Shown here piece by piece: positions 1-64,000 of a DNA stretch of 64,000 nucleotides; within the stretch, counting starts at the first letter, position 1, and the number at the start of each line of letters is the position of its first letter. Both the position numbers and the translations under genes were made by a program. The DNA lies in NCBI GenBank assembly GCA_964518305.1, contig CAZFDK010000009.1:13754-77753 (forward strand), written 5' to 3'. The DNA is from an uncultured Gemmatimonadota bacterium. GTDB taxonomy: Bacteria; Gemmatimonadota; Gemmatimonadetes; Palauibacterales; Palauibacteraceae. The notes under the pieces are model-generated. The model worked only from the letters and a program-made list of their open reading frames with translations. It was not told the origin of the DNA and made no database searches.

Positions 1-63
1 CGCTGCCAGCGCGCGGTCTGAGCCGGGCTGGCGCCCGGGGCGCGCGCTGTCCGTTCGGCCGTC

Positions 64-1431
64 CTACTTCCCGATGCAGAAGCTGGAGAAGACCTCTCCG
101 AGGATCTCCTCCGTGTCCACGACGCCGAGCAGCTCCTCCAGGTGCCGGCCGGCTTCCTGGACGTGGGTCACGGCCACCTCCGGCGGCAGTCCGTCCCGCC
201 GCGCCTCACGGAAACGGATCACCTCCTCCCGGGCCGCCTCCAGCGCCCGGGCCTGCCGCCGCCGGGTGACCAGCGGCGTCTCGCCGCGGACGCGGACGCC
301 GCCGTAGACCCGTCCCGTGAGCCGCTCCCGCAGCTCCGGAAGGCCGGCTCCCGTGAGGGCGGAGACGCGGGTCCAGTCCAGTGTCTGCTCCAGTGTCTGC
401 GACGACGCCCCCGCTTCCCGGCCGCTCCCCGCCAGATCCCCCTTCGTCTTCACCGGCACGAGGCTTCCGTCTTCGGCCCGCTCCCGCAGGAATTCGCGCT
501 CCCCCGGCCCCAGCTCCCGACCGGCCTCGGCGCAGAACAGCACCAGGTCGGCCCGCTTCAGGTAGCCCCGGGCCACCTCGATGCCCACCCCCTCGATCCG
601 ATCAGCGTCCTCCCGCAGCCCGGCCGTGTCCGCCAGCCGGAAGGGGTAGCCGGAGAGGGAGACCACAGCCTCGATCGCGTCCCGGGTGGTGCCGGGCTCC
701 TCCGTGACGATGGCTCGCTCATCACCCAGCAACGCGTTGAACAGACTGGACTTGCCAACGTTGGGACGTCCGGCGACCACGGTGAGCGCCCCCTGCCGGA
801 GCATCTCGCCCTCCGGGGCGTGATCCAGCAGGACCCCGAGATCCTCCTCCAGGGCCGCTGCGGCCTCCTCCACCTCGGCTTGCTCCACCGGGCCGTCGTC
901 CTCCCCCGGGAAGTCGATGTCGTAGCTCACGAGCGCCCGCAGCCGGACCAGGCGCTCCCGGAGCTCCTCCACCCGGCCGGAGAGCCGCCCGCCCAGCTGC
1001 TCCACGGCGGCACGGTGGCCGGCCTCGGAGCTGGCGTCGATCAGGTCCTCGGTGGCCTCCACCTGGAGGAGGTCCATCCGGTCGTTCAGGAAGGCGCGGC
1101 GGGTGAACTCGCCCGGCTCGGCCTGGCGGGCACCGGCCTGCAGGACGGCGTCCTGGACCAGCTGGGGGGCCAGGGCGCCGCCGTGGCAGGAGATCTCGAG
1201 CACGTCCTCACCTGTGTACGACTCGGGCCCGGGGAAGAGGGTGGCCACGACCCGGTCCAGCACCTCTCCGTCGCCGGGGGCGGTGAGCTCGCGGACGGAG
1301 GCGTGCCGCGGCTCGAGGCCGTCCAACCCCAGCCGGCGGCCGATCTCCCGGGCCTCTCCCCCGCTAACCCGGATCACGGCCAGGCCGGCGCGGCCGGGGG
1401 CAGTGGCCACCGCGGCGACCGTGTCGTTCAT
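64..1431 (-). CDS. mnmE: tRNA modification GTPase MnmE (TrmE)
   Basis: [44 protein letters not shown]1 [19 protein letters not shown]-terminal [11 protein letters not shown] at 1431 overlaps the yidC stop. Confidence 0.97.
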
Positions 1432-3224
1432 CCCCCCTGCTGCTTCTTCCGCTTCTTGCGCTCCTTCGACAGGTAGAACTGCTGCGGCAGCGAGGCCAGG
1501 TTGCTGGTCGCGTAATACAGGTTCAGCCCCGCCGGGAAGTTGAAGAAGAGGACCGTCATCACCACGGGCATGGCGTAGGTCATGACCTTCATCTGGGTGC
1601 TCCGCTCCATGCCCCGCTGCCCGATGTACTGCATGAGGAACATGGACAGCCCCATGACCACGGGAATCACGTAGTAGGGGTCGGCCTGGGAGAGGTCCGA
1701 CAGCCACCAGAAGGGGACGCCGCGGAACTCGATCGTGTTCTTGAAGACGAAGAACAGGGTGATGAGAATCGGGAACGGCAGGAGCATCGGCAGACACCCG
1801 GCGAGCGGGTTGATGTCGTGCTCCTTGTACAGCTTCATCATCTCCTGCTGAAGCTTCTCCGGGTCGTCCTCGTACTTGTCCTGCAGCTTCTTCATCTTCG
1901 GCTGCACCTCCATCTGCGCCATCTGGGCGCGCATGGACTTCTGGTACAGCGGGAACAGGACCGCCCGGACCATGATCCCGAACAGGATCAGCACGTAGCC
2001 GTAGGCCAGGTTCAGGTTGGAGTGCATCCAGGTGAGGACCTCGGTGATCACCGAGACCAGGGGCCGCATCACCGGCTGGACCCAGCTCCAGCCGTAGGGG
2101 TTCACTCCGGTCATCTCCTGCCCCACCCGCGAGAGGCGGTCGAACTCCTGCGGGCCGGCGAAAACGCGGAACTCGAACGTGGTCTGACCGGCGGACACCG
2201 GCACCGCGGCCGTGAGCTCGGTGGCGTGCTCGGCCTGGACCCCCCGGGCCAGCAGGCCGCCGAACCCGCTGTCCTCGGGGCCGTCCACCATGCTCACCAC
2301 GAAGTACTTGTTCTTGACGGCCACCCACCGGAAGGGAGCGTTCTCGGCGGCGGTCGTGGAGCCGGCCTCGATGTCATTCAGGCTCTGGTCGCTGATCCCC
2401 TCCGAGCGGCTGTTCACCACGTAGGAGAGGTTGTTGAAATCGTCCTCGGCGTCAGCCTCGTTGGTCCGCAGACCGCGGCCCAGGGAGGTGAGGACGCTCC
2501 ACCCGCGCTCGGGAAAGTTCCGCAGGTGGCCGTTCACGTGGAACGCGTAGGAGTCCGGCTCGAAGACGTAGTCGACCTCGAAGGTCAGCCGGCTGTCCGG
2601 TATCGGATACGTGAACCGCAGGGTGTCCGGACCGGATCCGGAGGCGAGCTTCAGGGTCCGGGCCGAGGGCTCGAAGCTGCGCCCCGTGAGGTCCAGCGTG
2701 TCGCCGCCCACGGCCACCCGGAAACCCAGGAGACGGTCGCCCTCGCGGATGAGCTGCACCCGCTCGCCGGCGCTGTCGGCTTCGGCGTAGGAGGCGTACT
2801 GCATGAGGCGGGCGCCCACCAGCGTCGCCCCACGCGTACTGAACCGGTACTCGTACAGCGGACTGCTCACGGTGACGGTGTCGCCGGGCGGCGGGCCCTG
2901 GGGCTCCGCGGCGAAGGGGGATCGGCCGGCGGCGGCCGTGTCCCCGGTGTCGGCCTGTTGCGTCGCCTGCCGCGCGGTGTCCCGGCCGGTGGGGAACCCC
3001 TGGCCCTCCTGGCCCTCCCGAGCGGCGCTCTCCTCGGCGCCCCCGGCTTCGGCCGTTCCGGCCGGCGCGACTCCCGTGTCCGTCTCGCTCACGCGCGCCG
3101 TGTCGACCACGGTGTCGGTGCCGGTGCCCGCCTGCCGGGGCGCCTGCTCCGTCGGGAAGAGGAGGTTGGTGACCACGATCACGACGAGCGTGAGCACGAC
3201 CGCCAGGATCAGTCGCTTCTGCAT
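1428..3224 (-). CDS. yidC: Membrane protein insertase YidC
   Basis: N-terminal TM, large periplasmic domain, [28 protein letters not shown]; canonical rpmH-rnpA-yidD-yidC-mnmE synteny. Confidence 0.97.
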
Positions 3225-3303
3225 CTATGCGTCAGGGCTCTGGATTCGGTAGTCAGGAGAAAACATCACGGCTCCGGCGGGGCGAGCTCCCGCACGGCGA
3301 CCT

Positions 3304-3687
3304 TCAGCGACCGGCTCGAGCGTCCGGGTCGGTCCCGTTGGAGCCGTCCGTCGGGGAGGGACGGTCTTCGTCCGATTCCGGGACCGGGTCGTAGCCGCGC
3401 CCTCCCAGGGGGTGACACCGCAGCACACGCCGTACCGCCAGCCATCCGCCCCTCCAGGATCCGTGACGCTCCACGGCCTCCCGGGCATACTCGGAGCAGG
3501 TGGGCACGTACCGGCACGCCGAGGGCCTCAGCGGCGAGATGGCCGCCTGGTAGAAGCGGATGACCGCCAGAACGATTCGTCGGATCAAAGTTCGGGCTGC
3601 GCGAGCAGGAGCGGGACGGCCGCGAAGCCGCATACACCGTGAGTGCACTCCAGGGTGCCGATCGGCTACCGGCGGGCGGGGGCTCAC
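3304..3687 (-). CDS. yidD: Membrane protein insertion efficiency factor YidD (start uncertain: 3687, 3633 or 3588)
   Basis: [45 protein letters not shown]. Confidence 0.92.
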
Positions 3688-4046
3688 AGCTCGTCCAGGG
3701 CGCCGAGAACGGCCTCCCGGAGCTCGGCGAAGTCACAGCCGTAGGCCGCCGGCCGGGCCCGAAGCAGCACATCCACTTCGCGCCGCTCCTCCCAGGCGCC
3801 GGAGAGCCAATCACGCCGGCCGATCTCGCGCAGCCGGCGCTGGACGCGATTCCGGGCCACCGCCGTATGGCCATACAGCGGGACCACCACGCCGAGCCTC
3901 GGTCGGCCAGCAGGGGACGCGGCCGCGAAGACGTCCACGGGCCCCGTCCGCCGGCGCCGCCCCTCCCGGAGGACGCGGCGAATGGCGCGCCCGCTGGTGA
4001 TCCGCGCCTCTCGCGGATACCGCTCCCCGGCGCCGGATCCGCTCAC
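3684..4046 (-). CDS. rnpA: Ribonuclease P protein component (start approximate)
   Basis: RLGVVV...[16 protein letters not shown] motif; lies between rpmH and yidD. Confidence 0.9.
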
Positions 4047-4126
4047 GGCGAGAGAGGCCAGAGACGTCGGCCGCTCCGCGGGATCCAGCCCCGCACGGAC
4101 GGGCCCCGGCGGTCCGGGTCCGTCGG

Positions 4127-4297
4127 CTACCGCCGTCGCTTCTCGTCCCGCCGCTCCTCGCTCACCGACAGCCTGGAACGGCCCTTCCGGCAGCGGGCGA
4201 TGGTGCAGCGCCCGGCGCGAGTCCTCGTCCGCGCCCTGAACCCGTGGGTCCGGGCACGCTTCTTTCGGCTGCGCCTGGGGGTGGTGTTCTGCGTCAT
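4127..4297 (-). CDS. rpmH: 50S ribosomal protein L34 (divergent sequence)
   Basis: 56 aa, very basic, RARTHGFRAR..GR...KGR.RL; divergent from dnaA. Confidence 0.85.
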   Translation of the reverse strand: MTQNTTPRRSRKKRARTHGFRARTRTRAGRCTIARCRKGRSRLSVSEERRDEKRRR

Positions 4298-4392
4298 CGT
4301 AGGTACCGTCGTTTCGGAATCCCGGGCGGTCGGACGACCGCCCGTCGACCGAATCCGGACGAACGCGCTCCGATCTCGCCGGCCGAGACCGC

Positions 4393-4421
4393 AGAATACC
4401 CCGAACACCCCGATTCGTCAA
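4393..4421 (-). promoter_or_regulatory. Sigma-70-type promoter for the rpmH operon
   Basis: Minus strand TTGACG-N17-TATTCT. Confidence 0.65.
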
Positions 4422-4479
4422 AGATCCTGAGCCGGATGACCCCCGGGATCCGGGCCGAGGACGGCGACGGGAAATCTCG

Positions 4480-4509
4480 TTGACAGCCCCCCGGCGCCCG
4501 ATCTAGTAT
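4480..4509 (+). promoter_or_regulatory. Sigma-70-type promoter for dnaA
   Basis: TTGACA-N18-TAGTAT about 70 nt upstream of the dnaA ATG. Confidence 0.7.
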
Positions 4510-4576
4510 GCACGGCCCTTCCGGCATCCGCCGAATTGCCCGAGACCGACCCATGTGACCCCGAACCCGGCTGGGG

Positions 4577-5962
4577 ATGGAACTGACCGCCGACGAGCTC
4601 TGGTCGCGCATCAGCGACGCAGCACGGGACGTGCTCCCGGAGCAGACCTTCCGCACCTGGCTCTCCTCCGCCGAGGCCGTCACGCTCTCCGATGACGGGA
4701 CCCTCGTCGTCGGTGCTCCCACCAAGTTCGCCGTCGAGTGGATCGAGGATAAGTACGGTTCCCTGCTCGCCGAGCTGGCGGAGAAGGAAGCCGGACGCGC
4801 CGTCAGCCTGAGCTTCGAGCACAGGGGCGACGGCGACGCCATCGAGTTTCCGGAGATCGGCGGCGAGGACGACGGCGGGAGCCCCGCCCGGGCCAAAGAG
4901 ACGCCGGAGACCCCTTCCGAGGAAACGGACGCCGGCGAGGTCGGCCTGAACGAGCGATACACCTTCGACCGGTTCGTCATCGGCTCCAACAACCAGCTCG
5001 CGGCGGCCGCCTGCCAGCGGGTGGCCGACGCCCCGGCACAGGCTTACAACCCGCTCTTCATCTACGGGGACACGGGACTCGGCAAGACTCACCTGATGCA
5101 CGCCATCGGACACGCGATCCTGGAGCGGGAGCCGGACCGGCGGGTGGCCTACATCCCGTCGGAGAGGTTCACGAACGAGATGATCGCCGCCATCCAGAGC
5201 GGCCGAACGGCGCAGTTCCGGCAACGATACCGGCAGATCGACGTGCTCCTGGTGGACGACGTCCACTTCCTTGGCAACAAGGAGGGCACCCAGGAGGAGT
5301 TCTTCCACACCTTCAACTCGCTCTACGACGCCCACAAGCAGATCGTCATCACCAGCGAACGGGCGCCGCAGGAGATCCCCGGCCTCCAGGAGCGCCTGGT
5401 CTCGCGCTTCGAGCGGGGGCTGGTCACCGACATCAAGCCGCCGGACTTCGAGACCCGGGTGGCGATCCTCCAGAAGAAGGCCGTGGAGGACAATCTCACG
5501 ATCGACGACTCGGTGATCACCTACATCGCCCGGAACCGGAAGACCTCAGTGCGACAGCTCGAAGGCGCCCTGATCAAGCTCCTGGCCTACAGTTCGCTCA
5601 CCAGGCGGGAGATCAACCTGGAGCTGGCGCGGGAGGCCCTCGGACAGGACGAGGAGGAGGAGGCGGAGGAGACGCTGCCCTCGGCCGAGGAGATCAGGGA
5701 GCGGACGGCCGAGCGCTGGGACGTCTCGGTGGAGGGGCTGACCTCGAAGCGGCGGACCCGAAACCTGACGGTCCCCCGGCAGGTAGCCATGTACCTGATC
5801 AAGAACCTCCTGGATCTTCCGTATACGAAGATCGGCGAACTCTTCGGCGATCGCGACCATTCCACCGTCATCCACTCGGTGAACAAGGTGGAGGCCGACA
5901 TGGCCAGCGACGCCGAGTTCCGGAACCGGGTCCGGAGCCTCCAGGAGGAGCTTTCCGGATGA
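4577..5962 (+). CDS. dnaA: Chromosomal replication initiator DnaA
   Basis: YTFDRFVIG, YNPLFIYG.TGLGKTHL Walker A, LLVDDVHF, QEEFFHTFN, RDHSTVIH. Confidence 0.99.
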   Translation: MELTADELWSRISDAARDVLPEQTFRTWLSSAEAVTLSDDGTLVVGAPTKFAVEWIEDKYGSLLAELAEKEAGRAVSLSFEHRGDGDAIEFPEIGGEDDGGSPARAKETPETPSEETDAGEVGLNERYTFDRFVIGSNNQLAAAACQRVADAPAQAYNPLFIYGDTGLGKTHLMHAIGHAILEREPDRRVAYIPSERFTNEMIAAIQSGRTAQFRQRYRQIDVLLVDDVHFLGNKEGTQEEFFHTFNSLYDAHKQIVITSERAPQEIPGLQERLVSRFERGLVTDIKPPDFETRVAILQKKAVEDNLTIDDSVITYIARNRKTSVRQLEGALIKLLAYSSLTRREINLELAREALGQDEEEEAEETLPSAEEIRERTAERWDVSVEGLTSKRRTRNLTVPRQVAMYLIKNLLDLPYTKIGELFGDRDHSTVIHSVNKVEADMASDAEFRNRVRSLQEELSG

Positions 5963-6240
5963 CGGGGAAAGCCGTGTTGAGAGCATGTTGAAGAAGGACC
6001 CGGATTGAGCCACGGGTCCCGGCGTCGTGGATCGGTGTGGAGGGCGAGGAAGCTTTCCCCATCGTATTCACACGAGACAGAACGCTCAGGACCCACTGGC
6101 GGAGGGGCTGACCGGAGGGTAAGCGTCCGTTTTTCCACATCTCAACCCTCCCTACTGTTACGACTTGAGTTATACAATTACGAAGAGTTCTAACTGAACC
6201 ATCGGGAAAACCCGATTCGGTCCACCAGAAGAGGAACGGG
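5963..6240. other. Replication origin oriC (dnaA-dnaN intergenic)
   Basis: Locally AT-richer. DnaA-box-like 9-mers TTTTCCACA (6131-6139) and GTATTCACA (6064-6072) plus degenerate copies; DnaA-trio-like CTA CTG TTA CGA CTT at about 6152-6166, then an AT-rich tract. Confidence 0.8.
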
Positions 6241-7344
6241 ATGAAACTCTCAATCACGCGCGACAACCTGCAGCAGGGACTCGGGGCCGTCACCGGAACG
6301 ATCCCCAGCAAGACGACCCTGCCGGTCCTCTCGAACATCCTCCTCCGGGCCGGGGACGATCAGCTGGAGCTGAGCGGGACGGACCTGGACATCTCGGCCT
6401 CGGTCAGCGTCCCTGCCGACGTGGAGACGGAAGGGGCCGTCACGGCGCCGGCGCGGAAGCTTGACGACATCGCCCGGGAGCTGGCCGAGGCGCCGGTCCA
6501 TCTCTCGGCCGACGGCGAGAAGATCGAGCTGGAGTGCGGGAAGAGCCACTTCAAGCTCTTCGGGCTACCGGAGGACGAGTTCCCTGCCTTCCCGGAGGTC
6601 GACTTCGATGAGAGCTGGCACATGGAGGCCGGCCGCCTGCACGAGCTCATCGAGCGCACCTCCTTTGCCGTCTCCACCGAGGAGAGCCGCCCCATCCTGA
6701 ACGGCGTGCTGTGGCAGCTCCGCTCCGATCACACCTCGATGGTGGCCACCAACGGCCATCGCCTGGCGATGATGACGGCGGACCTCGAGGACGTGACCGC
6801 CCCGGAGGCCGATCTGATCGTACCGCCGAAGGCGCTGGACCAGGTGGAGAATCTCTTCGACGACGACGAGGAGATCGAGGTCGCCCGCTCGGAGAACCAC
6901 CTCGGGTTCCGCTCCGACCAGCGTGTCGTGTTCACCCGCCTGATCGAGGGACCGTATCCCAACTACAACCAGGTCATCCCCGACGACAACGACATGATCG
7001 CGACGGCGAACCGGGACGCCCTGGAGCAGGCGATTCGCCGGATGGCCGTGGTGGCCAGCGACCAGACGCACCGGGTGCGGATGGAGTTCCGCTCCGACGT
7101 GGTCCACTTCCGTGTCCAGACGCCGGATCTGGGAGAGGGGGAGGACGAGCTCGCCGTGGACTACGACGGCGAGGACCTGGAGATCGGCTTCAACGCCAAC
7201 TACCTGCTGGAGATCCTCCGCAACATGCCGGACGAAGACGTGAAGATGAGCTTCAAGGCTCCGGAGCGGGCGGCCACCTTCGAGCCCGCCAGCGGCGATC
7301 AGGACTATCTGTGCCTGGTCATGCCGCTCAGGCTCCTGGACTGA
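6241..7344 (+). CDS. dnaN: DNA polymerase III beta sliding clamp
   Basis: TTLPVLSNILL, GTDLDIS, SRPILNGV, VATNGHRLA, RLIEGPYPNY, IGFNANYL, C-terminal LVMPLRL. Confidence 0.99.
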   Translation: MKLSITRDNLQQGLGAVTGTIPSKTTLPVLSNILLRAGDDQLELSGTDLDISASVSVPADVETEGAVTAPARKLDDIARELAEAPVHLSADGEKIELECGKSHFKLFGLPEDEFPAFPEVDFDESWHMEAGRLHELIERTSFAVSTEESRPILNGVLWQLRSDHTSMVATNGHRLAMMTADLEDVTAPEADLIVPPKALDQVENLFDDDEEIEVARSENHLGFRSDQRVVFTRLIEGPYPNYNQVIPDDNDMIATANRDALEQAIRRMAVVASDQTHRVRMEFRSDVVHFRVQTPDLGEGEDELAVDYDGEDLEIGFNANYLLEILRNMPDEDVKMSFKAPERAATFEPASGDQDYLCLVMPLRLLD

Positions 7345-7378
7345 ATTCGGTTCGGCAGGAGCGGCGCGGGGCGACGCT

Positions 7379-7789
7379 TCACTCGCCCCGGTACTCGGAC
7401 CACAGGTCGCGGTCCTCGCGGACGCGGACCTTCACCAGCTCACAGCCGTCCGGGAGATTCGGGCGGATACGATTCCAGACCACCCTCGCCAGGGCCTCGG
7501 TGGTGGGGAGACCGCCCTCCTCGAACTCCGGCAGGTCGTTCAGGAAGGCGTGATCCATGGGTTCCCGCACCCGATCCTCCAGGAGCCGGTCCAGGCCGGC
7601 CAGATCCACGACCATGCCGGTCTCCTCGTCGATCCGCCCGGCCACGGTCACCTCGCACCGCCACTGGTGGCCGTGGGGCGTGGCGGACGTCCCGAAGCGT
7701 CGCCGGCTCGCTTCTTCGCTCTGGCCGGGGAGCAGGTAGCGATGCCCGGCGGGAAACTCGACGGCTCGGGTCAGGCGGGCTCGCGACAC
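7379..7789 (-). CDS. 6-pyruvoyl-tetrahydropterin synthase / QueD family protein
   Basis: F.AGHR, HGH, GMVVDL, DHAFLND, PTTE T-fold motifs. Confidence 0.85.
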   Translation of the reverse strand: MSRARLTRAVEFPAGHRYLLPGQSEEASRRRFGTSATPHGHQWRCEVTVAGRIDEETGMVVDLAGLDRLLEDRVREPMDHAFLNDLPEFEEGGLPTTEALARVVWNRIRPNLPDGCELVKVRVREDRDLWSEYRGE

Positions 7790-7843
7790 GGGCGGCTCCT
7801 TCCGACCGATTCGAACTCAGATTGACATCAGACTCCTGATGCC

Positions 7844-10003
7844 ATGGCCAAGATAGAGACCGGAACGTCGGCGGACGAACGAAGTGTCACTCCTGGGCCG
7901 GCATCACTGGATCGCGTGCTGCGACCGGACTCCGTGGCGGTGATCGGCGCCAGCCGGCGGCGGGAGACCATCGGCCAGCAGATCCTGGACAACGTCCTGG
8001 AACACGGCTACACCGGTCCGGTCTATCCGGTGAATCCGAATGCCCGCTCCGTCCACTCCGTCCGTGCGTACGACTCGGTGGCGAATCTCCCGGAGACCCC
8101 CGACCTGGCGGTTATCGTGGTCCCGAAGGAAGGGGTGGTCCCGGTGGTCGAGGAGTGCGCCGAAGCCGGGGTTGGCGGAGTGGTGGTGATCACCGCTGGC
8201 TTTCGGGAGGTCGGCGGGGAGGGCGTGGAGCGGGAGGAAGAGCTCACCCGCATCGTCCGGGAGAGCGGCATGCGGATGGTGGGTCCCAACTGCATGGGCG
8301 TGATCAACGCATCTCCGGACATCTCCCTGAACGCCACTTTCGCCCCCACGATGCCGCCGCGGGGCCGCATCGCCATGATGAGCCAGTCCGGTGCCATGGG
8401 GGTGACGATCCTGGACTACGCCGCCGAGTACGGGATCGGCGTCAGCCAGTTCGTCTCCGTGGGCAACAAGCCCGATGTCTCGGGCAACGACCTGCTCGAG
8501 TACTGGCGCGAGGACGACGAGGTGGGGGTCGTTCTCATGTACCTGGAGAACTTCGGCAACCCCAGGCGGTTCACCCGCATCGCCCGGGAGGTGACGCGAG
8601 ACAAGCCGGTGCTGGCGGTGAAGGCGGGACGGAGCTCCGCAGGAGCCCGGGCCGCCAGCAGCCACACCGGGGCCCTCACCGCCGCCGACGTCGCCACCGA
8701 CGCTCTGTTCGCCCAGTGCGGCGTGCTCCGCGTGGACACCGTGGAAGAGCTCTTCGCCACGGCGATGGCCTTCGGCAACGCGCCCCTGCCCGACGGGCCG
8801 AACGTGGCCGTCGTGACCAACGCCGGTGGGCCGGGAATCATAATCGCGGACGCCTGCGAGTCCCGGGGGCTCGAGGTCCCCTCCCTCTCCGACGAGACGC
8901 GGGAGAGGCTGGAGTCGCGGCTGCCGGAGGAAGCCAGCGTGGCCAACCCGGTGGACATGATCGCCAGTGCCACGGCCGACGACTACCGGAACGCCCTCGA
9001 GGTGGTGCTGGACGATCCCGGCGTGGACGCTGTGATCGCCGCCTTCGTGCCGCCCATGGGCATCGAGGCCGAAGACGTCTCGCGTGCCATCCGGGGCGTG
9101 GCGGAGGGACACGGCAAACCGGTGATGGCGGTACTCATGGGCCGGGAGGGGCTTCCGCAGGGAATGGCGGAGCTGCGCGAAGCCGACATCCCGGGCTACA
9201 TCTTCCCGGAGTCCGCCGCCCGGGCGCTGTCGGCCATGAACCGCTACCGCCGCTGGCGGGAGCGTCCCGAAGGAGGCGTAGCCGAGTTCGACGTGGGCCG
9301 GGACCGGGCAGAGGACGTGATCGCCGGTGCGGCGCGGGAAGGCCGGGAGTGGCTCACCGAGATGGAGGCCTTCGACCTGCTGGAGTGCTACGGAATCCCC
9401 GTGGCCCGGAGGTCCCTGGCCCGGAGTCCGGGCGACGCGGTGGCCGCCGCCGACGAGATCGGCTACCCGGTGGTGCTCAAGGCCGTGGCCCCGTCGATCG
9501 TCCACAAGACCGAGGTGGGAGGGGTGGAGCTGGAGCTGGAGACCGTCGAGGAGGTCAGGCGGGCCTTCGAGCGGATCGTCGATTCGGTGCGCAGCCACCA
9601 GGAAGAGGCGGCGCTGGACGGCGTGCTGGTGCAGGAGATGGTCTCCGGTGGGCGGGAGACCATCGTCGGGAGCACGGAGGAGCCGAGCTTCGGACCGCTG
9701 GTCATGTTCGGCCTCGGCGGCATCTACGTGGAGGCCCTTCGCGACGTGACCTTCCGCATCCAGCCGGTGACGGACGTCGACGCGCGTGAGATGGTCCGGG
9801 ACATCCGCGGTCTTCCCCTGCTGGAGGGCGTCCGCGGCGCCGAGAGCGTCGACCTGGACCGGCTGGCGGAGGTCATACAGCGAGTGAGTCAGCTGGTCGG
9901 TGAGCACAGGGAGATCCAGGAGATGGACATCAACCCGTTCCTTGCGTTTCCCGACGGCGACCGGTGCGTGGCCGTGGACGCTCGCGTGCGACTCCAGATC
10001 TGA
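7844..10003 (+). CDS. Acetate/acyl-CoA ligase (NDP-forming), fused alpha-beta
   Basis: VAVIGAS, GPNCMG, SQSGA, ASSHTGAL (phospho-His), TNAGGPG, NPVDM, ATP-grasp HKTEVGGV, EMDINP. Confidence 0.93.
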   Translation: MAKIETGTSADERSVTPGPASLDRVLRPDSVAVIGASRRRETIGQQILDNVLEHGYTGPVYPVNPNARSVHSVRAYDSVANLPETPDLAVIVVPKEGVVPVVEECAEAGVGGVVVITAGFREVGGEGVEREEELTRIVRESGMRMVGPNCMGVINASPDISLNATFAPTMPPRGRIAMMSQSGAMGVTILDYAAEYGIGVSQFVSVGNKPDVSGNDLLEYWREDDEVGVVLMYLENFGNPRRFTRIAREVTRDKPVLAVKAGRSSAGARAASSHTGALTAADVATDALFAQCGVLRVDTVEELFATAMAFGNAPLPDGPNVAVVTNAGGPGIIIADACESRGLEVPSLSDETRERLESRLPEEASVANPVDMIASATADDYRNALEVVLDDPGVDAVIAAFVPPMGIEAEDVSRAIRGVAEGHGKPVMAVLMGREGLPQGMAELREADIPGYIFPESAARALSAMNRYRRWRERPEGGVAEFDVGRDRAEDVIAGAAREGREWLTEMEAFDLLECYGIPVARRSLARSPGDAVAAADEIGYPVVLKAVAPSIVHKTEVGGVELELETVEEVRRAFERIVDSVRSHQEEAALDGVLVQEMVSGGRETIVGSTEEPSFGPLVMFGLGGIYVEALRDVTFRIQPVTDVDAREMVRDIRGLPLLEGVRGAESVDLDRLAEVIQRVSQLVGEHREIQEMDINPFLAFPDGDRCVAVDARVRLQI

Positions 10004-10114
10004 ACCCCGACCCTCTGGGGCCCGTCCGCCCGTTCCGGGATGGCGCAGATGTTGCGCTCGACCCGCAACGGACGACACCCACGCTCTTCCCCCGACATCG
10101 GAGGGGAAGAAAGG

Positions 10115-10609
10115 ATGAGGAGACGACAACGGTTCCCCGCCATGGGCAGTCAGGGACAGAATCGCCCCCCCGGTCAGCGGACCGACGGAGCCCGGAACCC
10201 GGGTCCGGCGGAAGGGCCTGCGGACGGGCCCGACCGCGAGGGCGGTCAGGGGCGTATCCTCGTGGTCGACGACAACGAAGACTGCCGCGTGGCGCTGAAG
10301 ACCTTCCTGGAGGCATCCGGATACTCGGTGGCGGAGGCCGCTGACGGGGAGCAGGCCGTGGATCGCGCTCGGGAGACCGACCCGGACCTCATCCTCCTGG
10401 ACATCATGATGCCGGGGGTCGACGGACTCGAAGCCGCCCGCCGCATCCGGCGTGCCTCCGATGTCGACGGCGCGATGATCGTGGCCATAAGCGCCATGGA
10501 GGGCGCCGAGAAGGCCAGCCGCGCCGCCGGCTGCGACGCCTGCGTCACCAAGCCCCTGGACATGGCCGAGTTCTCATCCCGCGTCGGACGCTGGCTGGAG
10601 GACGAGTGA
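10115..10609 (+). CDS. Single-domain response regulator (CheY/DivK-like); start uncertain (10115 or 10142)
   Basis: ILVVDDN, PDLILLDIMMPGVDG, AISA, TKP receiver motifs. Confidence 0.9.
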   Translation: MRRRQRFPAMGSQGQNRPPGQRTDGARNPGPAEGPADGPDREGGQGRILVVDDNEDCRVALKTFLEASGYSVAEAADGEQAVDRARETDPDLILLDIMMPGVDGLEAARRIRRASDVDGAMIVAISAMEGAEKASRAAGCDACVTKPLDMAEFSSRVGRWLEDE

Positions 10610-11418
10610 AGTGCCCCCACTGCGGGTACGAGGCCGACCCGGGAGAAGAGGAGTGCCCGCTGTGCGGTACTCGTCTGGAGGAAGGGGAAGAGAGCGGCCG
10701 GCCGGAGCGAGCCGCTCGGGCCGCCGCCTCCGTTGAGGAAGACTCCGGGACCGGAGAGGCGACCGGCCCGGACCGGCGTTCGGAGCGGCCTTCCCGGCAG
10801 CTGACGCCGTGGGAAGCCGGTGGCGGGATCGGCGATCTCGTCGACAGCTGGTGGGAGAGCCTCTCGGACCCGGACCGCTTCTTCTCCCGGATCGATTGGG
10901 AAGGGGGGTGGGAGAGCCCGCTCCTCTACTACCTCCTGTTCGTCGTGATCGGATCCGGCCTCGGGGCCCTGTGGTCCGCTCTCCTGATGCCGGCGTTCGT
11001 TTCCGCTTTCGGGTTCGGCAGCCTCGTTCCGACCCCCTCGGGCAGCCTCCTGCTCCGCCAGTTCTTCCTGAGTCCGTTCCGGGCGCTCTTCTCCCTGGTG
11101 GTGTTCGCGGGCGGAGCTCACCTGGTGCTCCGACTCCTGGCGGACCGGCCCCGTCGCTTCCGGTCCACGGCCCGGACCCTGTGCTACTCCGTCGGCCCGC
11201 AGCTGCTCATGGTCGTGCCGTTCCTCGGCGGCCTGGCGGCAGTGATCTGGTCCGCCGTGCTGGCCGTGGTGGGCCTGCGGACGGCGCACCGTACCAGTAC
11301 CGGACGCGTCGTGGGGGCCCTGGTCGTCGCGGCGTTCGTCTACGCCGGGTTCTCGACGGTCTGGGGACTCGTGGTCCAGCAGGCCCTCGGTGGATCGCTT
11401 CCGCTCCCGGCTTCTTGA
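10606..11418 (+). CDS. Zinc-ribbon plus YIP1-family membrane protein
   Basis: N-terminal CPHC..CPLC, PWE motif, about five hydrophobic helices. Confidence 0.7.
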   Translation: MKCPHCGYEADPGEEECPLCGTRLEEGEESGRPERAARAAASVEEDSGTGEATGPDRRSERPSRQLTPWEAGGGIGDLVDSWWESLSDPDRFFSRIDWEGGWESPLLYYLLFVVIGSGLGALWSALLMPAFVSAFGFGSLVPTPSGSLLLRQFFLSPFRALFSLVVFAGGAHLVLRLLADRPRRFRSTARTLCYSVGPQLLMVVPFLGGLAAVIWSAVLAVVGLRTAHRTSTGRVVGALVVAAFVYAGFSTVWGLVVQQALGGSLPLPAS

Positions 11419-12248
11419 TGACGGAGCGTCCCGGACGGGAGTCGGAGACCCGCCGCCTGGAACGGAAGGAGTTCGAGCGGGGGCACATCGATCCGGGCGA
11501 GGAGCCACCGGAGCCGCTGCCCGCCGCCACCGTGGTGGTGGCCCGTGCCGGGGCGGGGGGCATGGAGGTCCTGCTGCTACAGCGGCCGGAGGACTCCACT
11601 TTCGCGGCCGGCGCGTACGTGTTCGCCGGCGGCCGGGTCGACCCCGGGGATCGGGACCCGGAGCTCCTCGAGCGGGTGCACGCCGGACGGGCGGACGGCG
11701 AGCCGGAGGCGCTGGTGGCCGCCGCCCGGGAGCTGTGGGAGGAGACGGGACTGCTGATGGCACGACCCGGCGGTGACGTCGATCCGTCCCGAATAGCGGA
11801 GGCACGCCGGGAGCTTATGGAGGGAGCTACTCCCTTCGCTCGCCTGGCGGCCAGCCTGGAGCTCTCCCTCCCGCATCGCCCCGTGGGATACTTCGCGCGC
11901 TGGATCACGCCGGAGAAGCTGTCCCGCCGCTACGACACGCGCTTCTTCATGTGCGAAGATCCCGAGGGCACGGTGGGGTTGACGAGCGAGCACACCGATG
12001 CCGTCTGGCTCCGGCCGGAGCGGGCCCTCGACCTCTTCGCCGCCGGTGATCTCCCGCTCCTCTTCCCGACCCGGAAGACCCTGGAGCGCCTCGAGGGGTT
12101 CCCGGACGCGGCGACGGCGATCCGGGAACTCCGCGCCTCCGCGGTGGAGGCCGTGCGCCCCCGGATGCGGGTCCGCGACGACGGCGTCGACCCCCTCCTG
12201 CCGGGCGACGAGGGATACGACGACGCGGCCCGGACGGGCGAGGGATGA
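11418..12248 (+). CDS. NUDIX hydrolase (NUDT19-like)
   Basis: AATVVV, YVFAGGRVD, AAARELWEETGL, WITP..RRYDTRFF, FPT. Confidence 0.9.
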   Translation: MTERPGRESETRRLERKEFERGHIDPGEEPPEPLPAATVVVARAGAGGMEVLLLQRPEDSTFAAGAYVFAGGRVDPGDRDPELLERVHAGRADGEPEALVAAARELWEETGLLMARPGGDVDPSRIAEARRELMEGATPFARLAASLELSLPHRPVGYFARWITPEKLSRRYDTRFFMCEDPEGTVGLTSEHTDAVWLRPERALDLFAAGDLPLLFPTRKTLERLEGFPDAATAIRELRASAVEAVRPRMRVRDDGVDPLLPGDEGYDDAARTGEG

Positions 12249-12258
12249 TCCGACGGTG

Positions 12259-13059
12259 ATGAACATCAGATCGCCGGCTCCCGGCGTCAGGAGCGTCCGG
12301 GCCGACAATTCCGGCCCCATGACCCTCGACGGGACCCGGACGTACCTGGTGGGGGCCCGGGAGGCCGTCCTGGTGGATCCGGGCCCCGACGACACGGATG
12401 CCGAGGAGCGGTGGCGGGAGCTGGCCGACGGAGACGAAGTCACCACGGTGGCCCTGACGCACGGTCACCCGGACCACGCGGGAGGCGCCGTGCGTGCCGC
12501 CGAGCTCTTCGGCGCCCGGCTGGCTGCCGCGAGCGAAACGCTGCGCAGCCTCTCGTCCACGGGACGCTCGCTCCACGACGGCATGGAGCTGCCCGTAGAC
12601 GACGGGGAATCTTCGCTCCGGGCGCTCGAGACGCCGGGCCACTCCGGGGACCACCTCTGCTTCCTGCGCCCCTCCGACCGGGTGCTCTTCACCGGGGACC
12701 TGGTGCTGGGGCAGGGATCCAGCCTGGTGGGCCACCCCGAGGGATCGGTCTCCGACTGTCTGGCGAGCCTCGACCGGCTCCTGGAGCTGGAGGCGAGCCT
12801 CCTGCTGCCCGGCCACGGGCCGGACGTGGCGCGGGCCGTGGAGCGGCTGGCCGAATACCGGGACCACCGGCGGGACCGCACCCGCCAGATGCGGGAGGCC
12901 GTCGAGAGCGGCGCCCGCTCGGTGGAGGAGATCCGGAGGCGGGTGTACGGGGACGAAGTGCCGCCGGGGCTCGGGTGGGCGGCCGACGCCACGGTCCGTG
13001 CCCACCTGGTGCATCTGGAGGAACTGGGGGAGGATCTGCCCGAGATCGAGGGGCGGTGA
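12259..13059 (+). CDS. MBL-fold metallo-hydrolase (LACTB2-like)
   Basis: NSGPMTLDGTRTY, DPGP, THGHPDHAGG, TPGHSGDH, FTGD, PGHG, C-terminal winged helix. Confidence 0.9.
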   Translation: MNIRSPAPGVRSVRADNSGPMTLDGTRTYLVGAREAVLVDPGPDDTDAEERWRELADGDEVTTVALTHGHPDHAGGAVRAAELFGARLAAASETLRSLSSTGRSLHDGMELPVDDGESSLRALETPGHSGDHLCFLRPSDRVLFTGDLVLGQGSSLVGHPEGSVSDCLASLDRLLELEASLLLPGHGPDVARAVERLAEYRDHRRDRTRQMREAVESGARSVEEIRRRVYGDEVPPGLGWAADATVRAHLVHLEELGEDLPEIEGR

Positions 13060-13080
13060 AGCCTCAGCCGGCGGCGGAGA

Positions 13081-14163
13081 TCACTCCAGAAGCCGCTCGA
13101 TGACCGCGTGGCTGGCCCGGGGAAACGCGTACTCCTCCATCCGGCCGGGCTCCACCCACGCCCAGTCGGTGGCGGCCCGGGCCCGGGGCGTGCCCGCGAC
13201 GTGGCGGGCGTGATGCGCGTGCAGGGTGACACGCAGGTGGCTGTACTCGTGGTCTACCCGGACCACCAGCTCGCCGACCTCCACCTCTATCTCCATCTCC
13301 TCGCGCAGCTCGCGTCGCACGGCCTCCGCCGGCGATTCCTCCTCCTCCAGTTTTCCGCCCGGGAACTCCCACATGCCGCCGAGCATCCCGTCCTCGGGCC
13401 GGCGCGAGATCAGCACGCGTCCCTTCCCGTCCCAGACGACGCCGACTCCCACGTCGTGGTGGGGCCGGTCGGGGCGGTGGCGGGGAGGGGGACGCTCGGC
13501 GACGGTGCCGCGCTCGAGAGCCAGGCAGCCCTCGGCCACCGGGCACCGTCCGCAGTCCGGGTTCTCCGGAGTGCAGACCGCTTCCCCGAGATCCATGAGC
13601 GCCTGGTTCAGGTCGGCCGGGCGGCCGTCGGCCTCCTCCAGCAGAGCGCGGGCCACGTCCTCCAGCTCGGCATCGGAGGGATCCTCCACGTCGAAGAGGC
13701 GGGAGAGCACGCGGCGAGTGTTGCCGTCCACGGCTGGTGCCGGGCGACCGAAGGCCATGCTCGCCACCGCCCCAGCGGTGTACGGCCCGATACCCGGCAG
13801 GTCCCCCAGGACGGCCGGGTCCCGGGGCAGCTCACCCCCGTGCTCGCGCACGACCTGCGCCGCGGCGTCGTGGAGCCACCGCGCCCGAGCGTAGTAGCCG
13901 AGCCCCTCCCAGGCCTTCAGCACCTCGTCGCGGTCCGCGCCGGCCAGCGACTCCACGTCGGGAAAGCGCTGCAGGAAGTCGTGCCAGTATTCGCGAACGG
14001 TCCCGACGCGGGTCTGTTGCGCCATGACCTCCGCTACCCAGATGCGGTACGGGCTGTCCTCGCCCCGCCACGGTACGTCTCGCTGCCGGCCGTCGTACCA
14101 GGCCAGCAGGCTCTCCACCGCGTCGGGCGAGGCCTTTGCTACCCTCCCCCCGTCACGGCTCAC
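13081..14163 (-). CDS. mutY: A/G-specific adenine glycosylase MutY with C-terminal NUDIX domain
   Basis: PYRIWVAEVMAQQT, WEGLGYYARAR, LPGIGPYTA, VDGN, C-x6-C-x2-C-x5-C FeS motif, WEFPGG. GTG start overlaps the dapF stop. Confidence 0.95.
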   Translation of the reverse strand: MSRDGGRVAKASPDAVESLLAWYDGRQRDVPWRGEDSPYRIWVAEVMAQQTRVGTVREYWHDFLQRFPDVESLAGADRDEVLKAWEGLGYYARARWLHDAAAQVVREHGGELPRDPAVLGDLPGIGPYTAGAVASMAFGRPAPAVDGNTRRVLSRLFDVEDPSDAELEDVARALLEEADGRPADLNQALMDLGEAVCTPENPDCGRCPVAEGCLALERGTVAERPPPRHRPDRPHHDVGVGVVWDGKGRVLISRRPEDGMLGGMWEFPGGKLEEEESPAEAVRRELREEMEIEVEVGELVVRVDHEYSHLRVTLHAHHARHVAGTPRARAATDWAWVEPGRMEEYAFPRASHAVIERLLE

Positions 14164-14981
14164 GCCGGCTGCGGGAACCGGCCCTCGAAGATCCGGCTCG
14201 CCGGGCCGGCGAGCCGGACCGCCTCGCCCTCGCTCCACCCCCCGGGGGAGTCCTCTCCGAGGCGGGCCACCCGGAGGGAGGCGCTGCTCCGGGTGGTGAG
14301 CTCGAGCTCCCGGCCGGCGAGGCCCGCCCGGTTCAGGGCCAGGAGGGTGGCCATGGCTCCGCTGCCGCAGGCCGAGGTCTCGCCCTCCACGCCCCGCTCC
14401 CACGTCCGGATGTTGCCGGAAGCCGGGGTCTCGAGTTCCACCAGGTTCACGTTCGCCCCCCCAGCTCCCAGCGCATCGTGCCGGCGGAGGGGCCGGCAGA
14501 GATCGCCGATAGGGCCCTCCGGCATCTCCTCCCGGGGCAGTATTAGGTGGGGGACCCCGACCCGGACCAGCCACGCTCTCCGCGGGCCGTCGGGCGTCTC
14601 CAGCTCCGGGTGCTCCTCCACGTCCGGCCGGAGCCGGTACACCAGAACCACCTCCTCACCCCCGACCTCGGCCTGGATGGGGCCCTGGCCGGTGAGGAGC
14701 ACGTGGCGGGGGTCCGCCCGGCCCTCATCCACCAGGTAGCGCGAGGCACAGCGGGCCCCGTTGCCGCACATGTCGATCTCCGACCCGTCCGGGTTGAAGA
14801 ACCGAATCCGGTATCGACCGGGTGCGTCCCGGGCGGTCACCACGAGCCCGTCCACGCCGACGCCGGTGGCGCGGGGGCAGATCCTTCGGGCCACGTCGGA
14901 GGGGTCGCCTCCGGGGAGCTGCTCGTCGACGGCGAGGACGAAGTCGTTGCCGGCGCCGCTGTATTTGCTGAAGGGGATCAT
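14160..14981 (-). CDS. dapF: Diaminopimelate epimerase
   Basis: FSKYSGAGNDF, GVGVDG, NPDGS..MCGNGARC, GVPH, ERGVEGETSACGSG. Confidence 0.95.
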   Translation of the reverse strand: MIPFSKYSGAGNDFVLAVDEQLPGGDPSDVARRICPRATGVGVDGLVVTARDAPGRYRIRFFNPDGSEIDMCGNGARCASRYLVDEGRADPRHVLLTGQGPIQAEVGGEEVVLVYRLRPDVEEHPELETPDGPRRAWLVRVGVPHLILPREEMPEGPIGDLCRPLRRHDALGAGGANVNLVELETPASGNIRTWERGVEGETSACGSGAMATLLALNRAGLAGRELELTTRSSASLRVARLGEDSPGGWSEGEAVRLAGPASRIFEGRFPQPA

Positions 14982-15063
14982 ATGACCGTGAACATTAGGC
15001 CTGCGCGCGCGAACCTGGCAAACGGGCCGCGACGCTTTGAGGCGTCGTTGACGTCCGGCGGCA

Positions 15064-15858
15064 GTGTGGGACGTGATCCGATTCCAGGCGGTGAGCAAGC
15101 GATACGGCCGGTGGCCCGGTCGGCGGAATGAGGCACTCCGTGCGCTGGACCTGCGGGTGCGGCCCGGCGAGCTGGTGGCCCTGGTGGGGCGGAACGGGGC
15201 CGGGAAGTCCACCGTCCTGGGCCTGACGCTGGGCTTTCTGCGAGCCTCGGAGGGCAGGGTCCGGGTCGGCGGCGAGGCACCCCGGACCTACGTCCGCGGC
15301 CACGGGGCCGGATACCTTCCGGAGAACTTTTCGCCACCGGGACAGCTGCGCGCCGACCGGGTCCTCCTCCGTCTGGCGCTGCTGGACGGCCTCGACCGGG
15401 CCGCGGCCCGCCGAAGCGTCCGCGAGGCGCTGGCCCGCGCGGGCCTCGAGGGATCCGGTCGCAGGCGGGTGAAGACACTCTCCCGGGGCAATCGGCAGCG
15501 GCTCGCGTTGGCGCAGCTGCTGCTCCGCTCCCGGGAGGTGCTCCTGCTGGACGAGCCGTGGGGCGGGCTCGACCCCGGGGGAAGGAGCAGGCTCCGCGAG
15601 ATCCTTGGTGAGCTCCGCCGGGAGCGTCCGGGGGCGGCCATGATCGTGGCGTCCCACGACCTGGGCCAGGTGGCGCGGGTGGCCGACCGCGCCGTGGTCC
15701 TGGACGAGGGACGTGCGGTCGATCGGGTCCGGCTGGGCAGAGCCGACGATGCCGGCGACCTGGAGCGGAGGGTCCTGGAATGCGGCGTCGGTGCGGGGAG
15801 GGGGCGAGCGGAGCGGGACGGAAGACGGGCCCCTCCCCGGGTCGGGGGTGCCGGATGA
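15064..15858 (+). CDS. ABC transporter ATP-binding protein
   Basis: GRNGAGKST, LSRGNRQR, LLLDEP, ASH. Confidence 0.9.
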   Translation: MWDVIRFQAVSKRYGRWPGRRNEALRALDLRVRPGELVALVGRNGAGKSTVLGLTLGFLRASEGRVRVGGEAPRTYVRGHGAGYLPENFSPPGQLRADRVLLRLALLDGLDRAAARRSVREALARAGLEGSGRRRVKTLSRGNRQRLALAQLLLRSREVLLLDEPWGGLDPGGRSRLREILGELRRERPGAAMIVASHDLGQVARVADRAVVLDEGRAVDRVRLGRADDAGDLERRVLECGVGAGRGRAERDGRRAPPRVGGAG

Positions 15859-16613
15859 TACCGTGGCTCGCGGCGGCGAGCTCCTGGGCCCGTGATCGGG
15901 CAGGCCGTGCGGCGCTGCTGGCCGCCGCCGGCGCCGCACTCCTCCTCCCGCGGGCCCTTGCCCTCGAAGCCGAGGGTCCCGCGGCCGCCGGCTTCCGGGC
16001 CGGGCTCGAGGCCGGCCCCGGCTCCGGCTCCGGCCTGCTGGCCGGTCTGTGGGGCATCTTCCTCCTGGCCGGCGTGCTGATCCTGTGGCAGGGAATCGTC
16101 GCCTCCGACGTGGAGAGCGGGCGTTTCCGCAGCGTGCTGGTGCGCCCGGTGTGGCGTCCCGGGATCTTTGTGGCGCGGCACGTCGCAGCCCTCGTGCTCC
16201 TCGCCGCTGCTGCCGCGGCTGTCGGGGTGCTCCTGTGGGTCGCCGGAGTCGGGGGCGTTCCGGATCCGGCGGGTATGCTCGCGGCGTCGGTTCTGACCGG
16301 CTGGACGCTGGGTGCACTTCTCCTGCTGCTCTCGGCGCTCCTCGACCGCGGTGGCATCCTGGCGGCCGTGGCCCTCTTCATGGCTCCCGGAGCCCTGGAC
16401 GGACTCCTGGCCCGGGAGACCCTGCTGGCGGCGGCGGGCCGGCGCATCTCGGCGGGTCTCCCCCCGATGCTGCCGCTGGCGGAGCTCCGCGCCGAGCTGC
16501 TGGCCGGGGCGAGACCCGACGGCCAGATCCTGCTGGTAGCGCTCCTCTACGGCGGGGCGGCGCTCGCGCTCGCCGTCCTCCGGCTCCAGCTGCGGGAGTA
16601 CCGGGCCGGCTGA
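15855..16613 (+). CDS. ABC-2-type exporter permease (putative)
   Basis: Hydrophobic multi-TM protein, DVESG..RSVLVRPV.R motif, coupled to the ATPase by ATGA overlap. Confidence 0.7.
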   Translation: MIPWLAAASSWARDRAGRAALLAAAGAALLLPRALALEAEGPAAAGFRAGLEAGPGSGSGLLAGLWGIFLLAGVLILWQGIVASDVESGRFRSVLVRPVWRPGIFVARHVAALVLLAAAAAAVGVLLWVAGVGGVPDPAGMLAASVLTGWTLGALLLLLSALLDRGGILAAVALFMAPGALDGLLARETLLAAAGRRISAGLPPMLPLAELRAELLAGARPDGQILLVALLYGGAALALAVLRLQLREYRAG

Positions 16614-16729
16614 AGGCGGCAGAGCCACTTCTGCGGCCGCCGGGCTCCGGCTATCTTGGCCGGCGGTCGGGGTCGTCCGCGTCCGCCACACCCCGGCATC
16701 CCGAACCTCTCCCAGCATCCGCCGAGGAG

Positions 16730-17797
16730 ATGAGCATGCGACGCTTCTTCCAGCGGAAGATGCACAAGGCGGGCATGCCGCCCGGCTCGGTGGTCTACGT
16801 CGGCGACGAGCCCCGCGAGCCGGCCCGGCTCACCGTCATCGACTACGGCCGGGATCACTACGAGGAGCGGGAAGTCGAAGACCTGTCGGAGGTGGACTAC
16901 TACCGGGACAGCGGATCGGTGACCTGGATCAACGTGGACGGCGTGCACGAGACGGAGATCGTGGAGGAGATCGGCGATCGGTACGGCCTCCACCCGCTGC
17001 TCATGGAGGACGTCGTGAGCACGGGGCAGCGGCCGAAGACGGAGGAGTACGAGGAGCACCTGTTCCTGGTACTCCGGATGCTCGTTCCCGAGGACGGGGG
17101 AATCGCGCGGGACGAGCAGGTGAGCCTCGTGGTCGGACCGAGCTGGATCGTCTCCTTCCAGGAGCACCGCGGCGACGTCTTCGACGACCTGCGCGGCCGC
17201 CTGCGGAACGGGAAGTCACGGGCCCGTACGGCCGGGCCGGACTACCTGGCCTATCGGATTCTGGACGCCGTCGTGGATCAGTACTTCGTGGTGCTGGAGC
17301 ACATGGGCGACGCGCTGGAAGAGCTGGAGGAGCAGGTCGTGGAGGAGCCGGATCAGGAGACGCTGGAAGCGGTCCATGCGGTCAGAGGGGAGCTCCTGTT
17401 CCTCCGGCGCGCGGCGTGGCCGGTTCGGGAGATGGTCAACGGCCTGCAGAGGGTCGAGTCGGAGCTGATCTCCCGGGAGACTGATCCGTATCTCCGGGAC
17501 GTCTACGACCATGCCGTCCAGGTCATCGACACGACCGAGACCTACCGCGACCTGGTCTCCGGCCTGGTGGACCTCTACATGTCCGGCGTCAGCAACCGGA
17601 TGAACGAGGTGATGAAGGTGCTGACCGTCATCGCCACGGTCTTCATTCCCGTGACCTTCGTGGCCGGCATCTACGGGATGAACTTCGAATGGATGCCGGA
17701 GCTCCAGTGGCGCTGGGGATACCCGGCCGTACTGGGCCTGATGACCGTGATGGTCGGTGGGATGGTCGTCTATTTCCGGCGCCGCGACTGGATCTGA
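16730..17797 (+). CDS. corA: Magnesium/cobalt transporter CorA
   Basis: GMPPGS, WINVDG, HPLLMED, QRPK, MNEVMKVLT, YGMNF..MPEL signature. Confidence 0.97.
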   Translation: MSMRRFFQRKMHKAGMPPGSVVYVGDEPREPARLTVIDYGRDHYEEREVEDLSEVDYYRDSGSVTWINVDGVHETEIVEEIGDRYGLHPLLMEDVVSTGQRPKTEEYEEHLFLVLRMLVPEDGGIARDEQVSLVVGPSWIVSFQEHRGDVFDDLRGRLRNGKSRARTAGPDYLAYRILDAVVDQYFVVLEHMGDALEELEEQVVEEPDQETLEAVHAVRGELLFLRRAAWPVREMVNGLQRVESELISRETDPYLRDVYDHAVQVIDTTETYRDLVSGLVDLYMSGVSNRMNEVMKVLTVIATVFIPVTFVAGIYGMNFEWMPELQWRWGYPAVLGLMTVMVGGMVVYFRRRDWI

Positions 17798-17848
17798 TCC
17801 GGGCGGGCGGTCGTCCGGCGGAAAGCCGTGGAGGCGCCGGGCTCGATC

Positions 17849-17878
17849 TTGACGTCCCCAGTGCTCAGCGGGTATCCT
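17849..17878 (+). promoter_or_regulatory. Sigma-70-type promoter upstream of gcvH
   Basis: TTGACG-N18-TATCCT. Confidence 0.55.
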
Positions 17879-17880
17879 CC

Positions 17881-17963
17881 CGGGTCGCAGAACGCCGGTC
17901 GGCGGCCCCGCCCGAGGCGGGGCGCGGTCTTCCGATCGGCGTTCTCAGGAGGTCGCTGACCCG
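17881..17963 (+). promoter_or_regulatory. Structured 5' leader (long nested hairpin) upstream of gcvH
   Basis: 14-bp stem 17889-17902/17932-17945 (one G-U), inner 8-bp stem 17905-17912/17916-17923, outer CGGGTC/GACCCG. Confidence 0.45.
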
Positions 17964-18032
17964 AACCCGGCGGCCCGACCCCCCGGTCCAGCCGCACGCA
18001 GCCGTAGACTCTCACGCCGGAGGAGGCGTTCG

Positions 18033-18425
18033 ATGTCAGAGGTGCCCGACGGACTCCGCTACACCGAGGAGCACGAATACGTCCGCGAGACGGACGGCGA
18101 CGGCGGGGTGGTGGTCGGAATCACCGACTTCGCCCAGGAGGAGCTGGGCGACGTGGTGTTCGTCGAGCTTCCGCGGGAGGGAGACAGCTTCGACCGGATG
18201 GAGCCCTTCGGGACCATAGAGGCCGTGAAGGCCGTCTCCGAGCTGTACACGCCGGTCTCCGGCGAGGTGACGGAGATCAACGCGGACCTCGACGACCGGC
18301 CGGAGCTCGTCAACGAGGAAGCGTACGGGGACGGGTGGATGATCCGTCTCCGGCTGGACGACCCTTCGGAGCTCGACGCACTGATGGGCGCCGACGAGTA
18401 CAGGGAGCACATCGGAGAGGCCTGA
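18033..18425 (+). CDS. gcvH: Glycine cleavage system H protein
   Basis: YTEEHEY, GITDFAQEELGDVVFVELP, IEAVKAVSE (lipoyl Lys), YGDGWM. Confidence 0.98.
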   Translation: MSEVPDGLRYTEEHEYVRETDGDGGVVVGITDFAQEELGDVVFVELPREGDSFDRMEPFGTIEAVKAVSELYTPVSGEVTEINADLDDRPELVNEEAYGDGWMIRLRLDDPSELDALMGADEYREHIGEA

Positions 18426-18520
18426 GCCGGCTCTCGCGACTCCGGCTCCGACCCCATCCGTCCGCCTCAGCAACATCAAGCCCGGGGCATGCCCCGGGCC
18501 CTCGGACCCGGGAAGGATTC

Positions 18521-19855
18521 ATGTCGTTCGTACCGCACAGCGAGGCCGATCGGCGCGAGATGTTGCGCTCGATCGGCATTGGAGAGGTCGACGAGCTCTT
18601 CGAGGACATCCCCGCCGAGCTCAAGATCGACGGTGAGCTGGATCTCCCGCCGGCTCTGTCGGAGTGGGAGGCCTACAGCGAGACCGGCCAGTTGGCCGAC
18701 GAGAACGAGTCGCTGACGAGCTTCGCCGGTGCCGGTATCTACGACCACCACGTTCCGTCGGCGGTGGACCATCTCATACGGCGAAGCGAGTTCTACACGG
18801 CCTACACGCCCTACCAGGCAGAAGTCTCGCAGGGGACACTGCAGGTCATCTACGAGTTCCAGACCATGGTCTGCGAGCTCACCGGCATGGAGGTGGCCAA
18901 CGCCTCTCTGTACGACGGGCCGACGGCCGCCGGAGAGGCGGCGCTCATGGCGCGGTCGGTGACACGGCGCGATGGAGTCGTGGTCGCCGGTTCTCTCCAT
19001 CCGCACTACCGGAAGGTCATCCAGACCTATCTGGCCGGAATGGGCGACGAGCTGGACACGGTGCCCGCCGGGGAGCAGGGGATCGTCGAACCGGGTCGCG
19101 TCGCCGATGCCGTCGACGAGGACACCGCGTGTGTCGTGTTGCAGTACCCGAACTTCTTCGGCCTTCTCGAGGAGGTGGAGGAGGTGGCCGAGGCGACCCA
19201 CGACACCGGTGCCCTGCTCGTGGTGGCGGCCGATCCCGTGACCCTGGCGCTGCTCCGCTCCCCGGGAGATGCCGGGGCGGACGTGGTGGTGGCCGAGGGG
19301 CAGCCCTTCGGGAATCCGCAGAGCTTCGGCGGGCCCGTGGTGGGGCTCTTCGCCTCGCTCGAGGACCACATCCGGGACATGCCGGGTCGGATCGCCGCCA
19401 CCACGGTCGACGAGGACGGCCAGCCCGGGTACGTGCTCACCCTCCAGACGCGTGAGCAACAGATCCGGAGGGAGCGCGCCACCAGCAACATCTGCACGAA
19501 TCAGGGCCTCAACGCCCTGGCCGCCACCATCTATCTGTCCCTGGTCGGGCGAGAGGGCCTGCGGCAGGTGGCGGAGACGTCGTTCCAGAACGCGCACTAC
19601 GCCCGCGACCGGCTGGCGGAGGCCCCCGGGGTCCGACTCCTCCACCCCGACGCGTCCGTCGTCCGGGAGTTCGCGGTGGCCACGGACGAGGACTCCGGCT
19701 CGATCCTGGAGCGGGCGGCCGGGGAGGGGCTCCTGGCCGGCGTGAGCCTGTCGCGGTTTCCCGAGCTCGAGGCGCCGGACGGGCTGCTGCTGGCCTTCAC
19801 CGAGAAGCGCACTCGCGCGGAGGTCGACCGGCTGGTGGACGTCGTCGCCGGCTGA
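18521..19855 (+). CDS. gcvPA: Glycine dehydrogenase subunit 1
   Basis: FAGAGIYDHH, EFYTAYTPYQAEVSQG, ANASLYDG, REQQIRRERATSNICTNQ. Confidence 0.97.
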   Translation: MSFVPHSEADRREMLRSIGIGEVDELFEDIPAELKIDGELDLPPALSEWEAYSETGQLADENESLTSFAGAGIYDHHVPSAVDHLIRRSEFYTAYTPYQAEVSQGTLQVIYEFQTMVCELTGMEVANASLYDGPTAAGEAALMARSVTRRDGVVVAGSLHPHYRKVIQTYLAGMGDELDTVPAGEQGIVEPGRVADAVDEDTACVVLQYPNFFGLLEEVEEVAEATHDTGALLVVAADPVTLALLRSPGDAGADVVVAEGQPFGNPQSFGGPVVGLFASLEDHIRDMPGRIAATTVDEDGQPGYVLTLQTREQQIRRERATSNICTNQGLNALAATIYLSLVGREGLRQVAETSFQNAHYARDRLAEAPGVRLLHPDASVVREFAVATDEDSGSILERAAGEGLLAGVSLSRFPELEAPDGLLLAFTEKRTRAEVDRLVDVVAG

Positions 19856-19893
19856 ATCACATCGAGAAAAACGAGATACTGGGAGGGACGACC

Positions 19894-20592
19894 ATGGGAC
19901 AGATCACCTGGCACGGACACGCCTGCACGGAGATCCGGACGGACGACGGGTTCCGCCTCCTGATCGATCCCTTCCTCACGGAGAACCCCATGGCCGACGT
20001 GGGGCCCGGGCACTTCACGGACGAGCTGGACCATCTGCTCCTCACCCACGGCCACTTCGACCACGTGGGTGACGCGTGGGGGATCCTTCGGGAGACGGGC
20101 GCGCAGCTCATCGCCACCTTCGAAATCGTCGCTTACGCCGGTGACCACGAGGACGTGGAGAACTCCCACCCTCTCCACATCGGCGGCGGCTACCGGTTTC
20201 CCTTCGGCCGTGCCCAGCTGACGCCGGCCCTCCACGGTGGTCAGGTCGCGGGCGAGAACGGCGGCCCGTACTCCACCTTCCCCGGTGGCTACCTGCTGGA
20301 GCTGAACGGCGGGACGACGATCTATCATGCCGGCGACACGGCTCTCATCAAGGACATGGAGCTCCTGGAGGGGCGGGTGGACGTGGCGCTGCTGCCCATC
20401 GGCGACAATTTCACCATGGGGCCCGCGGACGCCGTGCGGGCCGTGGAGATGATCGACCCGGACACGGTCATCCCGATCCACTACGACACGATGGAGGTCA
20501 TCGAGCAGGACCCCGAGGCCTGGGCCCGGGACGTGGGTGACCGGGCGGAGGTCGTGGTCCTGGAGCCCGGCGGCAGCCACGGCTACGCGTAA
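19894..20592 (+). CDS. Metal-dependent hydrolase (UPF0173, MBL fold)
   Basis: ITWHGHA, IDPFL..NP, THGHFDHVGD, YHAGDT, LPIGDNFTMGP, IPIHYDT. Confidence 0.92.
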   Translation: MGQITWHGHACTEIRTDDGFRLLIDPFLTENPMADVGPGHFTDELDHLLLTHGHFDHVGDAWGILRETGAQLIATFEIVAYAGDHEDVENSHPLHIGGGYRFPFGRAQLTPALHGGQVAGENGGPYSTFPGGYLLELNGGTTIYHAGDTALIKDMELLEGRVDVALLPIGDNFTMGPADAVRAVEMIDPDTVIPIHYDTMEVIEQDPEAWARDVGDRAEVVVLEPGGSHGYA

Positions 20593-20628
20593 ACCGACAC
20601 CAGACAGCTACCAGCACGCGGAGTTCCG

Positions 20629-22158
20629 ATGGAGCAGACGGATACCGACTGGAGCGAGAGAGCCGGGGTGCCCTTCCCCTTCCGGGCCCCGTCCACCCCC
20701 ACGGTGTTCGAGCGGTCGCGCCCGGGCCGTACCGGGACCACCGTGCCCGTGCCCGACGTACCGACCCGGGAGGTGGACGAGCAGATTCCGGAGCGCCACC
20801 GGCGCGAGCGGCCGCCGCGGCTCCCCGAGATGCCGGAGAACGAGGTGGTCCGCCACTATACGGAGATCTCGATCAAGAACCACCACGTGGACCGGGCCCT
20901 CTACCCGCTGGGGTCCTGCACGATGAAGTACAACCCGAAGGTCAACGAGGCCACGGCCCGGGCGCCGGGCTTCGCCGGCCTCCACCCGCTCACACCCCAC
21001 GACGCGGCCCAGGGTGCCCTCCGGCTCATGCACGGGCTGGGGGAGATACTGAAGGAGATCGCCGGGATGGACGCGGTGACGCTCCAGCCGCCCGCGGGAG
21101 CCCAGGGCGAGACCACCGGCGTCTACCTGATGCGTTCCTATCATCGGGACCGGGGCGAGACGGAGCGCTCGAAGGTCCTGATCCCCGACTCCGCCCACGG
21201 AACGAACCCGGCAACCGTGGCCCGGGCCGGCTTCGACGTGGTGGAGCTGGAGTCGAACGAGGAGGGTCGGCTGGACGTCGGCGCGCTCCGCGACGCGCTG
21301 GACGACCGCGTGGCCGGTCTGATGCTCACCAATCCGAACACGCTGGGCGTGTTCGAGAAGGACGTGCAGCAGATCTGCGACCTGGTGCACGAGGCCGGCG
21401 GTCTCGTCTACATGGACGGCGCCAACCTGAACGCCATGATGGGGGTCACCCGGCCCGGCGACATGGGCTACGACATGGTGCACTTCAACCTGCACAAGAC
21501 CTTCTCCACCCCCCACGGCGGCGGAGGACCCGGTGCCGGACCGGTGGCGGTCAAGGAGAGCCTGGCCCCCTTCCTCCCGGTGCCCGTGGTGGTGAAGGAG
21601 GGCGACGAGTACCGATTGGACTGGGACCGTCCGGACTCCCTGGGCCGGGTTCACGGCTTCTTCGGCAACTTCGGCGTCATGGTCCGGGCCTACACCTACA
21701 TCCGGATGCTCGGCCGGGAGGGGATCCGGGAGACCGCCGAGGCCGCGGTGCTGAACAACGCGTACCTGAGCGAGCGGCTGCGGGACGAGTTCCCGCTACC
21801 CTACGGGCGCGGCATGCACGAGTCCGTCTACACCGGCGATCGGCTCAAGCAGGAGACGGGGGTTCGCACCCTGGACGTGGCGAAGCGACTCCTGGACTTC
21901 GGCTTCCACGCGCCCACGGTCTACTTTCCGCTGGTGGTATCCGAGGCACTCATGACGGAGCCCACGGAGACGGCGACGCACGAGGAGCTGGACCAGTACG
22001 CCGAAGCCATGAACACCATCGCGACCGAGGCTCGGGAAGAGCCGGAGCGGGTGAAGTCGGCTCCTCACTCCACTCCCGTGCGGCGCCTGGACGAGGGCCG
22101 CGCCGGCCGCGAGCTGGACGTGCGGTGGACCTTCGATGACGACGAGTCCGGAGCCTGA
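20629..22158 (+). CDS. gcvPB: Glycine dehydrogenase subunit 2
   Basis: YPLGSCTMKYNP, SAHGTNPA, YMDGANLNA, HFNLHKTFSTPHGGGGPG (PLP Lys), EPTET. Confidence 0.98.
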   Translation: MEQTDTDWSERAGVPFPFRAPSTPTVFERSRPGRTGTTVPVPDVPTREVDEQIPERHRRERPPRLPEMPENEVVRHYTEISIKNHHVDRALYPLGSCTMKYNPKVNEATARAPGFAGLHPLTPHDAAQGALRLMHGLGEILKEIAGMDAVTLQPPAGAQGETTGVYLMRSYHRDRGETERSKVLIPDSAHGTNPATVARAGFDVVELESNEEGRLDVGALRDALDDRVAGLMLTNPNTLGVFEKDVQQICDLVHEAGGLVYMDGANLNAMMGVTRPGDMGYDMVHFNLHKTFSTPHGGGGPGAGPVAVKESLAPFLPVPVVVKEGDEYRLDWDRPDSLGRVHGFFGNFGVMVRAYTYIRMLGREGIRETAEAAVLNNAYLSERLRDEFPLPYGRGMHESVYTGDRLKQETGVRTLDVAKRLLDFGFHAPTVYFPLVVSEALMTEPTETATHEELDQYAEAMNTIATEAREEPERVKSAPHSTPVRRLDEGRAGRELDVRWTFDDDESGA

Positions 22159-23002
22159 CCGGATTCGCTGCCTGGAGGACGGGCCGGGCCGGGGAACCTG
22201 GAACATGGCCGTGGACCATGCTCTCATGGACCCTGCTCGGCGGGGAGAGGTGACGCTGCGCTTCTATCGATGGGATCCGCCCTGCCTCTCGCTGGGGCGC
22301 AACCAGCGGGCGGAGGGACGATACGACCCCGGTGCGGCGGAGCGGCGGGGGATCGACATCGTGCGTCGGCCCACCGGCGGGCGGTCCGTCTACCACGACC
22401 GCGAGCTCACCTACGCGCTGACGGCTCCGGACGACCTGTGGGGCGGTCTCCGGGCCAGCTACTCCCGAGTCAACGACGCTCTCCGCCGCGGTCTCTCCCG
22501 CCTCGGCGCTCCCGTCGGGGTGGCAGGGGAGCGCGAGGGACGCCGGACACCGGGCCCGGGCTCCCGCGCCTGCTTCCGGGACCCCCTCCCGGGCGAGGTG
22601 ACCGCCGGCGGCCGGAAGCTGGTGGGCAGCGCCCAGTGGCGGGAGGACGGAGCCCTCCTGCAGCAGGGCTCCCTCCTCCTGGCGGACGATCAGTCGCTGG
22701 TGGAGGAGCTCCGGGTCCGGCAGCCCGCCGGGGGCGGTACGGACCCCGGCGGACCGGATTCGGCCCGCGGTGCCGTGGAGGGTGACAGCGGTGTCTCGGC
22801 GGAGGCGGCCCATGCCGCCGCCCTGGAGCAGTTCCTGGACCCGATGCCGGGCTTCAGTCGCCTGGCCGATGCTCTCCGGGTCGGATTCCGGGAGGAGTTC
22901 GGTCTCGAGACCGTGGAGGGCGGGCTCCGGGACGCCGAGCGCCGGCGGGCCCGGGAACTCCGGGAGCGGTACGAGGACGACGAGTGGACGTGGCGCCGGT
23001 GA
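22136..23002 (+). CDS. Lipoate-protein ligase / octanoyltransferase (LipM-like)
   Basis: NMAVDHAL, LRFYRW.PP.LSLGRNQ, RRPTGGR.VYH, ACF, KLVGSAQ, LQQGS. Confidence 0.9.
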   Translation: MTTSPEPDRIRCLEDGPGRGTWNMAVDHALMDPARRGEVTLRFYRWDPPCLSLGRNQRAEGRYDPGAAERRGIDIVRRPTGGRSVYHDRELTYALTAPDDLWGGLRASYSRVNDALRRGLSRLGAPVGVAGEREGRRTPGPGSRACFRDPLPGEVTAGGRKLVGSAQWREDGALLQQGSLLLADDQSLVEELRVRQPAGGGTDPGGPDSARGAVEGDSGVSAEAAHAAALEQFLDPMPGFSRLADALRVGFREEFGLETVEGGLRDAERRRARELRERYEDDEWTWRR

Positions 23003-23016
23003 CCGGACCGGGGACG

Positions 23017-24657
23017 ATGTCTCCGGTCCGCGCCCTGGCCGCCGGGGCCGCGCTCCTCGTGGCGGCTGTGTCGGGATGCGGGGAGGGAAACGGCGACGGG
23101 AGCTCTCCCGGTCCGGCTGCGGGCCCCGGTGCCGACTCCGCCCGGTTCGGCGGATCGGCGGTGGTGGCCGGGCGGGAGGAGATCTCCTCCATGAACGCGC
23201 TGGTCTCCACGGGCACCGCGGCGGCGCAGCTCCAGCGCCACGTCCTCTTCACGACGCTAGTCCGCTACGACTCCCTCCTGCGGCCGCGACCCTACCTGGC
23301 GCGGTCCTGGGAGGTGGGCGACGACAGCACCGAGGTGGTGTTCCGCCTTCGGGAGGACGTCCGCTGGCACGACGGCGAGCCCACCACTGCCGAGGACGTG
23401 GCGTTCACCTTCCGGCGGGCGAAGGACCCGCAGGTCCCCTTCGCCAACCGCAGCTACTTCGCGCGCTGGGACTCGGTGGAGGTGCTCGATCCGTACACCG
23501 TCCGGTTCCACGTACGTCCCACCTATGCCCTCCTCCTCGGGTGGGTGAACACGCCGATCATGCCGGAGCACGTTTTGGGGGCGGTGCCCGATACGGCCCT
23601 GCGCACGCACCCCTTCGGCACGCGGTCGCCCGTGGGTAACGGGCCGTTCCGATTCGTGGACCACCGCGCCGGCGAGCGCTGGGTCTTCGAGGCCAACCCG
23701 GAGTTCCCGGAGGATCTGGGCGGCAGGCCGTACCTGGACCGCCTTGTGTACCGGGTGATTCCGGATCCCGCGGCGCGGATGGCGGAGCTCAGGAGCGGGG
23801 GCGTGGATTTCGTGCCGCGGATATCGCCGTCCCGGGTCGAGGAGGTTCGGAGCTCCCCGGACCTGCAGCTCGCCTCGTATCCGAGTTCCGAGTACGTGTT
23901 CATCACCTGGAACCAGCGCCGGCCTCTCTTCCGTGAGCCGCGGGTCCGAAAGGCTCTGACCATGGCCGTCGATCGGTCGGCCCTGGTGAGGTCGGTCCGG
24001 CAGGGCTACGGCCGGGTGGCCGACGCCCCGATGGGACCGTGGCACTGGGCCTTCGACTCCACCTGGGCGTCGCTCCCCCACTCGCCGGACTCGGCCCGCG
24101 CCCTCCTGGAGGCGGCGGGCTGGCGGGACCGCGACGGCGACGGCCTCCGGGAGCGGAACGGCCGCACGTTCAGCTTCGAGCTCATCACGGCCGGTCCTTC
24201 GCAGCGCCGGGACGCCGCTCTGCTGGTCCAGTCGGACCTCCGGGACGTAGGGGTCGAATTGAGCCCCACCGTCCTGGAGTTCTCCTCCCTCATCTCGGCG
24301 GTCACCGGCGCGGAGCGCGAATACGAGGCGGCGCTCCTCTCCTGGACCCGGGACCTGGTGGTGGACGACCGCGACCTGTGGTCTTGCGACCGGCCGGACG
24401 CCCCTTTCGCCTTCGCCGGCTACTGCAGTCCCGGAGTGGAGGCCGTCGTCGATTCCCTGGCGCTGGCCCGGGGGCGCGGCGAGCGCCGGCGCCTCCTTTC
24501 CATGTATCGCGAGATACTGGTCCGCGACCAGCCGTACACGTTCCTTTATCATGTAACCCGGCTGGACGCTCATCGGCGGACGCTGAGTGGGCTGACGCCG
24601 GACGCCCGCGGGGCATGGACGTCCGCCCGGAGGTGGTGGCTGGCGCCCGACAGATGA
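23017..24657 (+). CDS. Peptide/nickel ABC transporter substrate-binding lipoprotein
   Basis: Lipobox VSGC, LARSWEV, WHDGEPTTAEDV, PVGNGPF, RVRKAL..AVDR (SBP family 5). Confidence 0.92.
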   Translation: MSPVRALAAGAALLVAAVSGCGEGNGDGSSPGPAAGPGADSARFGGSAVVAGREEISSMNALVSTGTAAAQLQRHVLFTTLVRYDSLLRPRPYLARSWEVGDDSTEVVFRLREDVRWHDGEPTTAEDVAFTFRRAKDPQVPFANRSYFARWDSVEVLDPYTVRFHVRPTYALLLGWVNTPIMPEHVLGAVPDTALRTHPFGTRSPVGNGPFRFVDHRAGERWVFEANPEFPEDLGGRPYLDRLVYRVIPDPAARMAELRSGGVDFVPRISPSRVEEVRSSPDLQLASYPSSEYVFITWNQRRPLFREPRVRKALTMAVDRSALVRSVRQGYGRVADAPMGPWHWAFDSTWASLPHSPDSARALLEAAGWRDRDGDGLRERNGRTFSFELITAGPSQRRDAALLVQSDLRDVGVELSPTVLEFSSLISAVTGAEREYEAALLSWTRDLVVDDRDLWSCDRPDAPFAFAGYCSPGVEAVVDSLALARGRGERRRLLSMYREILVRDQPYTFLYHVTRLDAHRRTLSGLTPDARGAWTSARRWWLAPDR

Positions 24658-24675
24658 CGGGAGGGGGCTGACAGG

Positions 24676-25683
24676 TTGAGAGACGACGTTGGCCTGATCC
24701 GGTACGCCCTGCGTCGTCTCCTCCAGGCCGTGCCGCTCCTGCTGGCCGCGGCCACGGTGGTTTTCCTCCTTCTCCATCTGGCCCCCGGCGATCCGGCCGC
24801 CGCCTACCTGCACCCCGACGTGCCGGCGGATGTGGCGGAGCAGGTCCGGCGCCAGATGGGGCTGGACCGGCCCCTCCACGAGCAGTACCTCGCCTGGCTC
24901 GGGGCCGTCGGCACCGGCGACCTGGGGTACAGCTTCAGCCAGGGGCAGACGGTGGGTCGGGCCATCGCCGGAGCGCTCCCCAACACCCTGCTCCTGGGGG
25001 GCACGGCGCTGCTCCTCTCCTTCCTGGCCGGCGGCGCCCTCGGCGTCTTCCAGGGAACACGGCCGGGAACGGCCACGGATCGGACGCTGGGAATCACCAC
25101 GCTGGTGGCGTACTCGGTGCCGGGATTCTGGATCGCGCTCCTGCTACTCCTCGGCTTCTCCACCGCGCCGATGCGGGAGCTCCTCCCTCTCCCGCTGACC
25201 GGCGCGACGTCCGTGGACCACGGGCTCCTGGACCTCGGCGCCCGGATCATGGACCGGCTCCGGCACCTGGTGCTGCCCGCGGCGGCCCTCTCCCTGGCGC
25301 CGGCGGCGGCCGTGGCCCGCCACGCCCGCTCGGCGGTGCTGGAGGCCCGCGATGCCGACCACGTGCGTGCTGCCCGCGGCAGGGGGGTCCCGCCGTGGAC
25401 CGTCACCCTCCGCCACGTGGTGCGTAACGCCCTGCTTCCCATGACAAGCCTGCTGGGGCTGTACATACCGCGGCTCATGGGCGGGGCCGTGGTCCTGGAG
25501 GTCATCTTCTCCTGGGCGGGCATGGGCCGCCTCCTGTATCGGGGCGTGCAGGCGCGCGACTACCCGCTCGTGCTTGGTGCGACCCTGCTCTTCGCTGGAC
25601 TCGTGGTCGTCGGCAACCTGCTGGCGGACCTGATCTACGCCGCAGTCGATCCGCGCGTACGCTATCGCTCCTCCCGTGGCTGA
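24676..25683 (+). CDS. Peptide ABC transporter permease (DppB/OppB-like)
   Basis: APGDPA, GLDRP..EQY, GDLGYS, ARGRG, RNALLP, RDYP, DPRVR. Confidence 0.92.
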   Translation: MRDDVGLIRYALRRLLQAVPLLLAAATVVFLLLHLAPGDPAAAYLHPDVPADVAEQVRRQMGLDRPLHEQYLAWLGAVGTGDLGYSFSQGQTVGRAIAGALPNTLLLGGTALLLSFLAGGALGVFQGTRPGTATDRTLGITTLVAYSVPGFWIALLLLLGFSTAPMRELLPLPLTGATSVDHGLLDLGARIMDRLRHLVLPAAALSLAPAAAVARHARSAVLEARDADHVRAARGRGVPPWTVTLRHVVRNALLPMTSLLGLYIPRLMGGAVVLEVIFSWAGMGRLLYRGVQARDYPLVLGATLLFAGLVVVGNLLADLIYAAVDPRVRYRSSRG

Positions 25684-26830
25684 CACCGCGCGGCGGACGG
25701 CGGATCGGGTCGTGCCGGGGCTGCGTGCTCTGCGGCGGGGCGAGGCCGCGACGGGCGTCGTCGTCCTGGTGGTCTGGACCGGCCTCCTGGCGGTGGCGGG
25801 CGCCCGGTCGGGGAGGATCGCGGACACCGTCGTCGGTGGCGGTCCCGGCGAGTGGCTCGCGCTGGCGACCCTGGTCGGCGTCCTGGCGTGGTGCTGGACG
25901 CACGGTACCCGGAATCGCCCCCTGGAGGTGGGCCGACCGGGGGAGCGGGGAATTACGGGCGGCGTCATCGGAAGCGGCCCGGGCCGCACGGGGCTCCTCC
26001 TCGTGGCCGGTGTCGTGCTGGTGGCGCTCCTGGCTCCGTACCTGGCCCCCCACGATCCGGCGCAGCAGATCGATCCCGTGGCGGGAGCCCACCTGCCGCC
26101 GGGTCCGGCCCATCCGCTGGGCACGGACCGGCTGGGCCGCGACGTGCTGAGTCGTGCGCTCTACGGGGCCCGCGTCACGCTGGTGGCCGCAGTGCCGGCC
26201 GTCGCCCTGTCCGTCAGCCTGGGGGCGGCCGTGGGGGGCGTGGCGGGCTACGTCGGGGGAGTCGTCGATTCGGTCTCCATGCGGCTCGTCGATCTGTTGC
26301 TCGCCTTTCCGCGGATCGTGCTGCTGGTGGCGGCCGCCGCCCTCTTCGAGCCGTCCCTGGGCCTGGTGGTCCTGCTCCTGGGCCTCACGGGATGGATGGA
26401 CGTCGCCCGCCTGGTCCGCGGCGAAGTCCTGTCGATACGCGAACGGCCCTACGTACGGGCCGCCGAGGGCCTGGACCTGGGCCGCGTCCGGGTCCTGGGC
26501 CGGCACATCCTCCCCAATGCCGTAGGGCCGCTGCTGGTGGCGGCCACCCTGGGCGTGGCCGACGCCGCCCTGGCCGAGGCGACGCTCAGCTTTCTGGGCC
26601 TCGGCGTGCAGGCTCCCACGCCGAGTCTGGGGAGCATGGTGGCCGGCGGGCGGGACGCCCTGGTGGGTGCCTGGTGGGTGGTCGTCTTTCCCGGCGGCGT
26701 CCTCACGGCCGTGGTGCTGGGCTTCAACCTCCTCGGCGAGGCCGCTCGGGAGGCAGCCGGCGGTCGGCCGGTCCGGCGCGGGAGGGCGGCGACGGGAGCC
26801 GCCGACGCCCCGGGAGAGGAGCTCCCGTGA
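25676..26830 (+). CDS. Peptide ABC transporter permease (DppC/OppC-like) with extra N-terminal TM segments
   Basis: HPLGTDRLGRDVLSR, ARLVRGEVLS, HILPN, EATLSFLGLG, FNLLGE. Confidence 0.92.
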   Translation: MADTARRTADRVVPGLRALRRGEAATGVVVLVVWTGLLAVAGARSGRIADTVVGGGPGEWLALATLVGVLAWCWTHGTRNRPLEVGRPGERGITGGVIGSGPGRTGLLLVAGVVLVALLAPYLAPHDPAQQIDPVAGAHLPPGPAHPLGTDRLGRDVLSRALYGARVTLVAAVPAVALSVSLGAAVGGVAGYVGGVVDSVSMRLVDLLLAFPRIVLLVAAAALFEPSLGLVVLLLGLTGWMDVARLVRGEVLSIRERPYVRAAEGLDLGRVRVLGRHILPNAVGPLLVAATLGVADAALAEATLSFLGLGVQAPTPSLGSMVAGGRDALVGAWWVVVFPGGVLTAVVLGFNLLGEAAREAAGGRPVRRGRAATGAADAPGEELP

Positions 26831-28509
26831 GCGTCGCCAGGCCCCTGCTCTCGGTGACCGACCTCCGGGTGGACTACCGCTCCGGAGCGGACGCGGTCCG
26901 TGCCGTGGACGGCGTGAGCCTGGAGCTGGCCGAGGGCGAGACGCTGGGGATCGTGGGGGAGTCCGGGGCGGGCAAGAGCTCTGCCCTGATGGCGGTGCCG
27001 CGCCTGCTCCCCCCCGGCGGCAGGATCCACCGGCAGTCCGGGATACGGGTCGGCGGCGACGATGTCTCCTCCCTGGATCCGGAGGGCCTCAGGCGACTGC
27101 GAGCGCGCGAGGTCGGCGTGATCTTCCAGCAGCCCGGTTCGAACCTCAATCCCGTGCACAGGGCCGGCCGGGCCGTGGCAGAGGCCGTGCGGGAGGGCCG
27201 CGGGCTGTGGGGAGCCGACCTGCGGCGCGAAGTGTTCCGGCTCCTGGGCCGGGCGGGCCTCGAGGACCCGGAGCGCGTGTCCCGTGCCTACCCCCACCAG
27301 CTCTCCGGTGGCATGCAGCAGCGGGTGGCCCTGGCCGCGGCGGTCGCTGCGGAGCCCTCTCTCCTCCTCGCGGACGAGCCCACCGCGGCGCTGGACGTGG
27401 TCGTGGAGGAGGAGGTGCTGGAGCGGATCGCTGCGATGCAGCGGGAGGCGGGGATGGGGATGGTCCTGGTCAGCCACGACCTGAGGATCGTGGCCGGCGT
27501 CGCCGACAGGGTCGCCGTCATGCACGGCGGGCAGATCGTCGAGGCCGGCCCCGCCGAGTCCGTGCTGAGCCAGCCCGCCCACGAGTACACCCGGCGCCTG
27601 CTGGAGGCCGCGCCGCGGCTGGTCCCGGAGGGCGATGGGGGCGATTACACCGCGGCGGTGTCCCGCGCGGACGCGGGACCGAGCCGCGGTGACGCCGGCG
27701 ATGGCTCACCGGGGACCCCGCTGCTGGAGGCCCGGGGCCTCGCGCGCCGATACCGCCGCCGGGGATGGCTCGGGAGCGGTGGGGAGGCGGTGGAAGCCGT
27801 GGGGAGCGTGTCCCTGACGCTCCGGCGCGGCGAAGCCGTCGGTCTGGTGGGGGCGTCGGGCGCCGGGAAGAGCACCCTGGCCCGGCTCCTCACCGGCGCC
27901 GAGCAACCGGATCGGGGCGAGCTCCTCTGGCGCGGACGCTCCGTGGCCTCCATGGAACGCGAGGAGCGCGGATCGTACCGGCGCTCCGCGCAGCTCCTCC
28001 AACAGGATCCGTTCGCCTCCCTGAACCCGCGGATGAGGGTGGGCCGGGCCCTCCGCGAGCCGCTGGAGGTCCACGGCCTGGCCTCCGGCGCCGCTGCGCG
28101 TGAACGCGTCGAGGAGCTGCTGGCGCGCGTCGAACTGGATCCGGAATTCCTGGATCGGCGTCCCGCCGAGCTCTCCGGCGGCGAGCGGCAGCGAGTCGCG
28201 CTGGCCCGTGCCCTGACGCTGTCTCCGGCGCTGCTGGCTGCCGACGAGCCGGTCTCGGCCCTGGACGTCTCCGTCCAGGCCCGAGTCCTGGCGTTGCTGG
28301 CGGAGCTGAGGGCCGAGCTCGACCTGACGCTCCTGCTGGTGGCCCACGATCTGGCCGTGGTCCGTCAGGTGTGCGACCGCGTGCTGGTGATGCAGGCGGG
28401 CCGGGTCGTCGAATCAGGGACCACCGAGAGGGTCCTCCGGCGCCCGGAAGATCCCCGGACCCTGGAGCTTGTACACGCGGCCGGATCCCGTGAAGAATCA
28501 CTCCCTTGA
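26827..28509 (+). CDS. Peptide ABC transporter ATP-binding protein, fused DppD-DppF type
   Basis: Two ATPase domains: GESGAGKS/YPHQLSGGMQQR/ADEPT and GASGAGKST/LSGGERQR/ADEPVSALD. GTG overlaps the permease stop. Confidence 0.92.
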   Translation: MSVARPLLSVTDLRVDYRSGADAVRAVDGVSLELAEGETLGIVGESGAGKSSALMAVPRLLPPGGRIHRQSGIRVGGDDVSSLDPEGLRRLRAREVGVIFQQPGSNLNPVHRAGRAVAEAVREGRGLWGADLRREVFRLLGRAGLEDPERVSRAYPHQLSGGMQQRVALAAAVAAEPSLLLADEPTAALDVVVEEEVLERIAAMQREAGMGMVLVSHDLRIVAGVADRVAVMHGGQIVEAGPAESVLSQPAHEYTRRLLEAAPRLVPEGDGGDYTAAVSRADAGPSRGDAGDGSPGTPLLEARGLARRYRRRGWLGSGGEAVEAVGSVSLTLRRGEAVGLVGASGAGKSTLARLLTGAEQPDRGELLWRGRSVASMEREERGSYRRSAQLLQQDPFASLNPRMRVGRALREPLEVHGLASGAAARERVEELLARVELDPEFLDRRPAELSGGERQRVALARALTLSPALLAADEPVSALDVSVQARVLALLAELRAELDLTLLLVAHDLAVVRQVCDRVLVMQAGRVVESGTTERVLRRPEDPRTLELVHAAGSREESLP

Positions 28510-28535
28510 CAGTCATTCGGAGGGGCGGGTAGCTT
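28506..28535 (+). promoter_or_regulatory. Sigma-70-type promoter for exbB/tolQ
   Basis: TTGACA-N18-TAGCTT. Confidence 0.6.
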
Positions 28536-28626
28536 CACCGGTCCTCTTGAGAGGCCCGGGGTGTGCCATCGGCGCACGCGCCCCGGCATTCGCGCCGAAT
28601 TCGACCGAAGATGCATGGAGGTTAGG

Positions 28627-29316
28627 TTGAGCGGTCTCACGGTAGCAGCACTCTGGGCACTTCAGCAGGGCGGTCAGGGCAGTCCCCGACTCGGGGCCGG
28701 CCAGGAGCTGAACCTGGGCCAGATCTGGGAATCCGGCGGCTTCATGATGTGGCCGCTGGGAGCGGCCCTCGGCATCGGGCTCCTCATCATCCTGTGGAAG
28801 TTCATCGACATGCAGATCAAGTCGTCCAGGACCCGGAGCTTCCTGGACGAGGTCGACGAGCTCATCGTGGACGAGCGCCTCGGCGAGGCCCTCGCCATGT
28901 GCGAGGAGTCGAAGTCGCCCGCCGCCTCGGTCCTCCAGGCCGGCCTCCAGCGCCGGGACGAGGGCACCGAGCGGGTGACCCAGGCCATCGAGAACGCCGG
29001 AGCCATTCAGATGGTCAGCCTGGAGAAGGGGCTCGTCTGGCTCGCCACCATCGCCAACGTCGCCCCCCTCATGGGCTTCCTGGGTACCGTGATCGGGATG
29101 ATCCAGGCCTTCCAGGCCATCGAGATCGCCGGTGAGGTCCAGGCGACGCTGGTCGCCGGGGGCATCAAGGTGGCGCTGATCACGACGGCCACCGGGCTCA
29201 CGATCGCGATCCCGATGAACATCATGCACAACTACTTCGTCAGCCAGGTGGATCAGCTGGTCATCGACATGGAGGAGAGCACCCAGAAGATGATTGACGT
29301 GGTCCACGAGGGCTGA
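28627..29316 (+). CDS. MotA/TolQ/ExbB proton channel family protein (start at TTG 28627 after GGAGG, or ATG 28615)
   Basis: GGFMMWPL, LATIANVAPLMGFLGTVIGMIQAF, GIKVALITTATGL.IAIP. Confidence 0.93.
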   Translation: MSGLTVAALWALQQGGQGSPRLGAGQELNLGQIWESGGFMMWPLGAALGIGLLIILWKFIDMQIKSSRTRSFLDEVDELIVDERLGEALAMCEESKSPAASVLQAGLQRRDEGTERVTQAIENAGAIQMVSLEKGLVWLATIANVAPLMGFLGTVIGMIQAFQAIEIAGEVQATLVAGGIKVALITTATGLTIAIPMNIMHNYFVSQVDQLVIDMEESTQKMIDVVHEG

Positions 29317-29373
29317 CAGGGATCAGCCGGGACGACAGCGAGTTGCCGCCGGGCACGTCCGGCGGCCCGAGGG

Positions 29374-29406
29374 AAGGGGCCGGCTCGCCGCCGGCCCCTT
29401 TTCTTT
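29374..29406 (+). terminator. Rho-independent terminator after exbB/tolQ
   Basis: AAGGGGCCGGC-TCGCC-GCCGGCCCCTT followed by TTCTTT. Confidence 0.8.
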
Positions 29407-29493
29407 GACCATCGGTTCGGCCGCGTTCGACCCGCCGGTGTACGCAGCCATCCCCGCGCCCCCGAACCACGCCTCCAGCCCACCACGACCGCC

Positions 29494-32259
29494 TTGAGCG
29501 ACGAGCTCCCAGACCCCGAATTCGACCGGCCCACTCTCTTCCTGGTGGACGGCTACGCTCTCATGTACCGGGCGTTCTACGCCATGATCAGCCGGCCGCT
29601 GACCACTTCCAGCGGCGAGAACACCTCGGCCCCCTTCGGGCTCACCCGGTTCCTTCTCGACCTGCTGGAGGAGCACGACCCGGACTACCTCGGGGTGGTC
29701 TTCGACGCCGGACACAGTTTCCGGGAGGAGGTGCATCCGGAGTACAAGGCCACGCGACGGAAGATGCCGGAGGAGATGGAGGCGTCGATTCCGAGGTGCC
29801 GCGCGCTGGTCGAGGCGTTCAACATCCCGGTGCTGGAGGAGGAGGACTGGGAGGCCGACGACGTCATCGGCACACTGGCCGAGGAGGCCGAGGAGGAGGG
29901 GCTGCAGACGGTCATCATCTCCGGCGACAAGGACTTCTACCAGCTCGTCGGCCCCCATACCTGGCTGCTGAACCCGGGACGCGGCGGGGCGTCGCCGGTG
30001 CCGGAGGAGTGGGTGCGGCCGGAGAATGCCGAGGAGAAGCTCGGCGTGCCCCCGGGTCAGGTGACCGACTACCTGGCGCTCATCGGCGACAGCTCGGACA
30101 ACGTCCCGGGGGTCGCCGGCATCGGCGAGAAGACGGCGCCGAAGCTGCTGGACCGCTGGGGCTCCCTGGAGGAGGTCCTGGAGCACGAGGACGAAGTGGA
30201 GCTCACGCGGGCCCGGAACGCCCTCGAGGGCCACGAAGGGGACGCCCGCCTGTCGAAGCAGCTGGTCACGATCCGGCGGGACGCCCCGCTGGATCTGGAC
30301 CTGGAGTCGCTACGGCGGCAGGAGCCGGACTGGGAGCGCCTGCGGGAGCTGTTCCTGGAGCTCGAATTCCACAGCCTGGCCCGCGAGTACGTCCCGGACG
30401 ACGAGGGCGAGGGCCCGGCGGAGGGCGAGGAGGAGTACGACCTCGTCGGGACCGCCGCCCGCGTCGACGAGCTCGTTGACCGCTGGCGGGACGCGGAGCT
30501 CGTGGCGGTGGACACCGAGACCACGTCCACTGATGCCATGCGGGCGGAGCTGGTGGGCGTCTCGGTCGCCGACGAGGCCGGTCGCGCCTGGTATCTGCCG
30601 TTCGGCCACGTCTCCGGCGCCCAGGACGAGCTCTTCGAGAGCGTGGACGTGGAGGAGAACCTCCCGTCGATCACCGGCCCCGAGATGGAGGCGCTCCGGG
30701 ACTTCCTGGCCGACCCGGACGTCCCGAAGGTCGGCCACAACATCAAGTACGACCTGCTGGTCCTCGAGCGGGCCGGCGTGGAGCTGGCGGGCATCCGCTT
30801 CGACACCTCGGTGGCCGCCTACTGCGCCGATCCGGGGCGCAGGGAGTACGGCCTGGACGTACTCGTGATGGAGAAGCTGAAGCGGAAGCTCACACCCTAC
30901 GACGAGGTGGCGGGGAGCGGCTCCGACGAGGTCTCCTTCGCCGAGGTGCCGGTGGAGGAGGCGGTGGTCTACGCCTGCGAGGACGCCGACTTCACGCTGC
31001 GGCTGGCCGGCGTGCTGGCGGAGGAGCTCGAGCAGCACGAGCAGGAGGAGATCTTCGAGGATCTCGAGGTGCCGCTGATCCCCGTGCTGGCGGCCATGGA
31101 GCGGGCCGGGATCGGACTGGACGGGGAGGTCTTCGAAGAGCTGGAGGACCGCATCACCCGCGAGCTGGAGCTGGTCGAGGAGGAGATCGCCAAAGTGGCC
31201 GGCGAGCGGGTCAACCTCCGGTCGGTGCCCCAGCTCCGGGAGCTGCTCTTCGAGGATCTGGGGCTGCCCGTGAAGAAGCGGACGAAGACCGGGCCCTCCA
31301 CCGACGAGAGCGTCCTCACGGAGCTGGCCGAGGAGGGACACGAGGTCCCGCGTCTCATCCTGAACTACAGGGAGCTCGACAAGCTGAACTCCACGTACGT
31401 CTCCAAGCTCCCGGGAATGGTGAACCCGGATACGGGCCGTCTGCACACCAGCTTCAACCAGACCCGCGCTGCCACCGGCCGCCTCTCGTCCTCCGATCCG
31501 AACCTCCAGAACATCCCGATCCGGTCGGTGCTGGGACGCGAGGTGAGGAAGGGCTTCGTACCGGAGGAGGGGTGGCGCTTCCTGGCCGCCGACTATTCGC
31601 AGGTGGAGCTCCGGGTCCTGGCGCACCTGTCGGGAGACGAGTCGTTCGTCACCGCCTTCCGGGAGGGGCGGGACATCCACCGGGAGACGGCCGCCCGGAT
31701 TTTCGGCGTGGAGCCGGAGCAGGTGCAGGGCGGGATGCGCGAGCAGGCCAAGACCATCAACTACGCCACCATCTACGGCCAGGGGCCGGGAGCGCTCGGC
31801 CGGCAGCTGGGGATCTCCCGCTCCCGGGCCGAGGAGTTCATCGAGCAGTACTTCGAGCGCTTCTCCGGAGTGGCCGAGTACCTGGAGCGAATGAAGGAGA
31901 CCGCCCGCGACCGGGGCTTCGTGGAAACGCTCTCCGGCCGCCGGCGCTATATCCCGGAGATAAAGTCCCGGAACCCCGGCGTGCGCGGGTTCGGTGAGCG
32001 GACGGCCACGAATTCGCCCATCCAGGGGACGGCGGCGGACATGATCAAGATCGCCATGCTGCGCCTGCACGACCTGCTCCCGGCAGGCGTGCGGATGCTC
32101 CTCCAGGTGCACGACGAACTGGTCTTCGAGGTCCGCGAGGATCAGGTGGAGGAGGCCCGCGACCTCGTCCGGGAGGAGATGGAGGAGGCCATGGACCTGG
32201 ACGTGCCCCTGGAGGTGGAGATCGGCGTCGGCGAGAGCTGGTTCGCCGCCAAGCCCTAG
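29494..32259 (+). CDS. polA: DNA polymerase I
   Basis: LVDGYAL.YRAFYA 5'-exonuclease, EADDVIGT, GDSSDNVPGV, VDTET 3'-exonuclease, TGRLSSSDPNLQNIP, ADYSQVELR, LQVHDEL. Confidence 0.99.
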   Translation: MSDELPDPEFDRPTLFLVDGYALMYRAFYAMISRPLTTSSGENTSAPFGLTRFLLDLLEEHDPDYLGVVFDAGHSFREEVHPEYKATRRKMPEEMEASIPRCRALVEAFNIPVLEEEDWEADDVIGTLAEEAEEEGLQTVIISGDKDFYQLVGPHTWLLNPGRGGASPVPEEWVRPENAEEKLGVPPGQVTDYLALIGDSSDNVPGVAGIGEKTAPKLLDRWGSLEEVLEHEDEVELTRARNALEGHEGDARLSKQLVTIRRDAPLDLDLESLRRQEPDWERLRELFLELEFHSLAREYVPDDEGEGPAEGEEEYDLVGTAARVDELVDRWRDAELVAVDTETTSTDAMRAELVGVSVADEAGRAWYLPFGHVSGAQDELFESVDVEENLPSITGPEMEALRDFLADPDVPKVGHNIKYDLLVLERAGVELAGIRFDTSVAAYCADPGRREYGLDVLVMEKLKRKLTPYDEVAGSGSDEVSFAEVPVEEAVVYACEDADFTLRLAGVLAEELEQHEQEEIFEDLEVPLIPVLAAMERAGIGLDGEVFEELEDRITRELELVEEEIAKVAGERVNLRSVPQLRELLFEDLGLPVKKRTKTGPSTDESVLTELAEEGHEVPRLILNYRELDKLNSTYVSKLPGMVNPDTGRLHTSFNQTRAATGRLSSSDPNLQNIPIRSVLGREVRKGFVPEEGWRFLAADYSQVELRVLAHLSGDESFVTAFREGRDIHRETAARIFGVEPEQVQGGMREQAKTINYATIYGQGPGALGRQLGISRSRAEEFIEQYFERFSGVAEYLERMKETARDRGFVETLSGRRRYIPEIKSRNPGVRGFGERTATNSPIQGTAADMIKIAMLRLHDLLPAGVRMLLQVHDELVFEVREDQVEEARDLVREEMEEAMDLDVPLEVEIGVGESWFAAKP

Positions 32260-32439
32260 AATCGAAGAGTCGATCGAGAACCCCGTCCGGACGCCCCCCG
32301 GGGTCTTCCCGCGCCGACCGGGCCGAGGCGAGAGACCCGGCCGACGTCCGGCGAACGGAACTCCACCCGGCGGTAGGGAGTTTCACCATACTCCGATCGT
32401 GCTGATCTCCCACGGCGGGAGCGGGCGCGAGCCGCAACC

Positions 32440-32844
32440 ATGCCGAGGACGATGGACCCCCGACTCCTGAGAGCAGCTGTCAGCGCCCTCCTGGGCGCGA
32501 TCTTCCTCGCCGGGCTGGCCGGCGAGACGTACGGCGTCCACGACTGTCCCCATCATCACCGGGACGCTCGGGGCCCGGCGACGAGCCACGCTTCCGAGGC
32601 GGGCGGGGAGACGGCCGGCGGGGCCGGCCACCTCCCCCTCGAGGCTCCTCCCGACGGCCCGTGCACCTGCGTGGGCAACTGCCACGCGGCCGGCGTCGCG
32701 CTGAACGCGGCGGCGGCGCCGACCCTGCCGGCGGCGCTGGAGGCCGACCTGGCCGCGGGGTCGCTCGGCGACGACGGGCGCGTCCCGCGGCCCGCCGCCT
32801 ACCTCCTCCCCTTCGCCAACGCACCTCCCGTAATCCTGGTCTGA
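32440..32844 (+). CDS. Putative copper-sensing leader protein (DUF2946 / CruR / CutF-like)
   Basis: N-terminal hydrophobic helix, HDCPHHH, CTCVGNCH, C-terminal PFANAPP; first gene before a copper TonB receptor. Confidence 0.65.
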   Translation: MPRTMDPRLLRAAVSALLGAIFLAGLAGETYGVHDCPHHHRDARGPATSHASEAGGETAGGAGHLPLEAPPDGPCTCVGNCHAAGVALNAAAAPTLPAALEADLAAGSLGDDGRVPRPAAYLLPFANAPPVILV

Positions 32845-33039
32845 CGACCCGGGGCTCCTCCCGGGACGGGCGCCCCGACCGGGGCGCCGCAGCCGAATTC
32901 GCCACCGGACGACCGCACCGCCGCGCACCTCGCGGGCCCGGCCGATGCCTCCCGTGGAGGGGGGTGGGCCGCTCAGGCGCGGAACCGGACCCCACCAGGG
33001 CCGCCGGCGGTGGGGAGAATGCCGAAGGGAAGGTTCAGG

Positions 33040-35424
33040 ATGCCGAAGAACACCGATGTATCGGATCACGGAGTCGCGAGAAAGAGACGAGATACCGACA
33101 CCCGCCGGTTCGCAGCCGGCCGGGCGCTCATCGCGGCGGTCGCGGCGCTGCTCATGACCGGCGTCGGCCCCGCCGTCGCCCAGCAGGCAGCCGTCACCGG
33201 GCAGGTGGTGGCCGGCGATTCCGGGGAGCCGCTCCCCGGCGCCACCGTGCGCGTGGAGGACACGGAGCTCGGAGCCGTGGCCCGGGAGGAGGGGACGTTC
33301 CGGATCGGACCCGTCCCGGCCGGGGAGTATCGGGTGACGGTCTCGGCTCTCGGTTATCGGAACGCCACGCGGAAGATCGACGTGGAACGCGGCTCCCGAA
33401 TCGAGCTCCGGTTCGAGCTGGAGCCGCACCCCGTGGAGATGCAGGGCATCGAGGTCTCGGTGCTTCGCCCGGACCTGGAGCCGGAGGCTCGACTCCAGGC
33501 CGAAAAGATCCAGCTGGAGAACCCGAAGGACTCCGGCGAGCTGCTCCGGAGCCTCCCCGGCGTGAGCGGAGTCCGGCGCGGCCCGCTGGGCGTCGACCCG
33601 GCGGTCCGGGGACTGCGGGAGACCGAGGTGGGGACCTATCTGGACGGGACGAGGATGTTCCCGGCGGGCCCGGCACGCATGGATTCCCCCCTCACTCACC
33701 TGGATCCCAGCGCCATCAGCGACATCGAGGTGGTGAAGGGGCCGTACGCCCTGACGCTCGGGGCCGGGAACCTCAGCGCCGTCCGGGTCACGACCCAGAG
33801 CTTGCCCGCCCGGGGGCGCGAGGGCCTGCGGGGCCGGCTCTCCTCCGGCTACGACGCCAACCTGAACGCCGCCGAGACCACGGGACGACTCTCGGGTCGC
33901 AGGGGACGAATCTCGTATCGGGCGCTGGGCGCCTGGCGGCAGGGAAGCGATTACGAGTCCGGCGACGGGTCCCTGATCCCCGGCGATTACGAGTCCGCCG
34001 AGGGCCGCGGCAAGATCGGCGTGGACGTGAGCGAGAGCTCGAAGGTCGTCCTGGCAGGCGGCTACCAGGACCAGGGCCCCATCGATTATCCCGGGCGTCT
34101 CCTGAACGCCGAGCTCTTCCACACCCTGAACCTCAACGGTCGCTGGGAGCTGGACCGGAACGAGGGAGTCCTGCGGCAACTGGAGGTCATGGCATACGTG
34201 AACGACGTGCAGCACACCATGGACAACGGGGGCAAGCCCACGTCACGTCCCATGGAGGGGCGCATGCCGCCCTTCGCCCTGGACGTCCGGGTGGACGCCG
34301 GGGTGAACGTCTGGGGGGGACGCCTCAACTCCAGATGGGCGGCCGGTGAGGCCTGGCGGTTCGAGGCCGGTGGCGACGTGTACAGCGCCACGCGGAACGC
34401 CGTCCGCACGATCAGCCGCGACAGCGACGACACGCTCCTGTTCGAGGATCTGATGTGGCCCGATGCGACGATCGCCGACGCCGGGGGCTACGGTCGGGTG
34501 ACCCGGCGGTTCGGCGACCACGTGCGCCTGTCGGGGACGGCCCGCGTGGATCGCGTACGGGCGGAGGCGGATACCGCCAGCACCTTCTTCCGCCGGAACA
34601 CGACGGGATCGCTGGAGCAGGACGAGACGAACCTCAGCGGCGCCGTGACGTTCGGATACGACCTGAGCCGCTACTGGACGGTGAGTCTCGGTGCCGGTTC
34701 CGCCGTGCGGACGGCCGACGCCACCGAGCGGTACTCCGACAGGATCCCGGCGACCAAGGCACAGACCAGCGCCGAATTCATGGGGAACCCGGACCTGGAG
34801 CCGGAGCGCAGCAATCAGGCGGACCTGTGGATCGAGGCCAGCTACCCGCGGCTGGCCCTCCAGCTCAACGCCTTCGCCCGGCACATGGACGAGTACGTCA
34901 CGATCGGGGCCACGGATCTCCCGAAGCGGCTCCCGCTGAGCCCGGAGACCGTCTTCCGCTACGTGAACGGCGAGGCGGAGTTCTGGGGCTTCGAGGTGTC
35001 CGCCGACGCGGGGGTCACCGAGAGCCTCACGCTGAGCGCCGCGACGAACTACCTGCGGGGCCAGAATCTGACCCGGGACCGGCCGGTGATCGGGGTCGCC
35101 CCGATGCGCGGCAGCCTGGGGGCCCGGTTTGAACCGCCGCAGGGCCGCTTCTTCGTGCAGGGCAAGATGACGGGCGTCGCCGACCAGGACCGGGTGGCCC
35201 GGGAGCTGGGGGAGGGCGTCACCGACGGGTACGTGACTGCCGACCTCAAGGGTGGGGTCCGGATGTACGAGGGGCTGCGCCTGCGGCTCGGTGTGGAGAA
35301 CCTGGGCGACGAGCAGTACGTGAACCACCTGAACGCCGAGAACCCCTTCACGGGGAGCCGGATTCCGGAGCCGGGCCGCGTCTTCTTCGCGGACCTGAGC
35401 TGGGCGTTCGGGCCCGTGCGATGA
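33040..35424 (+). CDS. TonB-dependent receptor, OprC-like copper receptor with N-terminal CarboxypepD_reg-like domain (start 33019 or 33040)
   Basis: Signal peptide, GEPLPGATVRV, plug DPAVRG..PARMDSP..IEVVKGPY, HTMDN, GNPDLEPE, GVENL..Y.NHL, PEPGR. Confidence 0.88.
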   Translation: MPKNTDVSDHGVARKRRDTDTRRFAAGRALIAAVAALLMTGVGPAVAQQAAVTGQVVAGDSGEPLPGATVRVEDTELGAVAREEGTFRIGPVPAGEYRVTVSALGYRNATRKIDVERGSRIELRFELEPHPVEMQGIEVSVLRPDLEPEARLQAEKIQLENPKDSGELLRSLPGVSGVRRGPLGVDPAVRGLRETEVGTYLDGTRMFPAGPARMDSPLTHLDPSAISDIEVVKGPYALTLGAGNLSAVRVTTQSLPARGREGLRGRLSSGYDANLNAAETTGRLSGRRGRISYRALGAWRQGSDYESGDGSLIPGDYESAEGRGKIGVDVSESSKVVLAGGYQDQGPIDYPGRLLNAELFHTLNLNGRWELDRNEGVLRQLEVMAYVNDVQHTMDNGGKPTSRPMEGRMPPFALDVRVDAGVNVWGGRLNSRWAAGEAWRFEAGGDVYSATRNAVRTISRDSDDTLLFEDLMWPDATIADAGGYGRVTRRFGDHVRLSGTARVDRVRAEADTASTFFRRNTTGSLEQDETNLSGAVTFGYDLSRYWTVSLGAGSAVRTADATERYSDRIPATKAQTSAEFMGNPDLEPERSNQADLWIEASYPRLALQLNAFARHMDEYVTIGATDLPKRLPLSPETVFRYVNGEAEFWGFEVSADAGVTESLTLSAATNYLRGQNLTRDRPVIGVAPMRGSLGARFEPPQGRFFVQGKMTGVADQDRVARELGEGVTDGYVTADLKGGVRMYEGLRLRLGVENLGDEQYVNHLNAENPFTGSRIPEPGRVFFADLSWAFGPVR

Positions 35425-35506
35425 GAGCGGTCGACACCCTCCCGCCGTCTCGCGTGTACGGGAGGTCGCCGGACCTTCGAACCATGAACCCCGAAGGGCA
35501 TCAACG

Positions 35507-36274
35507 ATGAGACAGTGCGACGAGAACCCGGCCGCCGTGCGCCGCCGTGCGTGCGGCGGATCCCCGGGTGCCCGATCGGTGCTCCTCGCGGTCGGCGCGG
35601 TGCTCCTGGCGTCGGGCGCCGTGGCCTGCGGCGGAGACGGCGCCGGCCGCGGCGGCGTCTCCGCCTCCCCGAACAGCGGCCTGCACGGAGCCGTCCTTCC
35701 GGAGGCCCGACCCAAGGGCGACTTCACGCTCACGGCCACCGACGGCGAGCCCTACGACTTCCGGCGCGAGACCGACGGCGAGGTCGCGCTGCTCTTCTTC
35801 GGCTACACCCACTGCCCCAACGCCTGTCCGGTTCAGATGGCCACCCTGGGGGCCGCCTACGAGAAGCTTCCCATGGAGCTGCAGCAACGGGTCGAGGTGG
35901 TCTTCGTCTCCACCGATCCGGCCCGGGACTCCCTCCTCCGACTACGGAGCTGGCTGGACAACTTCAGCGAATCATTCGTCGGGCTCCGCGGGAGCCGTGA
36001 CGAGGTGAACCGAATCATGCAGAGCTACGGCCTCCCCCCGGCGCAGATCGACACAGCGGCCTCAGGGCCCGGCAGTCCCGGGGACGGGTACACGGTGGGG
36101 CACGCCGCCCACGTGCTCGTCTTCACCCCCGACGGCCGGCTGCGCCTGATGTACCCCACCGGTACGCGACAGAAGGCGTGGGTCGAGGACCTCCGCGAGC
36201 TGGCCCGCGAGGGCACGGCCGCCGTCACCGACGGCGGTGACGGGCGTTCGGGCTCCGCGCCGGGAGGGAGCTGA
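35507..36274 (+). CDS. SCO1/SenC copper chaperone (lipoprotein)
   Basis: AVAC lipobox, FFGYTHCPNACP (CxxxC), DPARD, YTVGH conserved His. Confidence 0.93.
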   Translation: MRQCDENPAAVRRRACGGSPGARSVLLAVGAVLLASGAVACGGDGAGRGGVSASPNSGLHGAVLPEARPKGDFTLTATDGEPYDFRRETDGEVALLFFGYTHCPNACPVQMATLGAAYEKLPMELQQRVEVVFVSTDPARDSLLRLRSWLDNFSESFVGLRGSRDEVNRIMQSYGLPPAQIDTAASGPGSPGDGYTVGHAAHVLVFTPDGRLRLMYPTGTRQKAWVEDLRELAREGTAAVTDGGDGRSGSAPGGS

Positions 36275-36277
36275 GCC

Positions 36278-37108
36278 GTGCAGTGGTGGTGCTCGGCCCA
36301 GTCGGGTTACTGGAGCTGGGCGTGGCAGCCCTACGCGGGTGTCTGGATCCTGGTGGCCGGCCTGGCGCTGGCCTACTGGCTCACGTGGCGCCGCCTCGGG
36401 CCGGAGGAGCGGGCGGGCGGGGAGCCCTTCTCCTTCGCCCTGGGCCTCTTCCTGCTCTGGGTGTCCCTGGACTGGCCGCTGGCCGCCCTGGGCGCCACCT
36501 ACCTGGCCACCGCCCACATGGTGCAGTACACGCTCGTCGCGATGGCGGCCGCGCCGCTCATGCTGCGGGGGATCCCGGACGTAGCCCTGCGTCGGGCCGT
36601 CGATGCGGGGGCGGCGGGGCGGCTCCTGGAGACGGCGACGCGCCCGGTCGCGGCGTTCCTGCTCTTCAACGTGGTGCTGGTCGGCACCCACTGGCCCGTG
36701 GTCCTCGACACGCTCATGGCCACCCAGCTCGGCTCCTTCGTCCTCGACGCCCTGTGGCTCGTGAGCGGCGTGCTCTTCTGGTGGCCCATCGTCTCGCCGG
36801 TCCCCGCTCGGCCGGGCTTCCGGGAGCTCTGGAAGCTCGCCTATCTCTTCCTGAACACCATCCCCGCCACCATCGTGGGCCTCATGCTGGTCTATGCCGA
36901 GTACCCGGCCTACGCCACCTACGAGCTGGCGCCCCCGGTCTTCGGGGCGCCCGCTCTGGCCGACCAGCAGGTGGCGGGTCTGGTGATGAAGTTCGGCGGC
37001 GGGCTCATCCTGTGGTCCGTCATGGGCGTCATTTTCTTCCGCTGGTACCGGGAGGAGTCGGAGGAGGCGGGCGCCGCCGTGCCCGCGGACGTCGGGGCGA
37101 GCAGCTGA
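36278..37108 (+). CDS. ctaG: Cytochrome c oxidase assembly factor CtaG (caa3-type)
   Basis: HMVQY, HWP, FWWP, DQQVAGLVMK motifs; multi-TM. Confidence 0.85.
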   Translation: MQWWCSAQSGYWSWAWQPYAGVWILVAGLALAYWLTWRRLGPEERAGGEPFSFALGLFLLWVSLDWPLAALGATYLATAHMVQYTLVAMAAAPLMLRGIPDVALRRAVDAGAAGRLLETATRPVAAFLLFNVVLVGTHWPVVLDTLMATQLGSFVLDALWLVSGVLFWWPIVSPVPARPGFRELWKLAYLFLNTIPATIVGLMLVYAEYPAYATYELAPPVFGAPALADQQVAGLVMKFGGGLILWSVMGVIFFRWYREESEEAGAAVPADVGASS

Positions 37109-37151
37109 GCGGACGGGAATCCCGTCGGCGGAGCTGAAGCGGCCCGGGGCG

Positions 37152-39311
37152 TCAGAGTAGGTGCCAGAACTCCGGATCCACCGACACGTTCAGACTCCAC
37201 TGTCCGTCGCGGAGGCCCCGGTCCACGTTCACCCGAAGCAGGTCCCAGAGGAGCCCCAGGCCGGCGCCGACCGAGGGCCGGATGCCGTCGCTCTCACTGA
37301 TGCCCAGCCGGCGGGCGGCCCGCCGCCCCGGCCCGTCGATTCCGGCCCAACCGGCGGAGGCGCGGACCCGGGCCCGCAGCCACGGCGGCACCAGGTCGAT
37401 GGCGGCACCGAGCTGGCCGAGCAGGATCCGGTCGCCGCCCCAGGGACGGAAGCGGTACCCGGGCACGGTGCCACGGCCGCCGAGGAGGAAGAGGCGCTGG
37501 GCGGGGAGGTCGCCGCCGGATGCTCCGGCGGCCAGGCGGAGGTCCCACGCCACGGGCTGATCCGTCGGCGAGGGGCTCCGGCCCTCCACCCGCAGCAGGG
37601 CCCGGCTGTAGCCGAAGTCGCCGGCCTCGCCGCTGGCTCCCTCTCCCGACAGGTTCGCCCGCCAGCCGGCGCCCAGGAGGCGACCGAGGGGCGCCTCGAG
37701 CCTGGCGTCCAGCCGGACGCTCGTTCCCTCCCGGACGGGGCGGATCGGCGGGAGCTCCGACCCCGACTGGGGCCCCGGGACCTCCCCGGCGGCGGTGTGC
37801 TCCTCCCAGGCTGCGCCGAGGCGAAGAATCCCGCCGCCGACGCGGAAGCGCCAGGCCGCCTCGAGGCCGGAGCGAAACCACGGATCCCGGTAGTCGCCGT
37901 TCCCGGCCAGGGCCGAGATGGAGCCCGTCACCCCGGAGGACGCGGTGAAGGGGCCGATGTCGGAGAGGCAGCGGAGACAGCCTTCCAGGACCGGCCCGCT
38001 CCGGCCTTCGCCGCCCACGGCGACTCGGGCCTCCGGCCGTTCCGCTCCGAACGGATAGCCGGCCCAGGCCGAAGCCTCCCAGCCAGCACCCCGGTGGCGG
38101 ACGCCGGCTCCGATCAGCACGCCCTCACCGCGGCGTACCCGGAGGGCGTGTGAGGCGTCGGTGAGGTACAGCCTGGATGGGGCGAGCCCCGACAGGGTCC
38201 TCCGCCCCACCAGGCGACGGGCGCGCTCGCGAACCTCCTCCAGGTTCACCTCACCGGTGGCCGGCTGCGTCGGCCCACCGACCGGGCCCTCGAAGAGCCC
38301 GCGATCCCAGCCCTCGTACCGTGCCAGGACGGAGTCCGGCAGGCTCACCAGCCGCTCCCCGGGCGTCACCTCCACCGGCTCCCCGGGGTTGAGCCGGTAG
38401 CCGGTGACCCGAAAGCGGGTCCGGATCGTCCCGCCGGCCGGCACGTCCAGCCAGGTGGCCTGCCGGTGGACCTCGGTGGTCTGGCGCACGGGCAGCCAGT
38501 ATTCGCCGTCGATGAGGCCCGACTCCAGGTCGACGGAGATGTGCTCGAGCTGGGGGTCGCGGTAGGAGGAGGGAGTGAAGGTCACGGAGAGGCGGGCCAC
38601 GGCGGGCTCGTCTCCGTCCACGAAGATCTCGCCCACCACTGCCGGACGGTCCGCGTCCCGGGGGCGCACCTGGAGGCGGTAGAGGCGCCGGCGCTCGCCG
38701 GCGAGCCCGACCTCGAGGGAGTCCTCCAGCCGATACTCGTAGACCGGGAGTCCGCGCGGAGAGGTCGGGTGAGGGACGTTCCGCAGTTCGGTGCCGCGGC
38801 CCATGGAGATGGTGCTGTCGAAGTTCTCCAGGAGCACCCGCAGGTGGTCGGCGTGGTAACGGATTTCGGTGGGCAGGAGGTTCTCCGACCGCCGCCCCAC
38901 GACGGTCTGCCGCGAGTATCCGGGATGCCGCCAGGCGATCCGGAGCGCCACCTGATCGGCTCGGACGAGGCGCGTGCCGCCCGGTGTACCGAGGAGGGAG
39001 GCCGCCGGCCCCGGGTCGAAGAGAAAGTAGGTGTGGCCCTCGGCCCGGGCCCGGAAGGCGCGCAGGGTCGTGTCGCCGTAGGGGTGTCGACGCCGCGCCT
39101 GCGCGACCCTGCGGACGAGCTCCCGCGCCCGGGGACCATCCCAGTCGCCGGCTTTCCCGGCGGCGGGCACCGTGTCGGCCACGGTCTGCTGCGGAGTCGG
39201 CGCGCCAGCGGGCGAGGGCTCGGCCAGGGCGTCCGGTGCGCCGAGAAGTGCCGTCAGCGCCGCGACGAGGAACGCGCGGGGGAGAGGCGCATCCGGCGCC
39301 GGAGCGCTCAC
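37152..39311 (-). CDS. Outer-membrane beta-barrel protein (BamA/TamA- or DUF5686-like), function unknown
   Basis: Signal-like N-terminus, C-terminal LGGRGTVPGY and SVGAGLG..DLLRV amphipathic strands. Confidence 0.6.
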   Translation of the reverse strand: MSAPAPDAPLPRAFLVAALTALLGAPDALAEPSPAGAPTPQQTVADTVPAAGKAGDWDGPRARELVRRVAQARRRHPYGDTTLRAFRARAEGHTYFLFDPGPAASLLGTPGGTRLVRADQVALRIAWRHPGYSRQTVVGRRSENLLPTEIRYHADHLRVLLENFDSTISMGRGTELRNVPHPTSPRGLPVYEYRLEDSLEVGLAGERRRLYRLQVRPRDADRPAVVGEIFVDGDEPAVARLSVTFTPSSYRDPQLEHISVDLESGLIDGEYWLPVRQTTEVHRQATWLDVPAGGTIRTRFRVTGYRLNPGEPVEVTPGERLVSLPDSVLARYEGWDRGLFEGPVGGPTQPATGEVNLEEVRERARRLVGRRTLSGLAPSRLYLTDASHALRVRRGEGVLIGAGVRHRGAGWEASAWAGYPFGAERPEARVAVGGEGRSGPVLEGCLRCLSDIGPFTASSGVTGSISALAGNGDYRDPWFRSGLEAAWRFRVGGGILRLGAAWEEHTAAGEVPGPQSGSELPPIRPVREGTSVRLDARLEAPLGRLLGAGWRANLSGEGASGEAGDFGYSRALLRVEGRSPSPTDQPVAWDLRLAAGASGGDLPAQRLFLLGGRGTVPGYRFRPWGGDRILLGQLGAAIDLVPPWLRARVRASAGWAGIDGPGRRAARRLGISESDGIRPSVGAGLGLLWDLLRVNVDRGLRDGQWSLNVSVDPEFWHLL

Positions 39312-39330
39312 GGGCGGAGACTGTGCGCGG

Positions 39331-40683
39331 TCAGCCGGCCTCCGGCAGGTAGAGCCGGAAGACGGATCCCTCGGAGGAGGCGCGATGGACGAGCAGGTCG
39401 CCGCACTGGAGCTGGGCCAGGCGCCGGGCGATGGCGAGGCCGAGACCCGTGCCACCGGCGGTGCGGCTGAGCACGTCCGTCGCCTGCTCGAAGGGCTCGA
39501 ACACCCGCTCCACGTCCTGGAGGGCCAGGCCGGCGCCCGTGTCGCTCACGTCGAAGCCGACGAATTCCCGCTCCCCCCTTCCGGTCTCGGATGCGTTCGG
39601 CGGCTCCGCGCGCCGCACGGTGACCCCGATCGTGCCGCCGTCGCTGTACTTGACCGCGTTGGCGAGCAGCTTCAGGAGGATCTGTCGGCAGCGCGCGAAG
39701 TCGGCTTCCACCTCCACCTCCTCCGGCACGGATACAGCGAGCTCCAGCTCGGCGTCCTCGGCCACAGCCGACGAGATCGTCTCCGCGGCCTCCTCCACCA
39801 GGTCCGCCGGCCGGAACCGCTGGATCTCCAGCTCCGGGTCACCGGTCTCGATCTTCGCGAAGTCGATCATGTCGTTGATCAGCGACAGCAGCCCCCGACC
39901 CGCCTCCAGCGACCGGTCGACGCAGTCCCTCTGCTCGTCGGTGAGAGGGCCGCGCAGCTCGGCCTCGAGCAGGGACAGCTGGCTGAGGATCACATTGAGC
40001 GGCGTCCGGAGCTCGTGGCTCACCAGGGCCAGCACGCGGGATTTGGTCTCCAGCTCGGATCGCAGGAACCGGTTGGCCTGCTCCACGGTGCGGACGCGGC
40101 TCAGCGGGGTGACGAACCACACGTACCGTCGCTGGTCGGGCGACAGCGAGACGCTCACGCCCCGGAGGAGGACCGACCGCTCCTCGCCCTCCCGGTCCAC
40201 GAGCTCCGCTTCCATGCGGGCGCTGCTCACGGTGGACAGCATGGTCCGGAGCTCCGCGAAGCTCGGGAGCTCCATGAGACCCAGGGCGCGGTCCGCCGGC
40301 TCGCCCACGAGCCCGGCGGGCTCGGACCCGGCGGCCGCCGCGAGCCCGCGGCTGATGAAGCGGATCGTCCCCGCGTCGTCGGCGATCAGGGCGTCGTCCC
40401 GGGTGCCCTCGAGCAGGGCGCGGCACAGGGCCGCCTCCTCGGGCTCCTCCAGCGCCGCCGGCGAGCGTGGGGGCGACTCGCCGGATCCGTCGGTCGAGGT
40501 CGGTGCGCCCACCTGCCACCCCCGCTCCCGGGCCCGGGCCAGCAACCGCTCCCGCTCCTCCTCGTCCTGAGGGCGGACCACGACGGGGGCGGGCTCGGGG
40601 CTCGAACCGGTGTCTGAGGTCAACGGGAAGTGGCTGGCTGGGAGGAGGTGAGCGCGGTGAGGCCGAACGCCTCTCGGACCCAA
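39331..40683 (-). CDS. PAS-domain sensor histidine kinase (start uncertain)
   Basis: VSHELRTPLN H-box, RQIL.KLLANAVKYS N-box, VSDTGAG, FEPFEQ, GGTGLGL. Confidence 0.92.
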   Translation of the reverse strand: MGPRGVRPHRAHLLPASHFPLTSDTGSSPEPAPVVVRPQDEEERERLLARARERGWQVGAPTSTDGSGESPPRSPAALEEPEEAALCRALLEGTRDDALIADDAGTIRFISRGLAAAAGSEPAGLVGEPADRALGLMELPSFAELRTMLSTVSSARMEAELVDREGEERSVLLRGVSVSLSPDQRRYVWFVTPLSRVRTVEQANRFLRSELETKSRVLALVSHELRTPLNVILSQLSLLEAELRGPLTDEQRDCVDRSLEAGRGLLSLINDMIDFAKIETGDPELEIQRFRPADLVEEAAETISSAVAEDAELELAVSVPEEVEVEADFARCRQILLKLLANAVKYSDGGTIGVTVRRAEPPNASETGRGEREFVGFDVSDTGAGLALQDVERVFEPFEQATDVLSRTAGGTGLGLAIARRLAQLQCGDLLVHRASSEGSVFRLYLPEAG

Positions 40684-40732
40684 ATAGTGGCAAGAGGCGG
40701 GCCAGGCCCGGCCCGGCGCGTCGCCCTCCCGG

Positions 40733-41149
40733 TCAGACGCCGGGGAAGAGGTCCTCCTGGGAGTCGTCCCCGGCCTCGCCGGGATTGCCCTCGCGGTCGC
40801 CGGTCACGGACTCCAGCCGGCGGATCCAGTGCTCCAGGTCGAGCCCGCCCTCGCTGCGCAGCATTCGACGAAGGACCGGTGAGAGCCCGCGCAGGCGCTC
40901 CAGGAGATCGGAGGCCGCCTCCCGCGCCTCCAGGGCCCGGGAGCTCTCCCCCGCTTCGGACTGCATGTCCTCCAGGATCGCCTCCTCCGTGCGGGAGGCG
41001 ATGATCGGGTCCGACTGCCCCTCGACGAAGACCTTCGTCCGGCGGCCGGGTCCGCGGTCCTCCTCGACGGGGACAAGACCCGTGATGCCGTCGGCCCGCC
41101 AGTATTTCCCGTATCCGAGGTGTACCATCCGTCCGGACCTGATCTCCAC
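40733..41149 (-). CDS. Hypothetical protein with distant RemA/DUF370-like N-terminal domain
   Basis: VHLGYGKY.RAD.I.GLV and GRRTKVFV..SDPIIAS resemble RemA motifs; typical codon usage and an upstream GGAGG. Confidence 0.55.
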   Translation of the reverse strand: MEIRSGRMVHLGYGKYWRADGITGLVPVEEDRGPGRRTKVFVEGQSDPIIASRTEEAILEDMQSEAGESSRALEAREAASDLLERLRGLSPVLRRMLRSEGGLDLEHWIRRLESVTGDREGNPGEAGDDSQEDLFPGV

Positions 41150-41213
41150 GGAAACGACACCTCCGGTGGAAGCGGGGTCTTCGGCGACCTGTTCGCGGCG
41201 AGCGACGCCGGTG

Positions 41214-41243
41214 AATGTGGAGCACGCCGTCGAGGGGTGTCAA
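41214..41243 (-). promoter_or_regulatory. Possible sigma-70 promoter for the RemA-like/kinase operon
   Basis: Minus strand TTGACA-N18-CACATT. Confidence 0.4.
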
Positions 41244-41348
41244 GAAAGGCCCCGCGTCGCCTATCATTGCAGTTCGCCCCGGGCTCGCCCGGGAGGACGC
41301 GGCCCGGCGCGGGCCACCGCACTCGAAGCAGAGCGGACGGGAAGATCC

Positions 41349-43640
<2,292 letters not shown>

Positions 43641-43785
43641 GGACATTCCCGACGCCGGGCGTAGACCGACGCGCCCGTCGACTCCCCCGCCGGTCCCGAC
43701 GGGGGAACCGTCCCGGTCGCGTCCCGCGCCCCGGGCCGAACGGACCGATACGACACGAGCGCCACATTTCGAGGAGCTGACACAG

Positions 43786-45303
43786 GTGAAGATCGCCGCC
43801 GACCCGAATCCACCGAACAGAAGCGTCATCGAGAACCCGAGCCGGGAAGAGCTCCGGGAGCTCGCCAGCCACCACGAGACCACCACCGAGTACGGTAGCG
43901 CGGCCTTCGTGACCGAGGCCCGGTCTCGCACCGCAGAGGCCACACGAAGCACGGTGGACGGCGAGGTCACCGAGGAGGATCTGGCCACCATCGATCGGGT
44001 CCACCAGTACCTGGAGGACGCGCAGCTGATTCGGCTCGACCGGAAGATCGGGACGGAGAACCGCTACGGCTCGTATCACTGCCGGCTCTTCGTGACGAAG
44101 GAGTTCGCTCGCCTGGCGCTCATGCTCCACGGAAGCCTGGAGCCGGCGGAAGACCCGGAGGGCGAGCCGGACTTCGTGACCATCGACGTCCCGGAGTGGC
44201 CCGGCGACCGTGCCATCCTGGTCGACACGGAGACGGGCGCCACCTACGTGCTCAACTCCGACTACTTCGGCGAGATCAAGAAGTCCTTCCTCCGGCAGAC
44301 CATGTACCGTGCGAAGCAGGACGGCCACCTGGGCCTGCACGCCGGGAGCAAGGTGGTCCGGGCGCGGAGCAGCGAGACGGGCGATCTCCGGGACCGCGGC
44401 TACCTCTTCTTCGGCCTCAGCGGGACCGGGAAGACCAGCCTCACCTGCCACGACTACGAGATGGACACCGAGGAGGGCGAGCTCGTCCGGGTCCGGCAGG
44501 ACGACGTCGTGGTGCTCACCGAGGACGCCTTCTGCAAGGGCACCGAGGGCGGCGGCTTCTACATCAAGACCGACGGGCTGAGCCCCGACGACCAGGAGGC
44601 CCTGTACCAGGCGGCCATCAGCTCGAAGGCCCTCATGGAGAACGTGTGGGTGGAGGACGACGGGACGGTGGACTTCTTCAACTCGAAGCTCACCAAGAAC
44701 GGGCGGGCCATCGTCCCCATCAACGAGGTGAAGAACACCGACGACACCATCGACGTCCCGGATATCACGGACATCTTCTTCATCACGCGGAATCCGCTCG
44801 TCCCGGCCGTCGGCCGGCTCACGCCCGAGCAGGCGGCGGTGGCCTTCATGCTCGGTGAGTCGATCAAGACCTCCGCCGCGGATCCCGACGCCGAGGGCGA
44901 GCAGGTGCGTGTCGTGGGCACGAACCCCTTCATCGTCGGCCCCGCCGGTGAGGAGGGGGACATCTTCCATGACCTCCTGACCCAGAACCCGGACCTCCAC
45001 TGCTACATCCTCAACACCGGGCGCATCGGCGAGGGGGACCAGGCCGCCGACATCAGGATCCAGGACACCGTGGCCATCCTCCGGGCCATCGCCCGGGAGG
45101 CCGTGGAGTGGACCGGGGACGAGACCCTGGGCTTCGAGGTCCCCGAGTCGGTGCCCCACGTGGCGCCGTCGAAGTTCCGCCTGCGGGATCACTACGAGCA
45201 GGAGGAGCTGGATCGGAAGCTCGGCGAGCTCCGGAGCCAGCGCCGGGAGTGGCTGGACGGCTTCAGGGAGTTCCCCGACCACCTGGCGGAGGCGCTGTAC
45301 TGA
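43786..45303 (+). CDS. pckA: Phosphoenolpyruvate carboxykinase (ATP)
   Basis: DYFGEIKKSFLR, LHAG, FFGLSGTGKTSL, QDD, EGGGFYIKT, ENV, NGR, NPF, LNTG; GTG after GAGGAG. Confidence 0.92.
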   Translation: MKIAADPNPPNRSVIENPSREELRELASHHETTTEYGSAAFVTEARSRTAEATRSTVDGEVTEEDLATIDRVHQYLEDAQLIRLDRKIGTENRYGSYHCRLFVTKEFARLALMLHGSLEPAEDPEGEPDFVTIDVPEWPGDRAILVDTETGATYVLNSDYFGEIKKSFLRQTMYRAKQDGHLGLHAGSKVVRARSSETGDLRDRGYLFFGLSGTGKTSLTCHDYEMDTEEGELVRVRQDDVVVLTEDAFCKGTEGGGFYIKTDGLSPDDQEALYQAAISSKALMENVWVEDDGTVDFFNSKLTKNGRAIVPINEVKNTDDTIDVPDITDIFFITRNPLVPAVGRLTPEQAAVAFMLGESIKTSAADPDAEGEQVRVVGTNPFIVGPAGEEGDIFHDLLTQNPDLHCYILNTGRIGEGDQAADIRIQDTVAILRAIAREAVEWTGDETLGFEVPESVPHVAPSKFRLRDHYEQEELDRKLGELRSQRREWLDGFREFPDHLAEALY

Positions 45304-45325
45304 CGGCCGACCCGTCGACGGCCCG

Positions 45326-46663
45326 GTGAGCCGAGAGGGGCGGTTGCGGGCCCGGACGGTCCGGGACCCGCTGTGGCAGAACATCCGCCTGGCCCCCGAG
45401 GCCGCCGCGGTGGTGGACACGCCGGAGTTCCAGAGGCTCCGGCGTGTGAAGCAGCTGGGCCTCGCCCACCTGGTCTATCCAGGGGCCGTCCACACCCGCT
45501 TCCTGCACGCGCTGGGCGTCTACCACCTCACCCGGCGCGCCCTCTCGCGCCTGGACGAGAACGGCGAGCTGAATCTGCTGACGCCGGGCGAGCGCGAGGT
45601 CCTGCCCGTGATCGCCCTGGCGGCGCTCCTCCACGACGTCGGCCACTACGCCTTCTCCCACGCCATGGAGGAGCTCGAGACCGGGTGGATCCCGGGCCAC
45701 CACGAGGAGGTAGCCGAGCGCTTCCTCACCGCCCCCTCCATACAGCGGGCCCTGAAGCGCGTCCACCCGGACGCTCCGGCCCGCATCGACGAGCTGATCC
45801 GCGGCGAGTCCTCCCATCCGCTGCAGGGTCTGGTGGCGGGGTCCCTGGATCTGGACAAGATCGACTACCTCCGCCGGGACTCCCTCTTCTGCGGTGTGCC
45901 CTACGGCAACGTCGACGTGGACCGCCTGCTGGACGCGCTCACCGTGGCGCGTCATCCCGACGGCGACGGTCCCGAGGTCGCCGTCACCGAGAAGGGCATC
46001 TCGGCACTGGAGTCGCTGCTCTTCTCCAAGTACCAGATGTTCCGGAACGTCTACTGGCACCACGCCGTGCGCGCGGCCACCGCCGCCTTCCGCCGGCTGG
46101 TGGAGACGGCGCTGGAAGCCAGCCTCCTCTCCCGGGACGAGCTTCCCGGCCGCACCGACGATCAGCTGATGAACCTCCTCGGACGCCGGGCGTCGGAAGA
46201 GGACTCCGACGTGGTGAGCCGTCTGCGCGGGGCGCTGATGGACCGACGGCTTCCGAAGCGTCTGATCGAGCTCTTCGGCGACGAGCTGCCGGACGGCATC
46301 GCACCCTGGGTGGAGAGCCGCCCGTCGCTGGTCCGAAAGCTGGAGCGAAGGCTCGAGAAGGACTGGGGGCGCGAGCCCGGGACCGTGTTCATCGACTACC
46401 CTTCTTATCCCGGCATGCTGGAGCTCCGCATCCTGCTGGTCCGGCGGAGCGGCGACGTGCAGCGCCTGACCTCCTCGGGGGAGAAGGGGCTCATCGACCT
46501 GCCCCGCCTCGGGCGCTCCCTGCACCATGCCGCCCGCGTCTTCCGCGTCTTCTCACTGGACCCGACGCCGGAGCGCAAGGATCCGGGCCCGCTGCTGGAG
46601 CTGCTGGAGGCATCGGCGGGGGAGGTCGAGCAGCGGCTGGAGACGGACCGGGCGCTGTACTGA
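45326..46663 (+). CDS. HD-domain phosphohydrolase (dNTP triphosphohydrolase / SAMHD1-like)
   Basis: FQRLRRVKQLG, YPGAVHTRF.HALG, LLHDVGH..FSH, DLDKIDYL.RDS, VYWHH. Confidence 0.9.
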   Translation: MSREGRLRARTVRDPLWQNIRLAPEAAAVVDTPEFQRLRRVKQLGLAHLVYPGAVHTRFLHALGVYHLTRRALSRLDENGELNLLTPGEREVLPVIALAALLHDVGHYAFSHAMEELETGWIPGHHEEVAERFLTAPSIQRALKRVHPDAPARIDELIRGESSHPLQGLVAGSLDLDKIDYLRRDSLFCGVPYGNVDVDRLLDALTVARHPDGDGPEVAVTEKGISALESLLFSKYQMFRNVYWHHAVRAATAAFRRLVETALEASLLSRDELPGRTDDQLMNLLGRRASEEDSDVVSRLRGALMDRRLPKRLIELFGDELPDGIAPWVESRPSLVRKLERRLEKDWGREPGTVFIDYPSYPGMLELRILLVRRSGDVQRLTSSGEKGLIDLPRLGRSLHHAARVFRVFSLDPTPERKDPGPLLELLEASAGEVEQRLETDRALY

Positions 46664-46679
46664 GTTCCCGCCTGCCGCG

Positions 46680-47435
46680 CTACGGATCCTGGCCGCAGAA
46701 CCGCACCAGCACCACGGTGATGTTGTCCCGACCGCCGCTCCGGTTCGCGGCACTGACCAGCCGGTCGGCCAGGTCGTCGAGGTTGGCTTCGGGTCCGGGG
46801 GCCGACTCTGAGAGCAGCGACTCGAGCTCGGCATGCGGTAGCATGTCGGTGAGCCCGTCGGAGCAGAGCAGATACAGGTCGCCGGCTTCAGCCCGACCCT
46901 CCTCCACGTCCACCTCCACGTCCCGGGACGTGCCGAGGGCGCGCTCCAGGACGCTGGACATGGGGTGCCGGCGCGCTTCCTCTCGGGTGAGTTCCCCGGC
47001 GGCGACCCGCTTTCCGACCCAGGAGTGGTCGGTGGTGACCTGCCGCAGCTCGTCGTCGCGGCAGAGGTAGGCCCGGCTGTCGCCCACGTGGCCGATTCGC
47101 CACCGGCCGTCGGGGGCGAGCGTCAGGGCGGTGAGGGTGGTCCCCATGCCGGAGCGGCCGGGATTCTCGTCCGCGTCGCGCAGGATCGTGCGGTTGGCCT
47201 CTCGCACGACCTCGGTCACCTGCTCGGCAGGAGGGAGGCCGCCGTCGCCGGCGAGGCGTTGCTCCAGCGTCTCCACGGCCAGCCGGGAGGCGATCTCGCC
47301 GGCGGCGTGTCCTCCCATGCCGTCGGCGACGGCGAAAAGGCCGTCCTCGGGGAGCTCCAGGACCGAGTCCTCGTTGCTGTCCCGCACGCGTCCCCTGTCG
47401 GACACGGCTGCCGCGCTCCAGTTTTTATCGTCCAT
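46680..47435 (-). CDS. PP2C-family Ser/Thr protein phosphatase (Stp1/PrpC-like)
   Basis: GRVRDSNED, VADGMGGH.AGE.AS, GMGTT, HVGDSRAY, LLCSDGL, GGRDNIT. Confidence 0.95.
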   Translation of the reverse strand: MDDKNWSAAAVSDRGRVRDSNEDSVLELPEDGLFAVADGMGGHAAGEIASRLAVETLEQRLAGDGGLPPAEQVTEVVREANRTILRDADENPGRSGMGTTLTALTLAPDGRWRIGHVGDSRAYLCRDDELRQVTTDHSWVGKRVAAGELTREEARRHPMSSVLERALGTSRDVEVDVEEGRAEAGDLYLLCSDGLTDMLPHAELESLLSESAPGPEANLDDLADRLVSAANRSGGRDNITVVLVRFCGQDP

Positions 47436-47590
47436 CCGATCGGGGGGTCGGGGGAACGATCGTCGGGCCGGTCGGGTTCACCTATCGAGCAGAGACCGGG
47501 CCAGGCGAGGGGCACGTGTGTGACCCGCACGAGGCTCGCAGCCCCCGGTGCCGCGACCTCGAATTCCGCACCCACACCGTCCGGAGCAGG

Positions 47591-48532
47591 ATGGCTTCTG
47601 GTGGTCTTCCCGTCGTGGACGAGCAGGACTCCCGCACAGAGACCGCGGGTGCTCCCGAGGTGGAGCTCGAGCACCTCGACACCCTCTGGTTCCAGGTCAC
47701 CGGCACGATCTGCAACCTGGAATGCTCCCACTGCTTCATCTCCTGTTCGCCGGACAACCACACCCTGGAGTTCCTGGAGCTGGAGACGGTCCTGGACTGG
47801 GTGGAGCGCTCGAGCGCGTGGGGCGTGAAGGAGTTCTACGTCACCGGGGGCGAGCCCTTCATGCACCGGGACCTGGCGACGATGCTGGAGGCCATGCTGC
47901 AGCGTGGCCCTGCCTCGGTGCTCACCAACGGCACCCTGCTGCGGGAGAAGACCCTCGACCGCCTGGCCGAGGCCCACGAGGAGTCGCGGTACTCGCTGGA
48001 GGTCCGGGTGAGCATCGATGGCCCGAACCCCGAGATGAACGACCCGATCCGCGGCGAGGGCAACTTCGAGCGGGCCATGGAGGGGGTTCGCAAGCTGCTG
48101 GACCACGGCTTCCTCCCCATCGTCACCGCCACCCAGGTCTGGGATCAGGAGGAGGACGAGGCCGTCCGCCGGGAGTTCATGGAGAATCTTCGGGCGCAGG
48201 GCTACGAGAACCCCCGCCTGAAGATCCTCCCCTCCATCAAGACCGGCCGCGAGGCCGCCCGCAGCCGCGGCTACGGCGAGGGCGAGCGAGTGACGGCGGC
48301 CATGATGGAGGGCTACGACGAGGAGCAGCTCATCTGCTCCAGCGCACGGGTCGTGACCAGCGAGGGCGTCCACGTGTGCCCGATCCTGGTGGACCAGCCC
48401 GACTCGCTCATGGGCCAGACCATGGAGGAGGCCGATGAGCCCTTCGAGCTGAAGCACCAGGCGTGCTACACCTGCTGGCTTCACGGCGCCATCTGCTCGA
48501 ACTACGGCGGCATCGGCGAGGAGGTGACCTGA
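47591..48532 (+). CDS. Radical SAM protein with C-terminal Cys-rich domain
   Basis: CNLECSHC (CX3CX2C), TGGEPF, TNG, SIDG, C-terminal CSSAR..VCP..CYTC..C. Confidence 0.9.
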   Translation: MASGGLPVVDEQDSRTETAGAPEVELEHLDTLWFQVTGTICNLECSHCFISCSPDNHTLEFLELETVLDWVERSSAWGVKEFYVTGGEPFMHRDLATMLEAMLQRGPASVLTNGTLLREKTLDRLAEAHEESRYSLEVRVSIDGPNPEMNDPIRGEGNFERAMEGVRKLLDHGFLPIVTATQVWDQEEDEAVRREFMENLRAQGYENPRLKILPSIKTGREAARSRGYGEGERVTAAMMEGYDEEQLICSSARVVTSEGVHVCPILVDQPDSLMGQTMEEADEPFELKHQACYTCWLHGAICSNYGGIGEEVT

Positions 48533-48533
48533 C

Positions 48534-49334
48534 GTGCCCCGTCGGATCGCCGTCTTCGGCGGCGTCTACAGCAACTGGCGCGCCCTGGAGGCGGTGGTGG
48601 AGGACGCGACCCGCCGCGGCGCCGACGACCTCTACTGCCTCGGAGATCTCGGTGCCTTCGGCCCCAACCCGGACAGGATTCCGCCCCGGCTGATCGAGGC
48701 CGACGTGACGACGATCCGGGGCAACTACGACGACTCCATCAGCCGCGGCCTGGACGACTGCCAGTGCGGCTACACCGATCCGCGCGACAACCACTTCGCC
48801 CGGCTCTCCTACCGCTACACCTTTCGGAACACCTCGGAGCGATGGCGGGAGTGGATGGGGACCCTGCCGGAGCAGCTGCGGATCGAGATGAACGGCCGCC
48901 AGGTGCTGATGTGTCACGGCAGTCCGCGACGCATGAACGAGTTCCTCTGGGAGTCCACCAGCTCCACGCAGTTCCTGGAGTGGATGGCGGGGGAGCACGG
49001 CGCCGACGTGGTGCTCTGCACGCACACGGGGATCCACTGGAAGCGGCGGCTCCCGGGCGGCGGCCTGTTCGCCAACGTCGGCTGCATCGGCCGGCCCGCC
49101 AACGACGGGCGCACGGACGTGTGGTACACCCTCCTGACGGCCGGGGACGACCGCGAGGACGACCCGTCCCTGGACGTGAACTTCATCCCGGTATCCTACG
49201 ACCACGAGGCACTGGCCGAGGAGATGCGTCGCGAGGATCTGCCCGAGGAGTTCGTGGAGACGATCCTCACCGGCTGGTGGACCACCTGCCTGGAGGTGCT
49301 GCCGGCCAAGGAGCGCCGCCGCGGCCGGCACTAG
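48534..49334 (+). CDS. Metallophosphoesterase family protein (atypical motif I)
   Basis: CLGD, GNYD, HGSP, THTG, NVG; motif I reads GGVYSN instead of SDIHGN. Confidence 0.8.
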   Translation: MPRRIAVFGGVYSNWRALEAVVEDATRRGADDLYCLGDLGAFGPNPDRIPPRLIEADVTTIRGNYDDSISRGLDDCQCGYTDPRDNHFARLSYRYTFRNTSERWREWMGTLPEQLRIEMNGRQVLMCHGSPRRMNEFLWESTSSTQFLEWMAGEHGADVVLCTHTGIHWKRRLPGGGLFANVGCIGRPANDGRTDVWYTLLTAGDDREDDPSLDVNFIPVSYDHEALAEEMRREDLPEEFVETILTGWWTTCLEVLPAKERRRGRH

Positions 49335-49386
49335 GGCACCCACAACACCCACTTCCCCGGTGGCACCTGCCCGTCGGAGGGGTTCG

Positions 49387-49415
49387 TTGACGCCCCCGGA
49401 CCCCCGGCCTAGCTT
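49387..49415 (+). promoter_or_regulatory. Sigma-70-type promoter for the sigma factor gene
   Basis: TTGACG-N17-TAGCTT. Confidence 0.55.
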
Positions 49416-49487
49416 GGTCGCCCGGGTGCCGCGAGCCGGGCGGCCGCGGCGCCATGAATCTCGGCCAGAGTGCACGTCGACCCTGAC

Positions 49488-50357
49488 ATGTCTACCAACA
49501 CGGCCGGTTCCCGCGCCTCCTCCGGCAGTATCGGCGACGACGTGCTGGATCTGTACCTGGACGACGTCAGCCGCCACGACCTCCTCGATTCCGAAGAGGA
49601 GGAGCGCGTCGCCCGGCGGGCCCGTGCGGGCGACGAGCAGGCCCTCGAGCGCCTGGTCCGGGCGAACCTGCGTTTCGTGATCTCGGTCGCCAAGAAGTAC
49701 AAGAACCGCGGGGTCGCCTTCGAGGACCTCATCCAGGAAGGCAACGTGGGCCTGGTGAAGGCGGCGAAGAAGTTCGATCCCGAGCGGGGCGTGAAGTTCA
49801 TCAGCTACGCCGTGTGGTGGATCCGACAGTCGATCCTCTCGGCCCTGGCGCGCCAGAGCCGCTCGGTCCGCCTCCCGCTCAACCGGGCCACCGAGATGTC
49901 GAGGATGCTCCGCACCCGGAGCGAGCTGCGGCAGGAGCTGGGGAGGGATCCGAAGCCCGAGGAGATCGCCGAGGAGACGGATCTGGACGTCGACACCGTG
50001 GAGATGCTGCAGCGCCTGAACACGGCGGAAGTCCGACTGGACGCCCCCGTGGGCGAGGAGGACGACAGCCACCTGATCGAGCGCTTCTTCGTGGAGGGGC
50101 CCTCCGTGGAGGACGACCTGGAGGAGAAGCTGCTCCACGAACACGTGGTCCAGGCACTCTCCACGATCCGCTCGCGGGACGCCCGCGTGATCCGCCTCTA
50201 CTACGGGCTGCAGGGATCGGAGGAGCACACCCTGGAGGAGATCGGGGGAATACTCGGCGTGACCCGGGAGCGCGTGCGACAGCTCCGGGATCGGGGCCTC
50301 GAGGAGATCCGCTCCGGAGAGCTCGGGCAGATTCTGGCCAGCTACGCCGCGGCCTGA
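49488..50357 (+). CDS. RNA polymerase sigma-70 factor, RpoD/RpoS-like group 2 without region 1.1
   Basis: ANLRFVISVAKKY, DLIQEGNVGL.KA..KFDP, SYAVWWIRQ, TLEEIG..LGVTRERVRQ. Confidence 0.95.
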   Translation: MSTNTAGSRASSGSIGDDVLDLYLDDVSRHDLLDSEEEERVARRARAGDEQALERLVRANLRFVISVAKKYKNRGVAFEDLIQEGNVGLVKAAKKFDPERGVKFISYAVWWIRQSILSALARQSRSVRLPLNRATEMSRMLRTRSELRQELGRDPKPEEIAEETDLDVDTVEMLQRLNTAEVRLDAPVGEEDDSHLIERFFVEGPSVEDDLEEKLLHEHVVQALSTIRSRDARVIRLYYGLQGSEEHTLEEIGGILGVTRERVRQLRDRGLEEIRSGELGQILASYAAA

Positions 50358-50385
50358 GGCTCCAGCACGGAGTTCGGCCGAGGGA

Positions 50386-51528
50386 TCAGTTCCCGCCGGC
50401 CTCCGGGCCGTCCGGCCCGCCGCCCCCTCCGGCGGCCGCCCGCTCTGCCAGGTCCAGGGGTGAACACCGCTCCCCGGCGGTCCAGGAGATCTCGCCGGGA
50501 TCGCCGGCGCTGTCCGGCCACAGGGCCGCCAGACGGACGGAGCTGGCCCCGTACTGCCGGAGGAAGTGGACGCGTCCGTAGGGCCCGTCGGCGGCCGCGA
50601 CGTAGCCGTAGGCCCGCTTGCCGCCCGACGCGTCGTAGCGGTGCAGGCGCACCCACCGTGGCGTGTATCCCTCGTCGGAGCTGTATCGGGCCAGGTAGAA
50701 GAGCGAGACCGCCGAGTCCGAGGGGGGCGCCGGGGCCAGGGTATCTCCTATGAGGTAGCTGGCCGCCATGCCCGCCCGCTGGCTGCCGGGGTACGGCACC
50801 GCCGCGAGGTCGACGAGCTCCGCCAGGAAGGCCCGCTCGATGCCCTCCTCCCCCAGGAGCCGCTCGGCGAGGATCGGGGCGAAGAGGCGGATCCGGTCGT
50901 CGGGCTCGGCCCGGACGCCCGGGCCGGGCTCCGCGGCCCACGTCCCGCCGGGCATCGCCAGGGCCTCGTCCGGCACCGGCGCCCCGGGGGCCACGAACAC
51001 CTGACCCTCGGCCACCGGCGGGCAGGAGGGATCCGGCGAGCGGCTCCCGGAGAGCACCAGGGAGCCGGCGCGCCGGGAGGCGGAGTGGAGCGCCAGCTCC
51101 CGGCCGGACGGGTGGAAGGCGGAGTCGAAGCGGGCCCGCCACGCCCGGGGCGTGGTGTCCGGGAGAGTCAGCTCCCGGAGCCTGCCGTCGGGTCCGAAGC
51201 GTGCCGCCGGTGCGGCCAGCGCCCTCCCCGAGGGATCCACCCGGACATAGTAGAGGAGGGGCGGCCGCGGGAGCGGCGGTAGCGGCTCGGGCTCGACCGC
51301 CGCGCTGTCTTCCGCGGAGGCGGGGCCGCCCTCTGGCTCCTCGATTCCGATCCGGGCCCCCGACCACTCCACGTCGCATCCACCGGCCCAGGCCGGCGCC
51401 AGGAGGGCCAGGACGAAGAGGGCGAGGCGCGCGGAAGGGGCGAACGCTCGGGGCACGTGGCGGGTCGGCTCGGGATGACTCACGGGCGGCGCCAAGGTAG
51501 GATGTCGATGCGGATCGGGAAAGCTCAT
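50386..51528 (-). CDS. Hypothetical lipoprotein
   Basis: Hydrophobic stretch ending LALLAPAWAGGC (lipobox); fills the gap between flanking genes. Confidence 0.6.
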   Translation of the reverse strand: MSFPDPHRHPTLAPPVSHPEPTRHVPRAFAPSARLALFVLALLAPAWAGGCDVEWSGARIGIEEPEGGPASAEDSAAVEPEPLPPLPRPPLLYYVRVDPSGRALAAPAARFGPDGRLRELTLPDTTPRAWRARFDSAFHPSGRELALHSASRRAGSLVLSGSRSPDPSCPPVAEGQVFVAPGAPVPDEALAMPGGTWAAEPGPGVRAEPDDRIRLFAPILAERLLGEEGIERAFLAELVDLAAVPYPGSQRAGMAASYLIGDTLAPAPPSDSAVSLFYLARYSSDEGYTPRWVRLHRYDASGGKRAYGYVAAADGPYGRVHFLRQYGASSVRLAALWPDSAGDPGEISWTAGERCSPLDLAERAAAGGGGGPDGPEAGGN

Positions 51529-51572
51529 CGCCTTCCCGGAGACGGGAAGGGCGCAGAACACGGAGAGGGCCC

Positions 51573-52529
51573 TTGGCGGATCTCGGCTTCTATCACCACG
51601 GCGCCTGTTCCCGGCACGATACCGGCTGGCGGCACCCCGAGCACCAGGGCCGTCTGCGGGGACTGATGAAGGCCCTGGAGACGGAGATGCTGGACCTCCA
51701 GGGACACTTCACCCCCGTGGAGGGCCGGCTGGCCGGGCGCGACCGCCTGGGGCGAGTGCACGACGCTGCCCACGTGGACGCCATCCGCGATGCGGCGGAG
51801 CGCGCCGGGGAAGCCGGCGAGACCGTCAACCTGGAGCCGGACACCGTCGTCTCCGGCGGGTCGTGGCAGGCGGCCCGCGCCGCCACGGGATGCGCCGTCG
51901 ACGCCGTGGAGGCGGTGGCCCGCGGCGAGCACGGGTCCGCCTTCTGCGGCGTCCGCCCTCCCGGTCACCACGCCACGCCGAATCGCGCCATGGGCTTCTG
52001 CCTGCTGAACCACGTGGCGGTGGCGGGGCGGCACGCGGTGGAGGAGGGCCTCGTCGACCGTGTCCTGGTCGCGGACTGGGACGTCCACCACGGCAACGGC
52101 ACGCAGGAGATCTTCTGGCGGGACCCGTCAGTCTTCTACTTTTCGCTCCACCAGAGTCCCTTCTATCCCGGCACGGGTGCCGAGGACGAGCGCGGCGAGG
52201 GACCGGGCGAGGGCGCGACGCTGAACCGCCCCATGCCCGCCGGCCTGGAGCCGGAGCGCTACGTGGAGGCCTTCGTGGAGGGGGTCGATCGTGTCGAAGA
52301 GCTCGGCTTCGAGCCGGAGCTGGTGCTGGTGTCGGCGGGGTTCGACGGGTGTGCGGACGACCCCCTCGGGGGGTTCACGCTGGAGGCGGAGCACTATCGG
52401 GAGATGACGCGCCGGGTGAAGGAGGCGGCGGACGGGCGCGTCGTGTCGGTCATGGAAGGCGGGTACGACACGGACGCCCTGGGCCGATGCGCAGTGGCCC
52501 ACATGAAGGAACTCGCCGGGACCCCCTGA
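51573..52529 (+). CDS. Histone deacetylase family protein
   Basis: HPE, RPPGHHA, MGFCLLN, DWDVHHGNGT, YPGTG, SAGFD, EGGY. Confidence 0.95.
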   Translation: MADLGFYHHGACSRHDTGWRHPEHQGRLRGLMKALETEMLDLQGHFTPVEGRLAGRDRLGRVHDAAHVDAIRDAAERAGEAGETVNLEPDTVVSGGSWQAARAATGCAVDAVEAVARGEHGSAFCGVRPPGHHATPNRAMGFCLLNHVAVAGRHAVEEGLVDRVLVADWDVHHGNGTQEIFWRDPSVFYFSLHQSPFYPGTGAEDERGEGPGEGATLNRPMPAGLEPERYVEAFVEGVDRVEELGFEPELVLVSAGFDGCADDPLGGFTLEAEHYREMTRRVKEAADGRVVSVMEGGYDTDALGRCAVAHMKELAGTP

Positions 52530-52581
52530 GCCCGGCGGACGAGCACGAAAGGGAGCGCAGCAGCCGGGAGGCCATGACGAG

Positions 52582-53811
52582 GTGAAGGCCACACTGGACG
52601 ACGAGTTTCGACGGCGGGCCGGGGAGGCCCTGCGCGACAGCGGGATCGACGGCTGGCTCCTCTACGGGCTCGAGGAGCGCAATCCGGTGATCCAGGACGT
52701 GCTCGGCGTGGCGGCTGACCCGCCGTCCCGCCGGTACTTCCTCTTCCTGCGTCCGGGCCGCGACCCGGCCGTCCTCTGCCACCGCATCGAGATGCAGCCC
52801 TTCGAGGAGTGGCCCGGGACGGTGCGGAGCTACGTGGGATGGCGCGAGATGGAGGACGCCCTGGCCGAGATGCTCGAGGGATGCGCCCGGGTGGCCATGG
52901 AGGTCTCCGAGCGGGACGCGGTCCCCTTCGTCGATCACGTTCCGGCCGGCGTGCGGGACCTGGTGGCCTCGCTGGGGCCAAAGGTCACGGGCTCGGCGGA
53001 GCTGATCGCGCGGAGCAGCGCCCGGTGGGGCGCCGAGGGCCGGCGCCACCACGACCGCTCCAGCCGGGTACTGGCGGAGGTCGCGAAGACGGCCTTCCGC
53101 CGCGCAGCCGACTCGATCTCCGGCGCCGGGACCCCCACGTCTCCCGTCACGGAGGCGGGGCTGTCGGAGTGGATCCTGGGCCGCCTGCGGGACCGGGGTC
53201 TGGACGAGGTGGACACCATCGTGGCCTTCGGCCCCAACGCTGCCAACCCGCACTACGACCCGCCGGAGGAGGGCTCGCGTCGGGTCGGTCCCGGCGAGGC
53301 GTTCCTGGTGGACCTGTGGGGACGGGAGGCCGGCGAGCCCCGGGCCGTCTTCGCGGATCAGACGTGGATGGGCGTCCTGGGAGCCGAGCTCGGGTCGTCC
53401 TTTCGCGAGGCGTGGGAGGCCGTTCGTGACGCCCGGGACGAGACGGTGCGCTTCATCTCCGAACGGTGGGAGGAGGGGCGTCCTCCCACGGGCGCCGAAG
53501 CCGACCGCGCAGCCCGCCGCGTGCTGGTGGAGCGGGGCTACGAGGACGCCATCTTCCACCGCACCGGGCACGGCATGGACCGCGCCCTGCACGGCTTCGG
53601 GCCCAACCTGGACAGCGTGGAGACCCGGGACGAGCGCCCCCTGTCGGAGGGCGTGGGGTTCAGCGTGGAGCCGGGCGTCTACCTCGAGGGTCGGTTCGGC
53701 GTCCGCTCCGAGATCAACGTCCACGTGACCCCGGACGGGCCCGAGGTGACGACGCCCGACGTTCAGGAGGAGCCGTGGACGACCTGGGAACTGGAGGGGA
53801 CGGGGCCGTGA
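52582..53811 (+). CDS. M24 family Xaa-Pro peptidase
   Basis: NAANPHY, LVDLWG, ADQTW, HRTGHG, FSVEPGVY, GVRSE. Confidence 0.9.
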   Translation: MKATLDDEFRRRAGEALRDSGIDGWLLYGLEERNPVIQDVLGVAADPPSRRYFLFLRPGRDPAVLCHRIEMQPFEEWPGTVRSYVGWREMEDALAEMLEGCARVAMEVSERDAVPFVDHVPAGVRDLVASLGPKVTGSAELIARSSARWGAEGRRHHDRSSRVLAEVAKTAFRRAADSISGAGTPTSPVTEAGLSEWILGRLRDRGLDEVDTIVAFGPNAANPHYDPPEEGSRRVGPGEAFLVDLWGREAGEPRAVFADQTWMGVLGAELGSSFREAWEAVRDARDETVRFISERWEEGRPPTGAEADRAARRVLVERGYEDAIFHRTGHGMDRALHGFGPNLDSVETRDERPLSEGVGFSVEPGVYLEGRFGVRSEINVHVTPDGPEVTTPDVQEEPWTTWELEGTGP

Positions 53812-54845
53812 GGATCGAGTGGGAGAGGATCCGTGCCGAGACCGCGGACCCGTTCACCACCAGCCGCTCCACGAGCACGGAGGTCGAGCGCGTGTGGGTG
53901 CGGATCGGGGCCGGGGGCGTCGAGGGCTGGGGTGAGGCGGATCCGTCTCGCTACTACGGCGAGTCGGCCGCCACGGTCGATGCGGCCCTGCGGGAGATGC
54001 GCCCCGCCGTGGAGGAGGCCGACGGGCCGGAGCCGATGCAGGCGCTGGAGAGGGAGCTGGACCGGAGGATCGGCGGGAACAGGGCGGCGAAGGCCGCCGT
54101 CGTCGCAGCCCTCCTCGATCTCCGCGGCAAGGCGATCGGAGAGCCGCTGTGGCGCCTCTGGGGACTGGACCCCGGGGAAGCGCCGCTCAGCTCCTTCACG
54201 GTGGGCATGGACGACCCGGCGTCGGTGGCCGAGAAGATCGAGCGGGCTCCGGACTACCCCGTCCTCAAGGTGAAGCTGGGCGGCGCACGCGACGAGGAGA
54301 TCCTTGCCGCCGTCCGCCATGCCGCCCCGGACCGCCGGATCCGGGTCGACGCCAACGCCGCCTGGTCGGCGAAGGAGGCGCTGTGGAAGATCGGCACCCT
54401 GGCCGACCACGGCGTGGAGTTCGTGGAGCAGCCCCTGCCGCCCGAGGACCGCGACGGCCTGCGGATGGTCTGCGAGCGGTCGCCGCTCCCGGTGATCCTG
54501 GACGAGTCCTGTCAGACCGCCTCCGACGTCCCGGATCTGGTGGGCCTGGCGGACGGGGTGAATATCAAGCTGGCCAAGTGCGGCGGCCCCCTGGAGGCCT
54601 TCCGTGCCGTGCACGCCGCCCGCGCCTGCAGCCTCCAGGTGATGATGGGCTGCATGCTGGAGACGACCCTGGGAATCGCGCCGGCGGCGCACCTGGCGCC
54701 GCTCCTGGACTACGCCGACCTGGACGGTGCAGCGCTCCTGGACGACGACCCCTTCCGGGGCCCCGGCATCGACGGCGAGGGCCGGATCCGCGTTTCCGAC
54801 GAGCCCGGCCTGGGCGTCTCGCTGACCGGTGAGTCACCGCACTAG
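53808..54845 (+). CDS. Dipeptide epimerase (L-Ala-D/L-Glu epimerase, enolase superfamily)
   Basis: GWGEA, KVKLG, RVDAN, EQP, DES, NIKLAKCGG, GCM.E, DLDG. Confidence 0.92.
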   Translation: MRIEWERIRAETADPFTTSRSTSTEVERVWVRIGAGGVEGWGEADPSRYYGESAATVDAALREMRPAVEEADGPEPMQALERELDRRIGGNRAAKAAVVAALLDLRGKAIGEPLWRLWGLDPGEAPLSSFTVGMDDPASVAEKIERAPDYPVLKVKLGGARDEEILAAVRHAAPDRRIRVDANAAWSAKEALWKIGTLADHGVEFVEQPLPPEDRDGLRMVCERSPLPVILDESCQTASDVPDLVGLADGVNIKLAKCGGPLEAFRAVHAARACSLQVMMGCMLETTLGIAPAAHLAPLLDYADLDGAALLDDDPFRGPGIDGEGRIRVSDEPGLGVSLTGESPH

Positions 54846-54857
54846 CGCGAGACTCCG

Positions 54858-57398
54858 CTACAGAAGCGCTTCCGGGTCCCGATCGATCTCCAGCCTCCGG
54901 TCGCCGGAGGGCTGCCCGTGGCGGGCGTCGAGGTAGCGGATCACCGCCCCCAGCGGTCCCGGGTCGTCGGACTTGAGCAGGAAGTGCCAGCGCCAGCGTT
55001 CCCGCAGCCGCTCGATGGGGCAGGGGGCCGGACCGACCACGTCCACGCCCTCCAGACCGTGCTCCTCCACCAGGCCCCGCGTCCACCTCGTCAGCTCGTC
55101 CGCCAGGGCTTCCACCGGTGCCGGCTCGGGCCCGCTCACCACCAGGTTGGCGAGCCTCCGGTGCGGCGGGTAGCCGGGCAGCTCCCGGTCCTCGAGCTCC
55201 CGCTCGGCGAAGCCCTCGTAGTCGTGGTCCACGGCGGACTCCAGGGCGAAGTGCTCCGGGCGGGCGGTCTGCACCAGCACCTCGCCCGGCGTCTCCCCGC
55301 GCCCGGCCCGCCCCGCGACCTGCGACAGGAGCTGGAAGGTCCGCTCTGAGGCCCGGAAGTCCGGCAGATTCAGGCCCACGTCCGCGTTCACCACCCCCAC
55401 CAGGGTGACGCCGGGCAGGTCCAGCCCCTTGGCGATCATCTGCGTGCCGAGCAGCACGTCGGCGTCCCCCTGCTTCACCCGCTTCAGAATCTTCTGGTGC
55501 GCCCACTTCGTGCTCGTGGTGTCCACGTCCATCCGGGCCACCCGCACGTCGGGAAAGATCTCGCCCAGCCGGCGCTCGACCTGCTCCGTACCGGCCCCGA
55601 CGAAGCGGGGCTCGGGCTCTCCGCACTCGTCGCACACCTCGGGCGCCGGAGCCTCGAAGGCGCAGTGGTGGCACGTCATCCGGTCCCGGCCCCGGTGATA
55701 GGTGAGCGAGACGCTGCACCGGTGGCACTCCCACACCTTCCCGCACCCCGGACACTGGACGAAGTTGCTGTATCCGCGCCGGTTGAGGAGGAGGATGGAC
55801 TGCTCCCCTCGCTCCAGCCGGTCCTCCAGGGCCGACAGGAGCCGGCCCGTGAAGAGGGTGGGCCCCGGGGAGGAGCGCTCCTCCGCGACGGACCGCGTGC
55901 CGCTCCCGCCGCCGTGGTCCTCGCCGCCGGCCCCGTCGACAGTGGCTGACTCGTCGGTCAGGTCCACCAGCTCCACGTCCGGCAGCGGATTGGGCGTCAC
56001 CCGCTCCGGCAGCTCGAAGCCCCGGTACCGGCCACGGGCGGCCAGGGCCCAGCTCTCCAGCGAGGGGGTGGCCGACCCGAGGAGGCAGAGGGCGCCCTGC
56101 AGCCGGCAGCGCATCGCCGCCACGGCCCGGGCGTGGTACCGCGGGGTGTCGGACTGCTTGTAGCTGCCCTCGTGCTCCTCGTCCACCACCACGGCGCCCA
56201 GGTCCCGGACGGGGGCGAACACCGCCGAGCGCGCGCCCACGGCCACCCTCTTCCGTCCCTCGCGCAGCGCCTGCCACTCGTCGAAGCGCTCCCCGGCGGA
56301 GAGGCCGGAGTGGAGGACCGCCACCCGGTCGCCGAACCGGGCCCGGAAGCGGCGGACGGTCTGGGGCGTGAGCGAAATCTCCGGCACCAGGACCACGGCG
56401 CCACGCCCCTGCCCGTTGACGAGCTCCTCCAGCAGCTCCAGGTAGACCAGGGTCTTCCCGGAGCCGGTGACCCCGCGGAGGAGGGCCACCCCGGGGGCCT
56501 CCTCCGCCGCCTGTCCCCTCAGCCCGTCGATGACCTCCCGCTGGGCGTCCGTGGGCGTCAGGACGGGCCGCTCCTGGGCCTCCTGGCCGCCGTAGGGGTC
56601 CCGCTCCACCCGCTCCTCCACGATCTCGGCCACGTCGCGCTCCGCCAGCCCGCGCACCACCGAGCGGCTGAAGCCCAGGTGGCTCTCCAGGTGGGCCACC
56701 GTGGCCTCTCCTCCCAGGGCCTCCAGCACCTCGTAGGCCTCCTGCTGGCGGTGGGCGCGGCCGAAGGCCTCCTCCCGCGCCTGGAGCGTCGGCAGCTCCC
56801 GTGTCAGGCGGGCGACCTGCTGGGTCTGCTCCGGGCCGCCGGTCTCCGGCGACTCCTCCTCGACGGTGATCAGGCCCCGGTCCCGGAGGCCCCGGACCAC
56901 GGGCCAGATGGCCGACACGCCGGTGTCGCTCCTCAGCGTGGTGACCAGGAGCCCGTCCCGGGCACGGTTCAGGCGCTCCAGGACGCGATGCTGGCCCTCG
57001 GTGAGCTCCGATCCGTTCTTCGGGCTGACCTCCGCGTCGACGTCCGACGCCATCCGCACCCGGAAGGAGGATTCGGAGAAAAGGCCCGGCGGTAGCGCCG
57101 CGCGGAGCACGAGGCCCGGCGGGGCCACGTAGTAGCGGGCCACCCACCGGCAGAGCTCGAGGAGGGGTTCCGGCAGGAGGGGCTCCGGGTCCAGCGCGTC
57201 GATCACGGCGCGGACGTCCGACAGCTCCGCCTCCTGCTCCAGGGAGTCCACGATTCCCACCAGCTTCCGGGGGCCGAACGGGACCAGCACGCGGGATCCG
57301 GGCCGGACGCGGTCCCGGAGGCCGCCGGGGATCCGGTACACGAAGGTCTGCCGCAGCGGCCTGGGCAGGGCGACCTGGCAGTACGTCGGCTCGTCCAT
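54858..57398 (-). CDS. priA: Primosomal protein N'
   Basis: GVTGSGKT, VPEISLTPQ, DEEHE.SYKQ, GSATPS, LNRRGY, two CxxC Zn pairs, GTQMIAKGLD, QVAGRAGR. Confidence 0.98.
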   Translation of the reverse strand: MDEPTYCQVALPRPLRQTFVYRIPGGLRDRVRPGSRVLVPFGPRKLVGIVDSLEQEAELSDVRAVIDALDPEPLLPEPLLELCRWVARYYVAPPGLVLRAALPPGLFSESSFRVRMASDVDAEVSPKNGSELTEGQHRVLERLNRARDGLLVTTLRSDTGVSAIWPVVRGLRDRGLITVEEESPETGGPEQTQQVARLTRELPTLQAREEAFGRAHRQQEAYEVLEALGGEATVAHLESHLGFSRSVVRGLAERDVAEIVEERVERDPYGGQEAQERPVLTPTDAQREVIDGLRGQAAEEAPGVALLRGVTGSGKTLVYLELLEELVNGQGRGAVVLVPEISLTPQTVRRFRARFGDRVAVLHSGLSAGERFDEWQALREGRKRVAVGARSAVFAPVRDLGAVVVDEEHEGSYKQSDTPRYHARAVAAMRCRLQGALCLLGSATPSLESWALAARGRYRGFELPERVTPNPLPDVELVDLTDESATVDGAGGEDHGGGSGTRSVAEERSSPGPTLFTGRLLSALEDRLERGEQSILLLNRRGYSNFVQCPGCGKVWECHRCSVSLTYHRGRDRMTCHHCAFEAPAPEVCDECGEPEPRFVGAGTEQVERRLGEIFPDVRVARMDVDTTSTKWAHQKILKRVKQGDADVLLGTQMIAKGLDLPGVTLVGVVNADVGLNLPDFRASERTFQLLSQVAGRAGRGETPGEVLVQTARPEHFALESAVDHDYEGFAERELEDRELPGYPPHRRLANLVVSGPEPAPVEALADELTRWTRGLVEEHGLEGVDVVGPAPCPIERLRERWRWHFLLKSDDPGPLGAVIRYLDARHGQPSGDRRLEIDRDPEALL

Positions 57399-57534
57399 CG
57401 CGGCGATCCGGTCGTGCGGCACTGGCGGGAAGGGGAAGTCCGGCGGAGCAGCGGGCCCCATTCTACCGGACGGGCTGACCGGGGTGCCAGCCGCGGGGCT
57501 CCGCGCGAGCGTCACCCGACAGGTCGGACACTTC

Positions 57535-57563
57535 TTGATCGGCCGGAGTATGAGAGGTAGAAT
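57535..57563 (+). promoter_or_regulatory. Sigma-70-type promoter for the HNH gene
   Basis: TTGATC-N17-TAGAAT followed by a GAGGAGG RBS. Confidence 0.6.
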
Positions 57564-57592
57564 CGGCCAAACCGAGGAGGTTGTCCCGGAGC

Positions 57593-58141
57593 ATGAACTG
57601 TCTGACGCTCAACGCCTCGTACGAGCCGCTGACGCTCGTGCCGGTCGAGCGAGCGATCCGTCTCGTGATCGACGAGAAGGCGGTTCCGCTGGAGGTGGAC
57701 GAGGACCGGCCGTACCGGTCCGAGGACCTGGAGATGTCGGCGCCGGTGGTCATCCGGCTCGTCCGGTACGTCCACGTGCCGCGCCGCTTCAGACGCCAGG
57801 TGACGAACACCTTCCTGTTCGCCCGCGACGAGTATCGGTGCCAGTACTGCGGGCGTCACAAGAGCGATCTCGGATACCGGGAGTCGCTCACCCGCGACCA
57901 CGTCGTACCCAAGTCGCGCGGGGGAGGGAACGACTGGGAGAACGTGGTCACCGCGTGCAGCCGCTGTAACCGGACCAAGGGCGATCGGCTTCCCCGGGAG
58001 TGCGGGATGGAGCTGCGCACGGACCCGCGCGAGCCGAACCACGTGCAGCTGGAGTGGAAGGTTCGGAAGGTGACCCCGACGCAGGCCAAGTACATCGCCA
58101 TGTTCTACGGCGAGGAGGTCCTCTCGGCGCTCACGCGCTGA
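57593..58141 (+). CDS. HNH endonuclease (McrA-like)
   Basis: LNASYEPL, P.VIRL..Y, RD.YRCQYCG, TRDHVVPKSRGG...WENVVTACSRCN..KG. Confidence 0.92.
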   Translation: MNCLTLNASYEPLTLVPVERAIRLVIDEKAVPLEVDEDRPYRSEDLEMSAPVVIRLVRYVHVPRRFRRQVTNTFLFARDEYRCQYCGRHKSDLGYRESLTRDHVVPKSRGGGNDWENVVTACSRCNRTKGDRLPRECGMELRTDPREPNHVQLEWKVRKVTPTQAKYIAMFYGEEVLSALTR

Positions 58142-58285
58142 GCGCCCCGACGGACCGGCCGGCCGCCCCTGACCATGCGGTCAACGCGGTCGACATCCTC
58201 CATCCGGGGCGGAGTGGCCGGGGAACGCGGCGTTCCCCGAGCCTGAATCCCGGGCGCTCCTTCCACCCGCCAACCCTTCGAATCC

Positions 58286-58795
58286 ATGGGCATCGGCAAC
58301 TTCGGCCTCACCGAGCTCCTGGTCCTCGCCGTCCTCGTGCTGGTCTTCTTCGGTCCCCAGCGCCTTCCGGAGATCGCCCGGGGAATCGGCAAGGCCATGC
58401 GCGAGTTCAAGAAGGGGATGAACGAGGTCCAGCGTGAGTTCGAGGAGCTGGAGCGGCAGCAGCGCGAGAGCAAAACCGAGGAGGAGCGGGCCCGATCACG
58501 GACGTCGCGCCCGGAGGCCGGAGAGAAGGTTCGGCCGCCCGGAGAGGCCGGCGAGGGGGACCAGGACGGCATCCCCACCTTCGGCGGCGCCCGGCAGGAC
58601 CGGGAGTCGGGCGAGGGGACCGCCGAGGAGAGCCCCGAGCCGGTGGAGCGGCCGGAGGCCAGTGAGCCCGAGCGCCGGCGTCCGGCAGAGGCCGGGGAAG
58701 CCCGGGACGAGGACGTCGACGGGCCCGAGGACGACCGCACGGAAACGGCGGAATCGGACGAAGACGACGGCGAGGAGGCGAGCCGTGACGGATAG
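58286..58795 (+). CDS. Twin-arginine translocase TatA/TatB subunit with long acidic tail
   Basis: ELLVLAVLVLVFFGPQRLPEIARGIGKAMREFKK. Confidence 0.9.
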   Translation: MGIGNFGLTELLVLAVLVLVFFGPQRLPEIARGIGKAMREFKKGMNEVQREFEELERQQRESKTEEERARSRTSRPEAGEKVRPPGEAGEGDQDGIPTFGGARQDRESGEGTAEESPEPVERPEASEPERRRPAEAGEARDEDVDGPEDDRTETAESDEDDGEEASRDG

Positions 58796-59963
58796 CGAGA
58801 CGCCTGCCGGCGCCGGTGCCGCACGGCGGGCGGCAGCCGACCGCGGCGAGCTGCCGGACTTCGAGATGGAGCGCTGGCAGTCGCGGCACGAGCACCACGT
58901 CGACTACAACCTCTCGGACAGCGGGGCACACCCGTTCACCCTGGACGAGCTCCTGCAGGAGACGGCCGGGGGGGTGGGCGACCAGCTCCTGGGCTACGTG
59001 CAGACGAACGGGACCATCCCCCTCCGCCAGCGGATCGCCGCCCTCTATGCGGAGGCCGGCCCCCGGAACGTGCTCGTCACCACCGGTGGGGCGGAGGCCA
59101 ACTTCCTGGCCCTTTGGGAGCTGGTCTCCGCCGGCGATCGGGTGGTCTTCCAGCTCCCAACCTATGGGCAGACGCCCGGACTCGCCCGATGGCTCGGGGC
59201 CGAGGTGGACAGCTTTCGCCTCGAGGAGGACCGGGGATGGACGGTGGCGCCCGGGGAGGCCCGGGAGGCCATCAGCCCGGACACCCGACTGGTCGTGGCC
59301 ACCAATCCCAACAATCCGACGGGGGCGCGCCTTTCGGCCGACACCCGGGAGGAGATCGTCCAGGCGGCGGCCGATGCCGGCGCCTGGATCCTCTCCGACG
59401 AGGTCTACCGGGGGGCGGAGCTCGACGGACGGGAGACCGAGAGCATGTGGGGAGACTACGAACGCGTGCTCGTCACCCACTCGCTCTCGAAGGCCTACGG
59501 CCTGCCCGGCCTCCGGCTGGGCTGGCTCGTCGCCCCCCGGGAGGCCACCGACCGCCTGTGGGGACGGAAGGACTACACGAGCATCGCTCCGGCGGCGCTC
59601 TCGGACCGTCTGGCCACCGCCGCTCTCGCCCCGGAGCACCGTCCGGCGGTCCTGGAGCGGACGCGGCAGCTCCTGCGGGAGAACCTGGAGCGCCTCACGG
59701 GATGGCTCGACCGGCGTCCGGAGCTGTTCTCCTACCGGGAGCCTGAGGCCGGGGCTATATGCTTCGTCCGCTACCGGATGGGCGTGAATTCCACCGAGCT
59801 GGCCGACCGTCTCCGTCGGGAGAAGAGCGTCCTCCTGGTGCCCGGTGACCAATTCGGTATGGACGGCTACCTGCGGATCGGCTTCGGCAACCCCTCCTCG
59901 GAGCTGGAATCGGCCCTGGACCGGGTCGGGGCCCTCGTGGAAGAGATCGCCGGCCACGGATAG
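58785..59963 (+). CDS. Aminotransferase class I/II (PLP-dependent)
   Basis: FEMERWQS, NPNNPTG, SDEVY, SLSKAYGLPGLRLGW, LRIGFG. Confidence 0.92.
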   Translation: MTDSETPAGAGAARRAAADRGELPDFEMERWQSRHEHHVDYNLSDSGAHPFTLDELLQETAGGVGDQLLGYVQTNGTIPLRQRIAALYAEAGPRNVLVTTGGAEANFLALWELVSAGDRVVFQLPTYGQTPGLARWLGAEVDSFRLEEDRGWTVAPGEAREAISPDTRLVVATNPNNPTGARLSADTREEIVQAAADAGAWILSDEVYRGAELDGRETESMWGDYERVLVTHSLSKAYGLPGLRLGWLVAPREATDRLWGRKDYTSIAPAALSDRLATAALAPEHRPAVLERTRQLLRENLERLTGWLDRRPELFSYREPEAGAICFVRYRMGVNSTELADRLRREKSVLLVPGDQFGMDGYLRIGFGNPSSELESALDRVGALVEEIAGHG

Positions 59964-60119
59964 CCTGCGGATAGCGTCAGGAGGCGCGGGGCCGCGCGGC
60001 CCGGATCCGCCGACCCGGGGCCCCTGCGTCTGGTCCGAATGCTGCATCATCAGAGAGCCCGACGAGGAACCGATCGACGCCCTTCTCCTCAGCTCAGACA
60101 CCGCAACGGGAGGCGGACG

Positions 60120-60722
60120 ATGGCACGCTATTCACTGCCGGATCTTCCCTACGACTACGACGCTCTGGAGCCCCACATCGACGAGCAGACGATGCGGCTC
60201 CATCACGACAAGCATCACCAGGGGTACGTGGACGGTGCGAACGCCGCCCTCGACGCTCTGGAGAGCGCCCGCGAGAGCGGAGACCACGGCACCGTGAAGA
60301 AGCTCTCTCGGGACCTGGCCTTCAACGCCTCGGGGCACCTCCTCCACTCCGTGTTCTGGCCGAACATGGCTCCGGAGAGCGAGACCGGCGAGCCCGCCGG
60401 CCAGCTCGCGAGCCAGCTCGAGCAGGACTTCGGCGGAGTGGAGCAGTTCAAGGATCACTTCAGCGCCGCGGCCAAGGGCGTCGAGGGCAGCGGCTGGGGG
60501 ATCCTGGCCTGGGAGTCGCAGGGCGAGCAGCTGCTCGTGCTGCAGGCCGAGAAGCACCAGAACCTCACCGCCCAGGGCGTGACGCCGATCCTGGTCCTGG
60601 ACGTGTGGGAGCACGCCTACTACCTCAACTATCAGAACAACCGGGGGCAGTACGTGGACAACTGGTGGAACGTCGTGAACTGGAACGATGTGTCCGAGCG
60701 GCTCCGGAAGGCCCGCGGCTGA
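60120..60722 (+). CDS. sod: Superoxide dismutase [Mn/Fe]
   Basis: LPYDYDALEPHI, HHDKHH, H..H..FW, GSGW, DVWEHAYY. Confidence 0.98.
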   Translation: MARYSLPDLPYDYDALEPHIDEQTMRLHHDKHHQGYVDGANAALDALESARESGDHGTVKKLSRDLAFNASGHLLHSVFWPNMAPESETGEPAGQLASQLEQDFGGVEQFKDHFSAAAKGVEGSGWGILAWESQGEQLLVLQAEKHQNLTAQGVTPILVLDVWEHAYYLNYQNNRGQYVDNWWNVVNWNDVSERLRKARG

Positions 60723-60792
60723 CGCCCGGCGCCCGACGGCACAGTTGTCCGGCGGGCCGGCGACGGCTCCGTCGGGCCGTGGCGTGAGCTTC

Positions 60793-60836
60793 GGCGGCCG
60801 GATCCCCTTCAGCGGGGACCGGCCGCCTTTTCCTTT
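60793..60836 (+). terminator. Rho-independent terminator after sod
   Basis: GGCGGCCGG.TCCCC-loop-GGGGACCGGCCGCC followed by TTTTCCTTT. Confidence 0.75.
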
Positions 60837-60983
60837 GCCACCTGCGGGCGTCTCCGCGGAGACGCTTCGGAGAACTGATCGGAGCGGATCGGAAGCCCCG
60901 GAGACTCGCCTCTCTCCAGCGTCAGACCACGAACAGGCCTGGAGAGGCCGGAGCCCGTCCGAGACCGGGGGACCCCGCGTCTA

Positions 60984-62105
60984 TTAGCCGACTCCCTCGT
61001 CGCCGAAGGAGATCCCCAGCTCCCGGGCCGTCTGAACGACGTCGCCCTCGGGCGAGACGTACTTCTTCTGCTCCAGGGCCTCCTCCATGGGCATGTGGGT
61101 GATGCCGTCCTCCCGGAGCCCCACCATGCACCCGGGGTGGCCCTCCGCGATGCAGCGGACCGCGGCGGCCCCGAACCGGAGGGCGATGAGCCGGTCATAG
61201 GGGCTGGGCGTCCCACCGCGCTGGAGGTGGCCGAGGACCACGGCCCGCGTCTCCTTGCCGGTGTGCTCGGCGATCTCCTCGGCCACGACCTGTCCGATGC
61301 CGCCCAGGCGTGTCTGGGTGACCTCGCCGGAGGGCACTTCCTTGGTCACCGCCTCCTCCCGCCCGACGTGCTGGGCGCCCTCCGCCACGCACACCACGGC
61401 GAAGTCCCGCCCCCGGCGCCTGCGCTCCCGGATCTTCTCGCATACGGCCTCGATCCGGAAGGGGATCTCGGGGATGAGGACCACATCGGCGGTGCCGGCG
61501 AGGCCGCTGTAGAGGGCGATCCAGCCGGCGTCCCGGCCCATGACCTCGACGACCATCACCCGTTCGTGCGCCTCGGCCGTGGTGTGGATCTTGTCGATGG
61601 CCTCCGTGGCGGTCTCGACGGCGGTGTGGAAGCCGAAGGTGAAGTCGGTGCCCGCCACGTCGTTGTCGATGGTCTTGGGTACCCCGACCACGGGCATGCC
61701 CCTGTCGGAGAGACGCTGCGCCAGGCGGAGGCTGCCGTCGCCGCCGATGGCCACGAGACAGTCGAAGCCCCGGTCGTGAAAGGCCTCCACCACCTCGTCG
61801 GAGCGGTCCCGGCGCTCGACCACCTCGCCGTCCCGGAGGACCGGCCACTCGAAGGGATTGCCGCGGCTCGTGGTACCCAGGATCGTGCCGCCCAGGAATG
61901 TGATGCCGCGAACGCGCTCGCGGGTGAGAGCCACGACCTCTCCCTCCTCACCGTGAAGCAGGCCCGCGTATCCGTCCTCGATGCCGTAGACCTCCCAGCC
62001 GCGCTGGATCGCGGCCAGGACCACAGACCGGATCACGGCGTTCAGGCCGGGCGCGTCGCCGCCTCCGGTGTTGACGGCGATTCTCTTCGTCGCTCGATCT
62101 GCCAT
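60984..62105 (-). CDS. pfkA: 6-phosphofructokinase (group III, probably ATP-dependent)
   Basis: TGGGDAPGLN, GGTILGT, GGDGS, PKTIDND, EVMGR, LGHLQRGG. Confidence 0.95.
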   Translation of the reverse strand: MADRATKRIAVNTGGGDAPGLNAVIRSVVLAAIQRGWEVYGIEDGYAGLLHGEEGEVVALTRERVRGITFLGGTILGTTSRGNPFEWPVLRDGEVVERRDRSDEVVEAFHDRGFDCLVAIGGDGSLRLAQRLSDRGMPVVGVPKTIDNDVAGTDFTFGFHTAVETATEAIDKIHTTAEAHERVMVVEVMGRDAGWIALYSGLAGTADVVLIPEIPFRIEAVCEKIRERRRRGRDFAVVCVAEGAQHVGREEAVTKEVPSGEVTQTRLGGIGQVVAEEIAEHTGKETRAVVLGHLQRGGTPSPYDRLIALRFGAAAVRCIAEGHPGCMVGLREDGITHMPMEEALEQKKYVSPEGDVVQTARELGISFGDEGVG

Positions 62106-62357
62106 GGCTGGCTCCTCGGGCCGTTACGGGGCAAGGCTACCGACCAAACTCGCCGGCCGACGGCCACGCGCCAACGGGTCGGTCGAGCGCGCGGATCGTC
62201 CGAACAGCGCCCGGAAGGGGCCCGTCGCCAGGGACCGGCCGGACCGGAACACTTTTCGCACGACCGAGGTACCGATCGGCCGCGGCTCCACCGACCGCCG
62301 AAACTCCGGATCGACGGCGCAGGGCCGGGAGAGCGAAACCAGAGCACGGTGTCATCG

Positions 62358-62816
62358 ATGTCGAACGGCGGCAGCATACTGGACTCGATTCAGGGCCTGT
62401 TCTCCTCGTCCTCCGGCGGCGGGAGCCGCGAGGCGAGGGCGTCGGAGAGCTCCCCCGTGCTCGAGCGAGTCGAGCGAGTCGAGCAGATCCGATCCGGCGT
62501 GGAGATGGCCGCCAGTGCCCTGGACGACGAGATGAAGCAGCTCCGCCGGGAGTCCCGAGAGGCGGCGTCCGCAGCGCTCGAGGCGGCCCGTAGCCGCGAG
62601 CCCGACGACGGTGAAGCGGCGGGGGCGGGTGCCGTCGAGGAACTGTCTCCCTGCATCGATGCCCTGGAGGAGCTCCACTATCGGCTGATCCGGGTCGAGG
62701 TGCATCCGGATATTCAGTCGGACGAGGAGCGGCAGCAGGCGGCCGACCGCGCCCGGGACGCCGTCCAGCGAGTCCGGGACGTGGCTGATTCCCTGTCGGA
62801 GACCGCGACGGCCTGA
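62358..62816 (+). CDS. Hypothetical helical protein
   Basis: ORF with typical codon usage between pfkA and the HAD gene; acidic and coiled-coil-like. Confidence 0.55.
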   Translation: MSNGGSILDSIQGLFSSSSGGGSREARASESSPVLERVERVEQIRSGVEMAASALDDEMKQLRRESREAASAALEAARSREPDDGEAAGAGAVEELSPCIDALEELHYRLIRVEVHPDIQSDEERQQAADRARDAVQRVRDVADSLSETATA

Positions 62817-62868
62817 GACGACTTCCCGCACCGACGATACCCCGAACCTTCCCACCACCGCGACCATC

Positions 62869-63552
62869 GTGAGCGACTCCTCCCCGACCGACGCGGCCGC
62901 CGGGCTCCTGCTCCTGGACCTGGACGGCACCCTCATCGACTCCTCCGAGCTCATCCTGGCTTCCTACCGTCACACCATGCGCGAGCATCTCGGGGAGGCG
63001 CCGCCGGATTCGGAGTGGCTGGAGGGGATGGGTAGGACGCTCCGGGCGCAGCTCCGCCGGTTCGCATCGTCGGAGGAGGAGGCTCACGCCATGGTGGAGA
63101 CGTACCGGGAGCACAACCACCGGGTACACGACCGCCTGGTGCGGACCTTCGGCGACGTGAGCGAGACGCTCAGCGATCTGCATCGCCGCGGGGTGCCCAT
63201 GGGCATCGTCACGAGCAAGGCCCGCCGGGGGGTGGAGATGGGGGTGGAGGCCTGCGGGCTCGATCCGGACTGGTTCCGGACCGTGGTGACGGCCGACGAC
63301 GTGGAGCGGCCGAAGCCCCACCCGGAGCCGGTGCTGCTGGCGCTCCGGGACATCGGGGAGAGCATGCCGGGTCGGCCGGATCCCGCCGCCACGACCTTCG
63401 TCGGGGACAGCATCCACGACCTGAGGGCGGGCAGGGCGGCCGGCGTGAAGACTGCCGCGGCGCTGTGGGGCCCGTACGACCGTGAGGAGCTGGCCCCGGG
63501 CGGGCCGGATCACTGGCTGGAGAGCGTGCAGGAGCTGGACGGGCTGATCTAG
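62869..63552 (+). CDS. HAD-superfamily hydrolase (PpaX pyrophosphatase-like)
   Basis: DLDGTLIDS, VTSK, KPHPEP, VGDS.HD..AG..AG. Confidence 0.92.
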   Translation: MSDSSPTDAAAGLLLLDLDGTLIDSSELILASYRHTMREHLGEAPPDSEWLEGMGRTLRAQLRRFASSEEEAHAMVETYREHNHRVHDRLVRTFGDVSETLSDLHRRGVPMGIVTSKARRGVEMGVEACGLDPDWFRTVVTADDVERPKPHPEPVLLALRDIGESMPGRPDPAATTFVGDSIHDLRAGRAAGVKTAAALWGPYDREELAPGGPDHWLESVQELDGLI

Positions 63553-63595
63553 ACAGCCGACCCGGATCTTCCCTCCCGGACGCCGGCTCCGATCC

Positions 63596-64000
63596 TCAGA
63601 CCCGCGCCGTCACCTCGTCCGCGTCACCGGACCGCTCCGTCCGGTTCACTTCGCCTGACCCGGCGAAGCGAAGTCTGCCCCCGTCGAGCTCGGCCTTCCG
63701 GAATGCCAGGGCCATGACCTCGTCCAGGGACGCCACCGGGTGGAAGGTGACCTCGTCCCGGACCTCCTCGGGAAGCTCCTCCAGGTCGCCCTCGTTCTCC
63801 GACGGGAGGATCATCTCACGGATCCCGGCCCGGACCGCCCCCAGCACCTTCTCCTTGACCCCGCCGATGGGCAGGACGCGGCCGGTGAGGGTGATCTCGC
63901 CCGTCATGGCGATGTCGTGGCGCACCGGGTGATCGCCCAGGGTGCTCACCAGCGCCACGGTCATGGGCAGGCCCGCGGAGGGGCCTTCCTTCGGCACGGC
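63596..64000 (-). CDS. lon: Lon protease, C-terminal part (runs off the window)
   Basis: PKEGPSAG (catalytic Ser), [21 protein letters not shown] (catalytic Lys). Confidence 0.93.

Follow-up and report, generated by a model that had tools for sequence, protein, structure and literature searches.

An upstream open reading frame ending in an Asn-Ala-Pro-Pro motif is a candidate copper-responsive leader of a TonB receptor–SCO1–CtaG operon in Gemmatimonadota

The window (the whole 64,000-nucleotide stretch of DNA that was analyzed, from an uncultured Gemmatimonadota bacterium) carries a short open reading frame (ORF), here called the leader, ahead of three genes with a bearing on copper. A preliminary description of this DNA had listed a 134-residue ORF with an N-terminal helix, an HDCPHHH cluster and a CxCxxxCH motif, as well as a C-terminal NAPP with uncommon codons, two hairpins, a spacer and a set of downstream genes; all of these elements were found (Table 1). 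NAPP comprises residues 127–130 (nucleotides 32818–32829, codons AAC GCA CCT CCC) and is followed by VILV and the TGA stop. Translation probably starts at ATG 32452, which would yield 130 residues, because the homologues begin at the equivalent of Met5. The GC3 of the leader frame was 0.89, as in real genes, and those of the other two frames were 0.80 and 0.61; this value and the in-frame conservation of the relatives indicate that the leader is not a chance ORF. It matched no Pfam family at E ≤ 1 and no NCBIfam entry.

Table 1. Features of the leader, the spacer and the downstream genes (positions in the window)
Feature	Position	Strand	Remarks
Leader ORF, 134 aa	32440–32844	+	TGA stop 32842–32844 included in coordinates
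N-terminal hydrophobic helix, export signal or signal anchor (predicted)	32458–32532	+	aa 7–31
First metal cluster (putative), H-D-C-P-H-H-H	32539–32559	+	aa 34–40
Second metal cluster (putative), C-T-C-V-G-N-C-H	32662–32685	+	aa 75–82; includes CxxxC (C77–C81)
Linker, poorly conserved, of fixed length	32686–32817	+	45 residues between C81 and N127
C>G tract, rut-like, centred on the motif	32780–32877	+	78-nt windows starting at 32780–32800 have C/G 1.9–2.2, top 1% of the + strand
Candidate arrest motif, Y-L-L-P-F-A-N-A-P-P	32800–32829	+	C-terminal, conserved
Hairpin 1, directly after the stop	32845–32868	+	arms 32845–32853/32860–32868, 89% complementary
Hairpin 2	32869–32888	+	arms 32869–32877/32880–32888, 9 nt, perfect
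Remaining spacer	32889–33039	+	Shine-Dalgarno-like GAAGGGAAGG at 33024–33033
TonB-dependent receptor (TBDT)	33040–35424	+	plug and barrel, N-terminal CarboxypepD_reg domain
SCO1/SenC copper chaperone	35507–36274	+	102 bits
Caa3_CtaG, caa3-type cytochrome c oxidase assembly factor	36278–37108	+	profile match

The N-terminal helix was placed by AlphaFold2 at residues 7–31 (block pLDDT of 92, 96 and 86 across residues 1–30), and the Kyte-Doolittle maximum of the leader was 2.27 (15-residue window, first residue 12). As predicted, this hydrophobic helix would furnish an N-terminal export segment like that of CruR; a hydrophobic segment was present at the N-terminus of 155 of 166 family proteins. 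Beyond the helix, no fold was predicted (150 sequences; pTM 0.39).

Judged from its sequence, the leader is a member of a large unnamed family that is built like the CruR and CutF leader peptides. A profile made from 24 sequences retrieved 1508 cluster representatives at E ≤ 1e-3, mainly from Gemmatimonadota, and the family was present in 32 of the 201 genomes sampled from the phylum; 19 proteins were close homologues of the leader. One partly masked sequence (L006) was omitted from the alignments, L021 was a duplicate of L001, and identical leader 3' parts were counted once. Conservation in the 24 aligned sequences was restricted to the motifs, with C75, C77, G79, C81, P129 and P130 invariant. 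Among 150 relatives, C75 and C77 were invariant, and G79 and C81, together with C36 and H39 of the first cluster, were nearly so. The 19 close homologues additionally shared H34, C36, H38 and H39 in the first cluster and Y121, L123, P124, A126, N127, P129 and P130 at the C-terminus without exception.

Family-wide, C-x-C-x-G-x-C and the final P-P were near-invariant, and the consensus tail was [YF]-L-L-P-[FY]-[AP]-[NTH]-[AG]-P-P. Position −2 was occupied by N in 102, T in 22, H in 11, A in 9 and Q in 8 of 165 family proteins, and Arg at this position (R[AG]PP) was found in none of 166. The conservation that had been proposed for P(F/Y)ANAPP therefore held among the 19 closest homologues, in which N127, P129 and P130 do not vary, but not across the family; because only P-P is invariant there, the conserved unit is [YF]LLP[FY][AP]x[AG]PP, not NAPP as such. 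The distance of the motif to the stop, also expected to be conserved, was 1–9 residues (mostly 2–4) in 165 of the 166 proteins. The linker between the second Cys cluster and the motif had a median length of 46 residues (sd 1.0, range 41–49, n = 164; mostly 45–47); by contrast, the linker between the two clusters measured 38 residues (sd 8.1, range 22–76, n = 137). The spacing of about 45 residues (± 1–2) between metal and proline motifs in CruR thus recurs here (45 in the leader, family median 46), and 45 residues were also counted in the classical CxxC...SRAPP proteins retrieved for comparison. A paralogue encoded in the same genome has CxCxGxCH, a 46-residue spacing and the PP tail but neither the export helix nor the first cluster.

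CruR and CutF had been described as DUF2946-type ORFs, and the leader as a lineage-specific version of them. The leader did not reach the gathering score of Pfam PF11162 (DUF2946; 23.7 bits), and nothing in the whole genome matched that profile at E ≤ 10. In place of the invariant CXXC metal motif of DUF2946/CruR, which is absent, the leader has C-x-C-x-G-x-C-H (CxC plus CxxxC), and in place of a C-terminal RAPP about three residues from the end, likewise absent, it has NAPP four residues from the end. Weak matches to PF11162 were nevertheless obtained for 30 of 150 relatives at E ≤ 1 (best 4.1e-4), and a bridging Gemmatimonadales protein (L044) scored 24.4 bits with PF11162 (cut-off 23.7) and 36.5 bits with the family HMM. 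In a language-model search, a DUF2946-named Bacteroidota cluster (Pfam DUF6660) was the 30th among the 30 matches listed, with a score of 0.95. When the 150-sequence family alignment was compared with 14 classical CxxC...SRAPP proteins in hhalign, the probability was 0.2%, a value that leaves remote homology unsettled because the comparison set is 50–92% identical and the family alignment is gappy. On these scores, the link between the leader family and DUF2946 is a distant one.

The TonB receptor, SCO and CtaG genes that had been named downstream of the spacer were all identified. The best NCBIfam match of the TBDT was TIGR01778 (TonB-copper; 244.5 bits, under the cut-off of 472), and its nearest named family is that of the TonB-dependent copper receptors. 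It had been anticipated that homologous leader ORFs would be met upstream of such receptors in related genomes; they do precede TonB receptors, and also further genes for outer-membrane proteins or with a link to copper. Neighbouring genes were identified using tblastn and GC3-guided ORFs. Most were TonB receptors or His-rich outer-membrane barrels, and a BBP2 porin and MbnP were also encountered. In a second set of leaders, a TBDT lay downstream in 17 of 26 loci. L042 was counted among the TBDT loci solely by its likeness to L035, and the scan behind a weak outer-membrane match in L036 left aside its counterpart ORFs in L037, L040 and L041. The genome has genes for Rho (660 bits) and EF-P (223.5 bits). 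The locus has the anatomy of the CruR type: the leader opens a copper-related operon, is separated from the next gene by a long spacer, and has a rut-like C>G tract over its 3' end.

The spacer, estimated earlier at 170–195 nt, is 195 nt long if ATG 33040 is taken as the receptor start and 165 nt long if GTG 33010 is, and the two hairpins lie close to where they had been placed. Both are kept in a genome of the same genus (G001), hairpin 2 with one G-to-U change that preserves the pairing. No T-run stands behind hairpin 1, and no terminator-like site was called there. Consensus scans of 32100–33200 returned neither a sigma-70-like promoter nor an intrinsic terminator, and the only Rfam matches were two on the minus strand, both below threshold and put down to chance. 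The folding of the leader 3' end plus spacer, compared with shuffled sequences, gave z = 0.23, which speaks for no exceptional overall structure.

The motif codons are indeed uncommon in this DNA: in the polA, TBDT, SCO and CtaG genes of the window, CCT accounted for 0 of 128 Pro codons, GCA for 7 of 229 Ala codons and GTA for 5 of 189 Val codons. CCT encoded the first motif Pro in 14 of 22 leaders, compared with 9 of 144 other Pro codons; the corresponding figures for the second set were 14 of 27 and 17 of 184 (Fisher p = 7e-7, the leaders being kin and not independent). Three of the 29 loci in that set (L063, L068 and L075) were not parsed by the motif rule and stand outside the counts. The C-rich tract that had been assigned to the spacer exists, but it is most pronounced where the ORF ends (32800–32829, with 18 C against 2 G); within the spacer, 32890–32949 contains 29 C and 18 G. 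The C/G ratio of the 78-nt window 32790–32867 was 2.22, in the top 0.2% of windows on the + strand. Around the first Pro codon of the motif, two bins of 30 nt each were compared: C exceeded G in 22 of 22 leaders for one and 21 of 21 for the other, and in the second set in 27 of 27 for each bin. Nucleotide- or decoding-level selection on the motif is indicated by the sequences. In an approximate proteome (1667 proteins from ORFs chosen by GC3), N[AG]PP was observed 6 times against 6.6 expected; the power of this test is low because the proteome is approximated and covers about 65% of the genome. Given the lack of depletion, the tetrapeptide on its own is probably not a strong arrest signal.

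Metal-sensing nascent peptides are reportedly a recent subject (CruR in 2022, CutF in 2023) and to our knowledge have been studied in two Proteobacteria only. CruR (Bp2923) of Bordetella pertussis, a DUF2946 protein, is described as the copper-responsive upstream ORF of cruR-bfrG(crtA)-bp2921 (PMC9426467; PMC12914433). Its metal and proline motifs are separated by 45 residues, a number that is conserved within 1–2 and whose extension by five breaks regulation (Roy et al., PMC9426467); the same paper reports a C>G bubble in the cruR rut region and CruR operons that contain TBDTs, Sco, PCuAC and MbnP/H. The leader resembles CruR in being a small ORF, exported by prediction, that heads an operon containing a copper-related TonB receptor; in having a Cys motif 45 residues before an x-A-P-P that is itself 3–4 residues from the stop; in its long GC-rich spacer (162 nt for CruR, 195 nt here; PMC9426467; PMC12914433), into which a C>G tract extends from the 3' part of the ORF; in encoding a poorly structured protein; and in its tie to the copper supply of haem-copper oxidases. 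It differs in its metal motif (CxCxGxCH and an extra HxCPHHH, as opposed to CXXC), in the Asn before A-P-P (Arg in CruR, and never in the leader family), in the extended conserved [YF]LLP[FY][AP] upstream of the motif, in its rare Pro codon (the RAPP of CruR is written in frequent codons, PMC9426467), in its partners (SCO1 and CtaG, as opposed to a PepSY_TM protein), in its host (Gemmatimonadota, as opposed to Proteobacteria) and in the missing PF11162 match.

CutF of Rhodobacter capsulatus had been credited with a RAPP-type motif, which was an error: its C-terminus is given as PEPEGPPPRL (preprint 10.1101/2025.02.05.636593). The published definition of a CutF-like protein (fewer than 150 aa, a PP among the 15 C-terminal residues, an export signal at the N-terminus and a same-strand downstream gene within 1000 nt; PMC9973294) embraces the leader (134 aa, PP at −6/−5, hydrophobic N-terminus and 195-nt spacer). 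The two have CxxxC and a proline motif without Arg in common, and in both an occluded Shine-Dalgarno (SD) sequence, predicted in the case of the leader, would be freed by a stalled ribosome. CutF, however, controls a detoxifying multicopper oxidase and stalls more in copper, whereas the leader precedes an operon for uptake and has a long spacer. The RAPP/RAGP peptides (ApdA, ApdP, ApcA and SecM) control the next gene from an exported upstream ORF, as the leader would, and have in common with it a C-terminal x-A/G-P-P a few residues ahead of the stop; Ala and Gly alternate at −1 in the leader family too. In contrast, Asn, Thr, His or Gln takes the place of their Arg at −2, and the genes downstream of the leader are not Sec or YidC components. 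The Arg of RAPP/RAGP inserts into the peptidyl-transferase centre (PMC10951233). R139A abolishes the arrest of CruR in vitro, and all 19 substitutions of the Arg abolish that of ApcA, ApdA and ApdP (PMC12992588). Because this residue is irreplaceable in the RAPP peptides tested and is Asn here, NAPP can be put forward only as a candidate for arrest. No publication describing the leader family was found in the literature on NAPP/ribosome/copper or on Gemmatimonadota copper/TonB/uORF, and “Gemmatimonad” does not occur in the main texts of PMC9426467, PMC9973294, PMC12992588 and PMC12914433; the family may be listed in Table S1 of PMC9426467 or, as one of the 29 clusters of CutF-like proteins, in Fig. 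S6 and File S1 of PMC9973294.

The preliminary description had proposed a CruR/CutF-like leader with a different Cys spacing and Asn for Arg, and this proposal was supported, every prediction open to computation having been borne out. From the anatomy of the locus and its gene context, the conservation across the family with its fixed ruler, and the biases in codons and composition, we judge it quite probable that the leader is a cis-acting regulatory peptide of the CruR/CutF kind that sets the downstream copper-acquisition operon by copper supply. The nascent chain would be targeted for export via its N-terminal helix, and the ribosome would pause or arrest at Y-L-L-P-F-A-N-A-P-P with Pro129 (rare CCU) in the P site and Pro130 in the A site. 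The CxCxGxCH cluster, 45–46 residues back, would at that moment be just out of the exit tunnel, and the dwell time of the ribosome would be set by whether copper is bound there. A stalled ribosome would shield both the tract rich in C and poor in G and the CCUCC-rich codons able to pair with the receptor SD, and the operon would be ON; after termination and departure of the ribosome, Rho could gain access to the transcript and end transcription within the 195-nt spacer, or the SD would be sequestered, or the two would act together. An operon for uptake should follow the polarity of CruR, being ON with a stalled ribosome when copper is lacking and OFF after release when copper is present. A more specific claim, which we regard as possible but rather doubtful, is that [YF]-L-L-P-[FY]-[AP]-[NTHQ]-[AG]-P-P constitutes a distinct arrest class that has no Arg, relies on the upstream aromatic, Leu and Pro residues and on the rare CCU at the P-site Pro, and is metal-gated by CxCxGxCH exactly 46 residues away; it would act as a copper switch for outer-membrane uptake genes in Gemmatimonadota and some other phyla, parallel to or far diverged from CruR.

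As a leader family of this kind, it would carry the CruR/CutF principle into a poorly studied phylum. It has a different metal motif and a proline motif that lacks the Arg needed by known arrest peptides. Since the ruler of 45–46 residues has been kept and the sensor and arrest motifs have changed, the family offers a natural experiment on the real needs of the mechanism. Should ribosomes indeed be arrested by N[AG]PP and the residues upstream of it, the Arg rule would hold for one subclass only. The rare-codon and G-depletion signatures are simple marks that could help to find more such leaders, and they offer direct and cheap mutational tests.

A version with the same regulatory logic in which, as with CutF, the leader acts on translation alone and Rho has no part is unlikely. 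An ordinary EF-P-sensitive A-P-P pause, prolonged by copper-dependent export events, would then do nothing but keep the CCUCC-rich codons off the receptor SD. The precedent is CutF itself, which combines CxxxC with a GPPP without Arg and requires both EF-P and exposure of the SD (PMC9973294; preprint 10.1101/2025.02.05.636593); CxxxC (C77–C81) and a genomic EF-P are found here too. Moreover, nucleotides 33020–33033 are complementary to leader codons 32805–32818 (14 nt, 86%). Pairing of the SD with the last 45 nt of the leader was predicted in 7 of 9 loci (6–13 of 15 SD-region bases) and was specific to the leader 3' end, with pairing as good in only 14 of 135 other ORF segments; this prediction favours the main reading as well. 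When the last 15 leader codons were recoded synonymously, however, most of the pairing survived: the fractions of recodings at least equal to the natural sequence were 0.06, 0.00, 0.15, 0.10, 0.43, 0.58, 0.57, 0.30 and 0.41 for the nine loci, which gives no clear sign of RNA-level selection. SD pairing may thus simply be a by-product of the amino-acid motif. The spacers (195 nt here, 53–270 nt in the nine loci) are also long, whereas melting of a stem-loop by a stalled ribosome is said by Ozturk et al. to suit short ones (PMC9973294). The sharp C>G tract in every leader is a feature of the Rho-dependent cruR system, and in serving uptake the operon sides with CruR and not with CutF.

We consider it improbable that the leader instead encodes an exported protein that functions by binding copper, for example as a chaperone or metal buffer that serves the receptor from the periplasm or from a membrane anchor, and whose C-terminal motif is a protein contact or processing site and causes no arrest. 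Such a protein could well have the predicted export helix and two Cys/His clusters and be co-oriented with copper-handling genes, and both the missing Arg and the unavoided N[AG]PP of the approximate proteome would suit it. It would, however, be expected to fold past its signal helix, where no fold is predicted, and the sequence between its motifs is unconserved, yet fixed in length to ± 1 residue. Rare codons and G depletion located exactly at the motif belong to the mRNA or its decoding and have no bearing on a mature protein, and it is CxCxGxCH, the spacing and the PP tail that persist in the paralogue that has neither export helix nor first cluster. Most improbable is a chance ORF in GC-rich DNA, or the precursor of a ribosomally made, methanobactin-like copper-binding natural product: although long spurious ORFs overlap the region in other frames, the peptide is Cys-rich and MbnP follows one relative (L030), the operon has no modifying-enzyme gene beside TBDT, SCO1 and CtaG, a product of 130–134 residues with a signal helix is unlike the MbnA precursors, which are short, and the leader frame stands out both by its GC3 and by motifs conserved in frame across the 1508 representatives.

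The elements that the preliminary description had listed around the candidate copper-sensing leader ORF were all present at the locus (see the table), and its observation was confirmed. The reading drawn from them, a leader resembling the copper-responsive ORFs CruR (Bordetella pertussis) and CutF (Rhodobacter capsulatus) and bearing a NAPP arrest motif, is supported to the extent that sequence analysis allows. The receptor scored 244.5 bits against TIGR01778, which is under that family's cut-off; the gene after CtaG is on the opposite strand. Both hairpins were retained in the same-genus genome G001. Open frames at 32383-34215 (-), 32480-32995 (-) and 32661-34349 (+) overlap the leader and receptor in other frames; these long frames look like the usual by-product of the window's G+C content (71%) and not like genes. 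The GC3 of the leader frame was 0.89, the level of real genes here, and that of the two other frames was 0.80 and 0.61. Homologues start at the residue matching Met5, which makes 32452 a likelier leader start than 32440. In the AlphaFold2 model of the leader (pTM 0.39), one helix was the sole structured element.

Features of the leader locus (window nucleotides) and of the leader protein (aa)
Feature	Position	Strand	Remarks
ExbB-like gene (MotA/TolQ/ExbB family)	28561-29316	+	Just 5' of polA, ~3 kb before TonB receptor operon
polA	29494-32259	+	
Gap, polA to leader ORF			180 nt
Leader ORF	32440-32844	+	134-aa product
Hairpin 1	32845-32868		After leader stop
Hairpin 2	32869-32888		
C-rich stretch, then purine-rich Shine-Dalgarno (SD) region			3' of the two hairpins, before receptor gene
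TonB-dependent receptor	ATG 33040	+	Closest named family: TonB copper receptor TIGR01778
SCO1/SenC, then caa3-type CtaG			3' of TonB-dependent receptor
Basic N-terminus	Leader start		
Hydrophobic stretch	aa 7-31		Helix in AlphaFold2 model
H-D-C-P-H-H-H	aa 34-40		
Low-complexity linker			Between H-D-C-P-H-H-H and C-T-C-V-G-N-C-H
C-T-C-V-G-N-C-H	aa 75-82		
Second linker			Between C-T-C-V-G-N-C-H and Y-L-L-P-F-A-N-A-P-P
Y-L-L-P-F-A-N-A-P-P	aa 121-130		
V-I-L-V, then stop			After Y-L-L-P-F-A-N-A-P-P

Nineteen related proteins were obtained with a word-indexed search; H34, C36, H38, H39, C75, T76, C77, G79, C81 and H82 were invariant among them, as were Y121, L123, P124, A126, N127, P129 and P130. 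A family profile of 24 sequences was then run against 1.84 billion cluster representatives, and 1508 proteins were found at E <= 1e-3 (369 at E <= 1e-10). Motifs were tallied in 166 proteins, namely the 19 relatives plus those of the 150 listed profile matches that were not already in that set. All except one (165/166) had P-P near the C-terminus, 1-9 residues from the end (mostly 2-4). The four-residue motifs were NAPP (60), NGPP (39), TAPP (14), APPP (9), HGPP (8), TGPP (7), QAPP (7), GPPP (6), LGPP (5), NPPP (3), HAPP (3) and four singletons; R[AG]PP occurred in none of the 166. Upstream, Y/F at -8 (140/165), L at -6 (135/165) and P at -5 (144/165) were conserved.

Between the final Cys of CxCxGxC and the residue two positions ahead of P-P, the median distance was 46 (sd 1.0, range 41-49, n = 164), and the spacing between the two metal clusters had an sd of 8.1 (range 22-76, n = 137). 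A ruler connecting a sensing site with the peptidyl-transferase centre would be expected to look like such a linker, which is free in sequence, fixed in length and ends a few codons ahead of the stop. The spacing of ca. 45-46 residues is shared with CruR, for which a passage of PMC9426467 gives 45 residues between the motifs, held within one or two in >2000 DUF2946 proteins, and loss of regulation when the linker is changed by +5. Classical CxxC...SRAPP proteins retrieved from three Gammaproteobacteria MAGs also had 45 residues.

Twenty-one loci were confirmed (one genome per species), with record titles naming Gemmatimonadota or a subgroup (16), "uncultured bacterium" (2) or Gammaproteobacteria MAGs (3). 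In the phylum sample, a copy was detected in 32/201 genomes and 22/99 genera (E <= 1e-6); the family is therefore patchy across the phylum. In the window's own genome (G000), a different contig bears a second and shorter copy (C1:75465-75728 (-), corresponding to L022:1501-1773 (-)). Neither the export helix nor the first cluster (HxCPHHH) is present in this copy, which retains CTCVGSCH, the 46-residue spacing and T-G-P-P-A-A (tail YLLPYPTGPPAA); the gene after it encodes a His-rich outer-membrane barrel in which the motif GLHFAHPL occurs. At locus L070 (G168:C1, around 3634329-3634691, - strand), two tandem family leaders (…HSIPFAIPPPQGY and …QLPYAVPPPPSC) are followed by one TonB receptor. 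The three Gammaproteobacteria-titled MAGs hold both leader types (L046, L048, L052 and L036, L037, L041): the classical DUF2946-like type (CxxC, 45 residues, SRAPP) and the present family (CTCAGEC…PYLLPFANAPPLS).

Membership of the leader ORF in DUF2946 was rejected, as it had no Pfam or NCBIfam match and a PF11162 search of the window's genome returned nothing. Among its relatives, DUF2946 was by far the commonest weak match (30/150 at E <= 1; the next family, 4). One Gemmatimonadales protein (…CCCPACVGAC…YLLPLAIGPPALHA) exceeded the PF11162 cut-off (24.4 bits) and scored 36.5 bits against the leader-family HMM, for which classical RAPP proteins gave -1.2 to 1.4 bits and reversed decoys <= 6.0. 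No similarity was detected by hhalign between the family and a narrow classical RAPP set. In a language-model atlas, the nearest clusters were unnamed ones from Gemmatimonadota and Planctomycetota; a Bacteroidota cluster auto-named DUF2946 (Pfam DUF6660 in 96% of members), the last of 30 listed (score 0.95), is taken as a possible lead only. The ORF satisfies the "CutF-like" working definition of PMC9973294, whose survey, as excerpted, comprises 29 clusters with varied Cys/His motifs from several phyla; the family may be among these. On these comparisons it is filed as CruR/CutF-like in working, and as a putative distant, unnamed branch of that superfamily.

The missing Arg argues against a classical, RAPP-type hard arrest: according to part of PMC12992588, all 19 Arg substitutions abolished arrest in three peptides, and R139A abolished that of CruR. 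The genome's proteome (approximate, giving the test low power) shows no avoidance of N[AG]PP, which also counts against hard arrest. CutF is described as functioning with GPPP and EF-P (preprint 10.1101/2025.02.05.636593, in part), and an EF-P gene is present here; thus, the arrest may be a context-dependent polyproline pause, reinforced by the conserved upstream residues and a rare codon.

The window's NAPPV codons are AAC GCA CCT CCC GTA, the first four being identical in G001. In four neighbouring genes, CCT accounted for 0/128 Pro, GCA for 7/229 Ala and GTA for 5/189 Val codons. CCT encoded the first Pro of P-P in 14/22 distinct leaders, versus 9/144 of the remaining Pro codons in these ORFs; in a second set, from the phylum scan, the counts were 14/27 and 17/184 (Fisher p = 7e-7, overstated because relatives are not independent). 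C exceeded G in the 30 nt before the first Pro codon (22/22 leaders) and in the 30 nt from it (21/21), with bin means of 0.53 and 0.47 for C and 0.13 and 0.22 for G; the flanking bins had C ~0.40 and G ~0.34. The excess was repeated in the second set (27/27 in both bins). C outnumbers G by 18 to 2 at 32800-32829, and the C/G ratio of 32790-32867 (78 nt) is in the top 0.2% of plus-strand windows. The C>G bubble of cruR is likewise described in PMC9426467 (excerpt) as beginning in the ORF, ending in the spacer and mapping to a rut site.

The next gene has a purine-rich SD region, to which the CCUCC-rich codons of the motif are complementary. Pairing of 32805-32818 with 33020-33033 (14 nt, 86%) was found in both the MFE and centroid structures. 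Where the start codon was clear (9 loci), predicted pairing with the final 45 nt of the leader involved 6-13 of 15 SD-region bases at 7 loci; elsewhere in these ORFs, just 14/135 segments of 45 nt paired equally well. Synonymous recodings retained most of this pairing, so it may be a mere consequence of the amino acids. Folding of the whole spacer gave a stability no greater than that of shuffles, and neither an intrinsic terminator nor a known RNA family was found at the leader locus.

In the first context set (22 distinct leaders), a TonB receptor was next at L001, L002, L029 and L033 (tblastn), at L035 (Pfam) and, by likeness to L035, at L042. Eight leaders, counting the second copy, preceded a His-rich outer-membrane barrel; one barrel passed Pfam Phenol_MetA_deg, which L034 and L036 matched below cut-off. 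A BBP2 porin, an MbnP and a gene of no family followed at one locus each. In the second set, receptors followed at 17/26 parsed loci (6 by tblastn and 11/19 further ORFs with a Plug domain); the remainder comprised one barrel and 8 genes without a family at E <= 0.001. The same kinds of neighbour (TBDTs including the TIGR01778 type, Sco, PCuAC, MbnP/H) are named for cruR homologues in part of PMC9426467. The CruR-controlled receptor is tied to supplying haem-copper oxidases with copper in an excerpt of PMC12914433, a link that SCO1 and CtaG in the window would fit. The barrels after L005, L008, L009, L011, L026 and L028 have long His/Asp/Glu-rich stretches after the signal peptide and a conserved G-L-H-F-x-H-P-L; these barrels could represent a metal-uptake porin family not yet described. 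A recurrent protein without a Pfam family follows L065, L072 and L073 (mature N-terminus Q-[FY]-E-W-T-[SA]-S-R-P-D-G-H-A-P-I-G-V-M-G-[ED]-H).

We think that the leader peptide is a cis-acting sensor, with putative stalling, copper response and Rho involvement. The ribosome would pause at A-P-P, its P site occupied by the rare CCU codon; at that point the CxCxGxCH cluster would sit just beyond the exit tunnel and its metal occupancy would alter the dwell time. While paused, the ribosome would shield the codons complementary to the SD region as well as the G-poor tract, and the operon would be transcribed and translated; its release would lead to shut-off by Rho, SD sequestration or both. Stalling would be expected without copper, because the downstream operon serves uptake. 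This leader is a good test case by virtue of its Arg-less arrest motif, its rare-codon signature and its exact ruler. The genome has a full Rho gene on contig C92; a second Rho-like gene (G000 contig C1:65435-66559 (+); 485 bits versus TIGR00767, just below the cut-off of 509) and the second copy of the leader are ~9 kb apart.
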